UHGV virus genome: UHGV-0200722 | DNA length: 40,554 bases | DNA from: a virus | Strand: one strand, 5' to 3' | Part shown: positions 1-40,554 of the stretch, one piece after another | How the letters are laid out: every line of letters begins with the position of its first letter | Numbering within the stretch: the stretch's first letter is position 1 | Notes under the pieces: generated by a model | What the model was told of the DNA's origin: nothing | The model's database searches: none | What the model saw: the letters and a program-made list of their open reading frames with translations, nothing else | Translations under genes and position numbers: made by a program

Positions 1-23615: not shown

Positions 23616-23641
23616 AAACCCACCGTCAGGTGGGTTTTTTG
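23616..23641. terminator. Bidirectional rho-independent terminator between the Panacea module and mnt
   Basis: AAACCCACC-gtcag-GTGGGTTT flanked by an A-run and a T-run. Confidence 0.8.
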
Positions 23642-23877
23642 TACAAATCCTTCAGCGTATCAAACACCATCTTCTTAACAAGCTCTGACTGCTCATCAGC
23701 GAGTCGTTCTGCATCGTCGCGATATCCAGTCACAGGCGATGGTTTTGATAGAGCATCTTGGACGATTTGTAACAACTCGGAGTTCATTGATCTCCCATTC
23801 GCCTCCGCCCTGAATTTTAATTTCTCCCTTACTTCCATAGGCATACGGAAGTTAAAGTGCGGATCATCTCTAGCCAT
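23626..23877 (-). CDS. mnt: Mnt repressor (immI maintenance repressor of ant)
   Basis: 83-aa translation is essentially P22 Mnt as recalled (MARDDPHFNFRMPMEVREKLKFRAEANGRSMNSELLQIVQDAL...). Confidence 0.95.
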   Translation of the reverse strand: MARDDPHFNFRMPMEVREKLKFRAEANGRSMNSELLQIVQDALSKPSPVTGYRDDAERLADEQSELVKKMVFDTLKDLYKKPT

Positions 23878-23967
23878 GCCATCACTCCAAGTTAGTGTAT
23901 TGACATGATAGAAGCACTCTACTATATTCTCAATAGGTCCACGGTGGACCTATATTGTGAGGTGAAT
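23878..23967. promoter_or_regulatory. immI control region: Pant (-35 TTGACA 23900..23905, -10 TATATT 23923..23928) with Arc operator in the spacer, and Mnt operator palindrome AGGTCCACGGTGGACCT (23935..23951)
   Basis: Sequence ...gtattgacatgatagaagcactctactatattctcaataggtccacggtggaccta... matches the classical P22 Pant/Oarc/Omnt arrangement. Confidence 0.85.
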
Positions 23968-24129
23968 ATGAAAGGAATGAGCAAGATGCCGCAGTTCAAT
24001 TTGCGGTGGCCTAAAGAAGTATTGGATTTGGTACGCAAGGTGGCGGAAGAGAATGGTCGGTCTGTTAACTCTGAGATTTATCAGAGAGTAATGGAAAGCT
24101 TTAAGAAGGAAGGGCGCATTGGCGCGTAA
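23968..24129 (+). CDS. arc: Arc repressor
   Basis: Internal start [53 protein letters not shown]; matches P22 Arc (53 aa). The track ORF from 23905 is an upstream extension. Confidence 0.95.
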
Positions 24130-24133
24130 AGTT

Positions 24134-24200
24134 GAAGCCCCAACTGCGGGAACAGTCAGGGCTTCGGTTGTCAGTAAATCCGTGGAGAAAAACCAACATG
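24134..24200 (-). ncRNA. sar: Candidate sar-like antisense RNA region across the arc-ant junction (boundaries approximate)
   Basis: In P22 a small antisense RNA covers the ant RBS and ends at a hairpin between arc and ant; a GAAGCCC...GGGCTTC hairpin lies at 24134..24164. The promoter was not identified here. Confidence 0.3.
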
Positions 24201-25133
24201 AATAGTATAGCAATTTTAGAAGCAGTGAACACCTCTTACGTACCATTCAACGGTCAGCAAATTATCACCGCCATGGCTGCCGGAGTTGCATACGTTGCGA
24301 TGAAGCCAATCGTTGAAAACCTTGGAATGAGCTGGTCAACGCAGCAAACAAAACTCATGAAGCAGATTAGCAAATTCAACTGTGTTCATATGAACATGGT
24401 TGCCGCTGATGGGAAGCTTCGTAAGCTACTCTGCCTTCCTTTGAAGAAGTTAAATGGATGGCTGTTCAGCATCAACCCTGAGAAAGTTCGTGCTGACATC
24501 CGTGATAAACTGATTCAGTACCAGGAGGAATGCTTTAGCGTGCTGCATGACTACTGGACTAAAGGCCATGTAGTTAACCCACGCAAAGCTAAAAAGGCGT
24601 TGCCGGGTAAAATCACCACTGAGCAGCAGGAAGCCATTAAACAACTCGTCATGAGTCGCGGTCAGTCTCTGCCAAAAGAAAAACAGGCGAAGGCAATGAT
24701 TACCATGTGGTCGTCACTGAAATCCCATTTTGGATGTTCGTACAAAGAAATCAGTGAGGAGCAGTTTACCGAAGCACTGTCACTTGCAGCTCGAGTTCCA
24801 CTTGAAGGCGAGTTCATTGGCAAACAAGAGAGGAAAGTCAAAGAGCTTTCTGCAAAAGAAGCAAACAGCCTTGTATGGTTATGGGATTATGCCAACCGCT
24901 CACAGGCATTATTCCGCGAACTGTATCCGGCGCTGAAACAAATTCAATCGAACTATTCCGGCAGATGCTACGACTATGGTCATGAGTTCTCGTATGTTAT
25001 CGGAATGGCGAGAGACGTTTTAATAAACCACACACGAGATGTTGATATCAATGAGCCAGACGGACCAACGAATCTTTCCGCATGGATGAGACTTAAGAAT
25101 AAAGAATTACCTCCTTCAGTACATAACTACTGA
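24198..25133 (+). CDS. ant: Antirepressor Ant
   Basis: Start [14 protein letters not shown]... at 24198 downstream of arc; ~311 aa; classical immI position. Confidence 0.85.
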
Positions 25134-25151
25134 CAGATAACCAACGCAACG

Positions 25152-25176
25152 ACCCAGCTTCGGCTGGGTTTTTTTA
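25152..25176 (+). terminator. Rho-independent terminator after ant
   Basis: ACCCAGC-ttcg-GCTGGGT followed by TTTTTTT. Confidence 0.85.
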
Positions 25177-25311
25177 TGCCCAAAATTCACCTTAGCTACT
25201 CAGCGGCTATGGCCTTGAGAGATGGCACTACACAAAAAGTGTAGTGCAAAAAGCAAACAAATACTCACCGTAGCCATGCTGCGGCGATTCCTTGTATCTG
25301 GAGCAAATTAA

Positions 25312-27654
25312 ATGACAGATATTACAGCCAATGTTGTAGTGAGCATGCCTTCGCAACTCTTCACTATGGCTCGTTCTTTTAAAGCCGTAGCCAATGGCAA
25401 AATTTATATCGGTAAAATTGACACTGACCCGGTAAATCCTGAAAACCAGATTCAGGTTTATGTGGAGAACGAAGACGGTTCTCACGTTCCTGTTTCGCAA
25501 CCAATCATCATTAACGCTGCTGGATATCCGGTATATAACGGACAGATTGCCAAATTCGTTACCGTGCAAGGCCATTCCATGGCTGTTTATGATGCGTACG
25601 GTGCTCAGCAGTTCTATTTTCCTAATGTGCTAAAGTATGATCCAGATCAGTTTAGGCAGCAGCTTGCAGTAGTTGATAGCAATGTATTGATTTCTGGTGT
25701 TCCAGCAAAAGATGTTGTAAATGCCAAAACTGGACGAGCACCAGTAGTTATGACTCGAAAAGTTACAGACCTTCTTCTTGATGGTAAGGCTGGATTGCGT
25801 AAAAACTTTGGTGCTGTAGGCGATGGTAGTCATGACGATACACAGGCATTTAATGATCTGTGGGATGCGCTTATGGATCCGACATATAAACGCCGCGCAA
25901 TAGAAACAGACGAGGTTGGTCTGCCATTTATGATACAAAAAGGCCCGGCACTTCTAATTGAAAATGGAACGTTTATTTACAATGGGCCTGGTCTCAATAT
26001 TGAAACATCAGATTCATTTGTATTTAACATATCAGGTGAGAGCAGTATTTCAACAAAGATACTTTTACCAGATGGAGTATACCTATTCGATTTCGATAAT
26101 AACCCTGTTCATGCATATCTAGGGAACATGTCAATTCATGGTGGTAAAGGTGCTGTTCGATACAAATCAAAAGAACGATCAACTAACAGCATTCACCTTT
26201 TCGAAAATCTTCGCCTGTCGAGATACAAGGAGTGTGGCATAGGGAATAATTCAATCGATATGCCGTATTTCCGAGTGAAGGGATGCATGTTATACGGGGA
26301 CCCAGCAAGCCAGACTATTGGTATTTGTGTCTCTGGTTACTCTGCTGGCGGCTTCATTGAGGACTGTGTTATCAGCGACAATAGATATAATATAAAACTG
26401 GCAGTTGGTGATAATGGCGTGGAGCGTAATGGCCCTGCAACGCCTTTCTATGTCTGCAGGAACGACATGTACCGCACGGGGCGACGAGCGCCATCAGCAT
26501 CGTATGACATATGGATTGAGCCTGGTGCTACTACCCTCAACTCTGGGAGAGGTATTCAGATAATCCAAAATAAATTTGGGCAAGAAAACCTAATCGCACC
26601 AGATACTCATGTTTTGATCGCAGATGCTGCCGCTACAGGGAGCGGGTTAAATCTCAATGGAGATCGCGCTCATATAGAAACACAGTCAGTTGGTTTTGTG
26701 TCTGGCTTACGTTTCGAGGGGAATAACGTAAACTCAGCTAATAGTGGATATATTGCCCCTTTCATTCGCTCATTTACGCCAAACCTTGGAAATAACAAAA
26801 TAAATGACCTTTATGACAATGACATGCCAGCAAGAATCATAGAGTTCGCGGGTGGCATAACCCAAAGTCAAATGACTAACCTTTCACGTACCAACGTCTT
26901 TAGTGCAGACCAATGCATTGCGCTTCAGAAGGGTGTTGAACCTAAGTTGTTATCTAACCTTAATGATGTCTTCCGGCTTGATGATCCTTTGGGGTTCTAC
27001 GTCGGGCATCCTCAAGCTCAGGTTTTACCGTCAGGTTCTCAGCAGATTGGATTTGAATTGATCTACTCTGGGCCGACGTCGACGATTGGGGTGAGTAACG
27101 CAACAAGATTATCGGTAAATAACTCATATGGAGGAATATCGGAAGCAACTGAAATCACAATGACCGCTTCTGATGGCGTGGCAGTTGCCACTGTTGTTGG
27201 CGGACTTGCTGGTAGGAAGCACTGGATTGATTTCGAGCTTAAGCGCGGGACAACAAACCCTGTTGGTTCTGTTGTTGTGGAGATAATGGATGCTTCCGGG
27301 TCAGTTCTCCAACTTCGTCGTATTATTTTAATAGATACTTTTCCACGCTGGCAGAAAGTCGCCATTCCTTATATTCCAAATGAAGACGGTAATATTGTAG
27401 TCAAATTCAGATCTAATCTTTATTCGGCTGGAACGGCAACTAACTTTATTGTCGGAAATCTCAATGTTTACAGGAATGAGGAGCGAGTCAATACAGGGCA
27501 TAACTCAGGATTGAGGATGCAATGGAATCTACAACATACCGTAAGAGGCACAAGACACGAGTGGTATGACGCGTCAGGTAATTTACGCTCCAAAAATGGG
27601 GTGCCGAGTGGGGATGCCGATGGGGTAATCATTAGCGCTAACCCAACATTGTAA
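25312..27654 (+). CDS. Tailspike protein (P22 gp9-type head-binding domain; divergent receptor-binding domain)
   Basis: First ~110 aa match the P22 gp9 N-terminal domain ([12 protein letters not shown]...[34 protein letters not shown]...VLKYDPDQ); the remaining ~670 aa are unrelated to P22 gp9. Confidence 0.9.
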
Positions 27655-27681
27655 AAATTTGATCTTCGCATAGCTAGAAGT

Positions 27682-27701
27682 TACTGTATATAAAAACAGT
27701 A
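27682..27701. promoter_or_regulatory. LexA (SOS) box TACTGTATATAAAAACAGTA upstream of the 27718..28274 operon
   Basis: CTGT-N8-ACAG core with AT-rich spacer, 17 nt upstream of the ATG at 27718; possible -35 TTGATC at 27658..27663. Confidence 0.7.
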
Positions 27702-27717
27702 TTTTGAGGTTATAGAC

Positions 27718-27957
27718 ATGATCAGACGCAACATAATTTCGGAGGCTTTCAGAGCCTCCATTTCTATAAATCCTAAAGGTTATCAATACCTTTACACGCA
27801 TTCTTTCATCTCCGAACTACAGAGGATGGGTATCAATTTCTCAGAAGAGGAGGCTAACAACTGGATATCGAGAGAGCAGACTTACTTTGTTGACAAAACC
27901 ACCGACCATAGCGAAAACCGCCTGTGGATGCTGGCCAATATGGGGAGGGTGCTCTGA
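27718..27957 (+). CDS. Hypothetical 79-aa protein, first gene of the LexA-box operon
   Basis: ORF directly downstream of the LexA box; stop overlaps the next start (TGATG); no recognisable family. Confidence 0.5.
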   Translation: MIRRNIISEAFRASISINPKGYQYLYTHSFISELQRMGINFSEEEANNWISREQTYFVDKTTDHSENRLWMLANMGRVL

Positions 27958-28274
27958 TGGGATTTCCATCACCGGCGTCCGACTACGTCGAGCAGCTACT
28001 GTCCGTTAACTCGATATGCAATGTTGGTCCTAACACATTGTTGCTTGAAACCAGTGGTGGATATGCCGTGGTTGATGTCTCTCTGAAACTTAAGCAGAGA
28101 TGTCAGGTGATGGTCTGCTATGAAGCACATAATCAGATAGCGAAGCTTATGGGGAAATCTTTGATAACGGAGGATGGAGAGGCGATCGAGGGAGAGGCCC
28201 TGGATGATGTCACCGTTGCCGTCGTGGTGACGCATATTATCGTGGATGTGAGAAGTGACAGCGTAGCAGTATAA
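27957..28274 (+). CDS. UmuD'-like (HumD-like) protein lacking the catalytic Ser motif
   Basis: Begins M-GFPSPASDYVEQ, matching the post-cleavage N-terminus of UmuD (GFPSPAADYVEQ); C-terminal beta-region resembles UmuD, but the GDSM motif is not conserved. Confidence 0.5.
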   Translation: MGFPSPASDYVEQLLSVNSICNVGPNTLLLETSGGYAVVDVSLKLKQRCQVMVCYEAHNQIAKLMGKSLITEDGEAIEGEALDDVTVAVVVTHIIVDVRSDSVAV

Positions 28275-28619
28275 GGCAGACCCACAATCAGGGCCTGCCG
28301 ATTTTGATTACTCCACCTTTTCATCAATCCAGTCCGCCCACCACTGCATCATTTCTCTGCGCTTATCGTGGCAGATGCCTCACTATCACACGGTGATGGT
28401 TCATTACTGGTTTGCATAATGGATAGAGAACTGAGGATAAAAGATATCCCAAAACCCCAAAATCTCATCTTTAGGATTTGCAGAAAGGGAGGCGTGAACA
28501 AATACCTGCGCATGAAAACGGAACTAGTCCGGATGCGATATTTTTGGTGATCACGTACATCATCAACGAAGCGCGTTATGGTGAGTTTTATGACTGCCAA
28601 GTAATGTGAAAATTGCGAT

Positions 28620-28642
28620 GCGTACCAAATTGTGTACCAAAT
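28620..28642 (+). repeat. Arm-type direct repeats (GTACCAAAT x2), putative integrase arm sites of attP
   Basis: gcGTACCAAATtgtGTACCAAATt, ~280 bp upstream of int. Confidence 0.55.
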
Positions 28643-28870
28643 TAAAATCATAAACCATGAACCCCTTACTCATGGCTGTTCTCAGGCTGGGTGCGTGTAA
28701 TCGTGAAAGAGGAAGGTAGGTTGTTTATCTGTGTCTGTCATTGTCTAGCATTGTCCACTGTAGTTAATTAACTGTCTGTTATAACTCGAAAAAACAACCA
28801 TTTTTTCACCTGAGTATGTCTACGAACGTCAAATATAGTTGTTTACTGTGCGCTGTTGTCCATGTGATAT

Positions 28871-28917
28871 TGTGTACCAGATGTGTACCAAACCATTATT
28901 TCTGAGCGTACCAAATA
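28871..28917 (+). repeat. Arm-type direct repeats (TGTACCAG / TGTACCAAA / CGTACCAAAT), putative attP arm sites adjacent to int
   Basis: Three copies of the same 9-bp motif within 50 bp, ending 7 bp before the int start codon. Confidence 0.55.
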
Positions 28918-28923
28918 TTATTT

Positions 28924-30102
28924 ATGGCTATAAGCGACACAAAACTGCGTACTATTTATGGTAAACCATATTCGGGCCCACAAGAAGTGGCTGATGCCGA
29001 TGGCCTCAGCGTACGAATTTCACCGAAGGGGGTCATCCAGTTCCAGTACCGCTATCGCTGGCATGGCAAGCCTAATCGACTTGGGCTTGGTCGATACCCA
29101 TCCCTGTCTTTGAAGGATGCCAGACAGATCACTGCTGACTTGCGAAAGCTCTATTTCTCAGGAACGGATCCACGCACCTATTTTGAAGAGAAGGTGGAGA
29201 ACTCCATGACGGTCGCCCAGTGTCTCGACTACTGGTTCGACAACTACGTCTCTACAACTCTCAGAGAAAAGACCCAGGCACTTTACCGATCAACGGTTAT
29301 GAAGCGCATGCATGACGCCTTTCCTAATCGTCCGGCATCTTCTATCACGGTTAAGCAATGGGTTGACCTGCTTACCGAAGAAGAAAGAGATAATCCACGC
29401 CGAGCAAGGCAGGTGCTAAGTCAACTAAGATCAGCAATAAGTTGGTGCATGCGGCGTCAGTTGATAGATAGTTGCGCAATTATGAGCATCCAGCCAAGGG
29501 ACTTCGGCTCCCGCGCTGAGGTAGGGGATCGGGTACTGTCGTATCACGAACTGGCTAAGATTTGGCTTGCTATTGAAAGAAGCCGTGCGTCTACGTCAAA
29601 TAAGCTCCTTCATCAGATGCTTATGCTGTGGGGGGCGAGGCTCTCAGAGCTTAGGCTGGCAACAAAGACAGAATTTGACCTGCTGGACAACGTATGGACC
29701 GTACCGAAAGAGCATAGCAAGATGGGTAATGTTATCCGCCGTCCAATCTTCGAACAAATTAAGCCTTTTCTCGAAAAGGCCATGACAACGTACAATGATG
29801 TTATTTTCCCTGGAGAAGACATAAACAAACCGATCAGCATCGCTGCAGCCAACCGATTCGTAAATAGAATAAGGGGAGGGATGGATCTAGGTTACTGGCG
29901 AACACATGATTTCAGAAGAACGCTTGTTACACGTCTGTCCGAGATGAATGTCGAGCCTCATGTTACTGAGCGAATGCTCGGTCATGAACTTGGCGGGATA
30001 ATGTCCGTGTACAATAAACACGACTGGATAGAGGCTCAGCGCAAAGCGTATGAGCTTCACGCTGATAAATTGTTCTGGCACATCAGGAGCATTTCTGATT
30101 AA
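28924..30102 (+). CDS. int: Tyrosine integrase (P4-type, arm-binding N-terminal domain)
   Basis: 392 aa; N-terminal arm-binding-like region (VRISPKGVIQFQYRYRW); C-terminal catalytic motifs (HDFRRT, LGH, terminal Tyr). Confidence 0.9.
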   Translation: MAISDTKLRTIYGKPYSGPQEVADADGLSVRISPKGVIQFQYRYRWHGKPNRLGLGRYPSLSLKDARQITADLRKLYFSGTDPRTYFEEKVENSMTVAQCLDYWFDNYVSTTLREKTQALYRSTVMKRMHDAFPNRPASSITVKQWVDLLTEEERDNPRRARQVLSQLRSAISWCMRRQLIDSCAIMSIQPRDFGSRAEVGDRVLSYHELAKIWLAIERSRASTSNKLLHQMLMLWGARLSELRLATKTEFDLLDNVWTVPKEHSKMGNVIRRPIFEQIKPFLEKAMTTYNDVIFPGEDINKPISIAAANRFVNRIRGGMDLGYWRTHDFRRTLVTRLSEMNVEPHVTERMLGHELGGIMSVYNKHDWIEAQRKAYELHADKLFWHIRSISD

Positions 30103-30274
30103 CGCCACCGTTAAGAATCCACCCTTCAACAGCTTCACGAAGGTATGATTTGGGGTGGGTTCTGACTGGCTTCGGAAATCCGTGCCGTTTGGTATAGTTC
30201 CAGATTGTCTGACGTGATGAAACACCGAGCTTGTTCATCACTTCTTTCTCAGGAATCAGGCTGGTATCGGTCAT
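30083..30274 (-). CDS. AlpA-family excisionase / transcriptional regulator
   Basis: 63-aa HTH protein (...LIPEKEVMNKLGVSSRQTIWNYTKRHGFPKP...); GGAGA RBS; adjacent to and convergent with int. Confidence 0.75.
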   Translation of the reverse strand: MTDTSLIPEKEVMNKLGVSSRQTIWNYTKRHGFPKPVRTHPKSYLREAVEGWILNGGVNQKCS

Positions 30275-30355
30275 CTTAATTCTCCAGGCAAAAATAAACC
30301 GCCATATAGCGGCTCTATCAGATATGTACAGGCCTCATCGAGTGTGAGGCTGTGG

Positions 30356-30700
30356 TTAGTCCTTGCGTAGCTCGCTAATTCTTCTATAAGTCTCTGGTGC
30401 TTTGTTTCCGTGTATCTTCATTTCAGACTTCAACAGAGCAACAAGGGAATCCCATTCGTTGAGGATGCCTTTGAATGCCGGAACGCGCTTTGCAACCTTG
30501 TCGAATGAATCTCTGATTTCTGGAATCTGCTCAACAAGTGCAACGCATCGCCGAAAGTCTGCTGCGTCATGGGGAGCGCCGAAGTGATGACCATAGATAT
30601 TCTTTTTCAGTCCACATGCGATTGAGGCAAGAGTTGCGCTACTGATGCCGACATCGCCAGTCGATTGCCATTTCAAAACCTTCATAGCCAAATCTGACAT
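30356..30700 (-). CDS. Hypothetical early-left protein
   Basis: Start MSDLAMKVLKW... at 30700 with a GGAGA RBS; the track start at 30727 falls inside a terminator hairpin. Confidence 0.5.
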   Translation of the reverse strand: MSDLAMKVLKWQSTGDVGISSATLASIACGLKKNIYGHHFGAPHDAADFRRCVALVEQIPEIRDSFDKVAKRVPAFKGILNEWDSLVALLKSEMKIHGNKAPETYRRISELRKD

Positions 30701-30712
30701 TTCTTGTCTCCA

Positions 30713-30736
30713 ATAAAAAACCGCCATCAGGCGGTT
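30713..30736 (-). terminator. Rho-independent terminator (read on - strand)
   Basis: ACCGCC-atca-GGCGGT with TTTTTT on the - strand. Confidence 0.6.
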
Positions 30737-30800
30737 TGGTGTTCTTTCAGTTCTTCAATTCGAATATTGGTTACATTGTTTTCATATATGAATAAATAAA

Positions 30801-30980
30801 TTAGCTTTTTTCGTTGCCTTCGCGTTCTTTATTAATTTTGACAAACTCGTTTTTACCACGCTCTCCAAATGCGTCTTTAGAGTCGTTGTATCCGCAATCG
30901 CAGCACACATAATCACCAGACCATCCACGCATTGTTTTTTCTTTTGCAATATTTCCAGAACCGCATTTTGGACAAGACAT
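30801..30980 (-). CDS. Small zinc-ribbon protein
   Basis: Start MSCPKCGSGNIA... with a GGAGG RBS; two CxxC pairs (CPKC...CCDC). Confidence 0.55.
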   Translation of the reverse strand: MSCPKCGSGNIAKEKTMRGWSGDYVCCDCGYNDSKDAFGERGKNEFVKINKEREGNEKS

Positions 30981-31076
30981 ATCACTACCTCCAAAGCATG
31001 AGTGAGATGACAACGTAACATTGATTGGAGATTAACAATAGATTGCTGATGTAAAAGATATGTATAAGCTTCGCTT

Positions 31077-31709
31077 TCAAAGTGGAAGCTCTGGTAGCGG
31101 CATCCAGTGAGTTACGTCATCCAAGATATGTCCTGATAAATACGTGAAAGCTCTATATTTTTTGTAATCAATTGGATTTACAACCCAGTTCCAATATGCG
31201 GCCACGATTTCACCTTGACTAAATGCCAGTAACATTTTGGTGTCTTCCGGCATTCGATCACTACAGCTTATCCAACCACCCGGAGTTACCGGAGAGTTGC
31301 CCGATAGCTGGTTCAACTTGTAAGCCTGGCTTACAGGTTCGGCACTATGAAGCATGGCAGCGCGGCAGGCGTTCCAGCCAGCTGTTCGCCCAAGCGAGTA
31401 AACTTCAGATGGCTCAAGATAATCAATGTCATGCCCGTCCTCATCGTCGTTCTCAGGTAATGCAGCAGGTACTACTGGTACTGGAGGGGCGGCATAAACA
31501 GGAATAACGTCCGATTGATCTTTATTGCTTTCATCCGTTAAAGCCCAGAATAATTTCCCGGCCGGATGTTTGAAAATATAAGCAACTGGTTCTGCTTCCA
31601 GTGATGCCAGTGCAATTCGTGCCAGTTCCATTTGTTCGCCACGAGTAAGTCCGTTATCAAGCGGATTTTTAATGAATAATTTGATACGTTCTTTGGTTAT
31701 AGCGCTCAT
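31077..31709 (-). CDS. DUF551-type phage protein
   Basis: C-terminal W/H-rich segment (WISCSDRMPED...AAYWNW...HWMPLPELP) typical of DUF551 phage proteins; start at 31709 with an AGGAGAG RBS. Confidence 0.55.
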   Translation of the reverse strand: MSAITKERIKLFIKNPLDNGLTRGEQMELARIALASLEAEPVAYIFKHPAGKLFWALTDESNKDQSDVIPVYAAPPVPVVPAALPENDDEDGHDIDYLEPSEVYSLGRTAGWNACRAAMLHSAEPVSQAYKLNQLSGNSPVTPGGWISCSDRMPEDTKMLLAFSQGEIVAAYWNWVVNPIDYKKYRAFTYLSGHILDDVTHWMPLPELPL

Positions 31710-31710
31710 A

Positions 31711-32118
31711 TCACTCTCCTTTGATGCGAATGCCAGTAGCGCGGATTGCATCGATGACTTCAGAAACTTTGTATGCCATTACCGTTTGGTAATCATCGTG
31801 AAAATCTGTTCGATGAAGCATGCTGCTACGTTCCGGGAGCAGTATTTCCCGCGCTTTCAGTTCTGCAATGCGCTTTTTTGCTGCTTCCAGTTCATCCAGT
31901 AATTCCAGCACGGTAGCCGGATTAGCCTTGGCAACAAAATCCCGGACTTGCTTACAATCAATCTCCGCAATGGGTTGATACGATGTGTAGCCATGCTGTC
32001 TTGTATAACTACCGTGACGAATAACGAAAAAATCACCATTTATTTTTTTAGCCTGCCACTTATCTTCACCGGCTTTCTCTGCCGCTTCACGCAGTGCCTG
32101 ATAGTCAATCTTGCTCAC
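31711..32118 (-). CDS. Ead/Ea22-like protein
   Basis: GTG start at 32118 with an AGGGAG RBS; the N-terminal SKIDYQALREAAEKAG... motif is characteristic of Ead/Ea22-like proteins. Confidence 0.6.
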   Translation of the reverse strand: MSKIDYQALREAAEKAGEDKWQAKKINGDFFVIRHGSYTRQHGYTSYQPIAEIDCKQVRDFVAKANPATVLELLDELEAAKKRIAELKAREILLPERSSMLHRTDFHDDYQTVMAYKVSEVIDAIRATGIRIKGE

Positions 32119-32410
32119 TGGTTGTCTCCCTTGCTGGGCTTTCGAATGTATCAAACTCAAACAACTTAACCACGTCATCAAACAGGACATAATCGCCATC
32201 AGGATCTTCAGTCATGTCAGCGCCACAATCCTGACCGAACGAGTCACAACCATCCATATCAAGCTCGTATCGCTTCAGGTTTGCGATATTTGATAAATTC
32301 AGCGCCAGTACAGCCAGGTCATAAACCTCTTCGGCGGTATACCCTGCGCCATGCCCATACATTTCAATGCGGGATATGATTTCTTCTACCCGTTGTTTTG
32401 TGATCGTCAT
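32105..32410 (-). CDS. Hypothetical acidic protein
   Basis: 101-aa ORF in the early-left operon, overlapping its neighbours' ends. Confidence 0.5.
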   Translation of the reverse strand: MTITKQRVEEIISRIEMYGHGAGYTAEEVYDLAVLALNLSNIANLKRYELDMDGCDSFGQDCGADMTEDPDGDYVLFDDVVKLFEFDTFESPARETTSEQD

Positions 32411-32931
32411 TTTTGCTCACCTCCCTGTTCTTCCAGAAAAATACGCATAGCCTCAAGCATCTCTTCGGTGTCATACGGAGACAGCTTGTCACGCAGGATG
32501 TGTTCAATGCTGTTAATGAACTTTCGGATTGCTTTGCGTTCAATTTCAGTCAGGAAAGCATCGGTGGCTGACATATTTCCTGTTGCCTTCATGGCCTTCA
32601 AAATAACCAGAACGCCATCTTGCCCAACCAACTCGGAGATAATCTCAGTGTTGTCGCCAACAACATCACAGAATGCCTGAACAGCTTTACGAGCAAGTGC
32701 ATTCTCCGCTGCCAGCGCCGCGCACTTGGCCTCAAGGTTATCAATCGTGATTCCAGCAGAACGACACTCCCGCAACGCCGTTTCTAGTTTTGATTCAAGT
32801 TCACCGAACTTACGCACCAGATATTCAGCGTTTGTTTCGTTAACCTTTAAATCACATGGGATGCATTTACCTTTCAGAAATCCATCCATCTCAATTAGTG
32901 ACATTTGTTTCATTTCTTGCCACTCCGCCAC
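32407..32931 (-). CDS. Hypothetical coiled-coil protein
   Basis: 174-aa ORF in the early-left operon. Confidence 0.5.
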
Positions 32932-33092
32932 ATCGCATTCAGATATTTGTTTTGATTCACTGAAGGAAAAGAATTTCTCTTAAGCAATTCCTCTCTCGAT
33001 GGCATTGGCTTTACGCGTTGGCGAATAATCATTTCTGCCGGAAGAATGCTGGGATTGTATGCAAGTCCTCTCATGGTAAATTCCTCAGTCAT
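32910..33092 (-). CDS. Hypothetical small protein downstream of abc2 (possible Abc1-like; start uncertain)
   Basis: Track ORF 32910..33227 overlaps abc2 heavily; an internal start (MTEEF...) at 33092 would remove the overlap. Confidence 0.3.
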
Positions 33093-33381
33093 TACTGATA
33101 GCGCCATAGCGTGAGCGGTAATTACGCAGGCGCGGATCGATATATTCAGGGAAGTGGGTATATGTGGCTTTGCGGAATGGTCGGATTGATGTCTGGTAAA
33201 TTCGCTCGCGTTCTTCTTTCTCTGCAAGCCATATACAATGGCGAAATTCCTTTTCCTCTTTCGTTTCCTGCGGTAGCGACATTATCAGGTCGTAGTTTTT
33301 TCTGAATTTATCCAGCACCTCCGATACGGAATTGCCGGAACAGCGGCGCGGGTCATCCGCACCATACAAAGGCGCTGGCAT
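33085..33381 (-). CDS. abc2: Abc2-like anti-RecBCD protein
   Basis: 98-aa protein, the size of P22 Abc2, immediately downstream of the erf/ssb pair; identity rests on my recollection of P22 Abc2. Confidence 0.6.
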
Positions 33382-33404
33382 AATGGAATCCTTATCTTGC
33401 TACT

Positions 33405-33788
33405 TTAGAAGGGAATTGAATCGTCGTATTCAGGATGATTTTGATGATTGCTACTTTGCTGCTGTTGGCTGTTTCCTGAAGTTGCAAATCCAATCTTTGC
33501 ATTCAGTAATTCAAGAGTGATTGATTGACCATTTTGCCCCTGATAAACATCAACCCTGATGTTTTCTCCGGTAATTTCCACAATGCCACCTTCAACAAGA
33601 ACACTACGGTAGTAATCCGCTTGCGCTCCCGGCTTGGCAAATACAACGGCGCTGTAGTTTGTCCATTCTTTCTTTTTTGTCTGGCGATCGTAATACTGAA
33701 CGCCAGCACGGATGTTGAATCCGATATTTTCCCCGGCCTGAAACTCTCTTGCGGGCTTGTTTAGTCTTACAGTAATCGAATGTGCCAT
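33405..33788 (-). CDS. Single-stranded DNA-binding-like protein with C-terminal acidic DDSIPF tail
   Basis: Start MAHSITVRLNKP... overlaps the erf stop (TAATG); C-terminus ...PEYDDSIPF resembles the SSB interaction tail; Gln-rich linker. Confidence 0.65.
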   Translation of the reverse strand: MAHSITVRLNKPAREFQAGENIGFNIRAGVQYYDRQTKKKEWTNYSAVVFAKPGAQADYYRSVLVEGGIVEITGENIRVDVYQGQNGQSITLELLNAKIGFATSGNSQQQQSSNHQNHPEYDDSIPF

Positions 33789-34393
33789 TAAGCAGCCGCT
33801 CCTTCTAATTCGTCTCGTCTGATGTTGTAAACGTCCTGCGCTTTGTGCTGCTCCGGTGTGCCTTCGAGCATCTTCCACGCTTTGGCGAACGCCTGTTTAA
33901 GCTCTTCCACGGTGTTTTTCTGCATTGCTGCGTCAGTGAATGCTTTTAGAACCTGTTCAGGTGTAGGTGATGGTTTTGATTGCTTTGCTGCTGCGTTCTG
34001 CTGATGTTTATGCTCGTCGGTATCTGCATCTTTCGCATCATCAATGCCGAATAAACCATTGAGGCAATACTTGCGTGCATAAGAGCTTGTAGCTCCCGTA
34101 ACTTGTGCAGAATCCATTCCTTTCTTGCTTTCTTCCTCTCGTGCAAGAGCGGTTGCTGTATGACTGTTTTCGCCATCGGTAATAGTTGCCGTGGCTTTCA
34201 CGTAATACCGATCACCAATCAACACAACTTCATCGCTGATTGATAAAAAAAGGCCATTCAGTAACGGCTTAACGCCTTCAAGAATGTCTTCACAGCTTCT
34301 GTATTTATATTTGCCGAATGAGTTGTACTGATTCTTTGGCGCGTTCAGATTCTCCTGAATAGCTGCCAGTCTTGCGTAAAATTCTTTGCTCAT
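33788..34393 (-). CDS. erf: Erf (essential recombination function, ssDNA annealing protein)
   Basis: From MSKEFYARLA.IQE.LNAPKNQYNSFGKYKYRSCEDILEGVKPLL... the translation matches P22 Erf as recalled. The track start at 34423 lacks an RBS. Confidence 0.9.
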   Translation of the reverse strand: MSKEFYARLAAIQENLNAPKNQYNSFGKYKYRSCEDILEGVKPLLNGLFLSISDEVVLIGDRYYVKATATITDGENSHTATALAREEESKKGMDSAQVTGATSSYARKYCLNGLFGIDDAKDADTDEHKHQQNAAAKQSKPSPTPEQVLKAFTDAAMQKNTVEELKQAFAKAWKMLEGTPEQHKAQDVYNIRRDELEGAAA

Positions 34394-34403
34394 ATGATTG
34401 TTC

Positions 34404-34574
34404 TCAGAATGGACACGGCCCAAGGAAATAACGCTGATTTAATACTTCGACTCGGGACAAATTAAGGCATACCCGCATTCCTTCGCGGTCACCATTATGG
34501 CGATACCAGAGAGCTTTCTGCGTGTACATGCGTCTCTGTAACTTGCTCTCCTTCACTGTGGTTGCAAGTGACAT
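34404..34574 (-). CDS. Hypothetical 56-aa protein between kil and erf (overlaps 34495..34653 in another frame)
   Basis: Manual ORF with an AAGGAG RBS 7 nt upstream of the ATG at 34574; absent from the track (<60 aa). Confidence 0.35.
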   Translation of the reverse strand: MSLATTVKESKLQRRMYTQKALWYRHNGDREGMRVCLNLSRVEVLNQRYFLGPCPF

Positions 34575-34653
34575 GAATATCTCCTTCGTTACCGATTAAT
34601 TCTTTCATCTGACGAATGAATTCTTCGTCTGACCAGTTATCTGTAAAACTCAT
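34495..34653 (-). CDS. Hypothetical 52-aa acidic protein translationally coupled to kil (arf position)
   Basis: ATG overlaps the kil stop (ATGA); manual translation MSFTDNWSDEEFIRQMKELIGNEGDIHVTCNHSEGEQVTETHVHAESSLVSP. Confidence 0.35.
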   Translation of the reverse strand: MSFTDNWSDEEFIRQMKELIGNEGDIHVTCNHSEGEQVTETHVHAESSLVSP

Positions 34654-34802
34654 TTCCTGCGATACCACGGAAGGTTGATAGCTGATTTCATCGCTTTATT
34701 TGCTTCAAGCCACATTTTTGAATCGCCAATAAATCTGGCTATTACTGCTTTGTTCTGTGCTGCACGAAGCATCTGGTGATTGATGGCTATTTCATTGCGC
34801 AT
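34650..34802 (-). CDS. kil: Kil-like host cell-division inhibitor
   Basis: Manual 50-aa ORF with a GGAGG RBS; the AVIARFIGDSKMWLEA segment resembles lambda Kil (FTIATFIGDEKMFREA). Confidence 0.6.
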   Translation of the reverse strand: MRNEIAINHQMLRAAQNKAVIARFIGDSKMWLEANKAMKSAINLPWYRRK

Positions 34803-34921
34803 AACGCCTCCAGTTGTTTCTTAGCTGCTCTGATTAATTGTTTAACTCGGCGTGTTAATTCAGATTCGTGCGGGTAGAAAGCGGACATGACGCCGCTACC
34901 CGCGAGCTGAAAGTGCATCAT
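34787..34921 (-). CDS. cIII: cIII-like protease inhibitor
   Basis: Manual 44-aa ORF (MMHFQLAGSGVMSAFYPHESELTRRVKQLIRAAKKQLEALCAMK) with an AAGGAG RBS; the amphipathic ESELTRRVKQLIRAAKK segment resembles the lambda cIII core (ESLLERITRKLRDGWKR). Confidence 0.6.
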   Translation of the reverse strand: MMHFQLAGSGVMSAFYPHESELTRRVKQLIRAAKKQLEALCAMK

Positions 34922-35147
34922 GGGTAACTCCTTATATTTGATTGCATAACGAAAACGCCTCGAGTGAAGCGTTATTGGTATGCATATAAAAAGGCCCTCA
35001 CACTGGAGGGAAAAGAAGATTTACAATAATCAGAACAAGTCGGCTCCTGTTTAGTTACGAGCGACATTGCTCCGTGTATTCACTCGTTGGAATGAATACA
35101 CAGTGCAGTGTTTATTCTGTTGTTTATGCCAAAAATAAAGGCCACCA

Positions 35148-35348
35148 TTAGGCAGCCTTGTTGTTCTGTTTACCAAGTTCTCTGGCAATCATTGCCGTCG
35201 TTCGTATTGCCCATTTATCGACATATTTCCCATCTTCCATTACAGGAAACATTTCTTCAGGCTTAACCATGCATTCCGATTGCAGCTTGCATCCATTGCA
35301 TCGTTTGAATTGTCCACACCATTGATTCTTATCAATAGTCGTAGTCAT
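35148..35348 (-). CDS. ral: Ral restriction-alleviation protein
   Basis: 66-aa translation matches lambda Ral as I recall it. Confidence 0.75.
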   Translation of the reverse strand: MTTTIDKNQWCGQFKRCNGCKLQSECMVKPEEMFPVMEDGKYVDKWAIRTTAMIARELGKQNNKAA

Positions 35349-35426
35349 ACGGATAGTCCTGGTATTGTTCCATCACATCCTGCGGATGCTCTTCGAACTC
35401 TTCAAATTCTTCTTCCATATATCACC

Positions 35427-35753
35427 TCAAATAAGTGGTTTGCTGCCTAATTTCATTTTCTGGCGACCAACACAAGTCACCCCCATTTCACTGCGTGGCT
35501 TGCTGTACCATGTGCGCTGATTCTTGCGCTCAATACGTTGCAGGTTGCTTTCAATCTGTTCGTGGTATTCAGCCAGCACCGTAAGGTCTATCGGATTCAG
35601 TGCGCTTTCTACTCGTGATTTCGGTTTGCGATTCAGCGAGAGAATAGGGCGGTTAACTGGTTTTGCGCTTACCCCAACCAACAGGGGGTTTGCTGCTTTC
35701 CATTGAGCCTGTTTCTCTGCGCGACGTTCGCGGCGGCGTGTTTGTGCATCCAT
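35427..35753 (-). CDS. N: N antiterminator (lambda-type)
   Basis: From the internal start MDAQTRRRERRAEKQAQWKAANPLLVGV... the translation matches lambda N, including the arginine-rich boxB-binding motif; a lambda nutL lies upstream. Confidence 0.9.
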   Translation of the reverse strand: MDAQTRRRERRAEKQAQWKAANPLLVGVSAKPVNRPILSLNRKPKSRVESALNPIDLTVLAEYHEQIESNLQRIERKNQRTWYSKPRSEMGVTCVGRQKMKLGSKPLI

Positions 35754-35926
35754 CTTGATTCTCCTGTCAGTTAGCTTTGGTGGTGTGGTAGGTGGGAGAC
35801 CCATTTCGACCTGCTTCGGCCGACTTCAATTCGGCAATAGTTCCGCAGGCCTCGCCGCTTTACGTGCGACATATTCCCATCCATGAACCCTTCACCACAC
35901 CCCAAAGCCTTCTGCTTTGAATGCTG

Positions 35927-35957
35927 CCCTTCTTCAGGGCTTAATTTTTAAGAGCGT
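35927..35957 (-). promoter_or_regulatory. nutL (boxA CGCTCTTAA and boxB GCCCTGAAGAAGGGC on the - strand)
   Basis: Reverse complement of 35927..35957 reads CGCTCTTAAAAATTAAGCCCTGAAGAAGGGC, the lambda nutL sequence. Confidence 0.9.
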
Positions 35958-35996
35958 CACCTTCATGGTGGTCAGTGCGTCCTGCTGATGGCTTAA

Positions 35997-36040
35997 AATA
36001 TACCTACAGGTAAAACCCATGTCTATACCTGTAGGTAAAT
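35997..36040 (-). promoter_or_regulatory. PL promoter (-35 TAGACA, -10 TATATT on the - strand) overlapped by OL operators TACCTACAGGTA (36003..36014) and TACCTGTAGGTA (36026..36037)
   Basis: 12-bp inverted-repeat operators of the form TACCT-NNN-GGTA, also present at OR; hexamers separated by 17 nt. Confidence 0.65.
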
Positions 36041-36098
36041 AAAATTGATGTGAGAGTTTACCTGCTTGAATTTTCAGGTAATTAATTTTTTGGATTGA

Positions 36099-36124
36099 TA
36101 TAAAAAAGCCCGCTTTGCGGGCTA
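36099..36124 (-). terminator. Rho-independent terminator after the cI-linked operon (read on - strand)
   Basis: AGCCCGC-aaag-GCGGGCT followed by TTTTTTATAT on the - strand. Confidence 0.75.
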
Positions 36125-36134
36125 AAAGGAGATG

Positions 36135-36449
36135 TCAGAAGCTATTTGGATTGCTTGGCCATTGCGGCAATTTTGATTCTACTGGGGTGTGTTTGGGTTT
36201 GAGTCCGTTTAAGTAGTCAAGGCGCTCAATGGCGCATTTATACATAGCAATCTGCTCTGATGACATGTCGTCGTATGACATGCCTTTGAACTTTTTAATT
36301 ATCGATTCTGCCTCATGTATAAGATTCTTCTTCCTCATGAGTTCAGTTGTATGCTTAGAGCTTACAGGAGATAACTTTGCCCATATGAAGCAGATGATTA
36401 CAACAGCGACTACTATGCCGGGTATAAACATTTGCTGCTTTATCCTCAA
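36135..36449 (-). CDS. Small single-pass membrane protein cotranscribed with cI (candidate lysogen-expressed exclusion or defence protein)
   Basis: 104 aa with N-terminal TM helix FIPGIVVAVVIICFIWAKL; start codon overlaps the cI stop (ATGA); a terminator follows directly. Confidence 0.65.
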   Translation of the reverse strand: MRIKQQMFIPGIVVAVVIICFIWAKLSPVSSKHTTELMRKKNLIHEAESIIKKFKGMSYDDMSSEQIAMYKCAIERLDYLNGLKPKHTPVESKLPQWPSNPNSF

Positions 36450-37132
36450 ACTTTTGGCAGATCGTCCTGGTCTACGTACCTGGTGTGTTTCACAATAGCT
36501 GAAACAAAATGCATTTTATCAACTTCTTCAACAGGAAGAGTGATTGGGCGGTGATCACTGTTTATGCTACTAAACTGATAATCACCGTCTCTTGTTTTGT
36601 TCATGATCTTTATCATGTTGTGACCGTCTTTGGTCCTTACAAAGACTTCATCACCTGGATGTACTGGCGTATTTGGTTCAATAACAACATATTCTCCTGA
36701 CTGAATCCTTGGCCACATGCTGTCACCCTTAACCTTCAGACCGTAAGCATCTTTATCGCCGCTGTAGATGCTTAACCAACCGGATCTGAATTCAATCATA
36801 TCCACTGAGCCATCAACTCCCAAAACGGCTTCACCAATTACCGGAACAAAACCCGCACGAACGTTACCCGCAAACTCAAGATGGTCCGTAGCTCCAGCTT
36901 TACCATCTGCAAGCATGTCCATCCATCCGCGTGGGAGATTAAAAGATTTTTCAATTAGTTCCATCATATCGTCAGCAATGCGTTTTTTTCCGCTTTTTCC
37001 TTCCGGATACAGCATTCTGGAAACGTATGATGGTTCCCTTTCTATTCGACGAGCCAACTCTGAGGCCTTTCCATTACAGAATCGGTCTCTTATCTCTATC
37101 AGCCTTAGTCGTCTTTGTTCGTATTTATCCAT
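36446..37132 (-). CDS. cI: cI-type immunity repressor (HTH plus S24 LexA-like autopeptidase domain)
   Basis: 228 aa; C-terminal domain with Ala-Gly site(s), GDSM serine motif and a downstream Lys; divergent from cro; flanked by OR and OL. Confidence 0.9.
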   Translation of the reverse strand: MDKYEQRRLRLIEIRDRFCNGKASELARRIEREPSYVSRMLYPEGKSGKKRIADDMMELIEKSFNLPRGWMDMLADGKAGATDHLEFAGNVRAGFVPVIGEAVLGVDGSVDMIEFRSGWLSIYSGDKDAYGLKVKGDSMWPRIQSGEYVVIEPNTPVHPGDEVFVRTKDGHNMIKIMNKTRDGDYQFSSINSDHRPITLPVEEVDKMHFVSAIVKHTRYVDQDDLPKV

Positions 37133-37149
37133 GATTTAATTCTATCTTT

Positions 37150-37210
37150 GATTACCTGCCGGTAAATAACCTATGGGTATTGATTTGCTTTTTACCTACA
37201 GGTAAACTCA
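37150..37210. promoter_or_regulatory. OR/PR/PRM region: operators TACCTGCCGGTA (37154..37165) and TACCTACAGGTA (37194..37205); PR -35 TTGATT (37180..37185), -10 TAAACT (37203..37208)
   Basis: Same 12-bp operator family as OL; sits between divergent cI and cro. Confidence 0.7.
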
Positions 37211-37240
37211 TCTTATTCAACAACGGGAAGGAGATAGCAA

Positions 37241-37471
37241 ATGGAAGAACTCCGCTTGTATCTGAACTCCCTTTCACTGGAAGAGCAGAGAGAATTTGCC
37301 ACCAAGTGCGGAACTTCTATCGGCTATTTGAGGAAAGCACTTAGCCGTAATCATGAATTGGGCGCAGCACTTTGTGTTCTGATTGAGAGGTTCAGCAATG
37401 GTGAAGTGACTCGCAAAGACCTTCATCCGGTTGATTGGGAAAGCATCTGGCCTGAATTAATGGCCGCTTAA
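37241..37471 (+). CDS. cro: Cro-like repressor (HTH)
   Basis: 76-aa protein transcribed divergently from cI off PR; HTH-like segment ATKCGTSIGYLRKAL; GGAGA RBS. Confidence 0.75.
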   Translation: MEELRLYLNSLSLEEQREFATKCGTSIGYLRKALSRNHELGAALCVLIERFSNGEVTRKDLHPVDWESIWPELMAA

Positions 37472-37479
37472 GTTATTAA

Positions 37480-37511
37480 CGCTCTTACACATCCCCGCCC
37501 TGAAAAAGGGC
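37480..37511 (+). promoter_or_regulatory. nutR (boxA CGCTCTTAC, boxB GCCCTGAAAAAGGGC)
   Basis: CGCTCTTACACATCCCCGCCCTGAAAAAGGGC; matches lambda nutR as recalled. Confidence 0.85.
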
Positions 37512-37587
37512 ATTACCAGAAACAAATCTCTATGGTTTTGCGTTTCTTTGCGAAGCCAACTCTATCTAATCATTAAGGAAATTATCT

Positions 37588-37869
37588 ATGGGTACTATTG
37601 CAACTAAAAGCAAGAAAGCGGCTCGCATCGAGTCAGCCTTGCTGAACAAACTGGCACTGATGGGGCAGAAGACATTCGCTCGAGCAATGGGGGTTCCTGA
37701 ATATCAGGTAAGCCGATGGAAGAATGGTTTCTTCTCGCAGGTAAGCATGATGCTGGCTGTTCTGGAATACGGAATCGAAGACGATGAAATGGCTGAGCTG
37801 ACTAAGCGGCTTGCCAATTACCTGACAAAAGAAAAAACCCCGAAGAACGGCGAATTCTTCGAGGCCTGA
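37588..37869 (+). CDS. cII: cII transcriptional activator
   Basis: Aligns with lambda cII (RIESALLNK...SRWK...MLLAVLE.G..DD.MA.L). Confidence 0.85.
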   Translation: MGTIATKSKKAARIESALLNKLALMGQKTFARAMGVPEYQVSRWKNGFFSQVSMMLAVLEYGIEDDEMAELTKRLANYLTKEKTPKNGEFFEA

Positions 37870-37903
37870 TGTAGAAAGACTGGATCAATCCACAGGAGTA
37901 ATT

Positions 37904-38065
37904 ATGACAAAACGTCGTAAGAAATACCAGGAAAAAGAAGAGATTCGACACCCTGATTCACCTGAGGGATTAGTGGTAGCCGCAGCAAATAACAGGGCGT
38001 TCGCAGAGCGCCTTGTTGGTGTTTACAGACTAGCCAAAGCAGGAGTGAAACATGGGCGTCGTTAA
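37904..38065 (+). CDS. Hypothetical small basic protein between cII and O
   Basis: Manual 53-aa ORF (MTKRRKKYQEKEEIRHPDSPEGLVVAAANNRAFAERLVGVYRLAKAGVKHGRR) with an AGGAG RBS; its end overlaps the O start. Confidence 0.4.
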   Translation: MTKRRKKYQEKEEIRHPDSPEGLVVAAANNRAFAERLVGVYRLAKAGVKHGRR

Positions 38066-38942
38066 GTTAGCTGATTACAGGCATAACCCTGTACAACATC
38101 AGGAGGCATCCAGTATGGGGTATGTCTCTATACACCGCCAGTTTATGGACAGCAGGCTCTATAAGGACTCTCAGGCAGTACATCTTTGGCTTCACTTAAT
38201 CCTCAAGGCTAATCACGAATCTACTGTCGTCAATACGGATATCGGTCCGATAACTGTTGATCGCGGTCAGATGATAACTGGACGCCCGTCGCTGGTCAGA
38301 GAAACATTCATCCCCGACAACAAAGTTCGGAGCTTATTACGGACTTTTGAGTCGAAAGGGATGCTTAATATTTGCTCGATGGGGAAGAAATTTAGCCTGT
38401 TTACAATCGTTAAATATGACGATTTTCAGGCAAAAAATTGTCCAACGGTTGTCCAACGGTTGTCCAACGCAACCCCCAGTAATGGCGCCGCTCTCAGCGG
38501 AGATTGTCCAACGGATGTCCAACGGTTGTCCATAAACAATAATATAAATAATATCTCTAATACTGACGTATTAGAGAGTACCGCAGCAGACAAAAAGTCT
38601 GACAAGAAAAAACCTTCCGTTAGCTGTCAGGATGTTGTCGATGCTTACCACGAAATCCTTCCTGAAGCGCCAAGAATCCGCGCACTGAATGACAAGCGTA
38701 AAAACCAGATCCGAACGTTCTGGCGCAAAGCCGGAGTGATAACCCGCCAGCTTGACGGGCATGGGTTCACGATGCAGGACTGGAGAAATTATTTGAGCTA
38801 CGTAGGCGAAAATTGCCGATGGATGTTCGAAGAGCGCCCAAACCATCAACGCGGAACCGTCTGGCACAAAAAGGGATTTGATTTCCTGCTTAACGACAAT
38901 ACCTACCTGAAAGTTCGTGAGGGTGAACACGATGACCGATAA
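38052..38942 (+). CDS. O: Replication initiator O-like protein
   Basis: 296 aa, upstream of the helicase; contains the iteron array that its N-terminal domain presumably binds. Confidence 0.8.
   Translation: MGVVKLADYRHNPVQHQEASSMGYVSIHRQFMDSRLYKDSQAVHLWLHLILKANHESTVVNTDIGPITVDRGQMITGRPSLVRETFIPDNKVRSLLRTFESKGMLNICSMGKKFSLFTIVKYDDFQAKNCPTVVQRLSNATPSNGAALSGDCPTDVQRLSINNNINNISNTDVLESTAADKKSDKKKPSVSCQDVVDAYHEILPEAPRIRALNDKRKNQIRTFWRKAGVITRQLDGHGFTMQDWRNYLSYVGENCRWMFEERPNHQRGTVWHKKGFDFLLNDNTYLKVREGEHDDR
38438..38533 (+). repeat. Replication-origin iterons: 5-6 copies of TTGTCCAACGG in two clusters inside the O gene
   Basis: ttgtccaacgg ttgtccaacgg ttgtccaacgc ... attgtccaacgg atgtccaacgg ttgtccat. 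Confidence 0.85.
38534..38575 (+). other. AT-rich segment following the iterons (candidate DNA-unwinding element of the origin)
   Basis: aaacaataatataaataatatctctaatactgacgtatta directly follows the iteron array. Confidence 0.6.
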
Positions 38943-40368
38943 TTTTTATGCGCCTCCCCATAGCATCGAGGCAGAGCAGGCGGTGATTGGTGGATTGCTT
39001 CTGGATGATGACAGCAGTGAGCGCGTCCAGAAAGTTCTGGCGATGCTGAAGCCTGATTCATTTTACAGCCGACCACACAAAATCCTTTTCGAAGAAATAA
39101 CCAGAATGCACCGGGAGCAAAAGCCAGTAGATGGCCTGACGCTTTTCGATGAACTGGAGCGTAAATCGTTAACGGCGTCTGTTGGCGGTTTTGCTTATAT
39201 CGCTGAGATCGCAAAGAACACGCCAAGCGCCGCAAACATCGTTGCCTATGCAATGCAGGTTCGCGAAACCGCAATGGAACGCTACGCCATCAACCGCATG
39301 ACTGAAGCGACGGAATTGCTCTATTCCCGCAACGGAATGACTGCGACGCAGAAGTACGAAGCTATTCAGTCGATTTTCACGCAACTGACAGACCATGCAA
39401 AAACCGGATCGCGTCGCGGCCTTCGCTCATTTGGTGAGGTCATGGAAGACTGGGTTAGCGACCTTGAGAAGCGATTTGACCCGTCAGGCGAACAACGAGG
39501 AATGAGCACAGGGATCCCATCGCTGGACAGGATGCTGTCACCGAAAGGTCTGGTGAAAGGCTCTCTGTTTGTCATTGGCGCTCGCCCTAAGATGGGGAAA
39601 ACGACGCTATACAGCCAGATGGCAATCAATTGCGCAGTGCATGAGAAAAAGCCCGCTCTGATGTTCAGTCTTGAAATGCCAGGCGACCAGATACTGGAAA
39701 AGCTGGTAGGACAGAAGTCAGGTGTTAACCCGAATATTTTTTACCTTCCGGCGACAAATGACGCTGATGACGGCTATCAGGGTGATTACGATGGTGACTT
39801 CAACAGGGCGATAGAAACAGCAAATCGCTTGAGTGAAATCGACATGCTTTACATCGACGACACGCCGGGATTATCTCTGGCTCAAATCGTCAGCGAAAGC
39901 CGTCGAATCAAGCGAGAAAAAGGATGTGTTGGCATGATTCTGGTCGATTACCTGACACTAATGACCGCTGAGAAGGCCGATCGCAACGACCTTGCTTACG
40001 GCATGATCACCAAAGGACTGAAGAACCTTGCCAAAGAGCTTGATTGCGTTGTTGTGCTTCTGACGCAGCTTAACCGCGCACTGGAAAGCCGAACCAATAA
40101 ACGCCCATTACCAAGTGACTCACGAGATACAGGGCAGATTGAACAGGATTGCGATTATTGGGTTGGGATCCATCGTGAAGGCGCTTTTGATGACAGTGTT
40201 CCACCTGGTGAAACCGAACTAATCCTTCGTCTCAATCGTCATGGCAATACCGGCACGGTGTATTGCATTCAGGCAAATGGCGCTATTTATGACACAGACC
40301 AACAGTCTGCTGAAATGCGCCGACGTGAACGCGAGGAACCGCAGTCCAAGAAGAAAGGAGGATTCTGA
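38932..40368 (+). CDS. Replicative DNA helicase (DnaB family)
   Basis: Start MTDNFYAPPHSIEAEQAVIGGLL (DnaB N-terminal signature) at 38932 overlapping the O stop; Walker A GARPKMGKTT; ~478 aa. Confidence 0.9.
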   Translation: MTDNFYAPPHSIEAEQAVIGGLLLDDDSSERVQKVLAMLKPDSFYSRPHKILFEEITRMHREQKPVDGLTLFDELERKSLTASVGGFAYIAEIAKNTPSAANIVAYAMQVRETAMERYAINRMTEATELLYSRNGMTATQKYEAIQSIFTQLTDHAKTGSRRGLRSFGEVMEDWVSDLEKRFDPSGEQRGMSTGIPSLDRMLSPKGLVKGSLFVIGARPKMGKTTLYSQMAINCAVHEKKPALMFSLEMPGDQILEKLVGQKSGVNPNIFYLPATNDADDGYQGDYDGDFNRAIETANRLSEIDMLYIDDTPGLSLAQIVSESRRIKREKGCVGMILVDYLTLMTAEKADRNDLAYGMITKGLKNLAKELDCVVVLLTQLNRALESRTNKRPLPSDSRDTGQIEQDCDYWVGIHREGAFDDSVPPGETELILRLNRHGNTGTVYCIQANGAIYDTDQQSAEMRRREREEPQSKKKGGF

Positions 40369-40452
40369 TGAACATCTACGTCACTGAGCTAATAACAGGC
40401 CTGCTGGTAATCGCAGGCCTTTTTATTTGGGGGAGAGTAAATCGTGGTTGAG
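40369..40452 (+). CDS. Hypothetical 27-aa hydrophobic peptide after the helicase gene
   Basis: AGGAGG RBS 7 nt upstream; ATG overlaps the helicase stop (TGATG); MNIYVTELITGLLVIAGLFIWGRVNRG. Confidence 0.35.
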
Positions 40453-40492
40453 TTGATTTTCTCTGCATTGAGGCTTCTCGGTGCGTCGTGGA

Positions 40493-40554
<62 letters not shown>

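Follow-up and report, generated by a model that had tools for sequence, protein, structure and literature searches.

Can the secondary immunity circuit of phage P22, immunity I (immI), which governs the antirepressor Ant, be complete in a phage whose main repressor is not that of P22, and on which repressor would Ant then act? This question is raised by positions 23616-25176 of the UHGV virus genome UHGV-0200722, a stretch of 40,554 nucleotides that was analysed as a whole and is referred to here as the window. A first-pass annotation had identified this interval as a full immI circuit of the P22 type beside a variable slot, with Mnt and Arc essentially as in P22, an intact Pant promoter with the Arc operator in its spacer, an intact Mnt palindrome and a hairpin between arc and ant that was considered consistent with a sar-like terminator. 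It had further assigned the phage an S24-type, non-P22 repressor and two routes of derepression. The description of the parts holds throughout, but the two derepression routes are an over-reading, as discussed below. The genes mnt, arc, sar and ant, the promoters Pant and Pmnt and the operators Oarc and Omnt are all intact and stand in the P22 order (Table 1), and the match is far beyond chance. Judging from these sequence comparisons, the interval is very probably a complete and functional copy of P22 immI.

Table 1. Elements of the immI cassette and the main repressor gene, with positions in the window.
Feature	Position	Strand	Remarks
Hairpin terminator overlapping the mnt stop codon	23615..23638	both	predicted by folding
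mnt, maintenance repressor, 83 aa	23626..23877	-	ribbon-helix-helix N-domain and Mnt C-terminal tetramerisation domain
Pant, arc-ant operon promoter, TTGACA-17-TATATT	23900..23928	+	11/12 consensus match
Pmnt, divergent promoter overlapping Pant, TTGAGA-17-TATCAT	23905..23933	-	10/12 consensus match
Oarc, Arc operator, 21 bp, ATGATAGAAGCACTCTACTAT	23905..23925	both	in the Pant spacer; covers the Pmnt -10 hexamer
Omnt, Mnt operator, 17-bp palindrome, AGGTCCACGGTGGACCT	23935..23951	both	over the Pant start site
arc, ribbon-helix-helix repressor, 53 aa	23968..24129	+	first cistron of the Pant operon
sar, 68-nt cis-antisense RNA	24130..24197	-	Rfam RF00262; spans the spacer between arc and ant with the ribosome-binding site of ant
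sar terminator stem-loop, 14-bp stem	24134..24165	-	positions 33-64 of the sar fold
ant, antirepressor, 311 aa (P22 Ant 300 aa)	24198..25133	+	P22_AR_N and P22_AR_C domains
Psar, predicted promoter, GTGTTC-17-TATACT	24204..24232	-	inside ant codons 3-12; transferred from P22 (15097-15125) and ε34 annotation
Swapped central Ant module, aa 124-200	24567..24797	+	exceeds the P22 and ε34 modules by 11 residues
ant (Pant operon) intrinsic terminator	25151..25177	+	8-bp stem (25151-25170) with 5 G-C pairs, T-run
cI-type prophage repressor, presumed Ant target	36446..37132	-	11 kb from immI; Pfam Peptidase_S24, 1.4e-17

The cassette sits at the same genomic position as in P22, within the late operon, with the ejection-protein genes on one side and the tailspike gene on the other. 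The 613-aa ORF upstream (20181-22022) is putatively of the gp16 type, an assignment by position that draws on the location of P22 gene 16 and on the PF26808 match of its 612-aa prophage counterparts, and the tailspike gene, with a P22 head-binding domain, starts at 25312. In its virion genes the phage is 95-96% identical to HK620 and vB_EcoP-611R6, and it is P22-like of the E. coli type. That the cassette borders a variable slot is borne out by six E. coli prophages with the same tailspike, in which the contents between the ejection gene and the tailspike all differ; the genome paper of ε34 names the immI region the 'ant moron' (PMC2629481).

Both DNA-binding proteins of the circuit are nearly those of P22. 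Mnt is encoded upstream of arc, divergently from arc-ant, and 81 of its 83 residues (98%) are identical to P22 Mnt, with the changes N54D and T82P and with residues 1-53 unchanged; it matches the Pfam families Arc (3.9e-30) and Repressor_Mnt (7.2e-19). RefSeq copies of this protein are mislabelled as 'partition protein ATPase'. Arc (Pfam Arc, 9.8e-31) shares 52 of 53 residues with its P22 counterpart (98%), the sole change, R16K, being common to ε34. The dN/dS of arc against P22 is 0.06, and the gene ends 68 nt upstream of ant. Pant and Pmnt were the top two promoter-like sites in a consensus scan of region 22000-25400 and, like both operators, are base-for-base identical to the annotated P22 elements: the counterpart of Oarc in P22 is the protein_bind feature at 14798-14818, and the P22 feature for Omnt transfers to 23929-23951. 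The last base of Omnt is not constant: ε34 and three E. coli prophages have another base there. Over a stretch of 661 bp that runs from the mnt terminator to codon 21 of ant, the alignment with P22 and ε34 has a mean column identity of 98%; the alignment to P22 immI proposed earlier as a check agrees with the reading of the interval as a P22-type circuit.

The hairpin between arc and ant indeed belongs to a sar RNA. Sar matched the full length of the Rfam model RF00262 (positions 1-68 of 68); its score of 95.6 bits (E = 1.9e-19) is more than double the gathering score of 43, and no other Rfam match in the whole window reached gathering threshold. Its predicted fold comprises two hairpins (-29.4 kcal/mol, z = -5.2), one of which is the counterpart of the 'sar terminator' annotated in P22. 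The RNA is 100% identical to that of ε34 and differs from P22 at two of 68 positions, both in loops. It ends 1 nt before the ant ATG and covers the ribosome-binding site of ant (GGAG, 24184-24187). The promoter for this RNA, which the first-pass annotation had not identified, can be located as a predicted Psar at 24232-24204 on the minus strand. Psar is identical to P22 at 28 of 29 positions, the P22 -35 hexamer being GTGTTA, and to ε34 at all 29; its -10 hexamer ends 6 nt ahead of the sar 5' end and it is convergent with Pant. The consensus scan of region 22000-25400 did not call Psar because its -35 hexamer is weak. In P22, Psar is activated by transcription from Pant.

Terminators form both edges of the interval. 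The left-hand hairpin was missed by a consensus terminator scan and was established by folding, with energies of -15.8 and -15.4 kcal/mol on the two strands (z = -4.2 and -3.2) and a U-run following it on each. On one strand it would end the rightward PanA/orf139 operon and on the other the mnt transcript; its ε34 counterpart is annotated as a Rho-independent terminator. The terminator behind ant, on the right, corresponds to the annotated ant terminators of P22 and ε34.

How such a circuit would work can be inferred from established P22 biology (PMC2629481, PMC11016777, PMC3121763, PMC12197685). In the lysogen, Mnt made from Pmnt would silence arc-ant by binding Omnt (17 bp), which covers the Pant start site, as Mnt holds Ant off in P22 lysogens (PMC3121763). 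Upon infection no Mnt would be present, Pant would fire, and Arc and Ant would be made. Arc would then occupy Oarc (21 bp, within the spacer of Pant) and turn Pant off again, while the 68-nt sar transcribed from Psar would pair with the ant ribosome-binding site and block Ant translation, leaving only a short pulse of Ant. Because this pulse is expected to inactivate lambdoid repressors of the cI/C2 type by non-covalent binding, the cassette would set the frequency of lysogeny and allow the phage to act on resident repressors, and maintenance of the prophage would require both cI and Mnt. In P22, loss of immI (ΔimmI) reduces the lysogenisation frequency (PMC11016777). The single step that is not carried over from P22 is the action of Ant on the phage's own repressor, which is of the mEp043 type rather than C2.

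The antirepressor itself has both P22 antirepressor domains. It carries P22_AR_N (PF10547, residues 14-125, 4.9e-45) and P22_AR_C (PF10548, residues 212-283, 1.4e-28) and matches phrog_245, 'anti-repressor Ant', with 2.8e-97; a sequence search for solved structures of Ant or orf139 found none. Identity to other Ant proteins is 70% for P22, 82% for ε34, 92% for N7 and 98.4% for an E. coli prophage (L011), and a dN/dS of 0.13-0.14 against P22, at dS 0.5-1.1, shows that ant evolves under purifying selection. Divergence is distributed very unevenly along the cassette. The block from mnt to Psar is nearly frozen, with dS of 0.02-0.14 against P22 and 100% identity to an E. coli prophage, whereas just downstream of Psar dS rises to about 1.1. 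The protein is a mosaic of three modules, in which the middle 77 residues are of the CUS-3/N7/Stx-phage type. This middle module is scarcely alignable with P22 or ε34 Ant, but at the nucleotide level it is 97-98% identical to CUS-3, N7, HZ41 and UPF_BP1 and 93.6% identical to many ant genes of Stx phages.

The main repressor of the present phage, its cI, is indeed S24-type and not that of P22: identity is 100% to mEp043 cI and roughly 50% to cI of the H-19B/933W type, and against P22 C2 the protein gave a local match of 24% only, the two being unrelated in sequence apart from the S24 core. In the collection searched, no phage record combined this cI with an immI, and the pairing of Ant and repressor found here is new in detail. 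We nevertheless consider it plausible that Ant acts on the phage's own cI, because P22 Ant inactivates not only C2 but also the repressors of L, λ and 21 (PMC3121763).

Conversely, the cassette might be regulated as in P22 while Ant is directed at repressors encoded by other prophages of the same host, in trans-induction or superinfection cross-talk, and leaves its own mEp043-type cI alone; the phage would then not depend on immI as a second condition of its immunity. Cross-talk has been put forward as a role of P22 Ant, which acts on heterologous repressors (PMC3121763), and the present cI shares at most the S24 core with C2. Moreover, Ant modules and repressor types assort independently: CUS-3 combines the same Ant middle module with a cI that is 92% identical to P22 C2, Stx phages combine it with a cI of the 933W/H-19B type, and the present phage combines it with mEp043 cI. 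On the other hand, since P22 Ant hits several unrelated lambdoid S24 repressors, action on the phage's own cI is the default expectation, and the strong conservation of mnt and Omnt is best explained if Ant that escapes repression is harmful to the lysogen of the phage itself. On balance, an Ant directed only at other prophages seems rather unlikely to us.

One might speculate further that the mnt-Psar half and ant, the latter built from three independently assorting modules, have been exchanged separately, and that the swapped middle module alters the choice of repressors, or of other proteins of host or phage, with which Ant interacts, tuning it to repressors of the mEp043/933W type so that it cross-induces Stx-type and other E. 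coli prophages. Taken as a whole, we regard this chain of suppositions as improbable. A related idea, that the middle module tracks the type of repressor, was dropped since the module is found with several cI types.

Even more doubtful is the first-pass view of Ant as a second, physiologically used induction route in parallel to RecA-stimulated autocleavage of cI. By homology Ant is an antirepressor, and antirepressor-driven induction is known from Gifsy phages, 186 Tum and N15 AntC (PMC3121763). However, these antirepressors are controlled by LexA, and a search for the LexA box CTGT-N8-ACAG with at most one mismatch gave no site between 23382 and 27683, and thus none within or near 23600-25200. 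The nearest LexA-like sites are, within orf139, a one-mismatch box at 23366 and, belonging to another operon, a perfect box at 27684; apart from the latter, the window has a single perfect box, at 467. SOS control of ant was rejected on this ground. Mnt has no known inducing signal. In addition, P22 Ant is dispensable for induction as well as for any lytic or lysogenic step, and its role in P22 is still described as incompletely understood (PMC3121763). In the work of Prell & Harvey (1983), to the extent that it is cited in PMC11016777, Ant was even reported to protect C2 from RecA-dependent proteolysis.

That the cassette is a decaying, non-functional relic in the variable moron slot is hardly credible, as three full-length ORFs, operators and Pant/Pmnt as in functional P22, an intact sar and the low dN/dS of ant outweigh the observation that other P22-like phages carry degraded arc/ant remnants or no immI (PMC2629481; prophage locus L009).

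A complete P22-type circuit with a plausible action on the phage's own cI therefore remains our preferred reading, and as a circuit it is an ordinary and already known one. A megablast search with the whole interval returned 42 phage records at E = 0 with at least 80% coverage; the same cassette is already annotated in ε34 (98%) and UPF_BP1, is present in many E. coli prophages, and occurs with sar also in ε34, N7, CUS-3 and E. coli prophages. P22 itself (BK000583, X01916) agrees in gene order, strands and position, in the N- and C-terminal domains of Ant and in the ant terminator. It differs in Ant, which has a diverged N-domain (dS about 1.1) and non-homologous middle 77 residues and is 11 residues shorter, in the main repressor, C2, and in the genes upstream, sieA and orf59a, whereas hkcB-like, PanA and orf139 are found here.

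The closest published annotated copy is that of ε34 (EU570103; Villafane et al., 2008), with the 'ant moron' genes 16-18 and sar. The two agree in 98.3% of nucleotides across the 84% that align, with 100% identity in the segment of sar and Psar, and the N- and C-modules of Ant are identical as well; besides the last base of Omnt, the difference lies in the Ant middle module, which is of the P22 type in ε34. The middle module of the present phage is shared with N7, CUS-3, UPF_BP1 (Salmonella) and many E. coli chromosomes. CUS-3-type cassettes differ in having two Mnt-like genes and another short Arc and control region. In E. coli prophage L013, mnt, the control region, arc and sar are 100% identical to the present phage, and prophages L005 and L008 have an identical PanA and orf139 pair upstream of mnt. 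No record joins all three blocks as the window does, and the best match to an E. coli genome is 97.4% over 80%.

More distant systems share the logic or the output of immI. In the immI (c4-ant) of P1 and P7, an antisense RNA likewise blocks translation of an antirepressor (PMC12197685), but the components are unrelated and P1 is without an Arc/Mnt pair; c4 RNA had no Rfam match in the window. Gifsy GfoA/GfhA, 186 Tum and N15 AntC are also proteins that bind and inactivate a prophage repressor (PMC3121763); they are small and SOS-controlled and drive induction, whereas the present ant is without a LexA box and is under the control of Mnt, Arc and sar. Taken alone, the finding is of little importance, being a clean annotation of one of the most closely studied phage circuits against a new mosaic background. 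Its gains are the sar RNA and Psar, both of which are missed by ORF-based annotation, and the demonstration that P22-like phages of Salmonella and of E. coli share the P22 control block almost without change, whereas ant and the adjoining slot are shuffled. The phage also offers a natural test case for a P22-type Ant facing a repressor unrelated to C2.

The genes in the slot upstream of mnt are separate from immI. PanA matches the Panacea domain (DUF4065, PF13274, 8.1e-25) and is separated by 4 nt from orf139, and the pair is kept together in an Aeromonas P2-like prophage and in an environmental genome. As a two-gene unit with a partner of predicted toxin fold, PanA-orf139 would qualify as a PanA-PanT toxin-antitoxin pair. 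The alignment-based AlphaFold model of orf139 was good, whereas the single-sequence model reached a pLDDT of 43. Despite the same length and position, orf139 is not ε34 gp15, to which it has no similarity (E = 34), and the 139-aa gene of prophage L013 also encodes a different protein. Further side findings are a UmuD'-like gene and a 79-aa ORF with an SOS box. The 79-aa ORF gave no usable match in Pfam, NCBIfam or PADLOC; its 195 homologous clusters are all labelled 'hypothetical' except for one 'putative invertase'.

The complete P22-type immunity I (immI) cassette described in the first-pass annotation is confirmed at 23616-25176, and its interpretation is supported apart from one over-reach regarding induction. 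Every element listed there was found by annotation transfer, alignment with P22, Pfam searches and a promoter scan; the system is a known one that has been annotated before in close relatives. A megablast search with the interval returned 42 phage records at a coverage of at least 80%, the best being UPF_BP1 (96.4% identity over 97%) and ε34 (98.3% over 84%). The 40.5-kb window is essentially an entire P22-like (Lederbergvirus) genome in vegetative gene order, in which the virion genes are 95-96% identical to those of the E. coli phages HK620 and vB_EcoP-611R6 and the early region is ~97% identical to the E. coli lambdoid phages mEp234 and HK633.

Features of the immI cassette, its flanks and the prophage repressor
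Feature	Position	Strand	Remarks
Last ejection-protein gene	20181-22022		upstream flank of immI
PanA (Panacea/SocA-domain protein)	22740-23189		upstream of mnt
mnt	23626-23877	-	83 aa; 81/83 identical to P22 Mnt
Pant	23900-23928	+	P22 annotation transfer
Pmnt	23933-23905	-	P22 annotation transfer
Arc operator	23905-23925		21 bp; P22 annotation transfer
Mnt palindrome	23935-23951		AGGTCCACGGTGGACCT; P22 annotation transfer
arc	23968-24129	+	53 aa; sole change vs P22 R16K, conservative, also in ε34
ant	24198-25133	+	both Pfam antirepressor domains
Psar	24232-24204	-	inside ant codons 3-12; GTGTTC-17-TATACT; P22 and ε34 annotation transfer
ant operon terminator	25151-25170		canonical
Tailspike gene	25312-27654	+	downstream flank of immI; P22 head-binding domain
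Integrase gene	28924-30102		mid-window
cI-type repressor	36446-37132	-	Peptidase_S24 domain

Mnt and Arc are, as first described, essentially the P22 proteins, and the two Mnt substitutions, N54D and T82P, lie outside the DNA-binding N-domain. The control sites were placed by carrying the curated P22 annotation (BK000583) across the alignment, which showed that Pant, the Arc operator in its spacer and the Mnt palindrome are intact. The 90-bp mnt-arc intergenic region has a single mismatch to P22, located outside every annotated site, and matches an E. coli prophage at 100%. In a blind consensus scan of 22000-25400, Pant (11/12) and Pmnt (10/12) were the top two promoter-like sites. In several RefSeq records of P22-like phages (NC_002371, NC_011976, NC_047875 and others), Mnt is labelled 'partition protein ATPase', which is an annotation error, as the protein is a ribbon-helix-helix repressor.

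The hairpin between arc and ant, previously noted as consistent with the terminator of a sar-like antisense RNA, is the second hairpin of sar itself (24165-24134), the counterpart of the P22 feature annotated 'sar terminator'. A full-length match to the Rfam sar family (RF00262), the sole Rfam match across the window, spans 24197-24130 on the minus strand and scores 95.6 bits (gathering score 43); matches to sar were likewise obtained in P22, ε34, N7, CUS-3 and an E. coli prophage. Folding gave both hairpins expected of sar (-29.4 kcal/mol, z = -5.2). Its first loop and the Shine-Dalgarno sequence of ant (GGAG, 24184-87) are complementary, and the two substitutions relative to P22 are both in loops and both present in ε34. 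Psar is identical to its counterparts at 28/29 (P22, in which the -35 is GTGTTA) and 29/29 positions (ε34), and its -10 hexamer ends 6 nt ahead of the sar 5' end. As its -35 is weak, Psar was not listed by the consensus promoter scan; from its sequence, we infer that it is active as a promoter.

Ant is a mosaic of three modules. The first, residues 1-123, is the same as in ε34 Ant (identical), and residues 201-311 are common to all compared Ants. Residues 124-200, which are 11 residues longer, hardly align with P22 or ε34, and share 97-98% nucleotide identity with CUS-3, N7, HZ41 and UPF_BP1 and 93.6% with many Stx-phage ant genes. The idea that this middle module tracks repressor type was rejected, as in CUS-3 it accompanies a cI that shares 92% identity with the P22 repressor C2. 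The nearest whole Ant is that of an E. coli prophage (98.4%). Purifying selection on ant (dN/dS 0.13-0.14 at dS 0.5-1.1 against P22) speaks for Ant being in use. The mnt-to-Psar block (23600-24232) is ~98-99% identical to P22 (dS 0.02-0.14), and just downstream of Psar (24198-24260) dS jumps to ~1.1, the ant N-domain being 76% identical. This sharp shift suggests that recombination exchanges the control block separately from the effector gene.

The cassette indeed lies beside a variable slot. Six E. coli prophages, integrated at two different chromosomal sites, share the 780-aa tailspike (99% identical), and each has its own content from gene 16 to the tailspike; one of the six lacks immI and has sieA and a P63C-domain gene instead. 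From 48-49% across the ejection genes, the GC content drops to 39-42% across the slot and 42-46% across immI. The region is a patchwork of blocks occurring separately elsewhere: the slot genes are as in two prophages, L005 and L008 (99-100% identical proteins), the mnt-to-Psar block is as in a third, L013 (100%), and ant is as in a fourth, L011 (98.4%). It corresponds to the 'ant moron' that was reported earlier for ε34 (PMC2629481).

With parts and geometry given by the sequence, the mechanism is most likely that known from P22 genetics and biochemistry (PMC2629481, PMC11016777, PMC3121763, PMC12197685). In the lysogen, Mnt would repress Pant. Upon infection, Arc and Ant would be made from Pant, after which Arc would shut off Pant and sar would block Ant translation; Ant would bind and inactivate cI/C2-type repressors. 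In P22, deletion of mnt-ant lowers the lysogeny frequency (PMC11016777). The prophage repressor of the window is, as proposed, of a non-P22 S24 type: it has the same sequence as mEp043 cI (100% identity), shares ~50% identity with H-19B/933W-type cI, and resembles C2 only in a stretch of 24% identity surrounding the catalytic serine. Since P22 Ant is also active against the repressors of L, λ and 21, inactivating them (Lemire et al., PMC3121763), action of Ant on this cI is plausible. The first-pass annotation further proposed "two derepression routes", which exceeds what is known. A window scan for CTGT-N8-ACAG (at most one mismatch) found no LexA box in or near the cassette (none between 23382 and 27683); this antirepressor is not under SOS control, in contrast to those of Gifsy, 186 and N15. 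Ant has been reported, in work cited in PMC11016777, to protect C2 against RecA-dependent proteolysis. A second immunity requirement that also modulates the lysis-lysogeny decision is a better description of immI than a second induction pathway.

Within the slot, the hkcB-like gene (22042-22371, minus strand; 109 aa, phrog_8100) encodes a predicted coiled coil of a family with unannotated function and is the only slot gene in common with HK620, ε34 and CUS-3. Directly upstream of mnt, orf139 (139 aa) starts 4 nt after the PanA gene; family searches gave it no assignment, and the pairing is conserved both in a P2-like prophage of Aeromonas and in an environmental genome. They are most likely a toxin-antitoxin pair, in which a RelE-fold putative toxin is neutralised by PanA.

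Residues 1-113 of the tailspike form the P22-type head-binding domain; the remainder shows no relationship to the tailspikes of P22, ε34 and CUS-3 and gave only a faint pectate-lyase-like match. Downstream, a perfect LexA/SOS box (TACTGTATATAAAAACAGTA, 27682-27701) is followed after 17 nt by a hypothetical gene of 79 aa (phrog_3893, Enterobacteriaceae only), which overlaps a UmuD'-like gene (phrog_3469). The latter has lost the catalytic serine motif (SGDSM reads SGGYA) and gave no S24 Pfam match. This operon (27682-28274, plus strand), bounded by the tailspike gene and attP/int, occurs in hardly any phage of the collection, is linked to the same tailspike in the six prophages and may represent a moron induced by the SOS response. 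In the stretch from the UmuD'-like gene to int (28610-28925), repeated GTGTACCA / GCGTACCAAA motifs (~28619-28642, 28870-28895 and 28907-28920) look like candidate integrase arm-type binding sites of attP. Finally, a 104-aa ORF without a Pfam match (36135-36449, minus strand) occupies the place that rexAB has in λ: it runs on the same strand as cI, with a 4-base overlap at the cI stop codon. Its product has a hydrophobic segment near the N-terminus, and the ORF may be a gene for exclusion or conversion that is expressed from the prophage.

Follow-up and report, generated by a model that had tools for sequence, protein, structure and literature searches.

The tailspike gene considered here lies in a 40,554-nucleotide stretch of DNA from the virus genome UHGV-0200722, which is called the window below. 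By position and N-terminus it is a homologue of P22 gp9 (Table 1). It lies 3' of homologues of gp10, gp26, gp14, gp7, gp20 and gp16 and of the immI region, and the gene order runs from the ejection-protein cluster through mnt/arc/ant to the tailspike and then int, as in P22. Phages N7, Sf6 and HK620 share the backbone at about 96% identity, and the identical 780-aa protein is present on three public contigs. Two small ORFs follow the tailspike gene. The product of the first, WP_113411252, comes directly after the tailspike in all three lysogens as well as on the P0002 contig; its ORF has no nucleotide match among phage records, and positions 27655-28306 as a whole gave no megablast match in 50,697 of them. 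Both ORFs belong to generic phage families with no evident link to a depolymerase. The attP-type region beyond them resembles those of Sf101, mEp234, E212 and phage 2851, and in two lysogens the prophage adjoins dacD.

Table 1. Features in and around the tailspike gene (window coordinates; aa, residues of the tailspike protein).
Feature	Position	Strand	Basis or remark
ant-like antirepressor ORF	24132-25133		P22_AR_N/C domains
Terminator-like hairpin and T-run, between ant and tailspike gene	25151..25170	+	Consensus scan only
Tailspike gene, P22 gp9 homologue	25312..27654	+	ORF, ATG start, 780 aa
Head-binding (virion-attachment) domain, aa 1-113	25312..25650	+	Pfam Head_binding PF09008
Linker and recombination junction, aa 114-141	25651..25734	+	DNA similarity ends at nt 350-386
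N-terminal cap and right-handed parallel beta-helix, predicted catalytic, aa 142-581	25735..27054	+	
C-terminal CBM-like beta-sandwich modules, aa 582-780	27055..27651	+	Model secondary structure and Foldseek
79-aa ORF, phrog_3893, always 3' of tailspike	27718..27957	+	PHROG match
105-aa UmuD-like ORF, phrog_3469, co-travels with tailspike	27957..28274	+	
attP-type region, right-hand end of tailspike-specific cassette	28310..28920	.	92-93% identity to four attP regions (see text)
Tyrosine integrase, context only, separate from tailspike	28924..30102	+	PF13356 and PF00589

The PF09008 match (E = 2.6e-67) takes up aa 1-113 of the protein and the complete profile (positions 1-113 of 113), and head-binding domains of P22, Sf6 and CUS-3 type in the PDB match the N-terminus with E values of about 1e-45 to 1e-51. 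How far does this similarity reach? The alignment with the P22 gp9 chains (8tvr, 2xc1, 2vky) is confined to aa 1-116. Sf6 gp14 was aligned over aa 1-193, convincingly only to about aa 116 and in the 'FG..GDG..DD' cap motif. The head-binding domain is common to P22 gp9, Sf6 gp14, HK620 gp9 and CUS-3 at up to 93%, the HK620 tailspike being 92.7% identical across aa 1-123. At the DNA level, the match in 1,151 E. coli genomes is restricted to nt 1 to about 350-386 of the gene. From the other side, homologues with other adaptors can be aligned from aa 112-144 onwards, and the core conserved in the C-terminal family begins with 'GRAP' at aa 142, with aa 119-141 as linker. The window tailspike thus shares with the P22 family the gene position and a modular junction just past the 'KYDPDQ' motif, but past aa 116-193 or so no similarity to the receptor-binding domains of P22, Sf6, HK620 or CUS-3 was detectable. 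The first-pass annotation, which saw a P22-like part of only about 110 residues and an unrelated domain of about 670, was right on both counts: 667 aa follow the head-binding domain, and their sequence is unrelated to the P22 endorhamnosidase, although the two share the same general beta-helix fold class.

What kind of protein is the C-terminal part? PHROGs has no family for aa 115-780, NCBIfam gave no match for the C-terminal part and Pfam only a sub-threshold 20-aa PF12708 motif there, and a PDB sequence search with the single sequence and with a 40-sequence profile returned nothing past the N-terminal cap. The structure model of the monomer predicts with confidence a right-handed parallel beta-helix of the pectin-lyase-like depolymerase kind, with a cap motif (13 protein letters not shown) at aa 164-183, followed by CBM-like beta-sandwiches. 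A fold comparison with known depolymerases, proposed earlier as a check, placed the helix nearest to tailspike depolymerases and pectin-lyase-like glycanases. These are generic beta-helix neighbours at 9-17% identity, and specificity is not readable from the structure. For aa 582-780, Foldseek found CBM4, CBM29 and a porphyran-binding CBM (target-normalised TM 0.5-0.7). By analogy with its family, the tailspike is presumably a trimer of parallel beta-helices. Twelve Asp/Glu positions are invariant in 40 family members, the chromosomal ones included; numbered on the full-length protein, these candidates for catalysis are E201, E217, D260, D316, D385, D399, E425, D431, D451, D502, D558 and E611. 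That the module is a pure adhesin, which binds capsule without catalysis, is therefore highly improbable: besides these invariant acidic residues, the nearest folds are enzymes, and the relative 319_37 gave halos.

The C-terminal domain belongs to a compact family of phage and prophage proteins from Klebsiella, Raoultella and E. coli, and the family has a characterised member. With K-locus and phage contexts counted together, the family comprises 281 representatives. 319_37 (WP_205422060.1) is a prophage protein of K. pneumoniae KSB1_7F (PMC13123978). As recombinant protein it gave halos on KL127 alone among 118 K-types, and its activity was weak, concentrations of at least 320 ug/ml being needed for halos; related prophage clusters (PC0959, PC0692 and PC1803) are GWAS predictors of KL127 (PMC13123978, 2025-26). 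The direct comparison with 319_37 concerns its first 400 residues, and identity over the full length was bridged through the homologues P0013 and P0052. Over the 262 aa available for comparison (aa 134-392), the window protein and 319_37 are 67.6% identical; with the paralogue 321_74 the figure is 66.2% over 396 aa (aa 134-516). P0013 matches the window protein at 68% identity over 660 aa and 319_37 at 94.6% over the 280 aa that were compared. The representatives of the GWAS clusters correspond to P0008, P0012 and P0013; their identity to the window protein, across 96-97% of the domain, is 71, 67 and 68%, respectively. By sequence homology, both the catalytic and the C-terminal domains place the window protein in the 319_37-like KL127 family. 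Common to both are the 'GRAP...GLRK.FG.VGDG.HDDT' cap, the beta-helix, the double C-terminal module and the associated host capsule locus, KL127; KL127_319_37 is assigned to the 'double C-domain' class 1F (DepoCatalog preprint), with which the C-terminal modules of the window protein are consistent. They differ in adaptor, which is a Tail_spike_N/branching-type anchor in the Klebsiella prophages and the P22 head-binding domain here, in host genus (Klebsiella versus E. coli), and in an insertion of about 10 aa, 'AVDEDTGEFVRF', found in the Klebsiella lineage and absent from the window protein. The first-pass annotation had named high identity to a characterised tailspike as the finding that would speak against it. 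This was found in part: at 66-68% identity to the active KL127 depolymerase and its paralogue, the domain is not an uncharacterised orphan, so its novelty is lower, while the functional reading is strengthened.

With about 67% identity, the enzyme might also be a capsule depolymerase whose specificity has drifted to a related K-type or has become dual. Among structurally similar Klebsiella depolymerases, a few substitutions or changes in the C-domain switch specificity (DepoCatalog), and such switches are documented for others of them at comparable divergence. Of the 14 prophage enzymes with activity, five attacked a K-type different from their lysogen's (PMC13123978). Conservation of the window protein does fall to 52-55% at aa 641-680, within the C-terminal modules. 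Along the beta-helix, however, it is even, at 60-78%, against three independent KL127-associated lineages, and every E. coli carrier is KL127, as described below. We consider such a drift unlikely.

Among 5,426 complete genomes of E. coli, three have the window tailspike at full length. In all three, the K-locus variable region matches, at 100% identity, the one in strain 6409, which is KL127 by Kaptive (PMC6128206, Supplementary Table 1C). A 72%-identical domain, P0006, sits on an unrelated prophage type and was found in a single complete genome, that of strain 45E, which is also KL127, as are E. coli AR_0011 and XJW9B263. For the prophage of EM03-18-08, a 39-kb circular copy is assembled. 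Thus four of four E. coli complete genomes with the domain have KL127, the host locus of the family, while the locus is present in only 17 of the 5,426. The E. coli KL127 locus is 94.9% identical to, and collinear with, a Klebsiella locus of the same architecture. IS1 copies border the locus or break into it, a point against the KL127 reading, in which these strains would have to express the capsule.

Is the K locus the relevant one? The classical P22-like tailspikes of P22, Sf6 and HK620 are endoglycosidases that act on O-antigen, and by this precedent the domain would target the O89m/O101/O162-type O-antigen of the lysogens, with the KL127 association as a clonal artefact. Indeed, every lysogen has an O89/O101/O162-family locus, which sits between nfsB and ybdK and is described for their clade (PMC6128206); two lysogens are ST10, and phylogenetically the E. 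coli lysogens are relatives of one another. But this O locus is found in 316 complete genomes, while all four domain carriers are among the 17 with KL127, so that the association is not accounted for by the O-antigen, and O89m/O101 as target was rejected on these counts. The chance of finding four of four carriers in KL127 within the O-type is about 7e-6, a value to be read with the carriers being related and not fully independent. The immI region and the integration site differ between the prophages, which indicates separate acquisitions. In Klebsiella, moreover, the family tracks KL127 over several lineages of other O type (the KL127 host KSB1_7F is O13; PMC13123978), and 319_37 was active on the KL127 reference strain, K. 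pneumoniae INF097, only. An O-antigen target is thus very unlikely.

Another polysaccharide, the O9/O8-type polymannan (equal to Klebsiella O3/O5), is common to E. coli, Klebsiella and Raoultella, and the taxonomic spread of the homologues parallels the mannan O-antigens. In the lysogens, O9-family wzm-wzt-wbdD-wbdA-wbdB-wbdC adjoin his, which pointed to this target. However, the O8/O9 genes of this clade are a remnant that lacks the first genes of the locus (PMC6128206), the manB of the lysogens (annotated rfbK) is cut by IS1 and no manC is annotated, and in Klebsiella the KL127 hosts that carry the family are of type O13 rather than O3/O5. With a known remnant locus and other O-types in the Klebsiella hosts, the mannan was rejected, and we regard it as extremely improbable.

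The KL127 capsule is connected with the family in yet another way. The KL127 locus itself, and not the O locus, encodes a homologue of the tailspike domain, about 52% identical over 638-666 aa, i.e. over the whole domain including the C-terminal modules, and this ties the family to the KL127 polysaccharide. It is least like the window protein at aa 561-720, again in the C-terminal modules (28-35% identity). In Klebsiella and Raoultella the gene is intact; the E. coli copy is a pseudogene with multiple disruptions, six frameshifting indels and two in-frame stops. The chromosomal homologues P0046, P0036 and P0037 are each the last of the variable genes in a capsule locus and have a twin-arginine signal ('MKNITRRLFLE...' in P0046, 'MNKFSRRRFLRG...' in P0036). 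The window protein has the head-binding domain at its N-terminus and no signal peptide, twin-arginine or other. By sequence, the chromosomal homologues do not belong to the WceF/AmsF/WcaM family. In concept, though, they match it: WceF of Pantoea stewartii (PDB 6TGF), AmsF and WcaM are Tat-exported tailspike-like glycanases of exopolysaccharide loci (PMC7949094), and the match extends to the last variable position in the locus, the twin-arginine signal and the tailspike-like beta-helix fold. The N-terminal domain of WceF resembles the P22 head-binding domain (E = 2.4e-10).

Then how did related proteins come to be both in a capsule locus and on phages? An identity of about 52% may point to fairly direct gene flow between the capsule locus and tailspikes, either by phage capture of the host's capsule-processing glycanase, with its specificity ready-made, or by domestication of phage depolymerases in the K locus; comparing sequences, we put this forward tentatively, as a little less than an even chance. 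If true, phage capsule specificities may arise by way of a homologue in the capsule locus, a route that can be tested. Such homologues would also be a genomic shortcut for predicting the substrates of depolymerases. The decay of the E. coli copy could affect capsule chain length or phage susceptibility. In limited literature searches, no report of a locus-encoded homologue of Klebsiella depolymerases was found.

Taken with the host association, these results argue with good probability that the tailspike joins a P22-type head-binding domain to a KL127 capsule-depolymerase module in an E. coli P22-like phage and is the primary host-range determinant. Judged from sequence, the Klebsiella-type KL127 group 1 capsule is the most likely candidate target. 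In the proposed scenario, aa 1-113 would dock the spike on the tail of a temperate Sf6/HK620-like E. coli phage, and recombination at about aa 117-141 would have joined them to a depolymerase module of about 640 aa. The beta-helix catalytic domain and the CBM-like sandwiches behind it would bind and cleave the KL127 capsule, borne by a subset of the E. coli ST10-complex 'O89m/O101' clade, and the virion would thereby reach the outer membrane through a tunnel in the capsule. We infer the cleavage, the exact bond that would be cut and the steps beyond capsule penetration. The earlier proposal of a modular spike that has a different glycan specificity and determines host range is thereby supported, with a group 1 capsule favoured over O-antigen.

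Swaps of this kind are known, and the window tailspike is a further example. CUS-3, with its K1 endosialidase, illustrates that spikes of P22-like coliphages may be specific for capsule and not for O-antigen; the proposed target here differs from those of the P22 family in being a Wzy-dependent group 1 (Klebsiella-type) capsule. A closer parallel is given by phiHS3 and phiHS4 of the proposed genus 'Hueyvirus', P22-like phages that need the Klebsiella-like K47 capsule of E. coli HS (bioRxiv 10.64898/2026.05.19.726188). Like the window phage, they are temperate P22-like coliphages whose tailspikes cluster with Klebsiella phage proteins and are exchanged across unrelated phage groups, and their target on E. 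coli is a group 1 capsule derived from Klebsiella, as is predicted for the window phage. The capsule types (K47 versus KL127) are different, as are the tailspike families, and the window phage has a single tailspike where phiHS3 has two; its backbone is like those of Sf6, HK620 and N7. KL127 would therefore be the second capsule type, after K47, for which P22-like coliphages carry a Klebsiella-type depolymerase module.

For a rare P22-like coliphage tailspike, the KL127 group 1 capsule is in this way named as the likely receptor, and the spike is linked to E. coli of the ST10-complex O89m/O101 clade, with its association with multidrug resistance and its Klebsiella-derived capsules. As a candidate KL127 depolymerase, the protein might serve for typing or against the capsule in both E. 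coli and Klebsiella. The RP180 papers and a paper on tailspike modularity held no characterisation of this spike family, and a literature look-up gave no host for phage AN24P2 or for NIC06P3. The module also occurs on Kagunavirus, Gamaleyavirus, Vectrevirus, T7-like, jumbo and several prophage backbones, a spread that indicates how freely it moves.

The tailspike gene is composed of two modules. The Pfam Head_binding domain (PF09008) spans aa 1-113 of the protein end to end (E=2.6e-67), and among PDB sequences P22 gp9 can be aligned to aa 1-116 only, while the alignment of Sf6 gp14 nominally reaches aa 193 but is sparse past aa ~116. This bears out the first-pass annotation, which held that only the first ~110 residues are gp9-like and that the remainder is unrelated to gp9 in sequence. 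In a multiple alignment the conserved attachment domain ends at aa ~118, followed by a linker (aa 119-141) and by the conserved C-terminal family, which begins at 'GRAP' (aa 142). Pfam's sole other match, at aa 164-183, stays below threshold: a pectate-lyase cap motif of 20 residues. At the DNA level, 1,151 complete E. coli genomes of the 5,426 searched match the gene in its first 350-386 nt and nowhere else. It was also observed that aa 7-136 (window 25330-25719) resemble residues 47-176 of 6tgf_F, the N-terminal domain of WceF (E=2.4e-10), thus the virion-attachment domain is also found in a non-phage protein.

Where else does the C-terminal domain occur? By tblastn against phage records, proteins 56-63% identical over aa 114/142-780 were found in unrelated phages, including Raoultella RP180 (Kagunavirus), the ~41-kb E. 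coli/Klebsiella phages TH49, TH50 and MT09, Gamaleyavirus, Vectrevirus and a 252-kb Klebsiella jumbo phage; the complete chimera of P22 head-binding and C-terminal domains is in none of the phage records. A search of 5.8 billion proteins gave 54 clusters, none below 50% identity. Most come from Klebsiella, Raoultella or E. coli, their N-termini are of many different kinds, and none of the 54 has a Pfam annotation across the C-terminal region. In an exhaustive profile search, fewer than ten 50%-identity representatives score >800 bits, and this tight group is part of a wider family, for which E<=1e-30 gives 281 representatives. One of the tblastn matches (H5; MN923124.1, Acinetobacter phage LAPP1, 12104-14134) is a 60.6%-identical copy of the receptor-binding domain, labelled 'putative prophage endo-N-neuraminidase' in a record naming Acinetobacter pittii as host; both the annotation and the host attribution look doubtful.

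Structure prediction and fold comparison, which the first-pass annotation had proposed, yielded a confident beta-helix whose nearest folds are tailspike depolymerases. AlphaFold2, run on an alignment of 40 sequences (mean pLDDT 85, pTM 0.81), predicts a long beta-helix with an alpha-helical cap and, at the C-terminus, beta-sandwich modules. The best Foldseek matches in the PDB are CBA120 TSP4/TSP2, Depo32, K2-2 TSP, Kp7 gp52 and DpK2, and the C-terminal modules match CBM4/CBM29-like folds. The fold class is clear in the model, though the substrate cannot be read from structure alone.

Which polysaccharide, then, is the target? The full-length gene (98.5-99% nucleotide identity) is present in 3 of the 5,426 genomes, XJW9B263 (O101:H9 ST10 by in-silico typing; PMC8317193), EM03-18-08 (ST10; PMC8350485) and VE-F5. 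The three prophages differ in their immI regions and occupy two integration sites (dacD-adjacent and tRNA-Arg/intS), so the module was acquired or moved more than once. In EM03-18-08 the tailspike lies both in the chromosome and in a 39,096-bp 'plasmid' record (NZ_CP063485.1, match H42); presumably the whole phage is in both, which suggests an excised circular genome and hence an active prophage.

Three polysaccharide loci lie on the XJW9B263 chromosome. One is a group 1 capsule locus like those of Klebsiella (galF-PAP2-wzi-wza-wzb-wzc-wbaP-...-gnd-rmlBADC-ugd), another is a set of O9-family genes adjoining his, and the third, flanked by ybdK and nfsB, is an O locus of the O89/O101/O162 family. 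This is the layout of the 'O89m' clade of Harris et al. (PMC6128206), in which the O89-type locus is functional, only a remnant of the O8/O9 genes is left, and the capsule locus of Klebsiella type differs between strains, strain 6409 being typed KL127. The O9-family locus here keeps intact-looking wzm, wzt, wbdD, wbdA, wbdB and wbdC, and the capsule loci of these strains are riddled with IS1. The variable region of the XJW9B263 K locus is 100% identical in 17 of the 5,426 genomes, including 6409 and all three lysogens; this identity, with the Kaptive typing of 6409 by Harris et al., is the basis for calling the E. coli locus KL127. A second prophage type encodes P0006, with a different adaptor and a 72%-identical domain, and its gene is followed by those for holin and endolysin. 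It is found in one complete genome only, strain 45E, which is itself among the 17. Thus in complete E. coli genomes the domain is exclusively associated with KL127 hosts. The O89m O locus, at >=99% identity, is present in 316 genomes, against 17 for KL127. If the O-antigen were the target, the probability that 4/4 carriers fall within the 17 KL127 of ~306 genomes would be ~7e-6, or ~2e-4 if just three events count as independent; both values presuppose that all 17 KL127 genomes are O89m, a point checked only for XJW9B263, directly, and for 6409, through published data, and the carriers are phylogenetically related to one another.

A characterised homologue points the same way. In two recent studies, 319_37 (794 aa), a prophage protein of K. 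pneumoniae KSB1_7F (KL127/O13) made in recombinant form, gave halos on KL127 alone of 118 K-types, with weak activity, and GWAS found three clusters of related prophage proteins to predict KL127 (PMC13123978; DepoCatalog preprint). Within the first 400 residues of each published sequence, 319_37 and its paralogue 321_74 are 67.6% (262 aa) and 66.2% (396 aa) identical to the window protein. The GWAS cluster representatives correspond to the homologues P0008 (100%), P0012 (93%) and P0013 (94.6% identical to 319_37 over 280 aa), which share 71, 67 and 68% identity with the window domain along almost all of its length. Conservation along the beta-helix is even, at 60-78% in bins of 40 aa, and there is a dip at aa 641-680. 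Specificity can switch at the ~67% identity that separates the window protein from 319_37. Between the O-antigen and capsule specificities left open by the first-pass annotation, the homology to 319_37 and the KL127 type of 4/4 carriers favour the KL127 capsule.

Features in the window and in the capsule loci of host genomes
Feature	Location	Strand	Details
Tailspike ORF	window 25312..27654	+	ATG start, 780 aa
Two small ORFs	window 27718-28274		79 aa (phrog_3893) and 105 aa (UmuD-like, phrog_3469)
immI moron pair	window 22740-23613		SocA/Panacea antitoxin-like ORF (149 aa) overlapping 164-aa phrog_8366 ORF
Pseudogene of tailspike-domain homologue	L003 (XJW9B263):16500-18575		identical in L016 (VE-F5); three small hypothetical proteins in RefSeq
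Intact homologue P0046	L017 (Klebsiella):10001-12055		684 aa; last variable gene of capsule locus
Intact homologue P0036	L020/L021 (Raoultella):10001-12076		last variable gene of diverged locus, same architecture
Unannotated 405-aa ORF	L003:13016-14233		~10 hydrophobic segments; between wzy and pyruvyltransferase gene
O9-family polymannan locus by his	L003:27845-37991; L016:28421-38567		first gene manB (annotated rfbK), IS1-truncated

The less expected element is a close homologue of the tailspike domain inside the capsule locus itself. In E. coli KL127, the small 'hypothetical' ORFs from the last glycosyltransferase to gnd are fragments of such a homologue, matching tailspike aa 144-774 at 43-60% identity across three frames (tblastn). 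Compared with the intact Klebsiella gene, the E. coli pseudogene is disrupted by six frameshifting indels and two in-frame stops; two independently assembled lysogens have the identical sequence. The Klebsiella locus with P0046 and the KL127 locus of E. coli are collinear, at 94.9% identity, and the loci of both P0046 and P0036 are of KL127 or KL127-like type. Over 638-666 aa, P0046 and P0036 share ~52% identity with the window domain, and their N-termini bear twin-arginine signal motifs ('TRRLFLE', 'SRRRFLR') without phage adaptors. They are similar in concept to WceF, AmsF and WcaM, Tat-exported tailspike-like glycanases from exopolysaccharide loci (PMC7949094); profile and domain searches gave no sequence-level membership in that family. 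An enzyme of a capsule locus presumably acts on its own capsule, so this homology independently ties the family to a KL127-type polysaccharide. Limited literature searches found no description of the capsule-locus homologue. In the same locus, the 405-aa ORF, with no Pfam match, is probably the missing Wzx flippase; RefSeq leaves it unannotated in most KL127 E. coli genomes.

How might the spike work? As in the P22 family, it would trimerise and be fixed to the phage tail by its head-binding domain; from depolymerase biology, it would then bind and cleave the KL127 capsule, letting the virion get to the outer membrane. Since the locus has ugd, a uronic acid is possible, and with it eliminative (lyase) rather than hydrolytic chemistry. 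Receptor domains are swapped behind the P22 head-binding domain in P22, Sf6 and HK620, and CUS-3 has a capsule-specific variant of the spike, a K1 endosialidase. A 2026 preprint (bioRxiv 10.64898/2026.05.19.726188) describes a P22-like coliphage that needs the K47 capsule, itself derived from Klebsiella, and reports exchange of tailspikes with Klebsiella phages; a KL127 function was assigned to the catalytic family in 2025-26 (PMC13123978; DepoCatalog preprint). The tailspike is thus a fresh case of a familiar type, and what is new is that a P22 adaptor and a KL127 module are joined in O89m-clade E. coli.

A 40.7-kb metagenomic scaffold encodes the identical tailspike protein and shows the P22-like gene order in full: homologues of gp10, gp26, gp14, gp7, gp20 and gp16, an immI region (SocA/Panacea pair, mnt, arc, ant), then the tailspike, followed 3' by two small ORFs, the integrase and the early region. 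In shared parts, backbone identity to phages N7, Sf6 and HK620 is ~96%. The 650 bp past the tailspike (27655-28306) have no nucleotide match among 50,697 phage records, and known attP regions are matched from ~28310 onward, so the tailspike-unique segment runs from the intragenic junction to ~28306 and takes in both small ORFs. The 79-aa and 105-aa ORFs accompany the tailspike in every genome context seen, the latter being a truncated S24-peptidase N-terminus ('GFPSPASDYVEQ'). In the immI region, the SocA/Panacea and phrog_8366 pair is possibly a toxin-antitoxin or defence cassette.

Follow-up and report, generated by a model that had tools for sequence, protein, structure and literature searches.

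Between the tailspike gene and the attachment site of a P22-like temperate phage lie two small overlapping genes behind a LexA box, the second of which (ORF2), judged by its sequence, descends from the phage HumD lineage in a shortened form that has lost the protease loop, while the first (ORF1) models as a winged helix without named relatives. The pair is a common, mosaic module of temperate Enterobacterales phages. Our preferred reading, tentative and given somewhat less than an even chance, is that this cassette provides a HumD-type, pre-activated accessory factor with a positive role at host UmuC (the catalytic Pol V subunit) in the SOS response. A temperate phage that is induced when DNA is damaged has to copy its own damaged genome in an SOS-induced cell. 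LexA-regulated phage UmuD′ homologues are already known, namely P1 humD and N15 gene 26. In the searchable literature we found no description of an excised catalytic loop, of an obligatory winged-helix partner, of family-wide conservation of the SOS promoter or of the displacement of a classical humD, and a literature search for experiments or studies on the ORF2 family or on ORF1 found nothing specific, nor did it yield transcriptome data for this locus.

The promoter, the gene pair and their neighbourhood

The stretch of DNA analysed, the 40,554 nucleotides of UHGV-0200722 (here 'the window'), codes for a tailspike with a P22 head-binding N-terminus (25312-27654), directly 5′ of the cassette, and, on the downstream flank, for an integrase of the P4/IntS type (28924-30102). 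It also codes for CII, an N-like protein, a P22-type Ant (24132-25133, accompanied by sar antisense RNA) and, on the minus strand, a CI-type S24 repressor (36446-37132). From the tailspike stop onwards the order is −35 hexamer, spacer, −10 hexamer with LexA box, Shine-Dalgarno sequence, ORF1, ORF2 and a hairpin, all on the plus strand; no umuC gene is adjacent to ORF2 in the window.

As read from the sequence, a −35 hexamer TTGATC (27659..27664) is followed after 17 bp by a −10 hexamer TACTGT (27682-27687), which is at the same time the first six bases of the 20-bp palindrome TACTGTATATAAAAACAGTA (27682..27701), and a Shine-Dalgarno GAGG (27706..27709) stands 8 nt before the ATG of ORF1. Taking the LexA consensus of Enterobacteriaceae SOS promoters to be the palindrome TACTG(TA)5CAGTA with the core CTGT-N8-ACAG, the box agrees at 18 of 20 positions and is the sole 20-mer match in the 40.5 kb at three or fewer mismatches (100 shuffles gave 0 matches); the shorter core occurs at two sites in the window, of which the box is one. 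A near-consensus LexA box upstream of two ORFs is what a preliminary description of this DNA had reported, and all of its coordinates proved correct. A generic promoter scan of the window did not flag the −35 and −10 of the cassette.

The arrangement is far from being private to one phage. TTGATC, the 17-bp spacer and TACTGT with its LexA box recur upstream of the ORF1 homologue in all seven named-phage loci examined. Among 80 IMG/VR contigs, these being the ones recovered with the ORF1 profile, a CTG-N10-CAG box is present upstream of ORF1 in 74, starting 34-40 nt before the ATG in 73 of the 80 and 52 nt before it in one; five of the six loci without a full box have a GC-rich element in place of the promoter, and the sixth is a rearrangement that has left half of the LexA box. 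LexA boxes are also found upstream of P1 humD (an annotated site), of N15 gene 26, of a humD remnant in phage BTP1 considered below, and of HK140 gp27. We infer that the promoter of the cassette would be LexA-controlled in vivo.

Directly 3′ of ORF2 a terminator-like hairpin (28275-28299) is followed by GAUUUUGAUU, the whole spanning 28275..28309. Its predicted free energy is −13.9 kcal/mol with a z-score of −2.9, and none of 200 shuffles folds as well; a generic terminator scan of the window did not flag it. Another hairpin, inside ORF1 (27741-27759), was considered as a terminator and set aside: it is seen only in the ORF1 clade of the window and is absent from other clades, and with that confinement it is taken as a codon coincidence.

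The ATG of ORF2 shares its A with the TGA of ORF1 (TGATG), a one-base stop/start overlap that is kept in 77 of the 80 IMG/VR loci, or in 78 when a variant beginning MAFPSPA is counted. Two translationally coupled ORFs between tailspike and attP had been described beforehand; the overlap and the flanking positions, 27654 and 28924, bear this out, and coupling, with the products made in matched amounts, is probable. The two proteins probably also form a complex. With ORF2 in the −1 frame, a programmed −1 frameshift joining ORF1 to ORF2 was considered and rejected, there being no slippery heptamer in 27880-27957; a 178-aa fusion, P0284, is an isolated frameshifted record.

In deposited phage genomes tblastn finds ORF1 in 47 and ORF2 in 61, the hosts being Klebsiella, E. 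coli (HK140, HK225, mEp390 and others), Enterobacter, Erwinia and Cronobacter. In every annotated case examined the pair stands between tail-fibre or tailspike genes and attP/int, and where E. coli lysogens carry it, no other gene pair comes between it and the argW-proximal end of the prophage. The phages that carry it are of several unrelated architectures (P22-like and lambdoid HK97-like). That the module is mosaic can be seen in the window itself, where identity to a Klebsiella allele is 90% for ORF2 and only about 70% for ORF1, the DNA similarity to that allele starting within ORF1. Purifying selection acts on both ORFs, dN/dS or pN/pS values being 0.04-0.27, with synonymous sites saturated in distant pairs. 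The survey also exposed systematic annotation errors, ORF1 going uncalled and the start of ORF2 being set downstream of its conserved arm, and it turned up HK225 and one IMG/VR contig in which a Hin-type invertase stands in place of ORF2.

The slot has a history. A decayed long HumD-type gene (28353..28606, plus strand), which has lost its 5′ part, is frameshifted and contains an in-frame stop, corresponds to residues 44-128 of N15 gp26; tblastn matches it to N15 gp26 in two frames (E 6e-20 and 8e-8) and to P1 HumD (E 2e-18), and its DNA is 72% identical to the humD remnant of Salmonella phage BTP1. Because this decayed long humD lies directly downstream of ORF2, the cassette is taken to have displaced it: as we read the DNA, ORF1 and ORF2 with their control region now stand where the older gene had its promoter and 5′ part. 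BTP1 has a LexA box and its decayed humD between gtrA and int, Salmonella phage Oslo has umuD-umuC between tail genes and int, and N15 has humD alone in the corresponding slot. From the contents of BTP1, Oslo and the window, the att-proximal end emerges as a recurrent home of SOS and translesion genes. The cassette had been placed in the slot where P22 carries its gtr genes, but the module is peculiar neither to this phage nor to a gtr slot. Opposite-strand ORFs called over humD remnants are a further annotation error brought to light.

A short HumD relative and its proposed partner

ORF2 (105 aa, 27957..28274, plus strand) is a short protein of HumD/UmuD′ type whose first residue after the initiator Met is the glycine that follows the UmuD cleavage site (Cys24-Gly25), and it is without the Ser60 loop. 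Its N-terminus, MGFPSPASDYVEQ, is identical to UmuD G25-Q36 at 11 of 12 positions and its C-terminal strand VxGVVTHxI corresponds to UmuD VFGVVIHVV, so that the two likenesses originally pointed out, a start like that of processed UmuD′ and a UmuD-like final strand, both stand. Between these ends similarity falls away: identity to UmuD is 12/17 (71%) for the arm against residues 25-41 and 14/81 (17%) for the body, and single-sequence searches detect the N-terminus only. Profiles reach further. The comparison with UmuD that had been proposed as a check does find similarity, hmmsearch with the ORF2 family profile aligning to UmuD 25-135 at E 2e-6 with one 12-residue gap, and this gap falls exactly over D59-D70, the GDSM/Ser60 loop. 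P1 HumD, earlier invoked as a precedent, proves to be a full-length relative (hhalign probability 98.3%, E 2e-14, 102 aligned columns at 35% identity, the gap being the same), and phrog_3469, 'UmuD-like', matches at E 1e-41. PHROGs and some RefSeq records already label the ORF2 family 'UmuD-like'.

In a multiple alignment with UmuD, P1 HumD, N15 gp26 and HK140 gp28 the short family is set apart by 12-residue and 5-residue deletions, keeps the HumD start M-GFPSPA and the strand GV(V/I)TH-I-D-RS and, in many of its members, has the HumD-type C-terminal tail DDCPxI. It is the full-length profile homology together with the shared start, strand and tail that places ORF2 in the HumD lineage, and the deletions that mark it as a short derivative. 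The Ser60 loop (UmuD D59-D70) is deleted across the whole short family, leaving no Ser-Lys dyad, and the position equivalent to Lys97 is occupied by K, R, T, S or V. Non-conservation of GDSM had been remarked on at the outset; the catalytic serine is indeed absent, but by a clean 12-residue deletion and not by mere divergence.

Several features count against a HumD-like role for ORF2. It has no match in Pfam at E up to 10, PF00717 Peptidase_S24 included, and with the NCBIfam HumD equivalog NF051876 it reaches 34.7 bits, below the cut-off of 120 and over residues 1-63 only; its structure model, made from too shallow an alignment, is poor with a pLDDT of 43; the window allele has R14L, P45L, G48R and G89V at family-invariant positions; and the humD genes of P1 and N15 work without any ORF1. 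Decay into a pseudogene, a fate which the preliminary description had named as one that would undo its reading, is not what is seen: despite the four invariant-site substitutions pN/pS is 0.13 against the closest Klebsiella allele (the ORF2 values span 0.13-0.25), and of the 120 best database clusters 117 have an ORF2 of 105 aa.

ORF1 (79 aa, 27718..27957, plus strand) belongs to phrog_3893, of unknown function. Structure prediction had been advocated for both proteins and their complex; run on each singly, it was of little help for ORF2 (the model noted above) and gave for ORF1 a winged helix, of topology alpha1-beta1-alpha2-alpha3-beta2-beta3 and with structural matches to winged-helix domains. 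Sequence searches with ORF1 of Pfam, NCBIfam, PADLOC and the PDB gave no match, and a structure search of BFVD matched only its own homologue in HK225. Clustering at 50% identity divides the family into 118 clusters, almost all of them standalone proteins of about 79 aa, and dN/dS for ORF1 is 0.04-0.27. The third ('recognition') helix reads as acidic, SEEEANNWISRE, while the C-terminal tail (consensus LWMxxNMGRVL) ranks with the best-conserved segments of these proteins, its last seven residues being poorly modelled. The tail is invariant and probably unstructured, and being conserved though poorly modelled it suggests a protein-binding element rather than a DNA-reading head.

Other origins for ORF1 fared badly. 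A DinI/ImpC or defence protein finds no Pfam, NCBIfam or PADLOC match, and the model is a winged helix, not a DinI fold; kinship with P1 Lxr gets an hhalign probability of 0.1%; a 'split LexA' would sit poorly with an ORF1-profile search that gave the 118 standalone clusters and no S24 fusions. Could the terminal MGRVL mimic LLRVK, with which UmuC ends? In plasmid and phage homologues of UmuC the final residues are PVAKL, PSAKLA, PIAK or LLVK, RV not being conserved, and the likeness is therefore judged a coincidence. Nor is it at all probable that the pair is a toxin-antitoxin or abortive-infection module merely resembling UmuD′. Two small overlapping genes in a moron position at the prophage end, one of them with the modelled fold of many antitoxins, do call such modules to mind, but ORF2 clearly descends from HumD, ORF1 has an acidic 'recognition' helix, and no match to defence or toxin families appeared in PADLOC, Pfam or NCBIfam; we regard that possibility as exceedingly improbable.

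Possible roles in the SOS response

In a lysogen, host LexA sitting on the box that overlaps the −10 of a sigma-70 promoter would keep the cassette off. Its removal upon DNA damage would release one mRNA, starting near 27690 and ending at the hairpin (28275-28309), from which ORF1 and ORF2 would be co-translated via the TGATG overlap, probably in matched amounts and with probable complex formation. ORF2 would be a 'ready-made' UmuD′ needing no RecA-mediated cleavage, its protease loop excised and its N-terminal arm and C-terminal dimer strand retained. The arm would engage host UmuC, as those of UmuD′ and HumD do, and translesion synthesis would be supplied or tuned early in SOS, at a time when the induced phage has to copy its damaged genome and host UmuD is still uncleaved. 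ORF1 would act as partner or adaptor of ORF2 and not as a sequence-specific DNA binder. That the target is UmuC, and which way the effect would go, are what we infer.

Precedent comes from P1, which encodes an already activated, shorter UmuD, HumD, that promotes mutagenesis (PMC7092418, citing McLenigan et al. 1999). The promoter, slot and ORF1 partner shared by short and long forms suggest a conserved role. [quoted passage not shown] The same work has the C-terminus of UmuC docking on UmuD′ Ser60, Thr95, Lys97 and Glu93 (PMC11791011) and, because ORF2 has its Ser60 loop deleted and its Lys97 position variable, canonical UmuC binding by ORF2 may be weakened or altered.

That docking site is where a reading of opposite sign takes hold, namely that ORF2 poisons Pol V, by way of the arm site on UmuC or of heterodimers with UmuD or UmuD′, in which case the replicating phage genome would be shielded from SOS mutagenesis. 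The pocket that has been lost is where the Pol V model puts UmuC's C-terminus (PMC11791011); loss of the Ser60 loop and relaxation at Lys97 go with conservation of the arm, and replacement of a long humD by the short form in the window would fit a changed function. Nevertheless the closest characterised relative, HumD, promotes mutagenesis, and short and long forms have promoter, slot and ORF1 partner in common; we consider a Pol V inhibitor unlikely.

Alternatively the target might be RecA rather than UmuC, with an uncleavable S24-like ORF2 binding in the groove of the activated RecA filament (RecA*), ORF1 being its cofactor, and the cleavage of LexA, CI or UmuD being tuned, DinI-like or through ORF2 as a decoy substrate. 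The putative S24 fold, and the presence of dinI as a neighbour of the cassette in some lambdoid phages, speak for this; dinI linkage is absent from the window and from the Klebsiella loci, however, and the identity of the arm to that of UmuD′ on a drifting body would be left unexplained. We rate it quite unlikely. Elements of these readings meet in another, that ORF1 and ORF2 are a two-chain SOS-induced regulator put to new use from HumD stock, in which ORF2 would be a decoy by virtue of its UmuD′ arm, no longer completing Pol V but blocking or re-targeting UmuC or binding RecA*, and ORF1 would dock on it by its tail. It seems to us somewhat unlikely; if true, the cassette would be a phage switch over host translesion synthesis or SOS dynamics and not a simple substitute for UmuD′.

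An antirepressor-like role, among those first proposed for the cassette, is not favoured. ORF1 and ORF2 would inactivate the repressor of their own or a co-resident prophage by heterodimerising with its S24-type C-terminal domain, and the operon would then resemble the LexA-controlled Tum of phage 186 and GfoA of Gifsy. The CI-type repressor of the window, however, matches PF00717 at 1.4e-17 and still has the Ser of GDSM and the Lys along with several Ala-Gly sites, and should for that reason be RecA-cleavable; a P22-type Ant is already present; the cassette moves among unrelated phage architectures, with related long forms in N15 and P1; and family searches with ORF1 and ORF2 (Pfam, PHROGs, NCBIfam) gave no similarity to known antirepressors. 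We hold this to be very unlikely.

To return to the preferred reading of a positive, HumD-type factor, it was P1 HumD that first gave the example of a phage equipped with a pre-activated UmuD′ of its own. To this can now be added that a protease-loop-less derivative, with a previously unnamed protein predicted to be a winged helix, is frequent among Klebsiella, E. coli and Enterobacter prophages, is under selection and can displace a classical humD. These genera include clinically important strains. If the cassette boosts Pol V, lysogens may mutate faster under SOS-triggering antibiotics; if it blocks Pol V or RecA*, it would be a natural inhibitor of SOS mutagenesis.

Comparison with known systems

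Accessory proteins encoded beside Y-family polymerase operons have been described (PMC7092418), and the cassette can be set against several known arrangements. Acinetobacter UmuDAb-DdrR resembles it in that a UmuD-family protein has a small partner encoded beside it (PMC4807011), but UmuDAb has its own N-terminal DNA-binding domain and is self-cleaving, and ddrR is divergently transcribed. Phage 186 tum and Gifsy dinI-gfoA are, like the cassette, LexA-repressed small prophage operons that fire on SOS induction; the repressors of those phages are uncleavable, whereas the window repressor keeps its catalytic residues. Operons of the impCAB type also have a small gene before a UmuD-like gene under SOS control, though in the cassette there is no polymerase gene, and ORF1, with no DinI/ImpC match in Pfam, models as a winged helix.

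With E. coli UmuD′ (PDB 1UMU and 8GMT) ORF2 shares the arm GFPSPAxDYVEQ, 11 of 12 residues being identical, and its fold may be S24-like as well; UmuD′ differs in being made by cleavage and in having the Ser60 loop, and ORF2 in being without an adjacent umuC. P1 HumD comes closer. It too begins M-GFPSPA just past the UmuD cleavage site, behind a LexA box just upstream of its gene, is homologous over its full length and ends in the same strand, GV(I/V)TH(V/I)I-D-RS. Yet at 129 aa, against the 105 of ORF2, it keeps the Lys and a Ser-containing loop (ADSH), and its gene, divergent from lxr, has no ORF1 upstream.

In HK140, N15 and phiKO2 a UmuD-like gene occupies the same slot between tail-fibre genes and att, or one by the partition genes, and in HK140 and N15 a LexA box lies upstream of that locus as in the window. 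Unlike ORF2, the products (HK140 gp28, N15 gene 26, phiKO2 gp23 and proteins of HK639) are full-length HumD-type proteins of 128-129 aa, with Thr at the Ser60 position and the Lys kept. N15 gene 26 has the LexA box and is without ORF1. In HK140 both features come together: gp27 is homologous to ORF1 (51% identity), and gp28, to which it is coupled, is of HumD type and, at 129 aa, full-length; a database record with a frameshift likewise pairs an ORF1 homologue with a full-length HumD-type protein.

Alleles of ORF1 and ORF2 and the repressor genes of the window

The short HumD/UmuD′-like protein encoded by ORF2 (window 27957-28274, 105 aa) carries four substitutions, R14L, P45L, G48R and G89V, at residues (14, 45, 48 and 89) where all other members of the family agree, and at two of these positions the S24 fold has a structural glycine; pN/pS over the whole gene is 0.13 despite the four changes. 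Within ORF1, which encodes the 79-aa winged-helix protein, the codons for EAFRAS (27741-27759) form a perfect 8-bp hairpin with a T-rich run behind it. Since this hairpin is present only in the window's own ORF1 clade, it is probably a coincidence.

The window's CI-type repressor (36446-37132, minus strand) has an intact S24 domain, with the GDSM serine and IKIM lysine, and three Ala-Gly candidate cleavage sites; NCBIfam gave no match to it. The immI-like region comprises a SocA/Panacea-domain protein (22740-23189), a sar antisense RNA (24130-24197, minus strand; scoring 95.6 bits with Rfam) and an antirepressor, Ant, of the P22 type (24132-25133).

Variation on either side of ORF1

In four of the compared phage and prophage loci, those of Eeyore (L001), mEp390 (L002), HK225 (L004) and HK140 (L008), a prophage dinI gene is divergent from ORF1, the two ATGs being ~100 bp apart with one LexA box between them, and this single box may control both genes. 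Five IMG/VR prophages (L017, L045, L058, L070 and L096) have, in place of the LexA promoter and about 90 nt upstream of ORF1, one and the same GC-rich element (CCGGGATCTGTGCGGGGGGTATCCGGTAACGGGTATCCC...), and in L075 the LexA box is reduced to one half. On the 3′ side, a Hin-type DNA invertase is substituted for ORF2 in HK225 (L004 2501-3408) and also in L091, with the junction exactly at the end of ORF1, which thereby gains a 20-aa foreign tail for a total of 99 aa.

Two annotation errors affect homologues of the pair. In E. coli VE-F5 (L012 3360-3635) PGAP starts ORF2 14 codons late, giving 91 aa, so that the conserved N-terminal UmuD′ arm is lost from the annotated protein. The ORF1 homologue of mEp390 (L002 2762-2998) was left unannotated, and an opposite-strand ORF, gp25, was called there.

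UmuD relatives near the integrase

Directly 3′ of ORF2 lies a decayed long HumD-type gene (window 28353-28606, plus strand), equivalent to residues 44-128 of N15 gp26, 5′-truncated, frameshifted and with an in-frame stop. On the minus strand, the ORF at 28349-28651 mirrors this remnant and is no real gene. Between gtrA and int, Salmonella phage BTP1 (L010 2458-2845) carries a broken humD together with a LexA box, TACTGTATTAATATACAGTA; the deposited annotation has the opposite-strand ORF BTP1_017 there instead. In Salmonella phage vB_SosS_Oslo this same slot, between tail genes and integrase, holds a complete umuD-umuC pair (L101 2001-3619); tblastn matches to its umuD start 108 nt before the annotated gene does, and judged from these alignments the deposited CDS start appears to have been placed too late.

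Follow-up and report, generated by a model that had tools for sequence, protein, structure and literature searches.

The region at about 28610-28923 of the window (the whole stretch of 40,554 nucleotides that was analysed, from virus genome UHGV-0200722) very probably represents an intact attP belonging to an integration module of the phage 2851 / Sf101 type, carried by a mosaic P22-like (Lederbergvirus-like) coliphage. The attP/int module is already known and an attP is already annotated in the records of the relatives mEp234, HK544 and HK140, such that the site is not the open question that the initial annotation took it to be. Modestly new here are the five-site GTAC architecture of the attP arms, the conserved replacement of the 5' end of the target gene, sbcB (exonuclease I), and a sister clade that uses the 5' end of argW.

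The module is readily identified at the DNA level. Positions 28306-30300 of the window are ~97% identical to Sf101, mEp234 and E212, and from 28697 onwards the identity to the prophage left ends and int genes of 2851, 1717 and other Stx phages is 98.8-99.3%. Over attP, int and the AlpA-like gene, the 2851, Sf101, mEp234, HK544, HK140 and 1717 modules show 97-99% DNA identity with that of the window, the core, arm repeats, orientation and sbcB target all being shared; the differences from the 2851/Sf101-type module are that the 13-bp core begins with T here, that the cargo slot on the left differs and that the rest of the genome is another mosaic. The GenBank records of mEp234 and HK544 give a 13-bp 'prophage attachment site (type 2851), similar to sbcB', that of HK140 gives a putative attP and that of phage 1717 a 13-bp duplication arising from insertion.

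Two genes for recombination lie to the right of attP:

28924-30102, + strand: tyrosine integrase (Int) of 392 residues, assigned by Pfam, by PHROG (phrog_1) and by motif positions
30083-30274, - strand: AlpA-like excisionase/RDF candidate of 63 residues, convergent with int with a 20-bp overlap

Int matches Arm-DNA-bind_3 (PF13356) over residues 4-85 (64.8 bits versus a cut-off of 27) and Phage_integrase (PF00589; 61.4 bits versus a cut-off of 27.1), with a catalytic domain spanning residues 204-366 in which R239, H328, R331, H354 and Y363 are located as the catalytic residues. These assignments indicate a heterobivalent tyrosine integrase with a P4-type arm-binding domain, the N-terminal domain being the putative arm-binding element. 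The AlpA-like ORF matches phrog_66 ('excisionase and transcriptional regulator', E 1.9e-8) and, weakly, Pfam AlpA and HTH_17. As the initial annotation proposed, and as the ORF, Pfam and PHROG analyses confirm, int is on the + strand, convergent with the RDF-candidate gene and opposed to the early-left operon. Lambda and P22 likewise employ a heterobivalent tyrosine integrase, arm sites flanking a core and an RDF, but their int and xis genes are co-oriented and read from the early-left operon; also unlike lambda and P22, the target here lies inside a coding gene, the 5' end of which is replaced by the phage.

The crossover core lies between the two clusters of repeats, within the interval (28643-28870) predicted for it by the initial annotation:

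28697-28708, no strand: crossover core GTAATCGTGAAA, identical to sbcB codons 13-17 (F-H-D-Y-E); its reverse complement reads TTT CAC GAT TAC, i.e. F-H-D-Y

On alignment of the phage records, the published 13-bp core, CGTAATCGTGAAA, corresponds to 28696-28708; 12 of its 13 positions match here, with T at 28696 instead of C, and the perfect identity of the core with attB is 12 bp. The core plus its flanks match sbcB codons 10-17, and the host flank in the 1717 record, translated on the - strand, reads as SbcB from F-H-D-Y-E-T-F-G. The check on prophage junctions that had been suggested for a lysogen was carried out on relatives, with attL of MY203L1 and attR of XJ23PTE1 and LD39-1 being compared with K-12 attB. 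Both types of junction lie inside sbcB; the location of the core within the predicted interval thus stands, and the tRNA target that had been proposed with it does not. When aligned, K-12 attB, MY203L1 attL and XJ23PTE1 attR recombine on paper as expected, the order at attL of the MY203L1 lysogen being sbcB, core, P' arm and int, and that at attR of the XJ23PTE1 lysogen being tailspike, small ORFs, P arm, core, native sbcB 5' end and dacD. A synthetic attR query, made from the window's own P arm and K-12 sbcB, had full-length matches in 564 of the 5426 complete E. coli genomes searched, LD39-1 being one of them. These results are consistent with those reported: Sf101 has the same 13-bp attP and junction PCR puts its integration in the sbcB 5' end, with the work on phage 2851 placing integration there likewise (PMC4159516), and Stx2c phages, as a rule, insert at sbcB (PMC3519850).

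The initial annotation envisaged instead a tRNA or tmRNA gene as the target, its 3' end being matched by the core that lies between the two clusters, as might be expected given that tRNA genes are the target of many P4-type integrases and that a sister clade, with Int 50-56% identical, does adjoin tRNA-Arg(CCU). Against this, ARAGORN detected no tRNA-like sequence in the whole window, and the codon 10-17 match, the lysogen junctions and the literature all point to sbcB; we consider that there is next to no chance of a tRNA or tmRNA target for this phage. The F-H-D-Y-E segment of sbcB presumably holds the first acidic residues of the DEDDh exonuclease motif, which would explain conservation of the target across genera.

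The base difference at 28696 raises the question of whether the module is a decayed, non-working remnant, in line with which the window also has intS and umuD-like relics at 28311-28609 and an IS21-family element inserted elsewhere in the genome. The int gene is, however, a full-length ORF with all its catalytic residues present, an IMG/VR contig (L047) with an Int 100% identical to that of the window has the same T, and the variant base sits outside the 12-bp block common with attB. Moreover, attR at sbcB in the lysogenic strain LD39-1 keeps the T of 28696, from which it follows that phages carrying T at this position do integrate and that strand exchange occurs to the right of 28696. Decay of the module is thus very improbable, and we regard it as intact.

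Two further observations concern the surroundings of the core. A chromosomal attP-like copy (L006) is present in E. coli O157:H7 MB9-1 (NZ_CP040107.1 2010817-2019436), with 93% identity over 98% of 28300-28930; on one side of it is the tail-fibre/nleG7 end of a prophage and on the other the int gene of the next, a layout that indicates tandem prophages at sbcB. The residues T-H-P-A, encoded immediately left of the core in the P arm, resemble a remnant of sbcB but were given little weight; they occur in the window and in Sf101 and are absent from mEp234 and HK140.

Five direct repeats, all on the + strand, are present upstream of int in two clusters, at 28620-28643 and 28872-28916:

28620-28631, + strand: P1, arm-type repeat GCGTACCAAATT, the distal P-arm site (the 11-nt GCGTACCAAAT occupies 28620-28630)
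28632-28643, + strand: P2, arm-type repeat GTGTACCAAATT, P arm (the 11-nt GTGTACCAAAT occupies 28632-28642)
28872-28881, + strand: P'1, arm-type repeat GTGTACCAGA (the 11-nt GTGTACCAGAT occupies 28872-28882)
28883-28892, + strand: P'2, arm-type repeat GTGTACCAAA, 11 bp after P'1 (the 11-nt GTGTACCAAAC occupies 28883-28893)
28906-28915, + strand: P'3, arm-type repeat GCGTACCAAA, 23 bp after P'2 and 16 bp before the int ATG (the 11-nt GCGTACCAAAT occupies 28906-28916)

The consensus of the 10-11-nt motif is KYGTACCARA, i.e. (G/T)(C/T)GTACCA(A/G)A. The repeats are located where the initial annotation placed them, and their frequency is above chance: the 8-mer GTACCAAA occurs five times in the whole 40.5-kb window versus 1.12 expected (none of 100 shuffles gave five), with four of the five copies falling in a 300-bp stretch that is part of the attP region, on one strand. 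The fifth copy, at 24027-24034 on the - strand, is unrelated; it is part of an exact GCGTACCAAA at 24027-24036 (-), inside or adjoining a small ORF upstream of the tailspike region, and is probably there by chance. The layout of the five repeats is as expected of arm-type sites, which, together with the core, bears out the attP reading proposed by the initial annotation.

Conservation of the repeats was investigated by searching the Int protein against one genome per species, which gave 30 loci (39-99% identity) from Enterobacterales, Orbales and Photobacterium, to which a scan of viral contigs added more. A full-length divergent sbcB is present ~180 bp upstream of int in 24 of the 30 loci. 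Among 50 distinct int-upstream sequences, drawn from Enterobacterales, Orbales and the argW-targeting sister clade, 46 have three GTAC-centred sites with spacings of 11 and 23-24 bp, the last being ~15 bp before the ATG; the GTAC at the P'1 position is likewise kept in 46 of the 50. Within each locus P'2 and P'3 covary, as GTACCAAA, GTACAGAA, GTACATAA or GTACAAAA. Conservation of the P arm rests on three independent intact attP sequences. The viral contig L073, with an Int 73% identical to that of the window, has an intact attP with sites at -300, -288, -49, -38 and -15 from the int ATG, compared with -302, -290, -50, -39 and -16 here, and in both the P2 GTAC begins 74 bp from the right-hand edge of the core, despite strongly diverged DNA in between. 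The intact attP of L121 (sister clade, Int 56% identical) has the same 2 + 3 layout, such that the repeat positions are held in relatives with Int merely 50-73% identical. Both the kept positions and the in-step variation within loci support the assignment of the repeats as arm-type Int sites, for which these comparisons thus provide strong indirect evidence. Residue 39 of the arm domain varies with the repeat variant and the Int lineage; a link between this residue and the repeat variant is suggestive only. A limited literature search, covering sources other than the 2008 phage 2851 paper, revealed no paper on the arm sites of this integrase. In Klebsiella sp. BIGb0407 (L035), a perfect tandem (GTTCACT) x 7, expanded from a second repeat family, GTYYA, is present 60-110 bp upstream of int, where two of the three GTAC sites are absent, making this an unusual form of the P' arm.

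Since three of the repeats lie 16-50 bp upstream of the int ATG, where the promoter must be, we also considered that the GTACCAAA repeats might be operators for a transcription factor controlling int, e.g. the AlpA-like protein or a host factor, rather than arm sites. However, two more copies lie ~250 bp away, across the core, at a core distance that is exact to the base pair in the relative with a 73%-identical Int, such spacing being typical of intasome geometry and unlike that of an operator. Int itself has a dedicated arm-binding domain, the repeat variant follows the Int lineage, as does (suggestively only) arm-domain residue 39, and the RDF has the separate phased GTYYA family at its disposal. 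An operator role in place of Int binding is therefore improbable, and we favour the assignment of all five repeats as arm-type sites.

The core end of the P' arm carries a replacement for the part of sbcB that integration separates from the gene:

28741-28709, - strand: phage-borne replacement sbcB 5' end, comprising an ATG (28741-28739) and 10 codons, in frame with the core

On the - strand the P' arm reads ATG ACA GAC ACA GAT AAA CAA CCT ACC TTC CTC, followed by the core TTT CAC GAT TAC, which translates as MTDTDKQPTFL-FHDY, versus the native MMNDGKQQSTFL-FHDY. In the lysogen MY203L1, RefSeq annotates an intact 474-residue sbcB that begins at the phage ATG. Equivalent replacement N-termini are present in more than 20 loci of other genera, nearly all of which end in Q-P-T-F-L/Y, with the distance from the F-H-D-Y codon to the int ATG always being 203-231 bp. 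The phage-borne start with its 11 codons, the intact sbcB ORF in a lysogen and the equivalents in other genera together indicate that the cassette rebuilds the gene that it splits. At attR, translation shows that the native sbcB start runs into the P arm and stops after four codons. Local alignment of the P' arm with the K-12 sbcB upstream region beyond the first codons gave a score no better than that of shuffled sequences (46 of 500 scored at least as high), such that the replacement 5' end is not detectably copied from E. coli sbcB upstream DNA. A literature search on N-terminal replacement of sbcB, the scope of which did not extend to the 2008 phage 2851 paper, returned nothing relevant.

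Other elements of the arms were assigned as candidates from motif scans:

28677-28653, - strand: terminator-like hairpin followed by a T-rich tail (consensus scan only)
28723, 28743, 28753, 28818, 28841 and 28858 (span 28723-28862), + strand: second repeat family, GTYYA, candidate sites for the AlpA-like RDF
28842-28871, + strand: weak candidate int promoter, TTTACT, 18 nt, TG-n-GATATT (relaxed scan, 8/12), with its predicted start inside P'1

In a prophage the hairpin would face transcription that comes in at attR from the promoter of native sbcB. The GTYYA family was counted in 45 distinct P' arms, in which it occurs 148 times on the + strand versus 6 times on the - strand, most commonly with a 10-bp spacing, although base composition, together with the sbcB coding sequence nearest the core, may account for part of this strand bias. 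Five TorI sites act cooperatively in KplE1 attL, and by analogy the GTYYA repeats may be binding sites for the AlpA-like RDF. A standard promoter scan of 28250-29000 gave no hits; the relaxed scan gave weak candidates only, including a leftward one (10/12, 19-nt spacer), such that a convincing sigma-70 promoter was found neither for int nor for the rebuilt sbcB. The ATT of the candidate -10 box and the TGTCCA upstream of it are nearly invariant across genera. No site fitting the IHF consensus, WATCAANNNNTTR, was found in attP, and a 100-residue ORF at 28349-28651 on the - strand, which has no Pfam or PHROG match, was read as non-coding.

The combined observations suggest the following mechanism. 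The N-terminal P4-type domain of Int would bind the five KYGTACCARA direct repeats, two in the P arm and three in the P' arm, while the core-binding and catalytic domains would exchange strands within the 12-bp GTAATCGTGAAA at 28697-28708, with codons 13-17 of sbcB, rather than a tRNA gene, as the bacterial partner. Integration would join the body of sbcB to the start codon and 10 further codons of the phage, so rebuilding an intact ORF at attL, beside int, and at attR the native sbcB promoter and first codons would read into the P arm, up to the stop after four codons. Lying 16-50 bp before the int ATG, the three P' sites probably coincide in part with the promoter of int, which Int is thus expected to repress; excision is expected to require the convergent AlpA-like protein.

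The module functions in the manner of other heterobivalent P4-type integrase systems; as regards arm sites lying over the int upstream region, a parallel is provided by the IntS-TorI module of KplE1 (CPS-53), HK620 and Sf6, in which a P4-type integrase is likewise transcribed away from its att site. In that module the P' arm sites, and in KplE1 also the RDF sites, overlap the int promoter in attL, leading to negative autoregulation (PMC2951348, PMC3509656). The corresponding features here are three arm repeats at most 50 bp from the int ATG, with phased additional repeats upstream. As to a promoter overlapped by such sites, the arm repeats here are 16-50 bp upstream of the ATG, and the promoter match is weak (8/12). 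Despite these similarities, the module is not a member of the KplE1 IntS module, as judged by Int identity, arm motif and the position of the RDF gene. K-12 IntS is merely 22% identical to Int here, which is not IntS-like in sequence; the arm sites of IntS have a TAAA motif, rather than GTAC, and its target is the argW 3' end. Given the 22% identity, the TAAA and GTAC arm sites are not comparable. The KplE1 RDF gene ends at the other end of the prophage, whereas the AlpA-like gene here is on the int side of attP, directly downstream of int and convergent with it.

Satellite phage P4 Int, the prototype of the Arm-DNA-bind_3 (DUF4102) integrases, is heterobivalent and has an N-terminal domain of the same family as Int here. 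In P4, Int sites are repeated on both sides of the core and int is repressed by both Int and the RDF Vis. The P4 target is a tRNA-Leu gene, unlike the sbcB target here.

The initial annotation considered the whole of 28276-28923 as attP-like, which holds for about 28610-28923 but not for the left ~330 bp (28276-28609), which consists of gene relics. The features on this side are:

25312-27654: tailspike with a P22 head-binding domain (Pfam)
27957-28274, + strand: UmuD-like ORF of 105 residues (phrog_3469), with its stop at 28274
28311-28367 (57 bp), - strand: intS relic of KplE1/Sf6 type, the last 19 codons (tblastn with K-12 IntS residues 367-385, 95% identity)
28478-28609, + strand: umuD-like 3'-end relic (45% identity to the C-terminal 40 residues of the HK140 UmuD-like protein, E 4e-9)

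The stop codon of the umuD-like relic is 11 bp before P1 and likely marks the left edge of attP; HK140, HK544 and APC_JM3.2 are homologous to the window from 28536-28546 only. Similarity of the 105-residue UmuD-like ORF to the HK140 UmuD-like protein is confined to the first 18 residues of the ORF (MGFPSPASDYVEQ...), which gave no match to Peptidase_S24; the separate relic with the C-terminal 40 residues is ~200 bp beyond the ORF. Many E. coli genomes contain DNA matching intS 3' ends; the intS relic is common to Sf101, mEp234 and E212 and adjoins gtrA/gtrB in the LD39-1 prophage, which suggests that the 2851-type cassette replaced an older intS/argW cassette.

The slot between tailspike and attP is occupied here by a 79-residue ORF (phrog_3893) and the UmuD-like ORF (phrog_3469), and in relatives by oacB (Sf101), DinI and UmuD-like genes (HK140), gtrA/gtrB (LD39-1 prophage) or nleG7 (O157 MB9-1). 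A serotype-converting gtr/oac cassette was not found between tailspike and int; as the initial annotation had noted for gtr-like genes, searches for GtrA, GtrB, GtrS and OacB (tblastn over the window with K-12 YfdG, YfdH and YfdI and Sf101 OacB) gave no hit better than E 0.29. The adjacency of tailspike, attP and int was proposed to be the phage, rather than prophage, configuration, with the window being read as a circle. In agreement with this, the P and P' arms are contiguous, and an IS21-family element spans the ends of the window (40528-40554 joined to 1-~1890, with IstA at 40-1062 and IstB at 1059-1841), which implies that the ends abut and that the phage genome carries an IS. The element, with inverted ends GTGATCCAC and GTGGATCAC, sits between the replicative-helicase gene and a DUF7301 ORF, and related phages match the window from 1993 onward only.

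A sister clade (loci L027, L029, L031, L093-L113 and L121; Int 50-56% identical) has the same 2 + 3 GTAC repeat layout, but in this clade a tRNA-Arg(CCU) gene is divergent to int, its 5' end being ~195 bp away. Of tRNA-Arg(CCU), the intact attP of L121 contains the first ~24 nt only. The crossover of the sister-clade elements thus seems to fall within the 5' part of argW, with a new 5' end being supplied by the element, unlike in the usual integration at tRNA 3' ends. The replacement in the sbcB clade comprises the start and 10 codons (11 in total) with the conserved Q-P-T-F-L end, and that in the argW clade the first 24 nt of the tRNA. It is tempting to propose, though we do so tentatively and consider it rather doubtful, that the lineage comprising both clades is specialised for crossover in the 5' ends of conserved host genes, in contrast to the usual targeting of tRNA 3' ends, with the replacement 5' end residing in the P' arm; expression of the host gene in a lysogen would then have to proceed from phage DNA dense with Int and candidate RDF sites, through which the recombination proteins could control the levels of exonuclease I or tRNA-Arg. 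A limited literature search revealed no description of the 5'-replacement layout or of a GTAC arm-site code.

The overall results give sbcB as the predicted integration site of this phage, as for the Stx2c phages of O157 and the serotype-converting Shigella phage Sf101, in a phage that is without O-antigen-modifying cargo. They provide an intasome map with a 12-bp exchange block, five arm sites and phased candidate RDF sites; the cassette to which it applies occurs in about one in ten complete E. coli genomes. Lysogeny at sbcB need not inactivate exonuclease I; this point is of importance for recombination phenotypes, which are affected by sbcB status, and for the typing of O157 strains, in which sbcB occupancy is used.

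Follow-up and report, generated by a model that had tools for sequence, protein, structure and literature searches.

The early-left operon of phage P22 carries arf, erf, abc1, abc2 and orf56 after kil and cIII, and encodes no SSB. An action of Abc2 on RecC and on the Chi response has been shown for the P22 protein, phage recombination in P22 depends on the Abc2-modified host RecBCD, and the structure of the complex of P22 Abc2 with RecBCD has reportedly been solved (PMC9836394; PDB 8B1T). In phage HK620 a small gene (hkaM) is followed by a recombinase, its cognate SSB with a ...PF tip, and Abc2 (about 94% identical to P22 Abc2), the recombinase being a RecA-like Sak4. The HK620 SSB boosts Sak4 recombineering approximately 10-fold, which needs its last six residues, and its stimulation of the recombinase was seen both in vivo and in vitro (PMC5928155). 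A survey that names this protein 'SSB-2' reports that it has no homology to bacterial SSB (PMC12315714). In phage lambda, the annealase Red-beta has a DNA-binding core at its N terminus and a small three-helix bundle at its C terminus, and is served by host SSB and the phage's own exonuclease. To bind the C-terminal peptide of SSB (...DDDIPF), Red-beta needs this bundle, its C-terminal domain (CTD) (PMC6393309). Closest in sequence to the locus described below is phage HK97 (AF069529), with the order erf, gp40, abc2 (gp39) and gp38. A Genome Research survey of 2025 gave its gp40 the name SSB-1b on the strength of AlphaFold 3 modelling (PMC12315714). Table 1 of that survey assigns 27 of 325 phages to an 'HK75' module type (anti-RecBCD+, SSB+, nuclease−, SAP+) (PMC12315714). 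In HK75 itself (gp33, gp32, gp31 and abc2), an annealase with a Rad52/22-type core and a P22-subtype CTD is followed by a canonical, PF00436-like SSB that has 18 extra residues after DDDIPF.

We compared with these systems the window UHGV-0200722, a stretch of 40,554 nucleotides from a virus genome. The genes of its recombination block are all on the minus strand, and its features are as follows.

33788..34393 (stop codon included), minus strand: erf, Erf-family single-strand annealing protein of 201 aa, start MSKEFYARL (Pfam PF04404; phrog_155)
33974..34393, minus strand: N-terminal annealing core of Erf, residues 1–140 (Pfam ERF match at residues 5–143)
33791..33973, minus strand: CTD of Erf, residues 141–201, a short linker and then a three-helix bundle of about 55 aa in the AF2 model
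33786..33790, minus strand: TAATG, in which the stop codon of erf and the start codon of the SSB gene overlap, as seen in the sequence itself
33405..33788, minus strand: divergent SSB of 127 aa (HK97 gp40, 'SSB-1b'), with an OB fold from residue 1 to about 104, a Q-rich disordered linker and an acidic tip
33408..33425, minus strand: codons of the DDSIPF C-terminal tip (the translation ends ...PEYDDSIPF)
33085..33381, minus strand: abc2, anti-RecBCD protein 2, 98 aa (PF11043; P22 Abc2; PDB 8B1T/8B1U)
32910..33074, minus strand: DUF2737 gene, 54 aa from the start MRGLAYNP (HK97 gp38, P22 orf56; PF10930)

We consider it probable (roughly 0.8) that a P22-like temperate E. coli phage has its homologous-recombination module here, and that this module belongs to the early-left (PL) operon and is of the HK97 type in sequence and of the 'HK75' type in function. 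Erf matched the Pfam ERF family with an E-value of 2.1e-44 (151.6 bits, cut-off 25) and phrog_155 with an E-value of 2e-57. Abc2 covered profile positions 1–97 of 97 in PF11043 (E=4.4e-63; 210 bits, cut-off 25), was 94% identical to P22 Abc2 and matched PDB 8B1T/8B1U with E=1.8e-57. The DUF2737 protein matched PF10930 (E=3.2e-31) from residue 7 of a longer ORF and was 75% identical to P22 orf56. Because of the Pfam E-values of these proteins a chance match is excluded. A first-pass annotation of the window had described a recombination module of Erf, an SSB-like protein and Abc2; each of its testable points held, including the Erf call and the homology search it had named as a check on Abc2, which was passed overwhelmingly. 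Its span of 32910–34393 does enclose these genes, but position 32910 is the end of DUF2737 rather than of abc2. DUF2737 itself, a fourth gene of the module, was absent from that annotation, and it follows abc2 even in divergent modules (loci L236, L237, L239 and L240). A 105-aa ORF (32910..33227) was rejected as a gene, being merely a 5′ read-through of the DUF2737 frame over the 3′ part of abc2 (33085..33227).

The module is real, had been read correctly and is already catalogued in the literature. Over ~2 kb, the block was 96.5% identical in DNA to HK97 and 98% to Sf101. HK97 has the same four genes in the same order with the same overlaps, and differs only in point changes and in 2 bases of the small-ORF region upstream of erf; the same block is found in Sf101, HK106, HK544, HK633 and mEp506. 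The virion genes of the window are P22/HK620-like rather than HK97-like, which is ordinary lambdoid mosaicism. Of 5426 complete E. coli genomes, 571 (approximately one in ten) carried a 512-bp block comprising the Erf CTD and the SSB. As a discovery the module matters little, because it is nearly identical to HK97, its SSB was recognised in 2025 and the logic of the HK620 module has been worked out experimentally. HK97 was reportedly sequenced in 2000.

Abc2, SSB and Erf are contiguous and lie downstream of N, cIII and kil (Kil was identified by Pfam PF06301), the same operon position relative to kil and cIII as in P22. A contiguous early-left cluster with an anti-RecBCD protein, an SSB and a strand-annealing protein was thus found, and no nuclease family was detected among the other early-left ORFs (30356 to 32931), as in the 'HK75' type. 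HK75 has the same functional combination, with the same small upstream gene, abc2 and DUF2737, and differs in its annealase and SSB. The module had been called self-contained in the first-pass annotation. This has to be qualified, as it has no nuclease of its own and would depend on Abc2-modified host RecBCD. No internal promoters or terminators were found within the module above shuffled expectation.

Comparison with P22 located an exchange within this operon. P22 has homologues of the Erf core, abc2 and DUF2737/orf56, with 79–86% DNA identity, whereas the gene in the arf slot differs. Erf was 75% identical to P22 Erf, the founding member of the family, over its whole length and about 93% identical over residues 1–150. 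At the DNA level, 34393..33917 (residues 1 to about 159, core included) was 79% identical to P22 erf; the homology ends at 33917, and the replaced block (33385..33916) is made up of the entire SSB gene together with the final ~43 codons of Erf. Where P22 has its own form of these codons followed by abc1, a different Erf CTD subtype and an SSB gene are thus found here. No solved structure of a close Erf relative was found; by analogy with P22 Erf, the protein would form a ring-shaped oligomer that binds and anneals ssDNA. The final A of the erf stop codon TAA (33790..33788) is also the first base of the SSB-gene ATG (33788..33786), a one-base overlap that bears out the TAATG coupling noted in the first pass, and an AAGGAG Shine–Dalgarno sequence lies within the erf 3′ end. 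Of 74 related IMG/VR loci, 73 have this one-base overlap as well. The SSB gene and abc2 are separated by a gap of 23 nt.

The SSB was not recognised by curated sequence models. Pfam PF00436 gave no match at E≤0.1 and TIGR00621 scored 16.4 bits, far under its cut-off of 53.95, and by these criteria the protein is not a member of either family. Its best PDB sequence match was nevertheless an SSB (E=0.04), and the SSB call is made because of a PHROG match (phrog_44, 'SSB', E=1.8e-28), profile–profile comparison (hhalign with E. coli SSB, E=1.6e-5) and the fold. The AF2 model showed an OB fold (pLDDT 84), namely the five-strand barrel with a helix between strands 3 and 4 of bacterial-type SSBs, with residues 108–121 disordered (pLDDT <50), and its best matches among solved structures were bacterial SSBs. 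E. coli SSB (PF00436; PDB 1EYG, 1QVC and 1EQQ) has in common with it the OB fold, four stacking aromatics, a disordered linker and an acidic DD(D/S)IPF tip, but the two are 15–20% identical and the linker here is much shorter (127 compared with 178 aa for the whole protein). In the hhalign alignment Y32, W42, F50 and Y82 were paired with W40, W54, F60 and W88 of E. coli SSB respectively, its base-stacking residues in the 1EYG structure. Among 30 homologues F50 was invariant, Y32 and W42 were conserved in at least 90% and position 82 was always tyrosine or phenylalanine. The tetramerization residue His55 of E. coli SSB aligns to an invariant threonine (Thr43), suggesting that the tetramer interface of SSB-1b may differ.

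The disordered linker and acidic D-D-x-I-P-F tip of a bacterial-type SSB are present as well. An acidic stretch followed by an (I/P/V/A)PF tip was found in 25 of the 30 homologues, two of which have a five-residue extension (NQGGR) after it, and the penultimate proline was conserved in at least 90% of the alignment; some members lack the IPF tip and keep the OB domain. The first-pass annotation had read the DDSIPF tail correctly and had named an OB-fold prediction as a check; AF2 predicted that fold with confidence. Its term 'SSB mimic' is not quite apt, and a very divergent true SSB homologue is the better description.

Beyond the gene identities, their order and coupling, the fold and tail of the SSB and the near-identity to known phages, all of them demonstrated for this module, its action may be proposed as follows, with the Sak4–SSB–Abc2 module of HK620, alike in architecture, as the experimental precedent. 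N-antiterminated transcription from PL would run through cIII, kil, the small arf-slot gene, erf, the SSB gene, abc2 and DUF2737. Abc2, judging from its 94% identity to the P22 protein, would bind the RecC subunit of host RecBCD and stop its Chi response, turning RecBCD from a destroyer of phage ends into a resecting enzyme for the phage. Translational coupling would provide SSB in a fixed ratio with Erf. Its OB fold would enable the SSB to coat the exposed strand, with the DDSIPF tip presented on the flexible Q-rich linker. As HK620 Sak4/SSB and lambda Red-beta/SSB suggest by analogy, the tip may then recruit Erf to the SSB-coated DNA, probably through the three-helix CTD, and Erf, stimulated by this contact, may anneal the coated strand to complementary ssDNA, located either at a replication fork or at a second DNA end. 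The outcome of annealing would be genome circularization, concatemer formation and mosaic recombination. Both P22 and lambda recombine efficiently without a phage SSB, so the SSB gene may be accessory.

A different role for the SSB has to be considered, namely that it is mainly a replication factor or a general ssDNA-protection factor, which supplements limiting host SSB in theta or rolling-circle replication and adjoins erf for operon convenience. Its fold and tail are indeed those of a general SSB, canonical-family phage SSBs are common and host SSB serves both replication and recombination (PMC12315714). The genomic contexts of distant SSB-1b relatives bear on this point; they were gathered singly, as a locus search by family alignment gave only near-identical E. 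coli loci. The relative lies directly after Erf in L245 and L248, directly after Sak4 in L241, and ~1 kb downstream of Erf with three genes between in L247, whereas one relative (P0101, L243) has no recognizable recombinase nearby, which speaks for a replication factor. Four of six distant relatives thus keep a recombinase beside them or close by, also where Sak4 takes the place of Erf. Together with the nearly constant one-base overlap with erf (73 of 74 loci) and the position of the gene in the early-left recombination cluster rather than in the replication (O/P-type) region, this makes a chiefly replicative role unlikely.

It is also conceivable that the SSB acts mainly on the host SSB interactome, as a decoy or competitor whose DDSIPF tip would titrate or redirect ExoI, RecJ, RecQ, RecO, PriA and others of this kind from host-SSB-coated DNA and so shield phage 3′ overhangs, with ssDNA binding secondary. 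The tip is nearly identical to the DDDIPF of E. coli SSB, many host enzymes recognize such tips, as established SSB biology shows (PMC5928155), and the short 127-aa form leaves only about 20 linker residues. However, the strict conservation of aromatics at all four stacking positions argues for selection on ssDNA binding, and the family members without an IPF tip have kept their OB domain; we regard a decoy role as improbable. That the SSB is a functional analogue of P22 Abc1, acting with Abc2 on RecBCD and not with Erf, is hardly credible: it does occupy the same slot between erf and abc2 with the same TAATG-type coupling, for which reason hkaK of HK620 was first annotated as abc1, but hkaK proved to be an SSB acting on Sak4 (PMC5928155), and Abc1 looks like a helix-turn-helix/sigma-70 region 4 protein rather than an OB-fold SSB. 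A diverged Abc1 was likewise rejected, as BLASTP against P22 Abc1 gave no alignment at E≤100.

If the SSB acts with Erf as proposed, the CTD of Erf would be the likely site of contact. Modelled as a 61-aa piece, the CTD was predicted by AF2 with a pLDDT of 91 and helices at 5–18, 22–35 and 41–59, and the predicted division of Erf into core and three-helix bundle is like that of lambda Red-beta. No sequence relation to the CTD of lambda Bet (Red-beta) was seen on alignment (hhalign probability 0.6%) and a fold search returned generic helical bundles only; the likeness is one of analogy and not of demonstrated homology. An exhaustive search of representatives revealed the same CTD family on Rad52/22, RecT and Sak4 cores, whereas a word-indexed search with the 61-aa CTD gave only 10 near-identical fragments. 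The CTD usually stands directly before an IPF-tailed SSB gene. A strict rule pairing the HK97-subtype CTD with SSB and the P22-subtype CTD with Abc1 is ruled out by HK75, L250 and L251. An SSB is not adjacent to the CTD in L250, L251 and P22, and in the first two an HK97-subtype CTD is followed by a gene for an AlpA-like protein (L250) or for a 157-aa coiled-coil-like protein (L251). The weaker statement survives that the CTD is portable and usually adjoins an IPF-tailed SSB.

The CTD of Erf looks like a partner-interaction module that has been shuffled, and an analysis of CTD shuffling was explicitly left undone by the 2025 Genome Research survey (PMC12315714). We tentatively suggest, as a possibility that we would not yet favour, that the last ~55 residues of Erf are a portable, independently folding three-helix docking domain for SSB tails, placed on at least four unrelated cores (Erf, Rad52/22-like, RecT and RecA-like Sak4), and that the coupled SSB-1b is a private DDSIPF-tailed loading platform, so that each of three parts (core, docking domain and SSB) could be exchanged on its own. 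Were this true, matched CTD and SSB cassettes could be transplanted and annealases made to work in new hosts. In recombineering, the match of the annealase to the SSB tail decides portability, and the Erf/SSB-1b pair (201 and 127 aa) is a compact candidate for such use. A match was obtained in 580 complete E. coli genomes, and in the best 5 of the 580 RefSeq calls the overlapping CDS 'hypothetical protein'; correcting this label would be an easy annotation fix.

Upstream of erf, two small reading frames were found.

34495..34653, minus strand: small gene of 52 aa in the arf slot, MSFTDNWSDEEFIRQ..., homologue of HK75 Gp33 (phrog_2123, E=9e-42)
34404..34574, minus strand: second small ORF of 56 aa, overlapping the arf-slot gene in another frame, of uncertain status (phrog_1723, E=9e-36)

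The ATG of the arf-slot gene overlaps the kil stop codon (ATGA), and the first 45 or so residues of its product match HK75 gp33. HK75 Gp33 has been reported to be a trigger of P2 OLD (bioRxiv 10.64898/2026.07.10.737580). Only in the HK97 record do two extra bases fuse the 56-aa ORF in frame to the ORF upstream of it.

We found that the early-left region carries an Erf–SSB–Abc2 cluster, so the observation of the first-pass annotation is confirmed and its interpretation as a recombination module is supported. Every gene of the region lies on the minus strand, as follows:

34650..34802, minus strand: kil (Pfam Lambda_Kil, 1.7e-20)
34495..34653, minus strand: small gene, homologue of HK75 Gp33; its ATG overlaps the kil stop
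34404..34574, minus strand: second small ORF, overlapping the preceding small gene
33788..34393, minus strand: erf, 201 aa (Pfam ERF, 2.1e-44; PHROG 155, 2e-57)
33405..33788, minus strand: SSB gene, 127 aa (PHROG 44, 1.8e-28)
33085..33381, minus strand: abc2, 98 aa (PF11043, 4.4e-63), starting 23 nt after the SSB gene
32910..33074, minus strand: DUF2737 gene, 54 aa (PF10930, 3e-31), starting 10 nt after abc2

The span 32910-34393 had been read as a three-gene module; the three named genes are present, but the span holds four, the DUF2737 gene having gone unmentioned. The Erf call is secured by the Pfam and PHROG matches, and the protein is 75% identical to P22 Erf. Homology searching likewise upheld the Abc2 call, as the protein aligned with the PF11043 family from end to end, was 94% identical to P22 Abc2 and matched the Abc2 chain of PDB 8B1T/8B1U at 1.8e-57. 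The proposed translational coupling is visible in the sequence: the erf stop and the SSB gene ATG share one base (TAATG), and the ribosome-binding site AAGGAG of the SSB gene sits within the erf 3' end. A 54-aa DUF2737 gene also lies ~10 nt after abc2 in P22 (orf56), HK97 (gp38) and HK75 (gp29), and a small homologue is found downstream of the recombination genes in four divergent modules (L236, L237, L239 and L240), of which L236, L239 and L240 have an only distantly related Abc2 and L237 has none identified. The conserved DUF2737 motif is P(M/x)P(S/T)(R/x)EEL(L/M)xR(N/C)SFPS, and the protein possibly belongs to the recombination cluster as its fifth member.

The 127-aa protein had been called an SSB mimic. 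A Pfam search gave no match, and its score against TIGR00621 'ssb' (16.4 bits) was below the cut-off of 53.95; the top match in a PDB sequence search was an SSB (E=0.04), and the PHROG 44 family that it matched is labelled 'single strand DNA binding protein'. A protein search returned 320 relatives, nearly all labelled 'hypothetical protein'; a precomputed match to the SSB domain (PF00436) was recorded for none of them. An alignment of 30 of these relatives was used as input to AlphaFold2; the model, a confident one (pLDDT 84 overall and at least 90 for 84 residues), predicts a five-strand barrel with a single helix between strands 3 and 4, then a disordered stretch (108-121) and the tip. Profile comparison with E. 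coli SSB (E=1.6e-5) aligned Tyr32, Trp42, Phe50 and Tyr82 with the base-stacking residues Trp40, Trp54, Phe60 and Trp88, and these four positions were invariant or always aromatic across the 30-member alignment, in which the equivalent of E. coli SSB His55 was an invariant threonine. The barrel and the profile match bear out the predicted OB fold, and the DDSIPF tip is indeed present, in a tail (...PEYDDSIPF) resembling that of E. coli SSB (...MDFDDDIPF). Thus the likeness to SSB stood, but 'true SSB', though a very divergent one, suits the protein better than 'mimic'. Of the 30 relatives, 25 kept an acidic stretch with (I/P/V/A)PF after it; the other five (P0100, P0103, P0112, P0117 and P0118) had long Q/P-rich linkers without an IPF tip, four of them ending in PQQ or PQR. 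In a survey of 325 lambdoid phages (Genome Research, 2025, PMC12315714), the family member HK97 gp40 was named SSB-1b, with an AlphaFold 3 fold like those of bacterial SSBs at 15% identity or less. The family has no NCBIfam or Pfam model, and some members are called SSB in IMG and PHROG-based annotations. The canonical SSBs of HK75 (gp31) and of an IMG/VR relative (L237) run 18 residues beyond ...MDFDDDIPF (APVTLPFPRHAIH[A/S]I), so that the usual partner-binding tip is internal; the extension occurs in two independent records, which makes a sequencing error unlikely.

The module is of a kind already known, and its sequence is essentially already known. Over 2.3 kb the region shares 96.5% identity with HK97 (erf, gp40, abc2/gp39 and gp38) and 98% with Shigella phage Sf101, and 261 phage records match it in all. 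Outside this region the window has virion genes like those of P22, HK620 and Sf6, together with a tailspike and an integrase; it is therefore an E. coli temperate phage or prophage, P22-like in kind, whose recombination module is of HK97 type, a mixture that is normal for mosaic lambdoid genomes. A nuclease was sought among the other early-left genes of the window and not found, and the module therefore belongs to the 'HK75' functional type (anti-RecBCD, SSB and annealase without nuclease), represented by 27 phages in the survey (PMC12315714). A 512-bp block covering the Erf C-terminus and the SSB gene was present at 80% query coverage or more in 571 of 5426 complete E. coli genomes; 580 matched the query, and in the best five of these, all RefSeq records (H34-H38), the overlapping CDS was labelled 'hypothetical protein'. 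The integrase gene (28924..30102, plus strand; phrog_1, 4e-74), on the strand opposite to the early-left genes, adjoins the tailspike gene (25312..27654, plus strand); the product resembles many P22-like tailspikes in its N-terminal, head-binding part but does not match those families in its C-terminal, receptor-binding part.

DNA homology to P22 covers erf codons 1 to ~159 and, separately, abc2 and the DUF2737 gene. The block 33385..33916, comprising the last ~43 Erf codons and the entire downstream gene, is replaced, so that abc1 follows erf in P22 whereas the SSB gene does so here. A three-helix bundle is predicted for the ~55 C-terminal residues of Erf (pLDDT 91), and this C-terminal domain (CTD) aligned cleanly with the C-termini of other recombinases: several different Erf cores, a Rad52/22-family annealase (PF04098), a RecT fragment and a Sak4/AAA_24 protein. 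In seven of the nine lineages examined, the gene directly after the HK97-subtype CTD encoded an SSB ending in an acidic-IPF tip; these SSBs fell into at least three sequence types:

SSB-1b type: window/HK97, L240, L241 and L248
E. coli-SSB-like PF00436 type: L236-L238
shorter type, 124 and 128 aa: L239 and L252 (L252 recorded as PF00436)

The idea that the CTD subtype tracks the partner gene was rejected, as HK75 has a P22-subtype CTD followed by a canonical SSB and two HK97-subtype CTDs are followed by other genes. This leaves a CTD that is portable across recombinase families and usually adjoins a tailed SSB, a pattern that fits, without proving, a role as SSB-tail docking domain. A fold search with the CTD gave non-specific matches, and no sequence link to the Red-beta CTD was detected. 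The survey mentions 'shuffling of partner interaction domains' without carrying out the analysis (PMC12315714). In a Leminorella grimontii prophage (L241/L242), a 287-aa Sak4-type (AAA_24) recombinase bears the same three-helix CTD as Erf (...VELKSAFEEAWKSLRGTEFQAKAKDVYDIRKAEMENAE), and its gene is coupled in translation to that of an SSB-1b relative with the C-terminus MDFDDDIPF; HK620 Sak4 (25.6 kDa) was described as 'core-only' (PMC5928155). The IPF-less relative P0117 (locus L245) follows a 176-aa Erf whose C-terminus differs from the three-helix domain of the window, a single-case hint that tail and CTD are lost together.

In the HK620 module, which is the experimental precedent, Sak4 is accompanied by a small gene, by its cognate SSB and by an Abc2 with 94% identity to the P22 protein; Sak4 recombineering rose about 10-fold with the SSB, whose last six residues were needed, and Sak4 bound SSB-coated DNA only when the tail was present (PMC5928155). 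[quoted passage not shown] Given its 94% identity to P22 Abc2, for which this has been shown, the window Abc2 would bind RecC and block the Chi response, leaving host RecBCD to serve as the resecting enzyme. The phage SSB, whose coupled start would keep its synthesis matched to that of Erf, would coat the single strand and hold out DDSIPF at the end of a flexible linker; on the model of HK620 and lambda, the tip may recruit Erf, which would anneal the strand to its complement. The SSB might instead work in replication generally or act as a decoy for host SSB partners, but both are less likely than recruitment of Erf because coupling to the recombinase is conserved across recombinase families, as are the DNA-stacking aromatics in the SSB family. 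Functional replacement of Abc1 is also less likely, the two proteins showing no sequence similarity. The remaining value lies in the Erf/SSB-1b pair as a candidate, in the annotation gap and, as a modest lead, in the portable CTD.

Upstream, the ORF at 35427..35804 (minus strand) contains MDAQTRRRERRAEKQAQWKAAN, the arginine-rich RNA-binding motif with which the lambda N antiterminator begins, and the module accordingly lies in a PL operon of the lambda type, subject to N antitermination; translation probably does not include the in-frame codons that the mechanical ORF list places upstream of this motif. Directly upstream of cIII are terminator-like hairpins (34954..34973 and 34995..35010). 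HK75 Gp33 is reported to be enough by itself to set off the P2 OLD defence protein (2026 preprint, bioRxiv 10.64898/2026.07.10.737580). The two small ORFs between kil and erf (34404..34668, minus strand) overlap by 80 nt in different frames; in the HK97 GenBank record, two additional bases (C and G, 6 nt apart) join them into the 83-aa gp42.1. They were split in 46 of the 47 IMG/VR loci with the segment and fused only in the locus that is the 39,732-bp HK97 genome, so that the fusion reflects either an error or variant in the HK97 record or a frameshift in use.

Follow-up and report, generated by a model that had tools for sequence, protein, structure and literature searches.

A lambda-family lysis-lysogeny control region of the mEp043 type with predicted TACC-YRYR-GGTA operators

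Judged by its sequence, the region at positions 35927-37511 of the window (the whole stretch of 40,554 nucleotides analyzed here) is an ordinary example of the region by which lambda-family prophages control lysis and lysogeny, and is of the mEp043 type. Our best explanation, in which we have high confidence, is that a lambdoid prophage of the P22-like (HK620/Sf6-like) kind has here its immC (early regulatory) region, with the immunity specificity of mEp043 and with the mechanism proposed below. The first-pass annotation had described a hybrid immunity region. A mosaic of lambda-type N, nutL, and nutR with a heterologous immunity module it is, but the combination is not new, being that of the published phage mEp043 c-1. 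The coupling of lambda N and nut sites to a non-lambda immunity is normal lambdoid mosaicism, and what is modestly new is only the operator reading, TACC-YRYR-GGTA, for mEp043-type immunity.

Gene content and kinship with mEp043

Compared with phage mEp043 c-1 (JQ182734/NC_019706; also PV340537), the DNA of positions 35401-37913 is 97-98.6% identical, and that of the region itself 98.5%. The cI proteins are 100% identical. The two sequences have in common the gene order N, 104-aa open reading frame (ORF), cI, cro, and cII, as well as PL and all five predicted operator sites. In the OR interval they differ at a single spacer nucleotide; of the OL sites, OL1 is unchanged and OL2 carries one central-base change (TACCTATAGGTA in mEp043). 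Sharing its cI, cro, and operator sequences, the window would also be expected to share the immunity specificity of mEp043. In mEp043 c-1, the N leader segment corresponding to 35799-35889 is replaced, a few point differences occur elsewhere, and the replication genes are unlike those of the window. The structural genes of the window are HK620/Sf6-like. The mEp immunity groups were reportedly defined by Kameyama in 1999, as cited by other papers. mEp043 has been reported as a separate immunity group of its own (PMC3442831). A lambda-like N, a 933W-like repressor, and, at the same position, a "putative PL" already figure in the annotation of its GenBank record (JQ182734); the mEp043 records leave the operators without annotation.

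The antitermination module is of the lambda type in both the protein and its targets. Residues 1-60 of N are identical to those of lambda N, a match that includes the arginine-rich MDAQTRRRERRAEKQAQW, the N-terminal boxB-binding motif. The early observations that N carries the lambda arginine-rich motif and that the nut sites match those of lambda were thus borne out, with nutL matching at 100% and nutR differing at two spacer positions only. The PL and PR transcripts would each contain a boxA and a boxB hairpin with a GAARA loop. The inferred 5' end of the PL leader, ATCAGCAGGACG, starts at 35989 and corresponds to the start of the lambda PL mRNA.

The immunity module itself is not lambda-like in repressor, cro, or operators, again as first noticed. 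In global alignments, cI and Cro are 21% and 17% identical to their lambda counterparts, and the sequence from 35991 to ~37479 does not align to lambda; lambda immunity specificity (imm-lambda) was rejected on these grounds. The cI protein joins a predicted N-terminal helix-turn-helix to a C-terminal LexA-like S24 domain (Pfam Peptidase_S24, E=1.4e-17), with GDSM at residues 136-139 and Lys175 as the candidate catalytic lysine, and is predicted to cleave itself. The position aligned with the lambda Ala-Gly cleavage pair reads Leu-Gly, and Ala-Gly itself is found at residues 79, 88, and 93 of cI.

In an AlphaFold model, residues 1-95 of cI form four helices (pLDDT of 82-90 over residues 1-70). 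This model matches phage and Xre-type helix-turn-helix proteins, the best Foldseek match being Rep of a Salmonella temperate phage (5d50; TM 0.66-0.70, 26% identity, E=1.5e-3), and it is on the model and this match that we assign the domain to the helix-turn-helix class. Pfam reported no helix-turn-helix family in residues 1-94 (best MarR, E=0.12), and when the PDB was searched by sequence with cI, nothing meaningful came up for the DNA-binding domain. The score of Cro against Pfam YdaS_toxin, 25.3 bits, is below the cut-off. For the 104-aa ORF, neither Pfam nor PADLOC gave a match, and Rfam gave none inside the region, its sole match in the window being a sar RNA at 24130-24197. The features of the region are listed in Table 1.

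Table 1. Genes, signals, and predicted sites of the control region and its flanks, by position in the window
Feature	Position	Strand	Description
N, antitermination gene, lambda type, 108 aa	35427..35753	-	98/108 aa identical (91%) to lambda N; Pfam N36, E=1.5e-26
PL-transcribed leader	35901..35990 (90 nt)	-	100% identical to lambda 35494-35583 (pairwise alignment)
nutL	35926..35956	-	boxA CGCTCTTA (35949-56), spacer, boxB GCCCTGAAGAAGGGC (35926-40); identical to lambda nutL
PL promoter	35997..36025	-	-35 TAGACA (36020-25), 17-bp spacer, -10 TATATT (35997-36002); promoter scan 10/12
Predicted OL1	36001..36012	.	TACCTACAGGTA; in PL spacer, 2-nt overlap with -10
Predicted OL2	36026..36037	.	TACCTGTAGGTA; abuts PL -35; 25 bp centre-to-centre from OL1
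Split inverted repeat	36058..36081	.	TTACCTG-N10-CAGGTAA; its two arms resemble operator half-sites but stand 10 bp too far apart
Intrinsic terminator, end of cI operon	36100..36123	-	AGCCCGCAAAGCGGGCT + T6; terminator scan
104-aa ORF in rexAB position	36135..36449	-	One predicted membrane helix; overlaps cI stop; phrog_10450 (unknown function), E=2.4e-53; hypothetical in mEp043
cI repressor, 228 aa	36446..37132	-	Predicted N-terminal helix-turn-helix (~residues 1-72) and S24 LexA-like autoprotease domain (~95-221)
PRM promoter	37139..37166	-	-35 TTTACC (37161-66), 16-bp spacer, -10 TAGAAT (37139-44); promoter scan 9/12
Predicted OR3	37153..37164	.	TACCTGCCGGTA; overlaps PRM -35 and spacer
Predicted OR2	37168..37179	.	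AACCTATGGGTA; weaker, 1 mismatch/one imperfect half-site; abuts PR -35; centre ~-41.5 from predicted PRM start
Putative PR promoter	37180..37208	+	-35 TTGATT (37180-85), 17-bp spacer, -10 TAAACT (37203-08); by eye, 8/12, below scanner threshold
Predicted OR1	37193..37204	.	TACCTACAGGTA; in PR spacer, 2-nt overlap with -10
cro, YdaS-type helix-turn-helix Cro, 76 aa	37241..37471	+	phmmer E=3e-10 to PDB 8co2/8c7k, YdaS of prophage CP-933P
nutR	37480..37511	+	boxA CGCTCTTA, spacer CACATCCCC, boxB GCCCTGAAAAAGGGC; boxA/boxB identical to lambda, 2 spacer substitutions
cII, 93 aa	37588..37869	+	Pfam Phage_CII, E=6.9e-30
cII boxes of PRE-like promoter	37600-37613	-	TTGC-N6-TTGC; found in sequence; annotated in mEp043

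Predicted operators and promoters

We looked for an immC layout in the form of a gap of ~100 bp with inverted-repeat operators over PR and PRM, together with a second cluster on PL. The window has divergent cI (ATG at 37132) and cro (37241), three sites between them at 37153-37204, and two on PL at 36001-36037. As in lambda, the predicted sites overlap PL, PR, and PRM. Their overlap with plausible PL and PR hexamers, noticed at first pass, holds, PL being called by the promoter scan and PR remaining a putative assignment made by eye; relatives have TTGACT in place of its -35 hexamer TTGATT. The PRM -10 stops 6 nt short of the cI ATG, and a leaderless cI mRNA is therefore predicted, with its start at 37132, the A of this codon; the predicted start for PR is ~37215.

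Four exact TACCTNNNGGTA sites are present (OL1, OL2, OR3, and OR1 in Table 1), and these are very probably the operators. The first-pass annotation had found all four, with starts (36003, 36026, 37154, and 37194) that were off by 2, 0, 1, and 1 nt, and had written them as TACCT-NNN-GGTA; they are better described as the palindrome TACC-YRYR-GGTA (extended TTACC....GGTAA). It had suggested that each operator be scanned for a third, weaker site: on the right OR2 is present, and on the left a search allowing up to 3 mismatches gave no canonical third site and nothing beyond the split inverted repeat. Two near-matches, at 31780-91 and 37582-95, were rejected as operators, being intragenic or broken in the core and probably due to chance. 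A full-text search with the four operator strings, whose coverage did not extend to the key mEp papers, returned unrelated primers and sequences and no published operator description.

Among mEp043-type loci, substitutions fall in the central bases of the sites and in the spacers between them: OL1 is unchanged in 6 such loci while the neighbouring 7-nt spacer varies, and variation in OL2 among relatives of the same immunity is confined to its central two bases. The motif is also kept in 10 loci whose repressor DNA-binding domains are 51-81% identical to that of the window, drawn from E. coli Rac-like prophages, Yersinia, phage CharmingMan, and GC-rich metagenomic contigs, and the Cro proteins of these relatives are homologous to that of the window (53-72% identity). 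Distances in them are 24-25 bp for OR1-OR2, 15 bp for OR2-OR3, 32-33 bp from OR3 to the ATG, and 25-26 bp for OL2-OL1. A site equivalent to OL1 is found even in distant relatives, the 25-bp OL pair is kept across the family, and the position and imperfect half-site of OR2 are kept in 10/10. The centre reads YRYR in all 24 of the strong sites, and the two G residues of the right half-site, which had been left out when the site search was anchored, are conserved in 41/44 and 44/44.

We consider it unlikely that the boundaries or the number of the sites differ from this 12-bp model, whether as operators of 14-16 bp (TTTACC....GGTAAA) or through a third, unconventional OL site at the split repeat, which would allow lambda-like OL-OR looping. 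A longer operator would fit the enrichment of flanking T/A, positions -1 and -2 being T/A in most sites, and in every mEp043-type locus examined the split repeat, at a distance of 38 bp from the centre of OL2, offers two perfect extended half-sites. However, the repeat occurs only in those loci and is absent from other members of the family, one of its arms is mutated in L006 (CAGGTAA to CAGGCAA), and a helix-turn-helix dimer is unlikely to bridge half-sites lying 10 bp further apart. In addition, no more than two OL sites are reported for 933W, whose C-terminal domain makes it the nearest relative (PMC5977221).

It is far less credible that the TACC...GGTA palindromes arose by chance, serve a structural role, or are the targets of another protein, with the repressor binding elsewhere in the intergenic regions. 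In favour of such a reading, two further perfect TACC-N4-GGTA matches lie inside genes, at 9946 and 31780. Yet neither of these has a YRYR centre. The 40.5 kb of the window contain the core 6 times, and 4 of these copies lie in the two control regions; from shuffled sequence 0.21 +/- 0.46 copies would be expected, and none of 100 shuffles reached 6. The sites are moreover placed exactly on PL, PR, and PRM, and motif and spacing persist in otherwise unalignable loci of differing GC content, always beside the same DNA-binding domain and Cro.

Mosaic joints and proposed mechanism

The joints of the mosaic fall exactly on functional borders. The left one is the right end of the 35901-35990 block, at about -1/+1 of PL, and the right one lies at the cro stop and nutR. 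Both are kept in 52/52 carriers of the mEp043-type immunity module among 5426 complete E. coli genomes, carriers that come from many hosts and countries, and the lambda-type nutL leader, present in 853 genomes, is joined to other immunity regions in ~800 besides these. We give almost no credence to a recent, unusual recombinant of this genome alone, a reading that the leader could suggest by being 100% lambda from the PL start past nutL and unrelated beyond the joint, since it is already contradicted by the recurrence of the same joints in the carrier genomes and in mEp043 c-1, which was isolated in Mexico in the 1990s (PMC9836094).

For the mEp043-type control region, we infer the following course of protein binding, occupancy, PRM activation, leaderless start, and induction. 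The cI repressor, made from a probably leaderless PRM transcript, would bind as a dimer through its N-terminal helix-turn-helix to the 12-bp TACC-YRYR-GGTA sites. Occupation of OL1 and OL2 would block PL, and occupation of OR1 and OR2 would block PR. From its position, repressor on OR2 could activate PRM, as in lambda, and OR3, lying over the PRM -35, would shut PRM off at high repressor concentrations. We expect the YdaS-type Cro to act at these sites too, with its preference among them reversed. Upon inactivation of cI through its S24 domain (RecA-stimulated self-cleavage), or possibly by the P22-type antirepressor Ant of the phage, PL and PR would fire, and lambda-type N made from PL would load at nutL and nutR, with their lambda-identical boxA and boxB, and permit readthrough of downstream terminators. 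The OR2-OR3 spacing is 15 bp, where lambda has 23 bp; neighbouring dimers would thus sit on almost opposite sides of the DNA helix, and alternate pairwise cooperativity of the lambda kind is not to be taken for granted. The 933W repressor, which has a homologous C-terminal domain, has been reported to bind OR1 and OR2 without cooperativity (PMC5977221), and the occupancy logic here may differ from that of lambda.

The repressors of the family end in three unrelated types of C-terminal domain. As the same motif and spacing occur with all three, specificity follows the DNA-binding domain. We put forward tentatively, as a possibility to which we assign somewhat less than even weight, that the N-terminal domain (MDKYE..RR...PSYVSRMLYPEGKKGKKRIADDM), the YdaS-type Cro, and the TACC-YRYR-GGTA operators constitute a widespread, biochemically uncharacterized, portable switch cassette. 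Its geometry would be nearly rigid (OR1-25-OR2-15-OR3-32-leaderless ATG and OL2-25-OL1), and it would combine with three or more unrelated kinds of C-terminal domain (933W-type S24, lambda-type S24, and protease-less DicA-like). If so, operator layout and promoter logic would be set by the DNA-binding domain and its RNA polymerase contacts, not by C-terminal cooperativity, and the 15-bp OR2-OR3 spacing may encode an occupancy rule unlike that of lambda.

For general biology the region itself carries little weight, as the exchange of immunity modules among lambdoid phages sharing N and nut has long been known and this exact region is in GenBank as mEp043. The analysis has three useful by-products. 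It defines, at the level of sequence, the predicted operators of an immunity type found in ~1% of complete E. coli genomes; it offers a clean case from nature in which operator specificity travels with DNA-binding domain and Cro through swaps of the repressor C-terminal domain; and it places the joints precisely enough to be of use in building hybrid phages or orthogonal pairs of repressor and operator.

Comparison with known systems

Among the systems sharing the DNA-binding domain, the short repressors of E. coli Rac-like (P0010 and P0014) and Yersinia (P0005) prophages and the cI of CharmingMan have the same motif, the same OR and OL spacing, and a homologous Cro. Their C-terminal domains are either DicA-like (27-46% identity to K-12 DicA, without S24) or lambda-cI-like S24 (39%). 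Their early genes differ from those of the window, several having YdaT instead of cII, and they are without lambda N. RacR of the K-12 Rac prophage was considered as a relative, since several homologues lie in Rac-like prophages, and was rejected: it has no similarity to the cI of the window, and its intergenic region contains other repeats and not the motif.

The best structural match to the DNA-binding domain, Rep of the Salmonella temperate phage (PDB 5d50/5d4z), superimposes with an rmsd of 1.7 A over 72 columns (chain K); in sequence the two resemble each other too little for Rep to come up when the PDB is searched with cI. Rep is reportedly controlled by an antirepressor, not by S24 cleavage, as the entry title also has it. 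The PaaR2/YdaS switch of CP-933P has a YdaS-family Cro, as here (PDB 8c7k/8co2, E ~3e-10), a leaderless repressor gene, and lambda-like PR/PRM/PL logic (PMC8630535). The PaaR2 operators were rejected as equivalents of those in the window, their consensus, GTTTAGTAA, being different (PMC8630535).

The nearest characterized repressor is that of 933W/phi24B. Its S24 domain is 66% identical to that of cI over residues 95-221, residues 1-94 have no detectable similarity, and the 933W Cro is unrelated (22% identity). Three OR sites and two OL sites are described for 933W in work of the Koudelka laboratory (PMC3317979, PMC5977221), the same numbers as predicted here, but its operators and those of phi24B are of 15 bp, as in TGAACCAATAGTTCG (PMC3317979, PMC5977221). 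As this and a further phi24B operator, AGAACTATTGGTACG, differ from our sites, and similarity is limited to the C-terminal domain, 933W/phi24B immunity specificity was rejected. The possibility raised at first pass, that the sites belong to a well-described immunity type with different boundaries, thus finds no counterpart in the closest case.

Lambda has the same layout, consisting of N, nutL, PL/OL, a cI operon, a tripartite OR with divergent PRM and PR, cro, nutR, and cII. The predicted leaderless PRM transcript and the location of OR2 near -42 are further points of likeness. Apart from cI and Cro, the differences lie in the operators and in the genes beside cI: lambda has 17-bp operators, spaced by 24 and 23 bp in OR and three in number in OL, whereas the window has predicted operators of 12 bp, spaced by 25 and 15 bp in OR and two in number in OL, and one small ORF stands here in place of the rexA and rexB of lambda.

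An N/nut module joined to the mEp043 immunity type

The first-pass annotation had read the region as a mosaic in which a lambda-type N/nut module is coupled to another immunity specificity, and this interpretation is supported. N is identical to lambda N at 98 of 108 residues and matches Pfam N36, nutL lies in a 90-nt block (35901-35990) with 100% identity to lambda 35494-35583, and nutR has boxA and boxB as in lambda, with two spacer substitutions, whereas cI and Cro are non-lambda (21% and 17% identity, respectively). The lambda identity covering the N leader and nutL ends at 35990, at position -1 relative to the inferred PL start (35989; RNA beginning AUCAGCAGGACG), the counterpart of the 5' end of lambda PL mRNA. 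On the right, lambda similarity restarts at boxA of nutR (37480), 9 nt past the cro stop, and beyond nutR it is weak (66%) and extends into cII. The immunity module is thus exactly the promoter-to-cro segment, from 35991 to about 37479. Within the PL leader, the stretch from nutL to the N start codon (35799-35889) is replaced relative to mEp043 and different in each E. coli prophage compared, with the nutL block and the N gene conserved on either side; it looks like a small hypervariable segment. As in lambda, N is followed immediately downstream by the restriction-alleviation gene ral (phrog_1055; E=1.7e-49).

Over 35401-37913, the DNA is 97 to 98.6% identical to that of the lambdoid phage mEp043 c-1 (JQ182734/NC_019706), and the cI proteins are 100% identical. 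mEp043 is described as forming an immunity group of its own (PMC3442831) and is among the Mexican lambdoid isolates selected to represent various immunity groups (PMC9836094). In its GenBank record, N is annotated as lambda-like and the repressor as "similar to CI of 933W," alongside Cro and cII with its binding site; the "putative PL" of the record maps exactly onto 35997-36025, and no operators are annotated. The structural genes of the window are HK620/Sf6-like, which makes the phage a P22-like podovirus and places the mEp043 immunity module in a different virion background, as expected of lambdoid mosaics. The immunity core occurs in 52 of 5,426 complete E. coli genomes (95 to 99.8% identity, always chromosomal). 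The lambda-type nutL leader is found in 853 genomes and is therefore joined to many other immunity types. Since both joints, nutL-OL and cro-nutR, are present in 52/52 carriers as well as in mEp043, the "hybrid" is the normal state of this immunity type and not a new recombinant. The feature is ordinary: a known, sequenced immunity type that follows textbook lambdoid modularity.

Predicted operators, promoters, and repressor

The four 12-bp sites noted earlier in the left and right control regions are real as exact matches to TACCTNNNGGTA, but their positions had been misplaced by 0 to 2 nt. There are six copies of the palindromic core TACC-N4-GGTA in the 40.5-kb window, where dinucleotide-preserving shuffles predict 0.21, and four of the six are these operator-region sites. 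The other two perfect matches, inside coding regions at 31780-31791 (TACCGTTTGGTA; 4.2 kb into the PL operon) and 9946-9957 (TACCGGGCGGTA), are probably due to chance, because their centers are not YRYR. A third, weaker site per operator had also been raised; at OR it is present as OR2, and the OL region contains no canonical OL3. The sole OL3 candidate, located between OL2 and the terminator of the cI operon, is TTACCTG-N10-CAGGTAA, a split inverted repeat. Its two halves are perfect extended operator half-sites, but their separation is one helical turn too large; the repeat is confined to mEp043-type loci, one of which (L006, an E. coli prophage) has a mutated arm. Centers are spaced 25 bp apart for OR1-OR2 and OL1-OL2 and 15 bp apart for OR2-OR3. 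A full-text literature search found no paper containing these operator sequences.

Features of the immunity region and other parts of the window
Feature	Position	Strand	Description
SocA/Panacea-domain ORF	22740-23189		Pfam E=8e-25
mnt	23626-23877	minus	P22-type immI region
arc	23905-24129	plus	P22-type immI region
sar	24130-24197	minus	P22-type immI region; antisense RNA, Rfam RF00262, 95.6 bits
ant	24132-25133	plus	P22-type immI region; antirepressor gene
ral	35148-35348	minus	
N	35427-35753		
nutL	35926-35956	minus	
PL	36025 to 35997	minus	TAGACA-17-TATATT, 10/12
OL1	36001-36012		predicted, exact
OL2	36026-36037		predicted, exact
Split repeat	36058-36081		OL3 candidate
Terminator	36107-36123	minus	strong, intrinsic; end of cI operon
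104-aa ORF	36135-36449	minus	one predicted membrane helix; overlaps cI stop, co-transcribed with cI, rexAB position
cI	36446-37132	minus	
PRM	37166 to 37139	minus	TTTACC-16-TAGAAT, 9/12
OR3	37153-37164		predicted, exact
OR2	37168-37179		predicted, weaker; AACCTATGGGTA
PR	37180-37208	plus	TTGATT-17-TAAACT, 8/12, read by eye
OR1	37193-37204		predicted, exact
cro	37241-37471		
nutR	37480-37511		
cII-associated boxes	37600-37613		TTGC-N6-TTGC
O-like replication gene	38052-38942		
Iteron array	38426-38543		six copies

OL1 lies within the PL spacer, overlapping the -10 hexamer, and OL2 abuts the -35; OR1 is placed on PR as OL1 is on PL, with OR2 abutting the PR -35. OR3 overlaps the -35 of PRM, and because only 6 nt separate the PRM -10 from the cI ATG, the cI mRNA is predicted to be leaderless, as in lambda. 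The center of OR2 falls at about -41.5 from the predicted PRM start, which is where lambda cI sits when it activates PRM. The cII gene and its TTGC boxes indicate a PRE-type establishment promoter. For this switch, we infer binding, cooperativity, PRM activation, and inducibility.

The N-terminal domain of cI matched no Pfam family and, by sequence search, no PDB relative. An AlphaFold model based on 67 homologues (pLDDT 82 to 90 over residues 1-70) places helices at 3-18, 23-29, 34-40, and 54-63. As modeled, the domain is a helix-turn-helix whose recognition helix is probably PSYVSRM; a conserved basic loop, LYPEGKxGKKRIA, comes next. In the Foldseek comparison, Rep, a repressor from a temperate phage of Salmonella, ranked first (5d50; TM 0.66-0.70, 26% identity), and the next were Xre-type C proteins, HigA, and YdaS. 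The C-terminal domain is a Peptidase_S24 domain that contains GDSM and a candidate catalytic lysine. Cro matches YdaS of prophage CP-933P (E about 3e-10), a protein of solved structure that was shown to act as a Cro (PMC8630535). The 104-aa ORF matched phrog_10450 (annotated as of unknown function) and nothing in Pfam and PADLOC scans; its candidate role is in lysogenic conversion or exclusion.

Conservation of the predicted operators among repressor relatives

Comparison of mEp043 with four E. coli prophages that carry mEp043-type loci shows substitutions in the two central site bases and the inter-site spacers, while the TACC and GGTA arms and promoter hexamers are invariant; the 7-nt stretch separating OL1 from the PL -35, for instance, is different at nearly all of these loci. 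When cI residues 1-94 served as the only query, 84 proteins were retrieved, mostly of 130 to 165 aa and without an S24 domain. The relatives' contigs came from E. coli Rac-like prophages, Yersinia, and GC-rich metagenomic bacteria, and phage CharmingMan (PP925830) was added through a separate phage search. Upstream of the repressor gene, all relatives have three TACC-N4-GGTA-like sites; the spacings are 25 bp (24 bp in two loci) and 15 bp, and the last site lies 32 to 33 bp before the repressor ATG. Those with sequence available also have a pair 25 to 26 bp apart on the leftward promoter, downstream of the repressor operon. Across 44 sites, the right arm, which was not part of the search anchor, has GG at 41/44 and 44/44, T at 42/44, and A at 34/44. 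The central positions follow Y-R-Y-R in 40 to 42 of the 44 sites and in 24/24 strong ones (OR1, OL1, and OL2), and one arm of OR2 is always degenerate (GGTT, GGGC, or GGTC in 9/10).

The divergent Cro genes of the relatives are homologous to the window Cro (53 to 72% identity). The repressor C-terminal domain is a 933W-type S24 domain in the window (66% identical to phi24B cI over residues 95-221), a lambda-type S24 domain in CharmingMan (39% identical to lambda cI), and DicA-like without protease in the short proteins of E. coli Rac-like and Yersinia prophages (27 to 46% identical to K-12 DicA). Since motif and geometry are kept across three unrelated C-terminal domains, in loci with a common DNA-binding domain, Cro family, and operator geometry (L009-L014, L016-L019, and L021), they track the DNA-binding domain and Cro and not the rest of the repressor. 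Of the computational evidence available, this pattern lends the predicted operator assignment its strongest support. The same DNA-binding domain with three C-terminal types also implies a mosaic joint inside the repressor gene, near residue 75-95. What is new here is small: the definition of the operator as TACC-YRYR-GGTA, a third site at OR, the exact joints, and an operator and geometry cassette common to a repressor family with interchangeable C-terminal domains.

Other features and known immunity types

Through its P22-type immI genes the phage has a second region of immunity, and the antirepressor encoded there might inactivate the mEp043-type cI. Between the injection genes and immI, the SocA/Panacea-domain ORF and an overlapping 164-aa ORF without a family (together 22740-23613) may be a toxin-antitoxin or defense cargo pair. 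Inside the O-like gene, the 11-bp iteron TTGTCCAACGG recurs in two triplets 44 bp apart, probably forming the replication origin, as in lambda.

With respect to known types, K-12 RacR and CP-933P PaaR2 belong to other specificity families than this cI, and the cI and Cro identities rule out imm-lambda. Imm-933W is ruled out because the 933W/phi24B operators are 15-bp sites (e.g., TGAACCAATAGTTCG) and the DNA-binding domain is unrelated. The cI of phage SfV (L020) is a more distant relative, with a DNA-binding domain 39% identical; there, GTACC-N5-RRTAC repeats flank cI (1404-1472 and 2200-2260), with the same half-site and a spacer one base longer. Like 933W, the region has three OR sites and only two OL sites, and the predicted switch would work as that of lambda does, with the N/nut system also common to both.

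Follow-up and report, generated by a model that had tools for sequence, protein, structure and literature searches.

A small membrane protein gene behind cI in a P22-like phage genome: a candidate exclusion factor of the uncharacterised PHROG 10450 family

The interval between cI and N in lambdoid phages is a mosaic hotspot, which is occupied by rexAB in lambda and by bstA in BTP1 (PMC8585504), and the locus described here raises the question of what a short open reading frame (ORF) in this interval encodes and whether its product serves the lysogen in exclusion of other phages. The ORF listing gives an open frame at 36135..36449 on the minus strand of the virus genome UHGV-0200722, the whole 40,554-nucleotide stretch of which is referred to here as the window. 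It is preceded by a gene for a 228-aa LexA-like cI repressor with an S24 autopeptidase domain (36446..37132, minus strand; PF00717 (Peptidase_S24), E=1.4e-17; PHROG 4, transcriptional repressor), the homologue of which is labelled either cI or prophage repressor in the records for phage mEp043. Divergent from cI is a 76-aa gene in the cro position (37241..37471, plus strand), which is given as Cro in PV340537 and has a weak YdaS match. A search for the operator TACCTNNAGGTA found five matches across the window (0.47 expected), four of which flank the cI-ORF unit, two per side, i.e. an OR region (37153..37204) with palindromes at 37153..37164 and 37193..37204, and an OL region (36001..36037) with palindromes at 36001..36012 and 36026..36037. 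The OL operators overlap a pL-like promoter located by consensus scan (TAGACA-17-TATATT, 35997..36025, minus strand; the putative PL of mEp043), with identical hexamers in the metagenomic locus L020, and the first gene of the pL operon encodes a 108-aa lambda-type antiterminator N (35427..35753, minus strand; PF11438 N36, E=2.1e-26; also N in relatives' annotation). Because operators, promoters and N flank the cI-ORF unit, the gene is, by these sequence landmarks, placed inside the immunity region between cI and OL/pL/N, which is the place of rexAB in lambda.

Consensus scanning also revealed a putative PRM-like promoter (TTTACC-16-TAGAAT, 37139..37166, minus strand) that overlaps the operator at 37153..37164. 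Its -10 element finishes only 6 nt ahead of the cI ATG, which would leave the cI mRNA, like that of lambda, almost without a leader. At the other end of the unit, a predicted Rho-independent terminator (36101..36123, minus strand; AGCCCGCAAAGCGGGCT then TTTTTT; dG -12.5 kcal/mol, z = -2.46) would end the cI-ORF transcript; its 7-bp stem, with six G-C pairs, spans 36123..36107 and begins 11 nt past the ORF stop. Given that the gap from the cI stop to the ATG at 36431 is 14 nt and that no terminator is present between cI and the ORF, the simplest reading is that the two would be co-transcribed from the maintenance promoter. Two proposals of an earlier, sequence-only reading, namely that the ORF occupies a rexAB-equivalent position and that a terminator directly follows it, were thus borne out, the former by the paired operators on each side with pL and N beyond the ORF, the latter by the hairpin and T-run.

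The same reading described a 104-aa ORF beginning with an ATGA overlap on the cI stop, of which the adjacency to cI stands; the strand (minus) was left unstated, the product is likely shorter, and the 4 nt that the long form shares with the cI stop read TTGA, with TTG as the start of the 104-aa form. Several observations argue for initiation at codon 7 of that form. Every homologue in the alignment opens with M/V-[FYW]-I-[PS] at this position, the codon being ATG in the window and GTG in mEp043; a perfect TAAGGAGG sits 5 nt upstream of the homologous GTG in the genes of a second clade of the family (clade II, below); and in an alignment of the junction with the metagenomic loci L020 and L021 the window TTG has no counterpart while the [A/G]TG is aligned. 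The product is therefore likely a 98-aa protein, encoded at 36135..36431 (minus strand) from the ATG at 36431 to a stop codon at 36135..36137, an assignment to which the ORF listing, the match to PHROG 10450, the homologue starts and dN/dS all contribute. The in-frame upstream stretch to the TTG (36432..36449, minus strand) contains the Shine-Dalgarno sequence GAGGA (36443..36447), which overlaps the cI stop, and, from the sequence and junction alignment, is probably untranslated. In mEp043 the ORF is annotated both ways, with 98 aa in JQ182734 and 104 aa in PV340537, as a hypothetical protein.

A full HMMER scan of 1.8 billion representatives, together with a profile search, provided the relatives on which much of what follows depends. 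The window protein matches PHROG 10450, a family of unknown function (E=2.4e-53), with residues 7-104 of the long form aligning to profile positions 1-98 of 98; other members match the same profile (P0022, 5e-38; P0011, 1e-27; P0006, 2.7e-28). The homologues are of 97-114 aa and 31-43% identity, have a single N-terminal hydrophobic helix, come from E. coli, Shigella, Salmonella, Citrobacter and E. fergusonii, and are all named hypothetical protein. Twelve positions are invariant in a 15-sequence alignment (I3, H27, K34, I38, E40, A41, M56, C66, A67, L71, W91 and P92). Pfam and NCBIfam gave only matches far below curated cut-offs, and PADLOC gave none. A profile search of solved-structure sequences returned only designed helical proteins (E>=0.18), and no informative fold or sequence match was obtained among solved or viral structures. 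Profile searching of the six-frame translation detected no second family copy in the window, and homology with the window's own sieA-slot protein was rejected by hhalign. No paper treating this gene was found in the literature on mEp043 and related terms.

With respect to the architecture of the protein, hydropathy, the K/R pattern and AlphaFold all indicate a single N-terminal transmembrane (TM) helix at codons 2-20 (FIPGIVVAVVIICFIWAKL; 36372..36428, minus strand). Residues 2-20 have a mean Kyte-Doolittle value of 2.53 over 19 residues, compared with 0.05 for the next-best 19-residue window. The window protein has no K/R before the helix and four in the next 15 residues, a pattern seen in every member (none before, 2-6 after), and the positive-inside rule, which is the sole basis for the topology, predicts an N-out/C-in orientation. 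An AlphaFold model built with the family alignment (pLDDT 79) has the TM helix continuing into a long helix (residues 5-47), then a loop with an S-[WY]-x-[DE]-M motif, a helix at residues 58-76 with C-A-I-E-R-L, and an extended tail ending in W-P. We consider a membrane anchor bearing a cytoplasmic domain the probable arrangement; the lone invariant cysteine fits with a cytoplasmic domain, as a compatible feature rather than as proof. From these models we infer that the gene product is a 98-aa bitopic inner-membrane protein of the uncharacterised PHROG 10450 family. The earlier description of one TM helix followed by a soluble domain of ~80 aa agrees with the single hydrophobic segment, the lack of a second and a predicted domain of ~78 aa. 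Its statement that no family was recognisable is nearly right, there being nothing above cut-off in Pfam, NCBIfam or PADLOC and a match only to PHROG 10450; the homology and structure search that it proposed, when run, found this family and no informative fold or structure match.

Is the ORF a real gene? The window immunity region is 98.6% identical to that of phage mEp043, and the 351-bp segment 36099..36449, which includes the ORF, is found as a single copy in each of 52 out of 5,426 complete E. coli genomes, in every case next to the same cI gene. The order cI-ORF-N is seen in the four of the 52 carrier genomes that were examined, the neighbours beyond N and cII differing among these four copies, and likewise in all six places returned for P0002, again with varying outer neighbours. 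The reading frame is unbroken in six of six copies compared, and dN/dS is ~0.17-0.23 between diverged E. coli lineages. Between the window and mEp043, the ORF has five nonsynonymous and one synonymous change and cI has none and three, respectively, an asymmetry with a one-tailed hypergeometric probability of ~0.05 on small counts. The competing proposal is a non-functional chance ORF or decaying remnant in the cI-OL spacer, the region being a 3' UTR/terminator or a small RNA. In its favour, PGAP annotates the ORF in only two of the 52 complete carrier genomes and omits it in 50, substitutions among very close copies are mostly nonsynonymous, and another lambdoid cI is reported to carry a small RNA at its 3' end (PMC12803456). 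However, homologues with only 27-43% identity retain the length, the TM helix and the invariant motifs across two unrelated contexts and several genera, dN/dS is ~0.2 at greater divergence, the ribosome-binding sites are good, and in an Rfam scan of the region no family reached its gathering score. We therefore regard a non-functional ORF as extremely improbable; by its sequence conservation the ORF is a real gene, and very probably one co-expressed with cI.

Two specific RNA identities were also considered and rejected. The report of svsR concerns prophage NC-SV (PMC12803456), and its strain, NC101, is absent from the 52 carrier genomes. As for a type I toxin-antitoxin or antisense RNA, the sole antisense promoter-like site (36275..36302, plus strand) scores 9/12; the total of promoter-like sites in the region is not above chance, and no antisense site of this kind was found in L020.

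The family falls into two clades that differ in genomic setting. Clade I comprises the genes of the window, mEp043, P0006 and P0007 and is always found directly after an S24 cI. In the metagenomic loci L020 and L021, an ORF with 42-43% identity to that of the window begins 3-4 nt after an S24 cI, before pL/N, and the cI proteins concerned are 84-85% identical to the window cI. At the nucleotide level, identity between the window and these loci is ~78% over cro-cI, 40-60% in the ORF and 83-85% at OL/pL. The gap in identity between cI and the ORF, together with the change counts given above, implies that the ORF, although it stays in the module, has a much higher rate of evolution than the repressor. 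Relaxed constraint, instead of an arms race, could account for such divergence. The window phage is a P22-like podovirus, with genes 7, 20 and 16 at 18066..22022 and a tailspike gene at 25312..27654, the family gene being ~14 kb from gene 16; mEp043 is a lambda-like siphovirus that shares the window immunity module and has no P22-type ejection proteins. Since podovirus and siphovirus share the module, clade I travels with cI and not with gp16.

Clade II is made up of all members outside clade I (BLAST identity to the window protein, 31-38%) together with ORF14 of phage N7. Ten intact copies have a P22-like (pro)phage setting, with ejection gene 16 on one side and the mnt/arc/ant/tailspike region on the other; one more copy, at L008, is in a degraded remnant. 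Nine of the ten copies abut gene 16 in convergent orientation, an intervening 72-aa ORF being present in L025, and the clade II gene is often the last of a same-strand run headed by mnt. This slot is the position of sieA in P22; sieA is always located between genes 16 and 9 and is carried by only 22 of 66 P22-like phages (PMC10883804). By tblastn and a relaxed six-frame search for the FxRYPxEAxxFNK motif, neither a sieA homologue nor the motif was detected in the window or in any family locus checked, the motif being matched only in P22 itself. Within 50,697 phage records, the family occurs only in N7, HZ41 and mEp043. The split into two clades with a dual location appears to be new, at the level of sequence comparison, neither the family nor its architecture or dual location having been described in the literature searched, although the general kind of arrangement is already known, the cI-N interval being a published hotspot that can hold rexAB or bstA.

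The proximity of clade II to gene 16 is accompanied by covariation. Over eight loci, the clade II identity matrix correlates with that of the adjacent gp16 with a Mantel r=0.92 (p ~6e-4) and with that of gp20 with r=0.58. Three loci, L010, L013 and L016, have 99-100% identity in both the family gene and gp16 but 35-76% in gp20, and their immI neighbours differ entirely. Comparison of these sequences would fit a type-specific functional coupling of clade II to gp16; in most loci, however, the two genes are a few bases apart, so the covariation could be plain linkage.

These observations can be combined in a proposal for how the gene may act. The cI gene and the ORF would be transcribed together from the maintenance promoter, with the transcript ending at the terminator just before OL/pL; translation of the ORF is probably coupled to that of cI, because its Shine-Dalgarno sequence overlaps the cI stop, and, as a consequence of transcription with cI, the protein should be made in every lysogen. 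The N-terminal helix would anchor the protein in the membrane, and the basic domain of ~78 aa, predicted to be cytoplasmic, would form a helical hairpin with a conserved W-P tail, H27, E40, C66 and W91-P92 being invariant. We propose that its role may be in superinfection exclusion or defence, as a factor expressed from the prophage and most likely acting at the inner membrane on the delivery of incoming phage DNA, in a manner like that of SieA, the target of which is the gp16/gp20 conduit of ejection proteins, but with unrelated sequence and architecture. The finding of homologues in the sieA slot of P22-like phages that are without sieA gives this proposal independent positional support. As the best overall explanation, a lysogen-expressed inner-membrane exclusion or defence factor falls slightly short of an even chance in our assessment; an anti-phage exclusion or defence role, in whatever form, is about evenly balanced, and a block of DNA entry through interference with ejection proteins is, taken by itself, possible but rather doubtful.

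Arguments of a positional type amount to guilt by association, and prophage-expressed slots also hold non-defence cargo. PADLOC, and hhalign against SieA and HK97 gp15, revealed no homology to characterised exclusion or abortive-infection proteins, and no match at E<=1 was obtained to any PHROG with a superinfection-exclusion annotation.

Comparison with known systems is informative as to both likeness and difference. As with P22 SieA, an inner-membrane protein expressed from the prophage, the clade II relatives of the window protein occupy the exact sieA slot, convergent with gene 16, and the conserved motif of SieA is likewise predicted to be cytoplasmic (PMC10883804). Mutants that escape SieA are altered in the C-terminal regions of gp16 and gp20 (PMC10883804), and the family described here covaries with gp16, one of these escape targets. 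Homology, on the other hand, was rejected, with an hhalign probability of 0.3%, membership of different PHROGs (7745, types A-C, for SieA; 10450 for the query) and nothing by tblastn. SieA has 3-4 TM helices and 162-200 aa (PMC10883804), whereas the window protein has one helix in ~100 aa and is without the FxRYPxEAxxFNK motif; the window copy is in immC behind cI rather than in immI, and only clade II is between genes 16 and 9. The SieA types also have no difference in target specificity, whereas this family seems to be matched to gp16 type.

Lambda RexAB is similar in that the genes lie between cI and OL/N with a terminator after them (PMC8585504), co-transcription with cI being the putative counterpart at our locus. 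RexAB differs in being two genes, for a cytoplasmic sensor (RexA) and a polytopic protein (RexB), rather than one for a 98-aa bitopic protein, and in acting by abortive infection, whereas entry block is judged more likely for the window protein; relatedness was rejected, in view of no Pfam or PADLOC similarity and only one ORF between cI and the terminator. The gene for BstA of BTP1 likewise comes immediately after cI in a prophage of the P22-like type, with high expression in lysogens and a terminator to itself (PMC8585504), but BstA is a much larger, soluble, DNA-associated abortive-infection (Abi) protein with a cognate DNA element for self-immunity, aba. Model searches set it apart, there being no PADLOC match and no Pfam match above threshold for the window protein. 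HK97 gp15, which blocks DNA entry at the inner membrane, is likewise a small membrane protein that a lambdoid prophage expresses from a gene with a terminator of its own; it is of 62 aa, encoded by a moron in the tail gene cluster, and homology with it was rejected (hhalign probability 0.65%). In lactococcal P335 phages, proteins of the Sie2009 type, which are small and attached to the membrane by an N-terminal anchor, are encoded beside the prophage repressor; they are expressed in lysogens and block DNA injection by other phages. Their hosts are Gram-positive and the family is not known to be related to the window protein.

Other functions have to be weighed against exclusion at the point of DNA entry. 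An Abi effector, the cytoplasmic domain of which would sense a phage component, with oligomerisation and then collapse of the membrane potential or other killing of the cell, in the manner of RexB/RexAB or membrane-anchored prophage Abi proteins, would suit a slot common to lambda rexAB and BTP1 bstA, the combination of a single TM helix with a predicted cytoplasmic domain, and the fast evolution of the ORF; a membrane-anchored prophage Abi protein of S. aureus is on record (PMC10127798). However, there is no separate sensor gene and no PADLOC match, the second habitat of the family is the injection-blocker (sieA) slot rather than an Abi slot, and covariation with a virion ejection protein suits entry block better; we consider an Abi role quite unlikely. 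Alternatively, the protein might be a non-defence factor of lysogenic conversion or prophage physiology, acting on the host inner membrane, e.g. on a transporter, an FtsH-type protease, envelope stress or induction control. The putative co-expression with lysogeny repressors, i.e. cI for clade I and often mnt for clade II, the lack of a link to any defence family, and the way in which clade I follows cI whatever the virion type (podovirus for the window, siphovirus for mEp043) are all consistent with such a role, but it leaves unexplained both the tight association with gene 16 and the apparent mutual exclusivity with sieA, and divergence far faster than that of cI is more typical of conflict genes than of genes for routine interaction with the host. 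On these grounds a non-defence factor appears unlikely to us.

The covariation with gp16 could also be accommodated by a self-directed role, in which the protein neutralises or guides the membrane-active gp16 of its own phage, e.g. to protect the producing cell or to aid entry of its own DNA. Such handling of gp16 would account for the strong covariation of clade II with gp16 type and for the joint conservation of the family gene and gp16 between recombining flanks on either side. The gene is, however, on the opposite strand to the late operon, in repressor-linked, prophage-expressed positions; in the window, 14 kb separate the copy in the cI operon from gene 16, mEp043 carries the gene but no gp16, and most P22-like phages are without the family, the only carriers among the phage records being the three named above. 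A self-directed role therefore seems to us highly unlikely. A mechanism through gp16 is itself at odds with clade I, which is unlinked to gp16 and present in mEp043, a phage without P22-type ejection proteins. Exclusion or defence at the inner membrane is the reading that we favour.

In its most extended form, this reading would make PHROG 10450 a new superinfection-exclusion family that stands in for SieA in many of the P22-like phages infecting E. coli, Salmonella and Citrobacter and is specific for and co-evolving with gp16 type; one branch, captured by a cI operon, would now move with the immunity module between podoviral and siphoviral lambdoid phages. We regard this full version as speculative and, on present evidence, unlikely to hold in all its parts. 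Taken as a whole, the analysis puts the family forward as a candidate second type of injection blocker among P22-like phages. To our knowledge, the assembly of the trans-envelope channel from ejection proteins in short-tailed phages, and the block of that channel by prophages, are poorly understood, and we know of no characterised inhibitor of the channel other than SieA. A second, unrelated and much smaller gp16-matched protein in the sieA slot would, if the proposal is true, provide a genetic and structural probe of the DNA-delivery step at the inner membrane, and may explain exclusion patterns among prophages of E. coli, Shigella and Salmonella. It would also be a further example of how the interval downstream of the repressor generally accommodates anti-phage genes. 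About 1% of complete E. coli genomes contain the gene, which a standard annotation pipeline misses in 50 of the 52 carriers. If the extended reading holds, the small domain of the protein that faces the cytoplasm would act as a natural and type-specific inhibitor of the conduit for podovirus DNA delivery, at the end that lies in the inner membrane.

The immunity module, in the order cII-cro-cI-ORF-OL/pL, is 98.6% identical between the window, a P22/HK620-like podovirus, and mEp043 (JQ182734), a lambda-like siphovirus. The cI-linked protein encoded by the window's ORF is matched exactly by DAM00972.1, which derives from a 40,658-bp metagenome-assembled genome labelled 'Caudoviricetes sp.' Of the 52 complete E. 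coli genomes in which the gene for this 98-aa protein occurs, only 2 have it annotated by NCBI PGAP, although identical entries named 'hypothetical protein' number in the hundreds in GenBank; a small, conserved membrane protein appears to be missed systematically in annotation.

A PRM-like promoter (window 37139..37166, minus strand) precedes cI; its -10 element ends only 6 nt ahead of the cI ATG, a spacing which implies that the cI mRNA would be leaderless or nearly so, as it is in lambda. Within cI, a second promoter-like site, TTGGGA-17-TATGAT (window 36795..36823, minus strand), is directed towards the small ORF. An identical copy of this site is present at 4610..4638 of L020, the locus of a metagenomic relative whose cI is only 85% identical to that of the window; the site could serve for internal initiation, as pLIT does in lambda, or its retention could merely reflect conserved coding sequence of cI.

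With respect to the more distant relatives in P22-like prophages, three of these (L010, L013 and L016) share 99-100% identity in both the PHROG 10450 gene and gene 16, with gp20 at 35-76% identity and unlike immI neighbours (tailspike-side ORFs, arc/mnt/Bro-N and P63C); the PHROG 10450 gene and gene 16 behave as one recombination unit. A further family member, P0009 (114 aa, L008 4001..4345), is found in an apparently degraded remnant of P22-like type, which has gp7 and a short gp20-like gene; genes for T6SS Hcp and a Tlde1-domain protein adjoin it.

The immI region of the window itself encodes, on the plus strand, a Panacea/SocA antitoxin-domain protein (22740..23189; PF13274, E=8e-25) followed by a 139-aa partner (23194..23613; weak PADLOC NsnC match, 4e-6), which may constitute a PanA-type toxin-antitoxin or defence pair. 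On one side are mnt (23626..23877), arc (23905..24129) and ant (24195..25133), and on the other is the sieA-slot gene (22042..22371, minus strand), convergent with gene 16. The latter encodes a 109-aa protein matching PHROG 8100 (unknown function); its single TM helix is at the N terminus, and it also has a domain resembling a coiled coil. Kinship with the cI-linked protein was considered and rejected (hhalign probability 0.25%); the window phage therefore has two unrelated small bitopic proteins, one in each of two putatively prophage-expressed slots.

Follow-up and report, generated by a model that had tools for sequence, protein, structure and literature searches.

The initiator gene of this phage carries, within its coding sequence, a short array of direct repeats, and the question it raises is whether the array marks the site at which replication begins. 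The repeats were analyzed in the context of the whole stretch of viral DNA (40,554 nucleotides; hereafter the window), of related loci and of known origins. On the strength of sequence comparison, the most probable answer (roughly 0.85) is that the array, the A/T tract beside it and the palindrome beyond together form the theta replication origin of a P22-like (Sf6/HK620-type) temperate phage, placed in the part of the initiator gene that encodes a linker. Published statements on this origin – the Sf6 record and the phage L paper – are predictions themselves. The literature searched holds no binding, unwinding or start-site mapping for this origin type (the repeat is mentioned in the phage L paper alone), and for this reason we infer the origin rather than report it.

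Organization of the array and adjoining elements

The initial annotation described five to six copies of a repeat in two clusters, followed by an AT-rich segment of ~40 bp, all within the coding sequence of a gene called O. Inspection of the sequence, a repeat finder and Tandem Repeats Finder together delimit six 11-bp units that share the core TGTCCAAC and form two triplets (Table 1), with start-to-start spacings of 11, 11, 44, 11 and 11 (repeat finder) and a period of 11 at 38438-38469 and 38505-38532 (Tandem Repeats Finder): number, clustering and location within the open reading frame are thus as described. The second triplet ends in a unit of variant form (CCA[CT]A[AG]A), shared by the whole family, which continues into the A/T tract. 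The core, an 8-mer, occurs five times in the window, each time inside the array; shuffled sequences contain 1.5 copies on average, and 0 of 100 shuffles reach five. With all five copies confined to 88 bp, the cluster cannot be attributed to chance. The spacer between triplets is constant in length across iteron types, and its sequence is not conserved.

Other candidate sites were considered and set aside. An inverted copy of the iteron at 39520, inside the helicase gene, has two mismatches, is within chance expectation and was rejected. A search of 38000-39000 for a DnaA box or an IHF consensus gave nothing convincing; the DnaA-like matches have one mismatch each, and one is simply the last iteron in the opposite orientation.

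The segment following the array is AT-rich as first claimed (GC content is 22-25% over 40-bp stretches in 38520-38579, vs 47% for the whole window), but it is not a single element: a 21-bp A/T tract is followed by a perfect, AT-rich palindrome of 24 positions. The tract is among the most AT-rich of the genome (GC 17.5% over 40 bp), with those at ~30763 and ~36066 equally or more so. Folded as DNA, each strand of the palindrome is predicted to give a hairpin of -7.5 kcal/mol (z about -4).

Table 1. Coordinates of the initiator and helicase genes and of the elements of the putative origin in the window.
Feature	Position	Strand	Sequence or basis
Replication initiator gene, 296 aa	38052..38942	+	ORF; PHROG 345; Sf6 gene 43 identity
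N-terminal winged-helix domain, aa 24-124	38121..38423	+	pLDDT 75-88 (AF2)
A6 run directly before first iteron	38432..38437	+	A/T run here in every relative
Iteron triplet 1, three contiguous 11-bp direct repeats	38438..38470	+	Sequence, repeat finder, Tandem Repeats Finder
Iteron unit 1	38438-38448		TTGTCCAACGG
Iteron unit 2	38449-38459		TTGTCCAACGG
Iteron unit 3	38460-38470		TTGTCCAACGc (TTGTCCAACGC)
Spacer, GC-rich, 33 bp (three iteron periods)	38471..38503	+	GC ~60%
Iteron triplet 2	38504..38536	+	Repeat finder, Tandem Repeats Finder
Iteron unit 4	38504-38514		TTGTCCAACGG
Iteron unit 5	38515-38525		aTGTCCAACGG (ATGTCCAACGG)
Iteron unit 6	38526-38536		TTGTCCAtaaa (TTGTCCATAAA)
A/T tract, 21 bp, presumed DNA unwinding element	38533..38553	.	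One G/C
Perfect palindrome, 10-bp stem, 4-nt loop, at right edge of A/T tract	38554..38577	.	TCTCTAATAC-TGAC-GTATTAGAGA
C-terminal domain, aa 189-292, presumed helicase-recruiting	38616..38927	+	pLDDT 80-90 (AF2)
Phage DnaB-family replicative helicase, P22 gp12 type	38932..40368	+	TIGR03600 phage_DnaB, 583 bits; Pfam DnaB, DnaB_C

The initiator and its partner

The gene that contains these elements is named 'O' or gene 18 in relatives. Its product matches PHROG 345 ('replication initiation O-like', E 2.8e-85) and has 1606 homologues at E <= 1e-5; no Pfam or NCBIfam family was found for it. The structure predicted by AF2 comprises two folded domains joined by a disordered linker (aa 125-188, pLDDT below 50), and it is this linker that the origin DNA encodes: array, A/T tract and palindrome fall in aa 129-176.

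The N-terminal domain (helices at 78-85 and 89-101, strands at 105-109 and 115-119 in the AF2 model) resembles the origin-binding protein G38P of phage SPP1 (BLASTP E 7e-13, 28% identity over aa 20-127), with further matches to PHROG 2514 and 186 and, by tblastn, to SPP1 and DnaD-like phage proteins. Searches of solved structures gave marginal matches and no close relative, with all matches being winged-helix DNA binders (Foldseek E at least 0.04; PDB profile E at least 0.035). This domain is presumed to bind the iterons. The designation 'O' therefore reflects position only, and the supposed partner 'P' has likewise to be replaced: the gene downstream encodes a DnaB-family helicase. With its start set as for Sf6 gene 44, the helicase gene shares 11 nt with the end of the initiator gene, and no separate loader gene intervenes. 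The C-terminal domain accompanies DnaB-type helicase genes, as in ZF40. Similarity to P22 gp18 is limited to this domain (aa 182-291, 25% identity, E 2e-4).

Conservation of layout and co-variation of iterons with the N-terminal domain

A first scan of viral contigs returned only loci that are 98-99% identical. Such loci are suited to the analysis of polymorphism, not of divergence, and a second scan was therefore seeded with a homologue from Brenneria. The layout – triplet, 33-bp spacer, triplet, A/T tract, palindrome – was found in every relative to which the scan was applicable (~180 loci), although in two Silvania/Leclercia loci the iterons are looser and irregularly spaced. It is shared across Escherichia, Salmonella, Klebsiella, Enterobacter, Brenneria and Erwinia, and recurs in looser form in Pseudomonas Orisa01.

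While the layout is constant, the iteron itself is not: relatives carry TGTCCAAC, TGCCAACA, TTACCAGCA, TGTCCAGCC or AATCCAAC. N-terminal domains have an identity of 0.81 when their loci share an iteron type and of 0.52 when the types differ (for C-terminal domains 0.70 and 0.58), and iteron sequence varies in step with the winged-helix part of the N-terminal domain. A natural chimera (P0058) places the determinant of iteron type in aa 58-125; in Erwinia Eho59 the N-terminal domain, iterons and palindrome of the present kind are joined to a C-terminal domain of the lambda O type, beside a lambda-P-like gene. Relatives thus offer natural pairs of iteron and winged-helix specificity, plus chimeras, for mapping recognition. 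The window-type iteron contains an internal dyad (GTTG-TC-CAAC) reminiscent of lambda, which is absent from the other iteron types and for that reason is probably incidental.

The number of 66-bp modules also varies. Prophages contain one, two or three; the one- and three-module variants were seen in prophages only, no isolated phage having either, and all window-type phage records have two. Gain and loss of modules may tune the strength of the origin.

Compensatory evolution of the palindrome

The palindrome was found in 182 of 182 loci, in 19 distinct sequences. Nine of its ten pairs have changed on both sides and none on one side only; 96.7% of cells are paired, compared to 30-51% in slid controls. 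The palindrome is maintained by compensatory changes, and while this pattern is clear, current annotations omit the element. SPP1, Staphylococcus phiN315 and Vibrio phage 1.135.O lack a significant palindrome, and that of Lactobacillus Lrm1 is marginal. Origins of this initiator family, it follows, do not all need one, and we confine the claim to the enterobacterial and Pseudomonas clade, lambda and P22, in the last two of which a palindrome sits at the same place.

What the paired arms do is a separate matter. One alternative to a hairpin or cruciform is symmetric binding, in which a dimeric phage protein, for instance the C-terminal domain of the initiator or the helicase, would occupy the two arms. 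The two half-sites change together, as a co-evolving dimer would require, and C-terminal domains are more alike within a palindrome type (0.91) than between types (0.54); however, the palindrome abuts the part of the gene encoding the C-terminal domain, so this association is confounded by, and inseparable from, physical linkage. Moreover, at least 11 stem sequences occur among C-terminal domains that are clearly homologous, and what is conserved is the loop and the length of the stem, not a base-specific half-site. We think a dimer site unlikely.

A second alternative places the function in RNA, with the palindrome acting as an intrinsic terminator of leftward (antisense) transcripts or as structure in the initiator mRNA. 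On the minus strand a U-rich run follows the palindrome, a consensus scan classes it as terminator-like on that strand, and the phage L record has a minus-strand terminator over the same element; the predicted RNA hairpin amounts to -12.8 to -13.3 kcal/mol. Yet the stem has only three G-C pairs and is followed by an interrupted tail (UAUUAUUUAU), the RNA z-score reaches just -2.5 (4 of 200 shuffles fold as well), no leftward promoter is known or evident downstream, and no Rfam match was obtained at E <= 1 in 37000-39500. The changes within the stem also point away from RNA: among 174 paired cells (18 distinct sequences) there is no G-U/G-T pair, and no pair has changed on one side, a pattern more in keeping with pairing required on both strands of the DNA than with an RNA helix. 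Given further that the lambda and P22 origins hold a palindrome at the same position, a role in RNA is distinctly improbable.

The role assigned to the palindrome is speculative. It is conceivable, albeit doubtful, that the palindrome is an obligatory structural part of lambdoid origins whatever the initiator family: melting of the A/T tract by the initiator would nucleate extrusion of hairpins on both strands, locking the bubble open or providing a junction for helicase loading. If so, the extruded palindrome could in addition be the feature that Lamassu and other structure-sensing defences recognize in a phage origin. The lambda origin has reportedly been identified of late as a site at which the Lamassu defence system is enriched during infection, and structured DNA at origins is therefore of some current interest.

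Function of the array

Binding of the initiator to the array need not mean that replication starts there. The array could instead be a control element – for autoregulation of the initiator gene, for titration or handcuffing, or as a fork barrier in the manner of SPP1 oriR – with the start site elsewhere. There is precedent, in that SPP1 G38P bound at its second site is proposed to stall forks, and excess iteron arrays can inhibit replication in plasmids and lambda. Against this, the array directly adjoins an AT-rich tract, in the order found in the proven lambda and SPP1 oriL origins; and since the iteron core is confined to the array, the window offers neither a second candidate site nor a second copy of the origin comparable to SPP1 oriR. 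We regard a purely regulatory array as very unlikely.

The array is also translated, giving rise to NCPTVVQRLSN (aa 129-139) and DCPTDVQRLSI (aa 151-161). As a triplet measures 33 bp (11 codons) and the triplets are offset by 66 bp (22 codons), both are read in one frame: the repeats thereby explain the unusual peptide to which the initial annotation had drawn attention. Since 11 is not a multiple of three, each 11-bp unit is read in three frames, and the peptide repeats per 33-bp triplet only.

Polymorphism reveals which of the two levels is constrained. Among 57 unique relatives 0 of the 48 columns of the iteron cores are polymorphic, the cores being invariant at all codon positions, compared to 8 of 33 columns in the spacer and 31 of 186 plus 20 of 160 in the coding flanks. 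The A/T tract is kept in all relatives, with 0 of 17 columns reaching a minor-allele frequency of at least 0.05 among close ones. Changes in the flanks are mostly at codon position 3, while those internal to the origin are spread over all three positions. The origin is conserved at the level of DNA rather than protein. That the repeats are kept for the peptide CPTVVQRLSN, with no cis-acting function of the DNA, is hardly credible: they do lie in frame in an expressed gene and yield the peptide twice, but their period ignores the codon, the region is predicted to be disordered, the variable sites lack a codon position 3 bias, and relatives have completely different peptides (VPADYQQITT, VPTECQQSAN, CPADVQPVS) while keeping the 11-bp phasing and the CCA[AG]C core.

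A model for initiation

Taking array, A/T tract and palindrome as an origin, four steps can be proposed. Firstly, the winged-helix N-terminal domain would bind the six 11-bp iterons, building an oligomeric nucleoprotein complex, as homology to SPP1 G38P and co-variation of domain and iteron suggest; the three sites of a triplet, being head to tail and one helical turn apart, lie on roughly one face of the DNA. Secondly, by analogy with lambda and SPP1, this complex would on supercoiled DNA destabilise the adjoining 21-bp A/T tract. Thirdly – and this is the weakest step – opening might spread to the palindrome, where a cruciform with a hairpin on each strand could hold the bubble open or give a loading junction between single strand and duplex. 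Finally, the C-terminal domain may recruit the phage's own DnaB-family helicase, as the co-occurrence of domain and partner suggests, with host primase and polymerase to follow.

Comparison with known systems

In near-identical phages these repeats have previously been annotated, and described in print, as a putative origin. The initiator gene is 98.9-99% identical at the nucleotide level to its counterparts in Sf6, HK106, mEp234 and HK620-type phages (98.9% over 891 nt for Sf6 gene 43), and the Sf6 GenBank entry has a 'rep_origin, putative' at 28385-28480 (96 bp), which corresponds to window positions 38437-38532. In gene 18 of phage L all six TGTCCAACGG-type units recur and a rep_origin is annotated; the phage L paper (2020) takes 'six imprecise repeats of ... 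TGTCCAACGGA' to be the likely origin. The annotations of Sf6, HK620 and L are based on resemblance to lambda and cover the iteron array only, without A/T tract and palindrome. Comparison with the origins of related phages, which the initial annotation had proposed, therefore favors its reading of the locus as an origin – the Sf6 and L annotations, the homology to G38P and the invariant iteron cores all agree with it – and equally makes the finding an ordinary one, the same repeats having been annotated in Sf6 (deposited with the genome) and in the 2020 paper. As first stated the observation adds nothing; the comparative results are of modest value.

The likeness to P22 lies in the arrangement of genes 18 and 12. 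Gene order is the same, a gp12-type DnaB-family helicase gene follows immediately downstream, and gene 18 contains repeats, an AT-rich tract and a G/C palindrome. The P22 iterons, however, are units of ~20-24 bp of unrelated sequence, and the N-terminal domain of gp18 belongs to the lambda O family (PF04492). The present protein is not a gp18-like initiator over its full length, since the C-terminal domain alone aligns; the phage L paper gives 25% identity between L gp18 and P22 gp18.

The resemblance to lambda noted in the initial annotation is one of arrangement. Both phages have the origin midway through the initiator gene, flanked by the coding parts for an origin-binding N-terminal and a partner-binding C-terminal domain; in both, iterons are followed by an AT-rich tract and a palindrome, that of lambda also having a 10-bp stem and a 4-nt loop. 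The natural one-triplet variants described here have a parallel in lambda, where the iterons closest to the AT tract are sufficient in vitro. The iterons themselves differ, as had been stated: lambda has four inverted repeats of 18-19 bp spaced ~20-24 bp apart (annotated L106 535-619), whereas those described here are six contiguous 11-bp direct repeats with no conserved internal dyad. Nor is the initiator a homologue of lambda O: there is no PF04492 match even at E <= 1 (lambda O and P22 gp18 match at about 1e-36), and BLASTP against lambda O gives E > 4. The partner of lambda O is P, which hijacks host DnaB; the partner here is a DnaB-family helicase of the phage.

The initiator's N-terminal domain and its presumed target have an experimentally proven counterpart in SPP1. 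SPP1 G38P binds direct repeats within gene 38 that adjoin an AT-rich unwinding element, and replication has been reconstituted on oriL. As here, oriL lies within the initiator gene directly after the part encoding the N-terminal domain, and direct repeats with an 11-bp period precede an AT-rich tract; the same combination, at the same place, is present in relatives from Staphylococcus, Vibrio and Lactobacillus. SPP1 differs in having a Phg_2220_C C-terminal domain (the C-terminal domain encoded in the window gave no Phg_2220_C match), a separate helicase loader (G39P) and a second origin (oriR), and it has neither a significant palindrome after the AT tract nor the triplet-spacer-triplet arrangement. 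The comparison ties a widespread enterobacterial 'O-like' initiator to the experimentally understood G38P/oriL system of SPP1, and not to lambda O.

An iteron array within the initiator gene

The best-supported reading of the repeats in the initiator gene of this P22-like podovirus (of the Sf6/HK620 kind) is an origin of the SPP1 oriL kind in a lambdoid arrangement. Five copies of the core TGTCCAAC are present in 40.5 kb, all within the array, compared to a mean of 1.5 in shuffled sequences (five was reached in 0/100): the array reported in the initial annotation is thus real, and consists of six 11-bp units in two triplets. The ~40-bp AT-rich segment of that annotation is indeed AT-rich, but comprises two elements, an A/T tract and an AT-rich palindrome. 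Elsewhere in the window, the most AT-rich 40-mers lie at ~30762-30815 and ~36066-36108 (GC 15-17.5%).

Features of the early-right region and of the putative origin, in window coordinates
Feature	Position	Strand	Remarks
S24 repressor gene	36446-37132	minus	first in early-right region
cro-like gene			between S24 repressor gene and cII
cII	37588-37869		
Oop-like antisense unit	37835-37911	minus	
Strong terminator hairpin	37867-37835	minus	RNA dG -17.5, z -4.1; overlaps cII 3' end
Lambdoid 'boundary sequence'	37879-37911		33 nt, conserved; ACTGGATCAATCCACAGGAGTAATTATGACAAA
53-aa ORF	37904-38065		phrog_1331; position of HK97 gp53 and P22 orf48
Initiator ORF	38052-38942		296 aa
Sf6 rep_origin feature	38437-38532		GenBank
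A6 run			directly before first iteron, inside initiator ORF
Triplet 1	38438-38470		TTGTCCAACGG / TTGTCCAACGG / TTGTCCAACGC, contiguous 11-bp units
GC-rich spacer	38471-38503		33 bp
Triplet 2	38504-38536		TTGTCCAACGG / ATGTCCAACGG / TTGTCCATAAA, 11-bp units
A/T tract	38533-38553		21 bp, single G/C
Perfect palindrome	38554-38577		TCTCTAATAC-TGAC-GTATTAGAGA
DnaB-family helicase gene	38932-40368		overlaps initiator ORF

The 53-aa ORF and the initiator start overlap by 14 nt, the initiator stop and the helicase ATG by 11 nt (38932-38942), which suggests translational coupling of the three genes. The oop-like unit matched no Rfam family.

The initiator gene is 98.9-99% identical to those of Sf6, HK106, mEp234, HK75, IME10 and others, and a putative origin has previously been both annotated and published for this feature: the Sf6 record reads 'putative; repeat region reminiscent of the phage lambda origin; similar to phage HK620', and phage L, with the same array, carries a putative ori, its paper naming the six imprecise repeats as the likely origin. 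A full-text literature search with a 10-mer returned no further relevant paper, and a search for experiments on this origin type found none. What our comparison adds – kinship with the SPP1 protein G38P, co-variation of iterons and protein domain, a covarying palindrome and module copy number – are refinements; the initial interpretation as an origin is supported.

Layout and iteron types among relatives

About 190 loci were collected, from annotated phages, 14 species-representative genomes and viral contigs (80 near-identical, 80 diverged). The comparison with relatives' origins proposed in the initial annotation shows the layout kept in almost all enterobacterial relatives, with an iteron sequence that depends on lineage. 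The common plan is an A/T run, a triplet, an unconserved GC-rich spacer of 33 bp, a second triplet, an A/T tract and a palindrome (9-10-bp stem, 4-nt loop), the triplets being exactly 66 bp (22 codons) apart. Exceptions are two Silvania/Leclercia loci (L099, L100), which retain the AT tract and palindrome and have looser, irregularly spaced iterons that do not fit the 66-bp scan. The window, Sf6 and L share the iteron TGTCCAAC; HK022 and Stx phages (for example VT2-Sakai) carry TTACCAGCA; Klebsiella, Raoultella, Brenneria and Erwinia have TGCCAACA; Enterobacter has TGTCCAGCC; and two viral contigs have AATCCAAC. All types share the core CCA[AG]C, with CCA[CT]A[AG]A invariably as the final unit. 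Even at 23% protein identity, in a Pseudomonas phage, there are five AACCAG units in phase, together with an A-rich tract and a palindrome.

The number of 66-bp modules varies. Close homologues of the initiator are 274, 296 or 318 aa long, corresponding at the DNA level to one, two or three modules (3, 6 or 9 iterons), and in all variants the context of cII, small ORF, initiator and helicase is intact. Window-type isolated phages in the phage collection all have two. Prophages of E. coli and others include three-triplet alleles (9 iterons, 318 aa; L188/L189, 1866-2100) and one-triplet alleles (3 iterons, 274 aa; L190/L191, 1866-1970) of the same origin, the difference being in exact 66-bp modules; HK022-type and Klebsiella-type arrays vary likewise (three triplets in L178, one in L182). 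In vitro, lambda needs no more than the two iterons closest to the AT tract (PMC7466680).

Constraint on the putative origin DNA

Among 57 unique window-type sequences (the motif filter excluded none), polymorphic columns (minor-allele frequency at least 0.05) number 0/48 in iteron cores, 0/17 in the A/T tract and 1/24 in the palindrome (a loop base), compared to 5/18 in the 3-nt unit tails, 8/33 in the spacer, and 31/186 and 20/160 in the upstream and downstream coding flanks. Codon position 3 holds 23 of the 31 variable sites upstream; within the origin, variable sites are spread 4:6:4 over the three codon positions. These patterns, directly observed as is the anatomy, are evidence that selection acts on the origin DNA. 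Since the 11-bp period puts each unit in a different reading frame, the repetitive peptide is a by-product of the iterons, as initially proposed.

The initiator protein

Many records name the gene 'O', yet its product is no homologue of lambda O: Pfam PF04492, which lambda O and P22 gp18 match at about 1e-36, did not match the initiator even at E ≤ 1, and BLASTP against lambda O found nothing. Alignment with P22 gp18 is confined to the C-terminal 110 residues (E 2e-4). The N-domain matches G38P, the origin-binding protein of SPP1, over aa 20-127 (28% identity, E 7e-13), as well as proteins described as 'DnaD-like' or 'replisome organizer' in Staphylococcus, Lactobacillus, Bacillus and Vibrio phages.

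An AlphaFold2 model built on a 17-sequence alignment has two confident domains, aa 24-124 (pLDDT 75-88) and aa 189-292 (pLDDT 80-90), joined by a linker, aa 125-188, with pLDDT below 50. In the modeled N-domain, a beta wing follows the helix-turn-helix elements; searches with Foldseek and a PDB profile gave weak matches only, every one a winged-helix DNA binder. Iterons, A/T tract and palindrome encode aa 129-176, wholly within the linker: on this model the cis-acting origin is placed where the protein would tolerate almost any sequence.

Iteron type goes with the N-domain, whose mean identity is 0.81 within types vs. 0.52 between types (C-domain: 0.70 vs. 0.58), which we take as evidence that the N-domain reads the iterons. 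The homologous protein P0058 is a chimera, window-type over residues 1-57 and HK022-type over residues 58-125 and in its linker peptide, which would place the specificity for iterons in the helix-turn-helix and wing. Erwinia phage Eho59 (vB_EhrS_59; L008, 838-1788) is a natural swap: a window-kind N-domain (42% identity, E 4e-32) with its iterons and palindrome is joined to a C-domain of the lambda O type (70% identical to lambda O, E 6e-63), and the gene adjoins a lambda-P-like gene. N-domain and iterons thus form one module, and C-domain and helicase-delivery partner another.

Two loci are unusual. In the unannotated Salmonella phage ST-29 (CP051288; L007) two frameshifts, probably sequencing errors, break the initiator gene and the origin DNA is intact. 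A 501-bp contig from an assembly of the actinomycete Catenulispora yoronensis (L105) encodes an enterobacterial-type C-domain (56% identity), and is more likely a contaminant than a genuine gene of an actinomycete phage.

A covarying palindrome

The palindrome, absent from the existing annotations of the origin that we examined, is present in 182/182 loci (19 distinct 28-mers), its distance to the last iteron being nearly constant. In 18 distinct sequences, 96.7% of cells form Watson-Crick pairs, compared to 30-51% with the partner slid by 1-3 columns, and 0/500 shuffles reached the observed score; the hairpin finder used to locate the element favors pairing, though the aligned position is the same everywhere. 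Two-sided changes are evident in 9/10 pairs, with no one-sided changes and no G-T pairs; concerted changes in a palindrome can also come from templated mutation. The encoded peptide varies freely (ISNTDVLES, ISSTDVEES, NSLGKPNES, LLPNGSKY). Palindrome type is linked with the C-domain, a link confounded by their adjacency.

Folding energies as ssDNA are -7.5 to -9.1 kcal/mol on either strand (z from -4 to -5). The element might instead act in RNA, as a minus-strand intrinsic terminator: it resembles a weak one on that strand, and phage L annotates it so. However, its G-C content is low, the U-tract is interrupted, the RNA z-score is modest, G-U pairs are absent and Rfam gave no match; an RNA role is thus less likely than one in DNA.

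Proposed mechanism and comparison with known origins

For an origin of the oriL kind we infer binding, opening and loading. Winged-helix N-domains would occupy the phased 11-bp sites, the adjacent A/T tract would open, and the C-domain would recruit the phage's own DnaB-type helicase; the palindrome may form hairpins that stabilize the open state or assist loading.

Lambda has a hairpin at the equivalent place (10-bp stem, 4-nt loop; ATTCGTCAGA-GAAT-TCTGGCGAAT), and P22 a G/C palindrome. SPP1, phiN315 and the Vibrio phage lack a significant palindrome after the AT tract, and Lrm1 is likewise without a clear one. In these four distant phages, whose initiators have a G38P-like N-domain, an 11-bp-period array, then an AT-rich tract, directly follows the N-domain coding part; the repeat units are ACATCAA (×8; Staphylococcus phiN315, L192), GGCAAGC (×6; Vibrio phage 1.135.O, L193), TGTCCATC (×4; Lactobacillus Lrm1, L194) and GAAACGAC-type (×5; SPP1, L010). 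In SPP1 array and tract are the experimentally established oriL: the affinity of G38P for the direct repeats is nanomolar, the unwinding element is the AT-rich part, and replication of an oriL plasmid has been reconstituted (PMC6316719; PMC3561973). The likeness to oriL lies in the homologous N-domain, the intragenic array of 11-bp period and the AT-rich tract after it.
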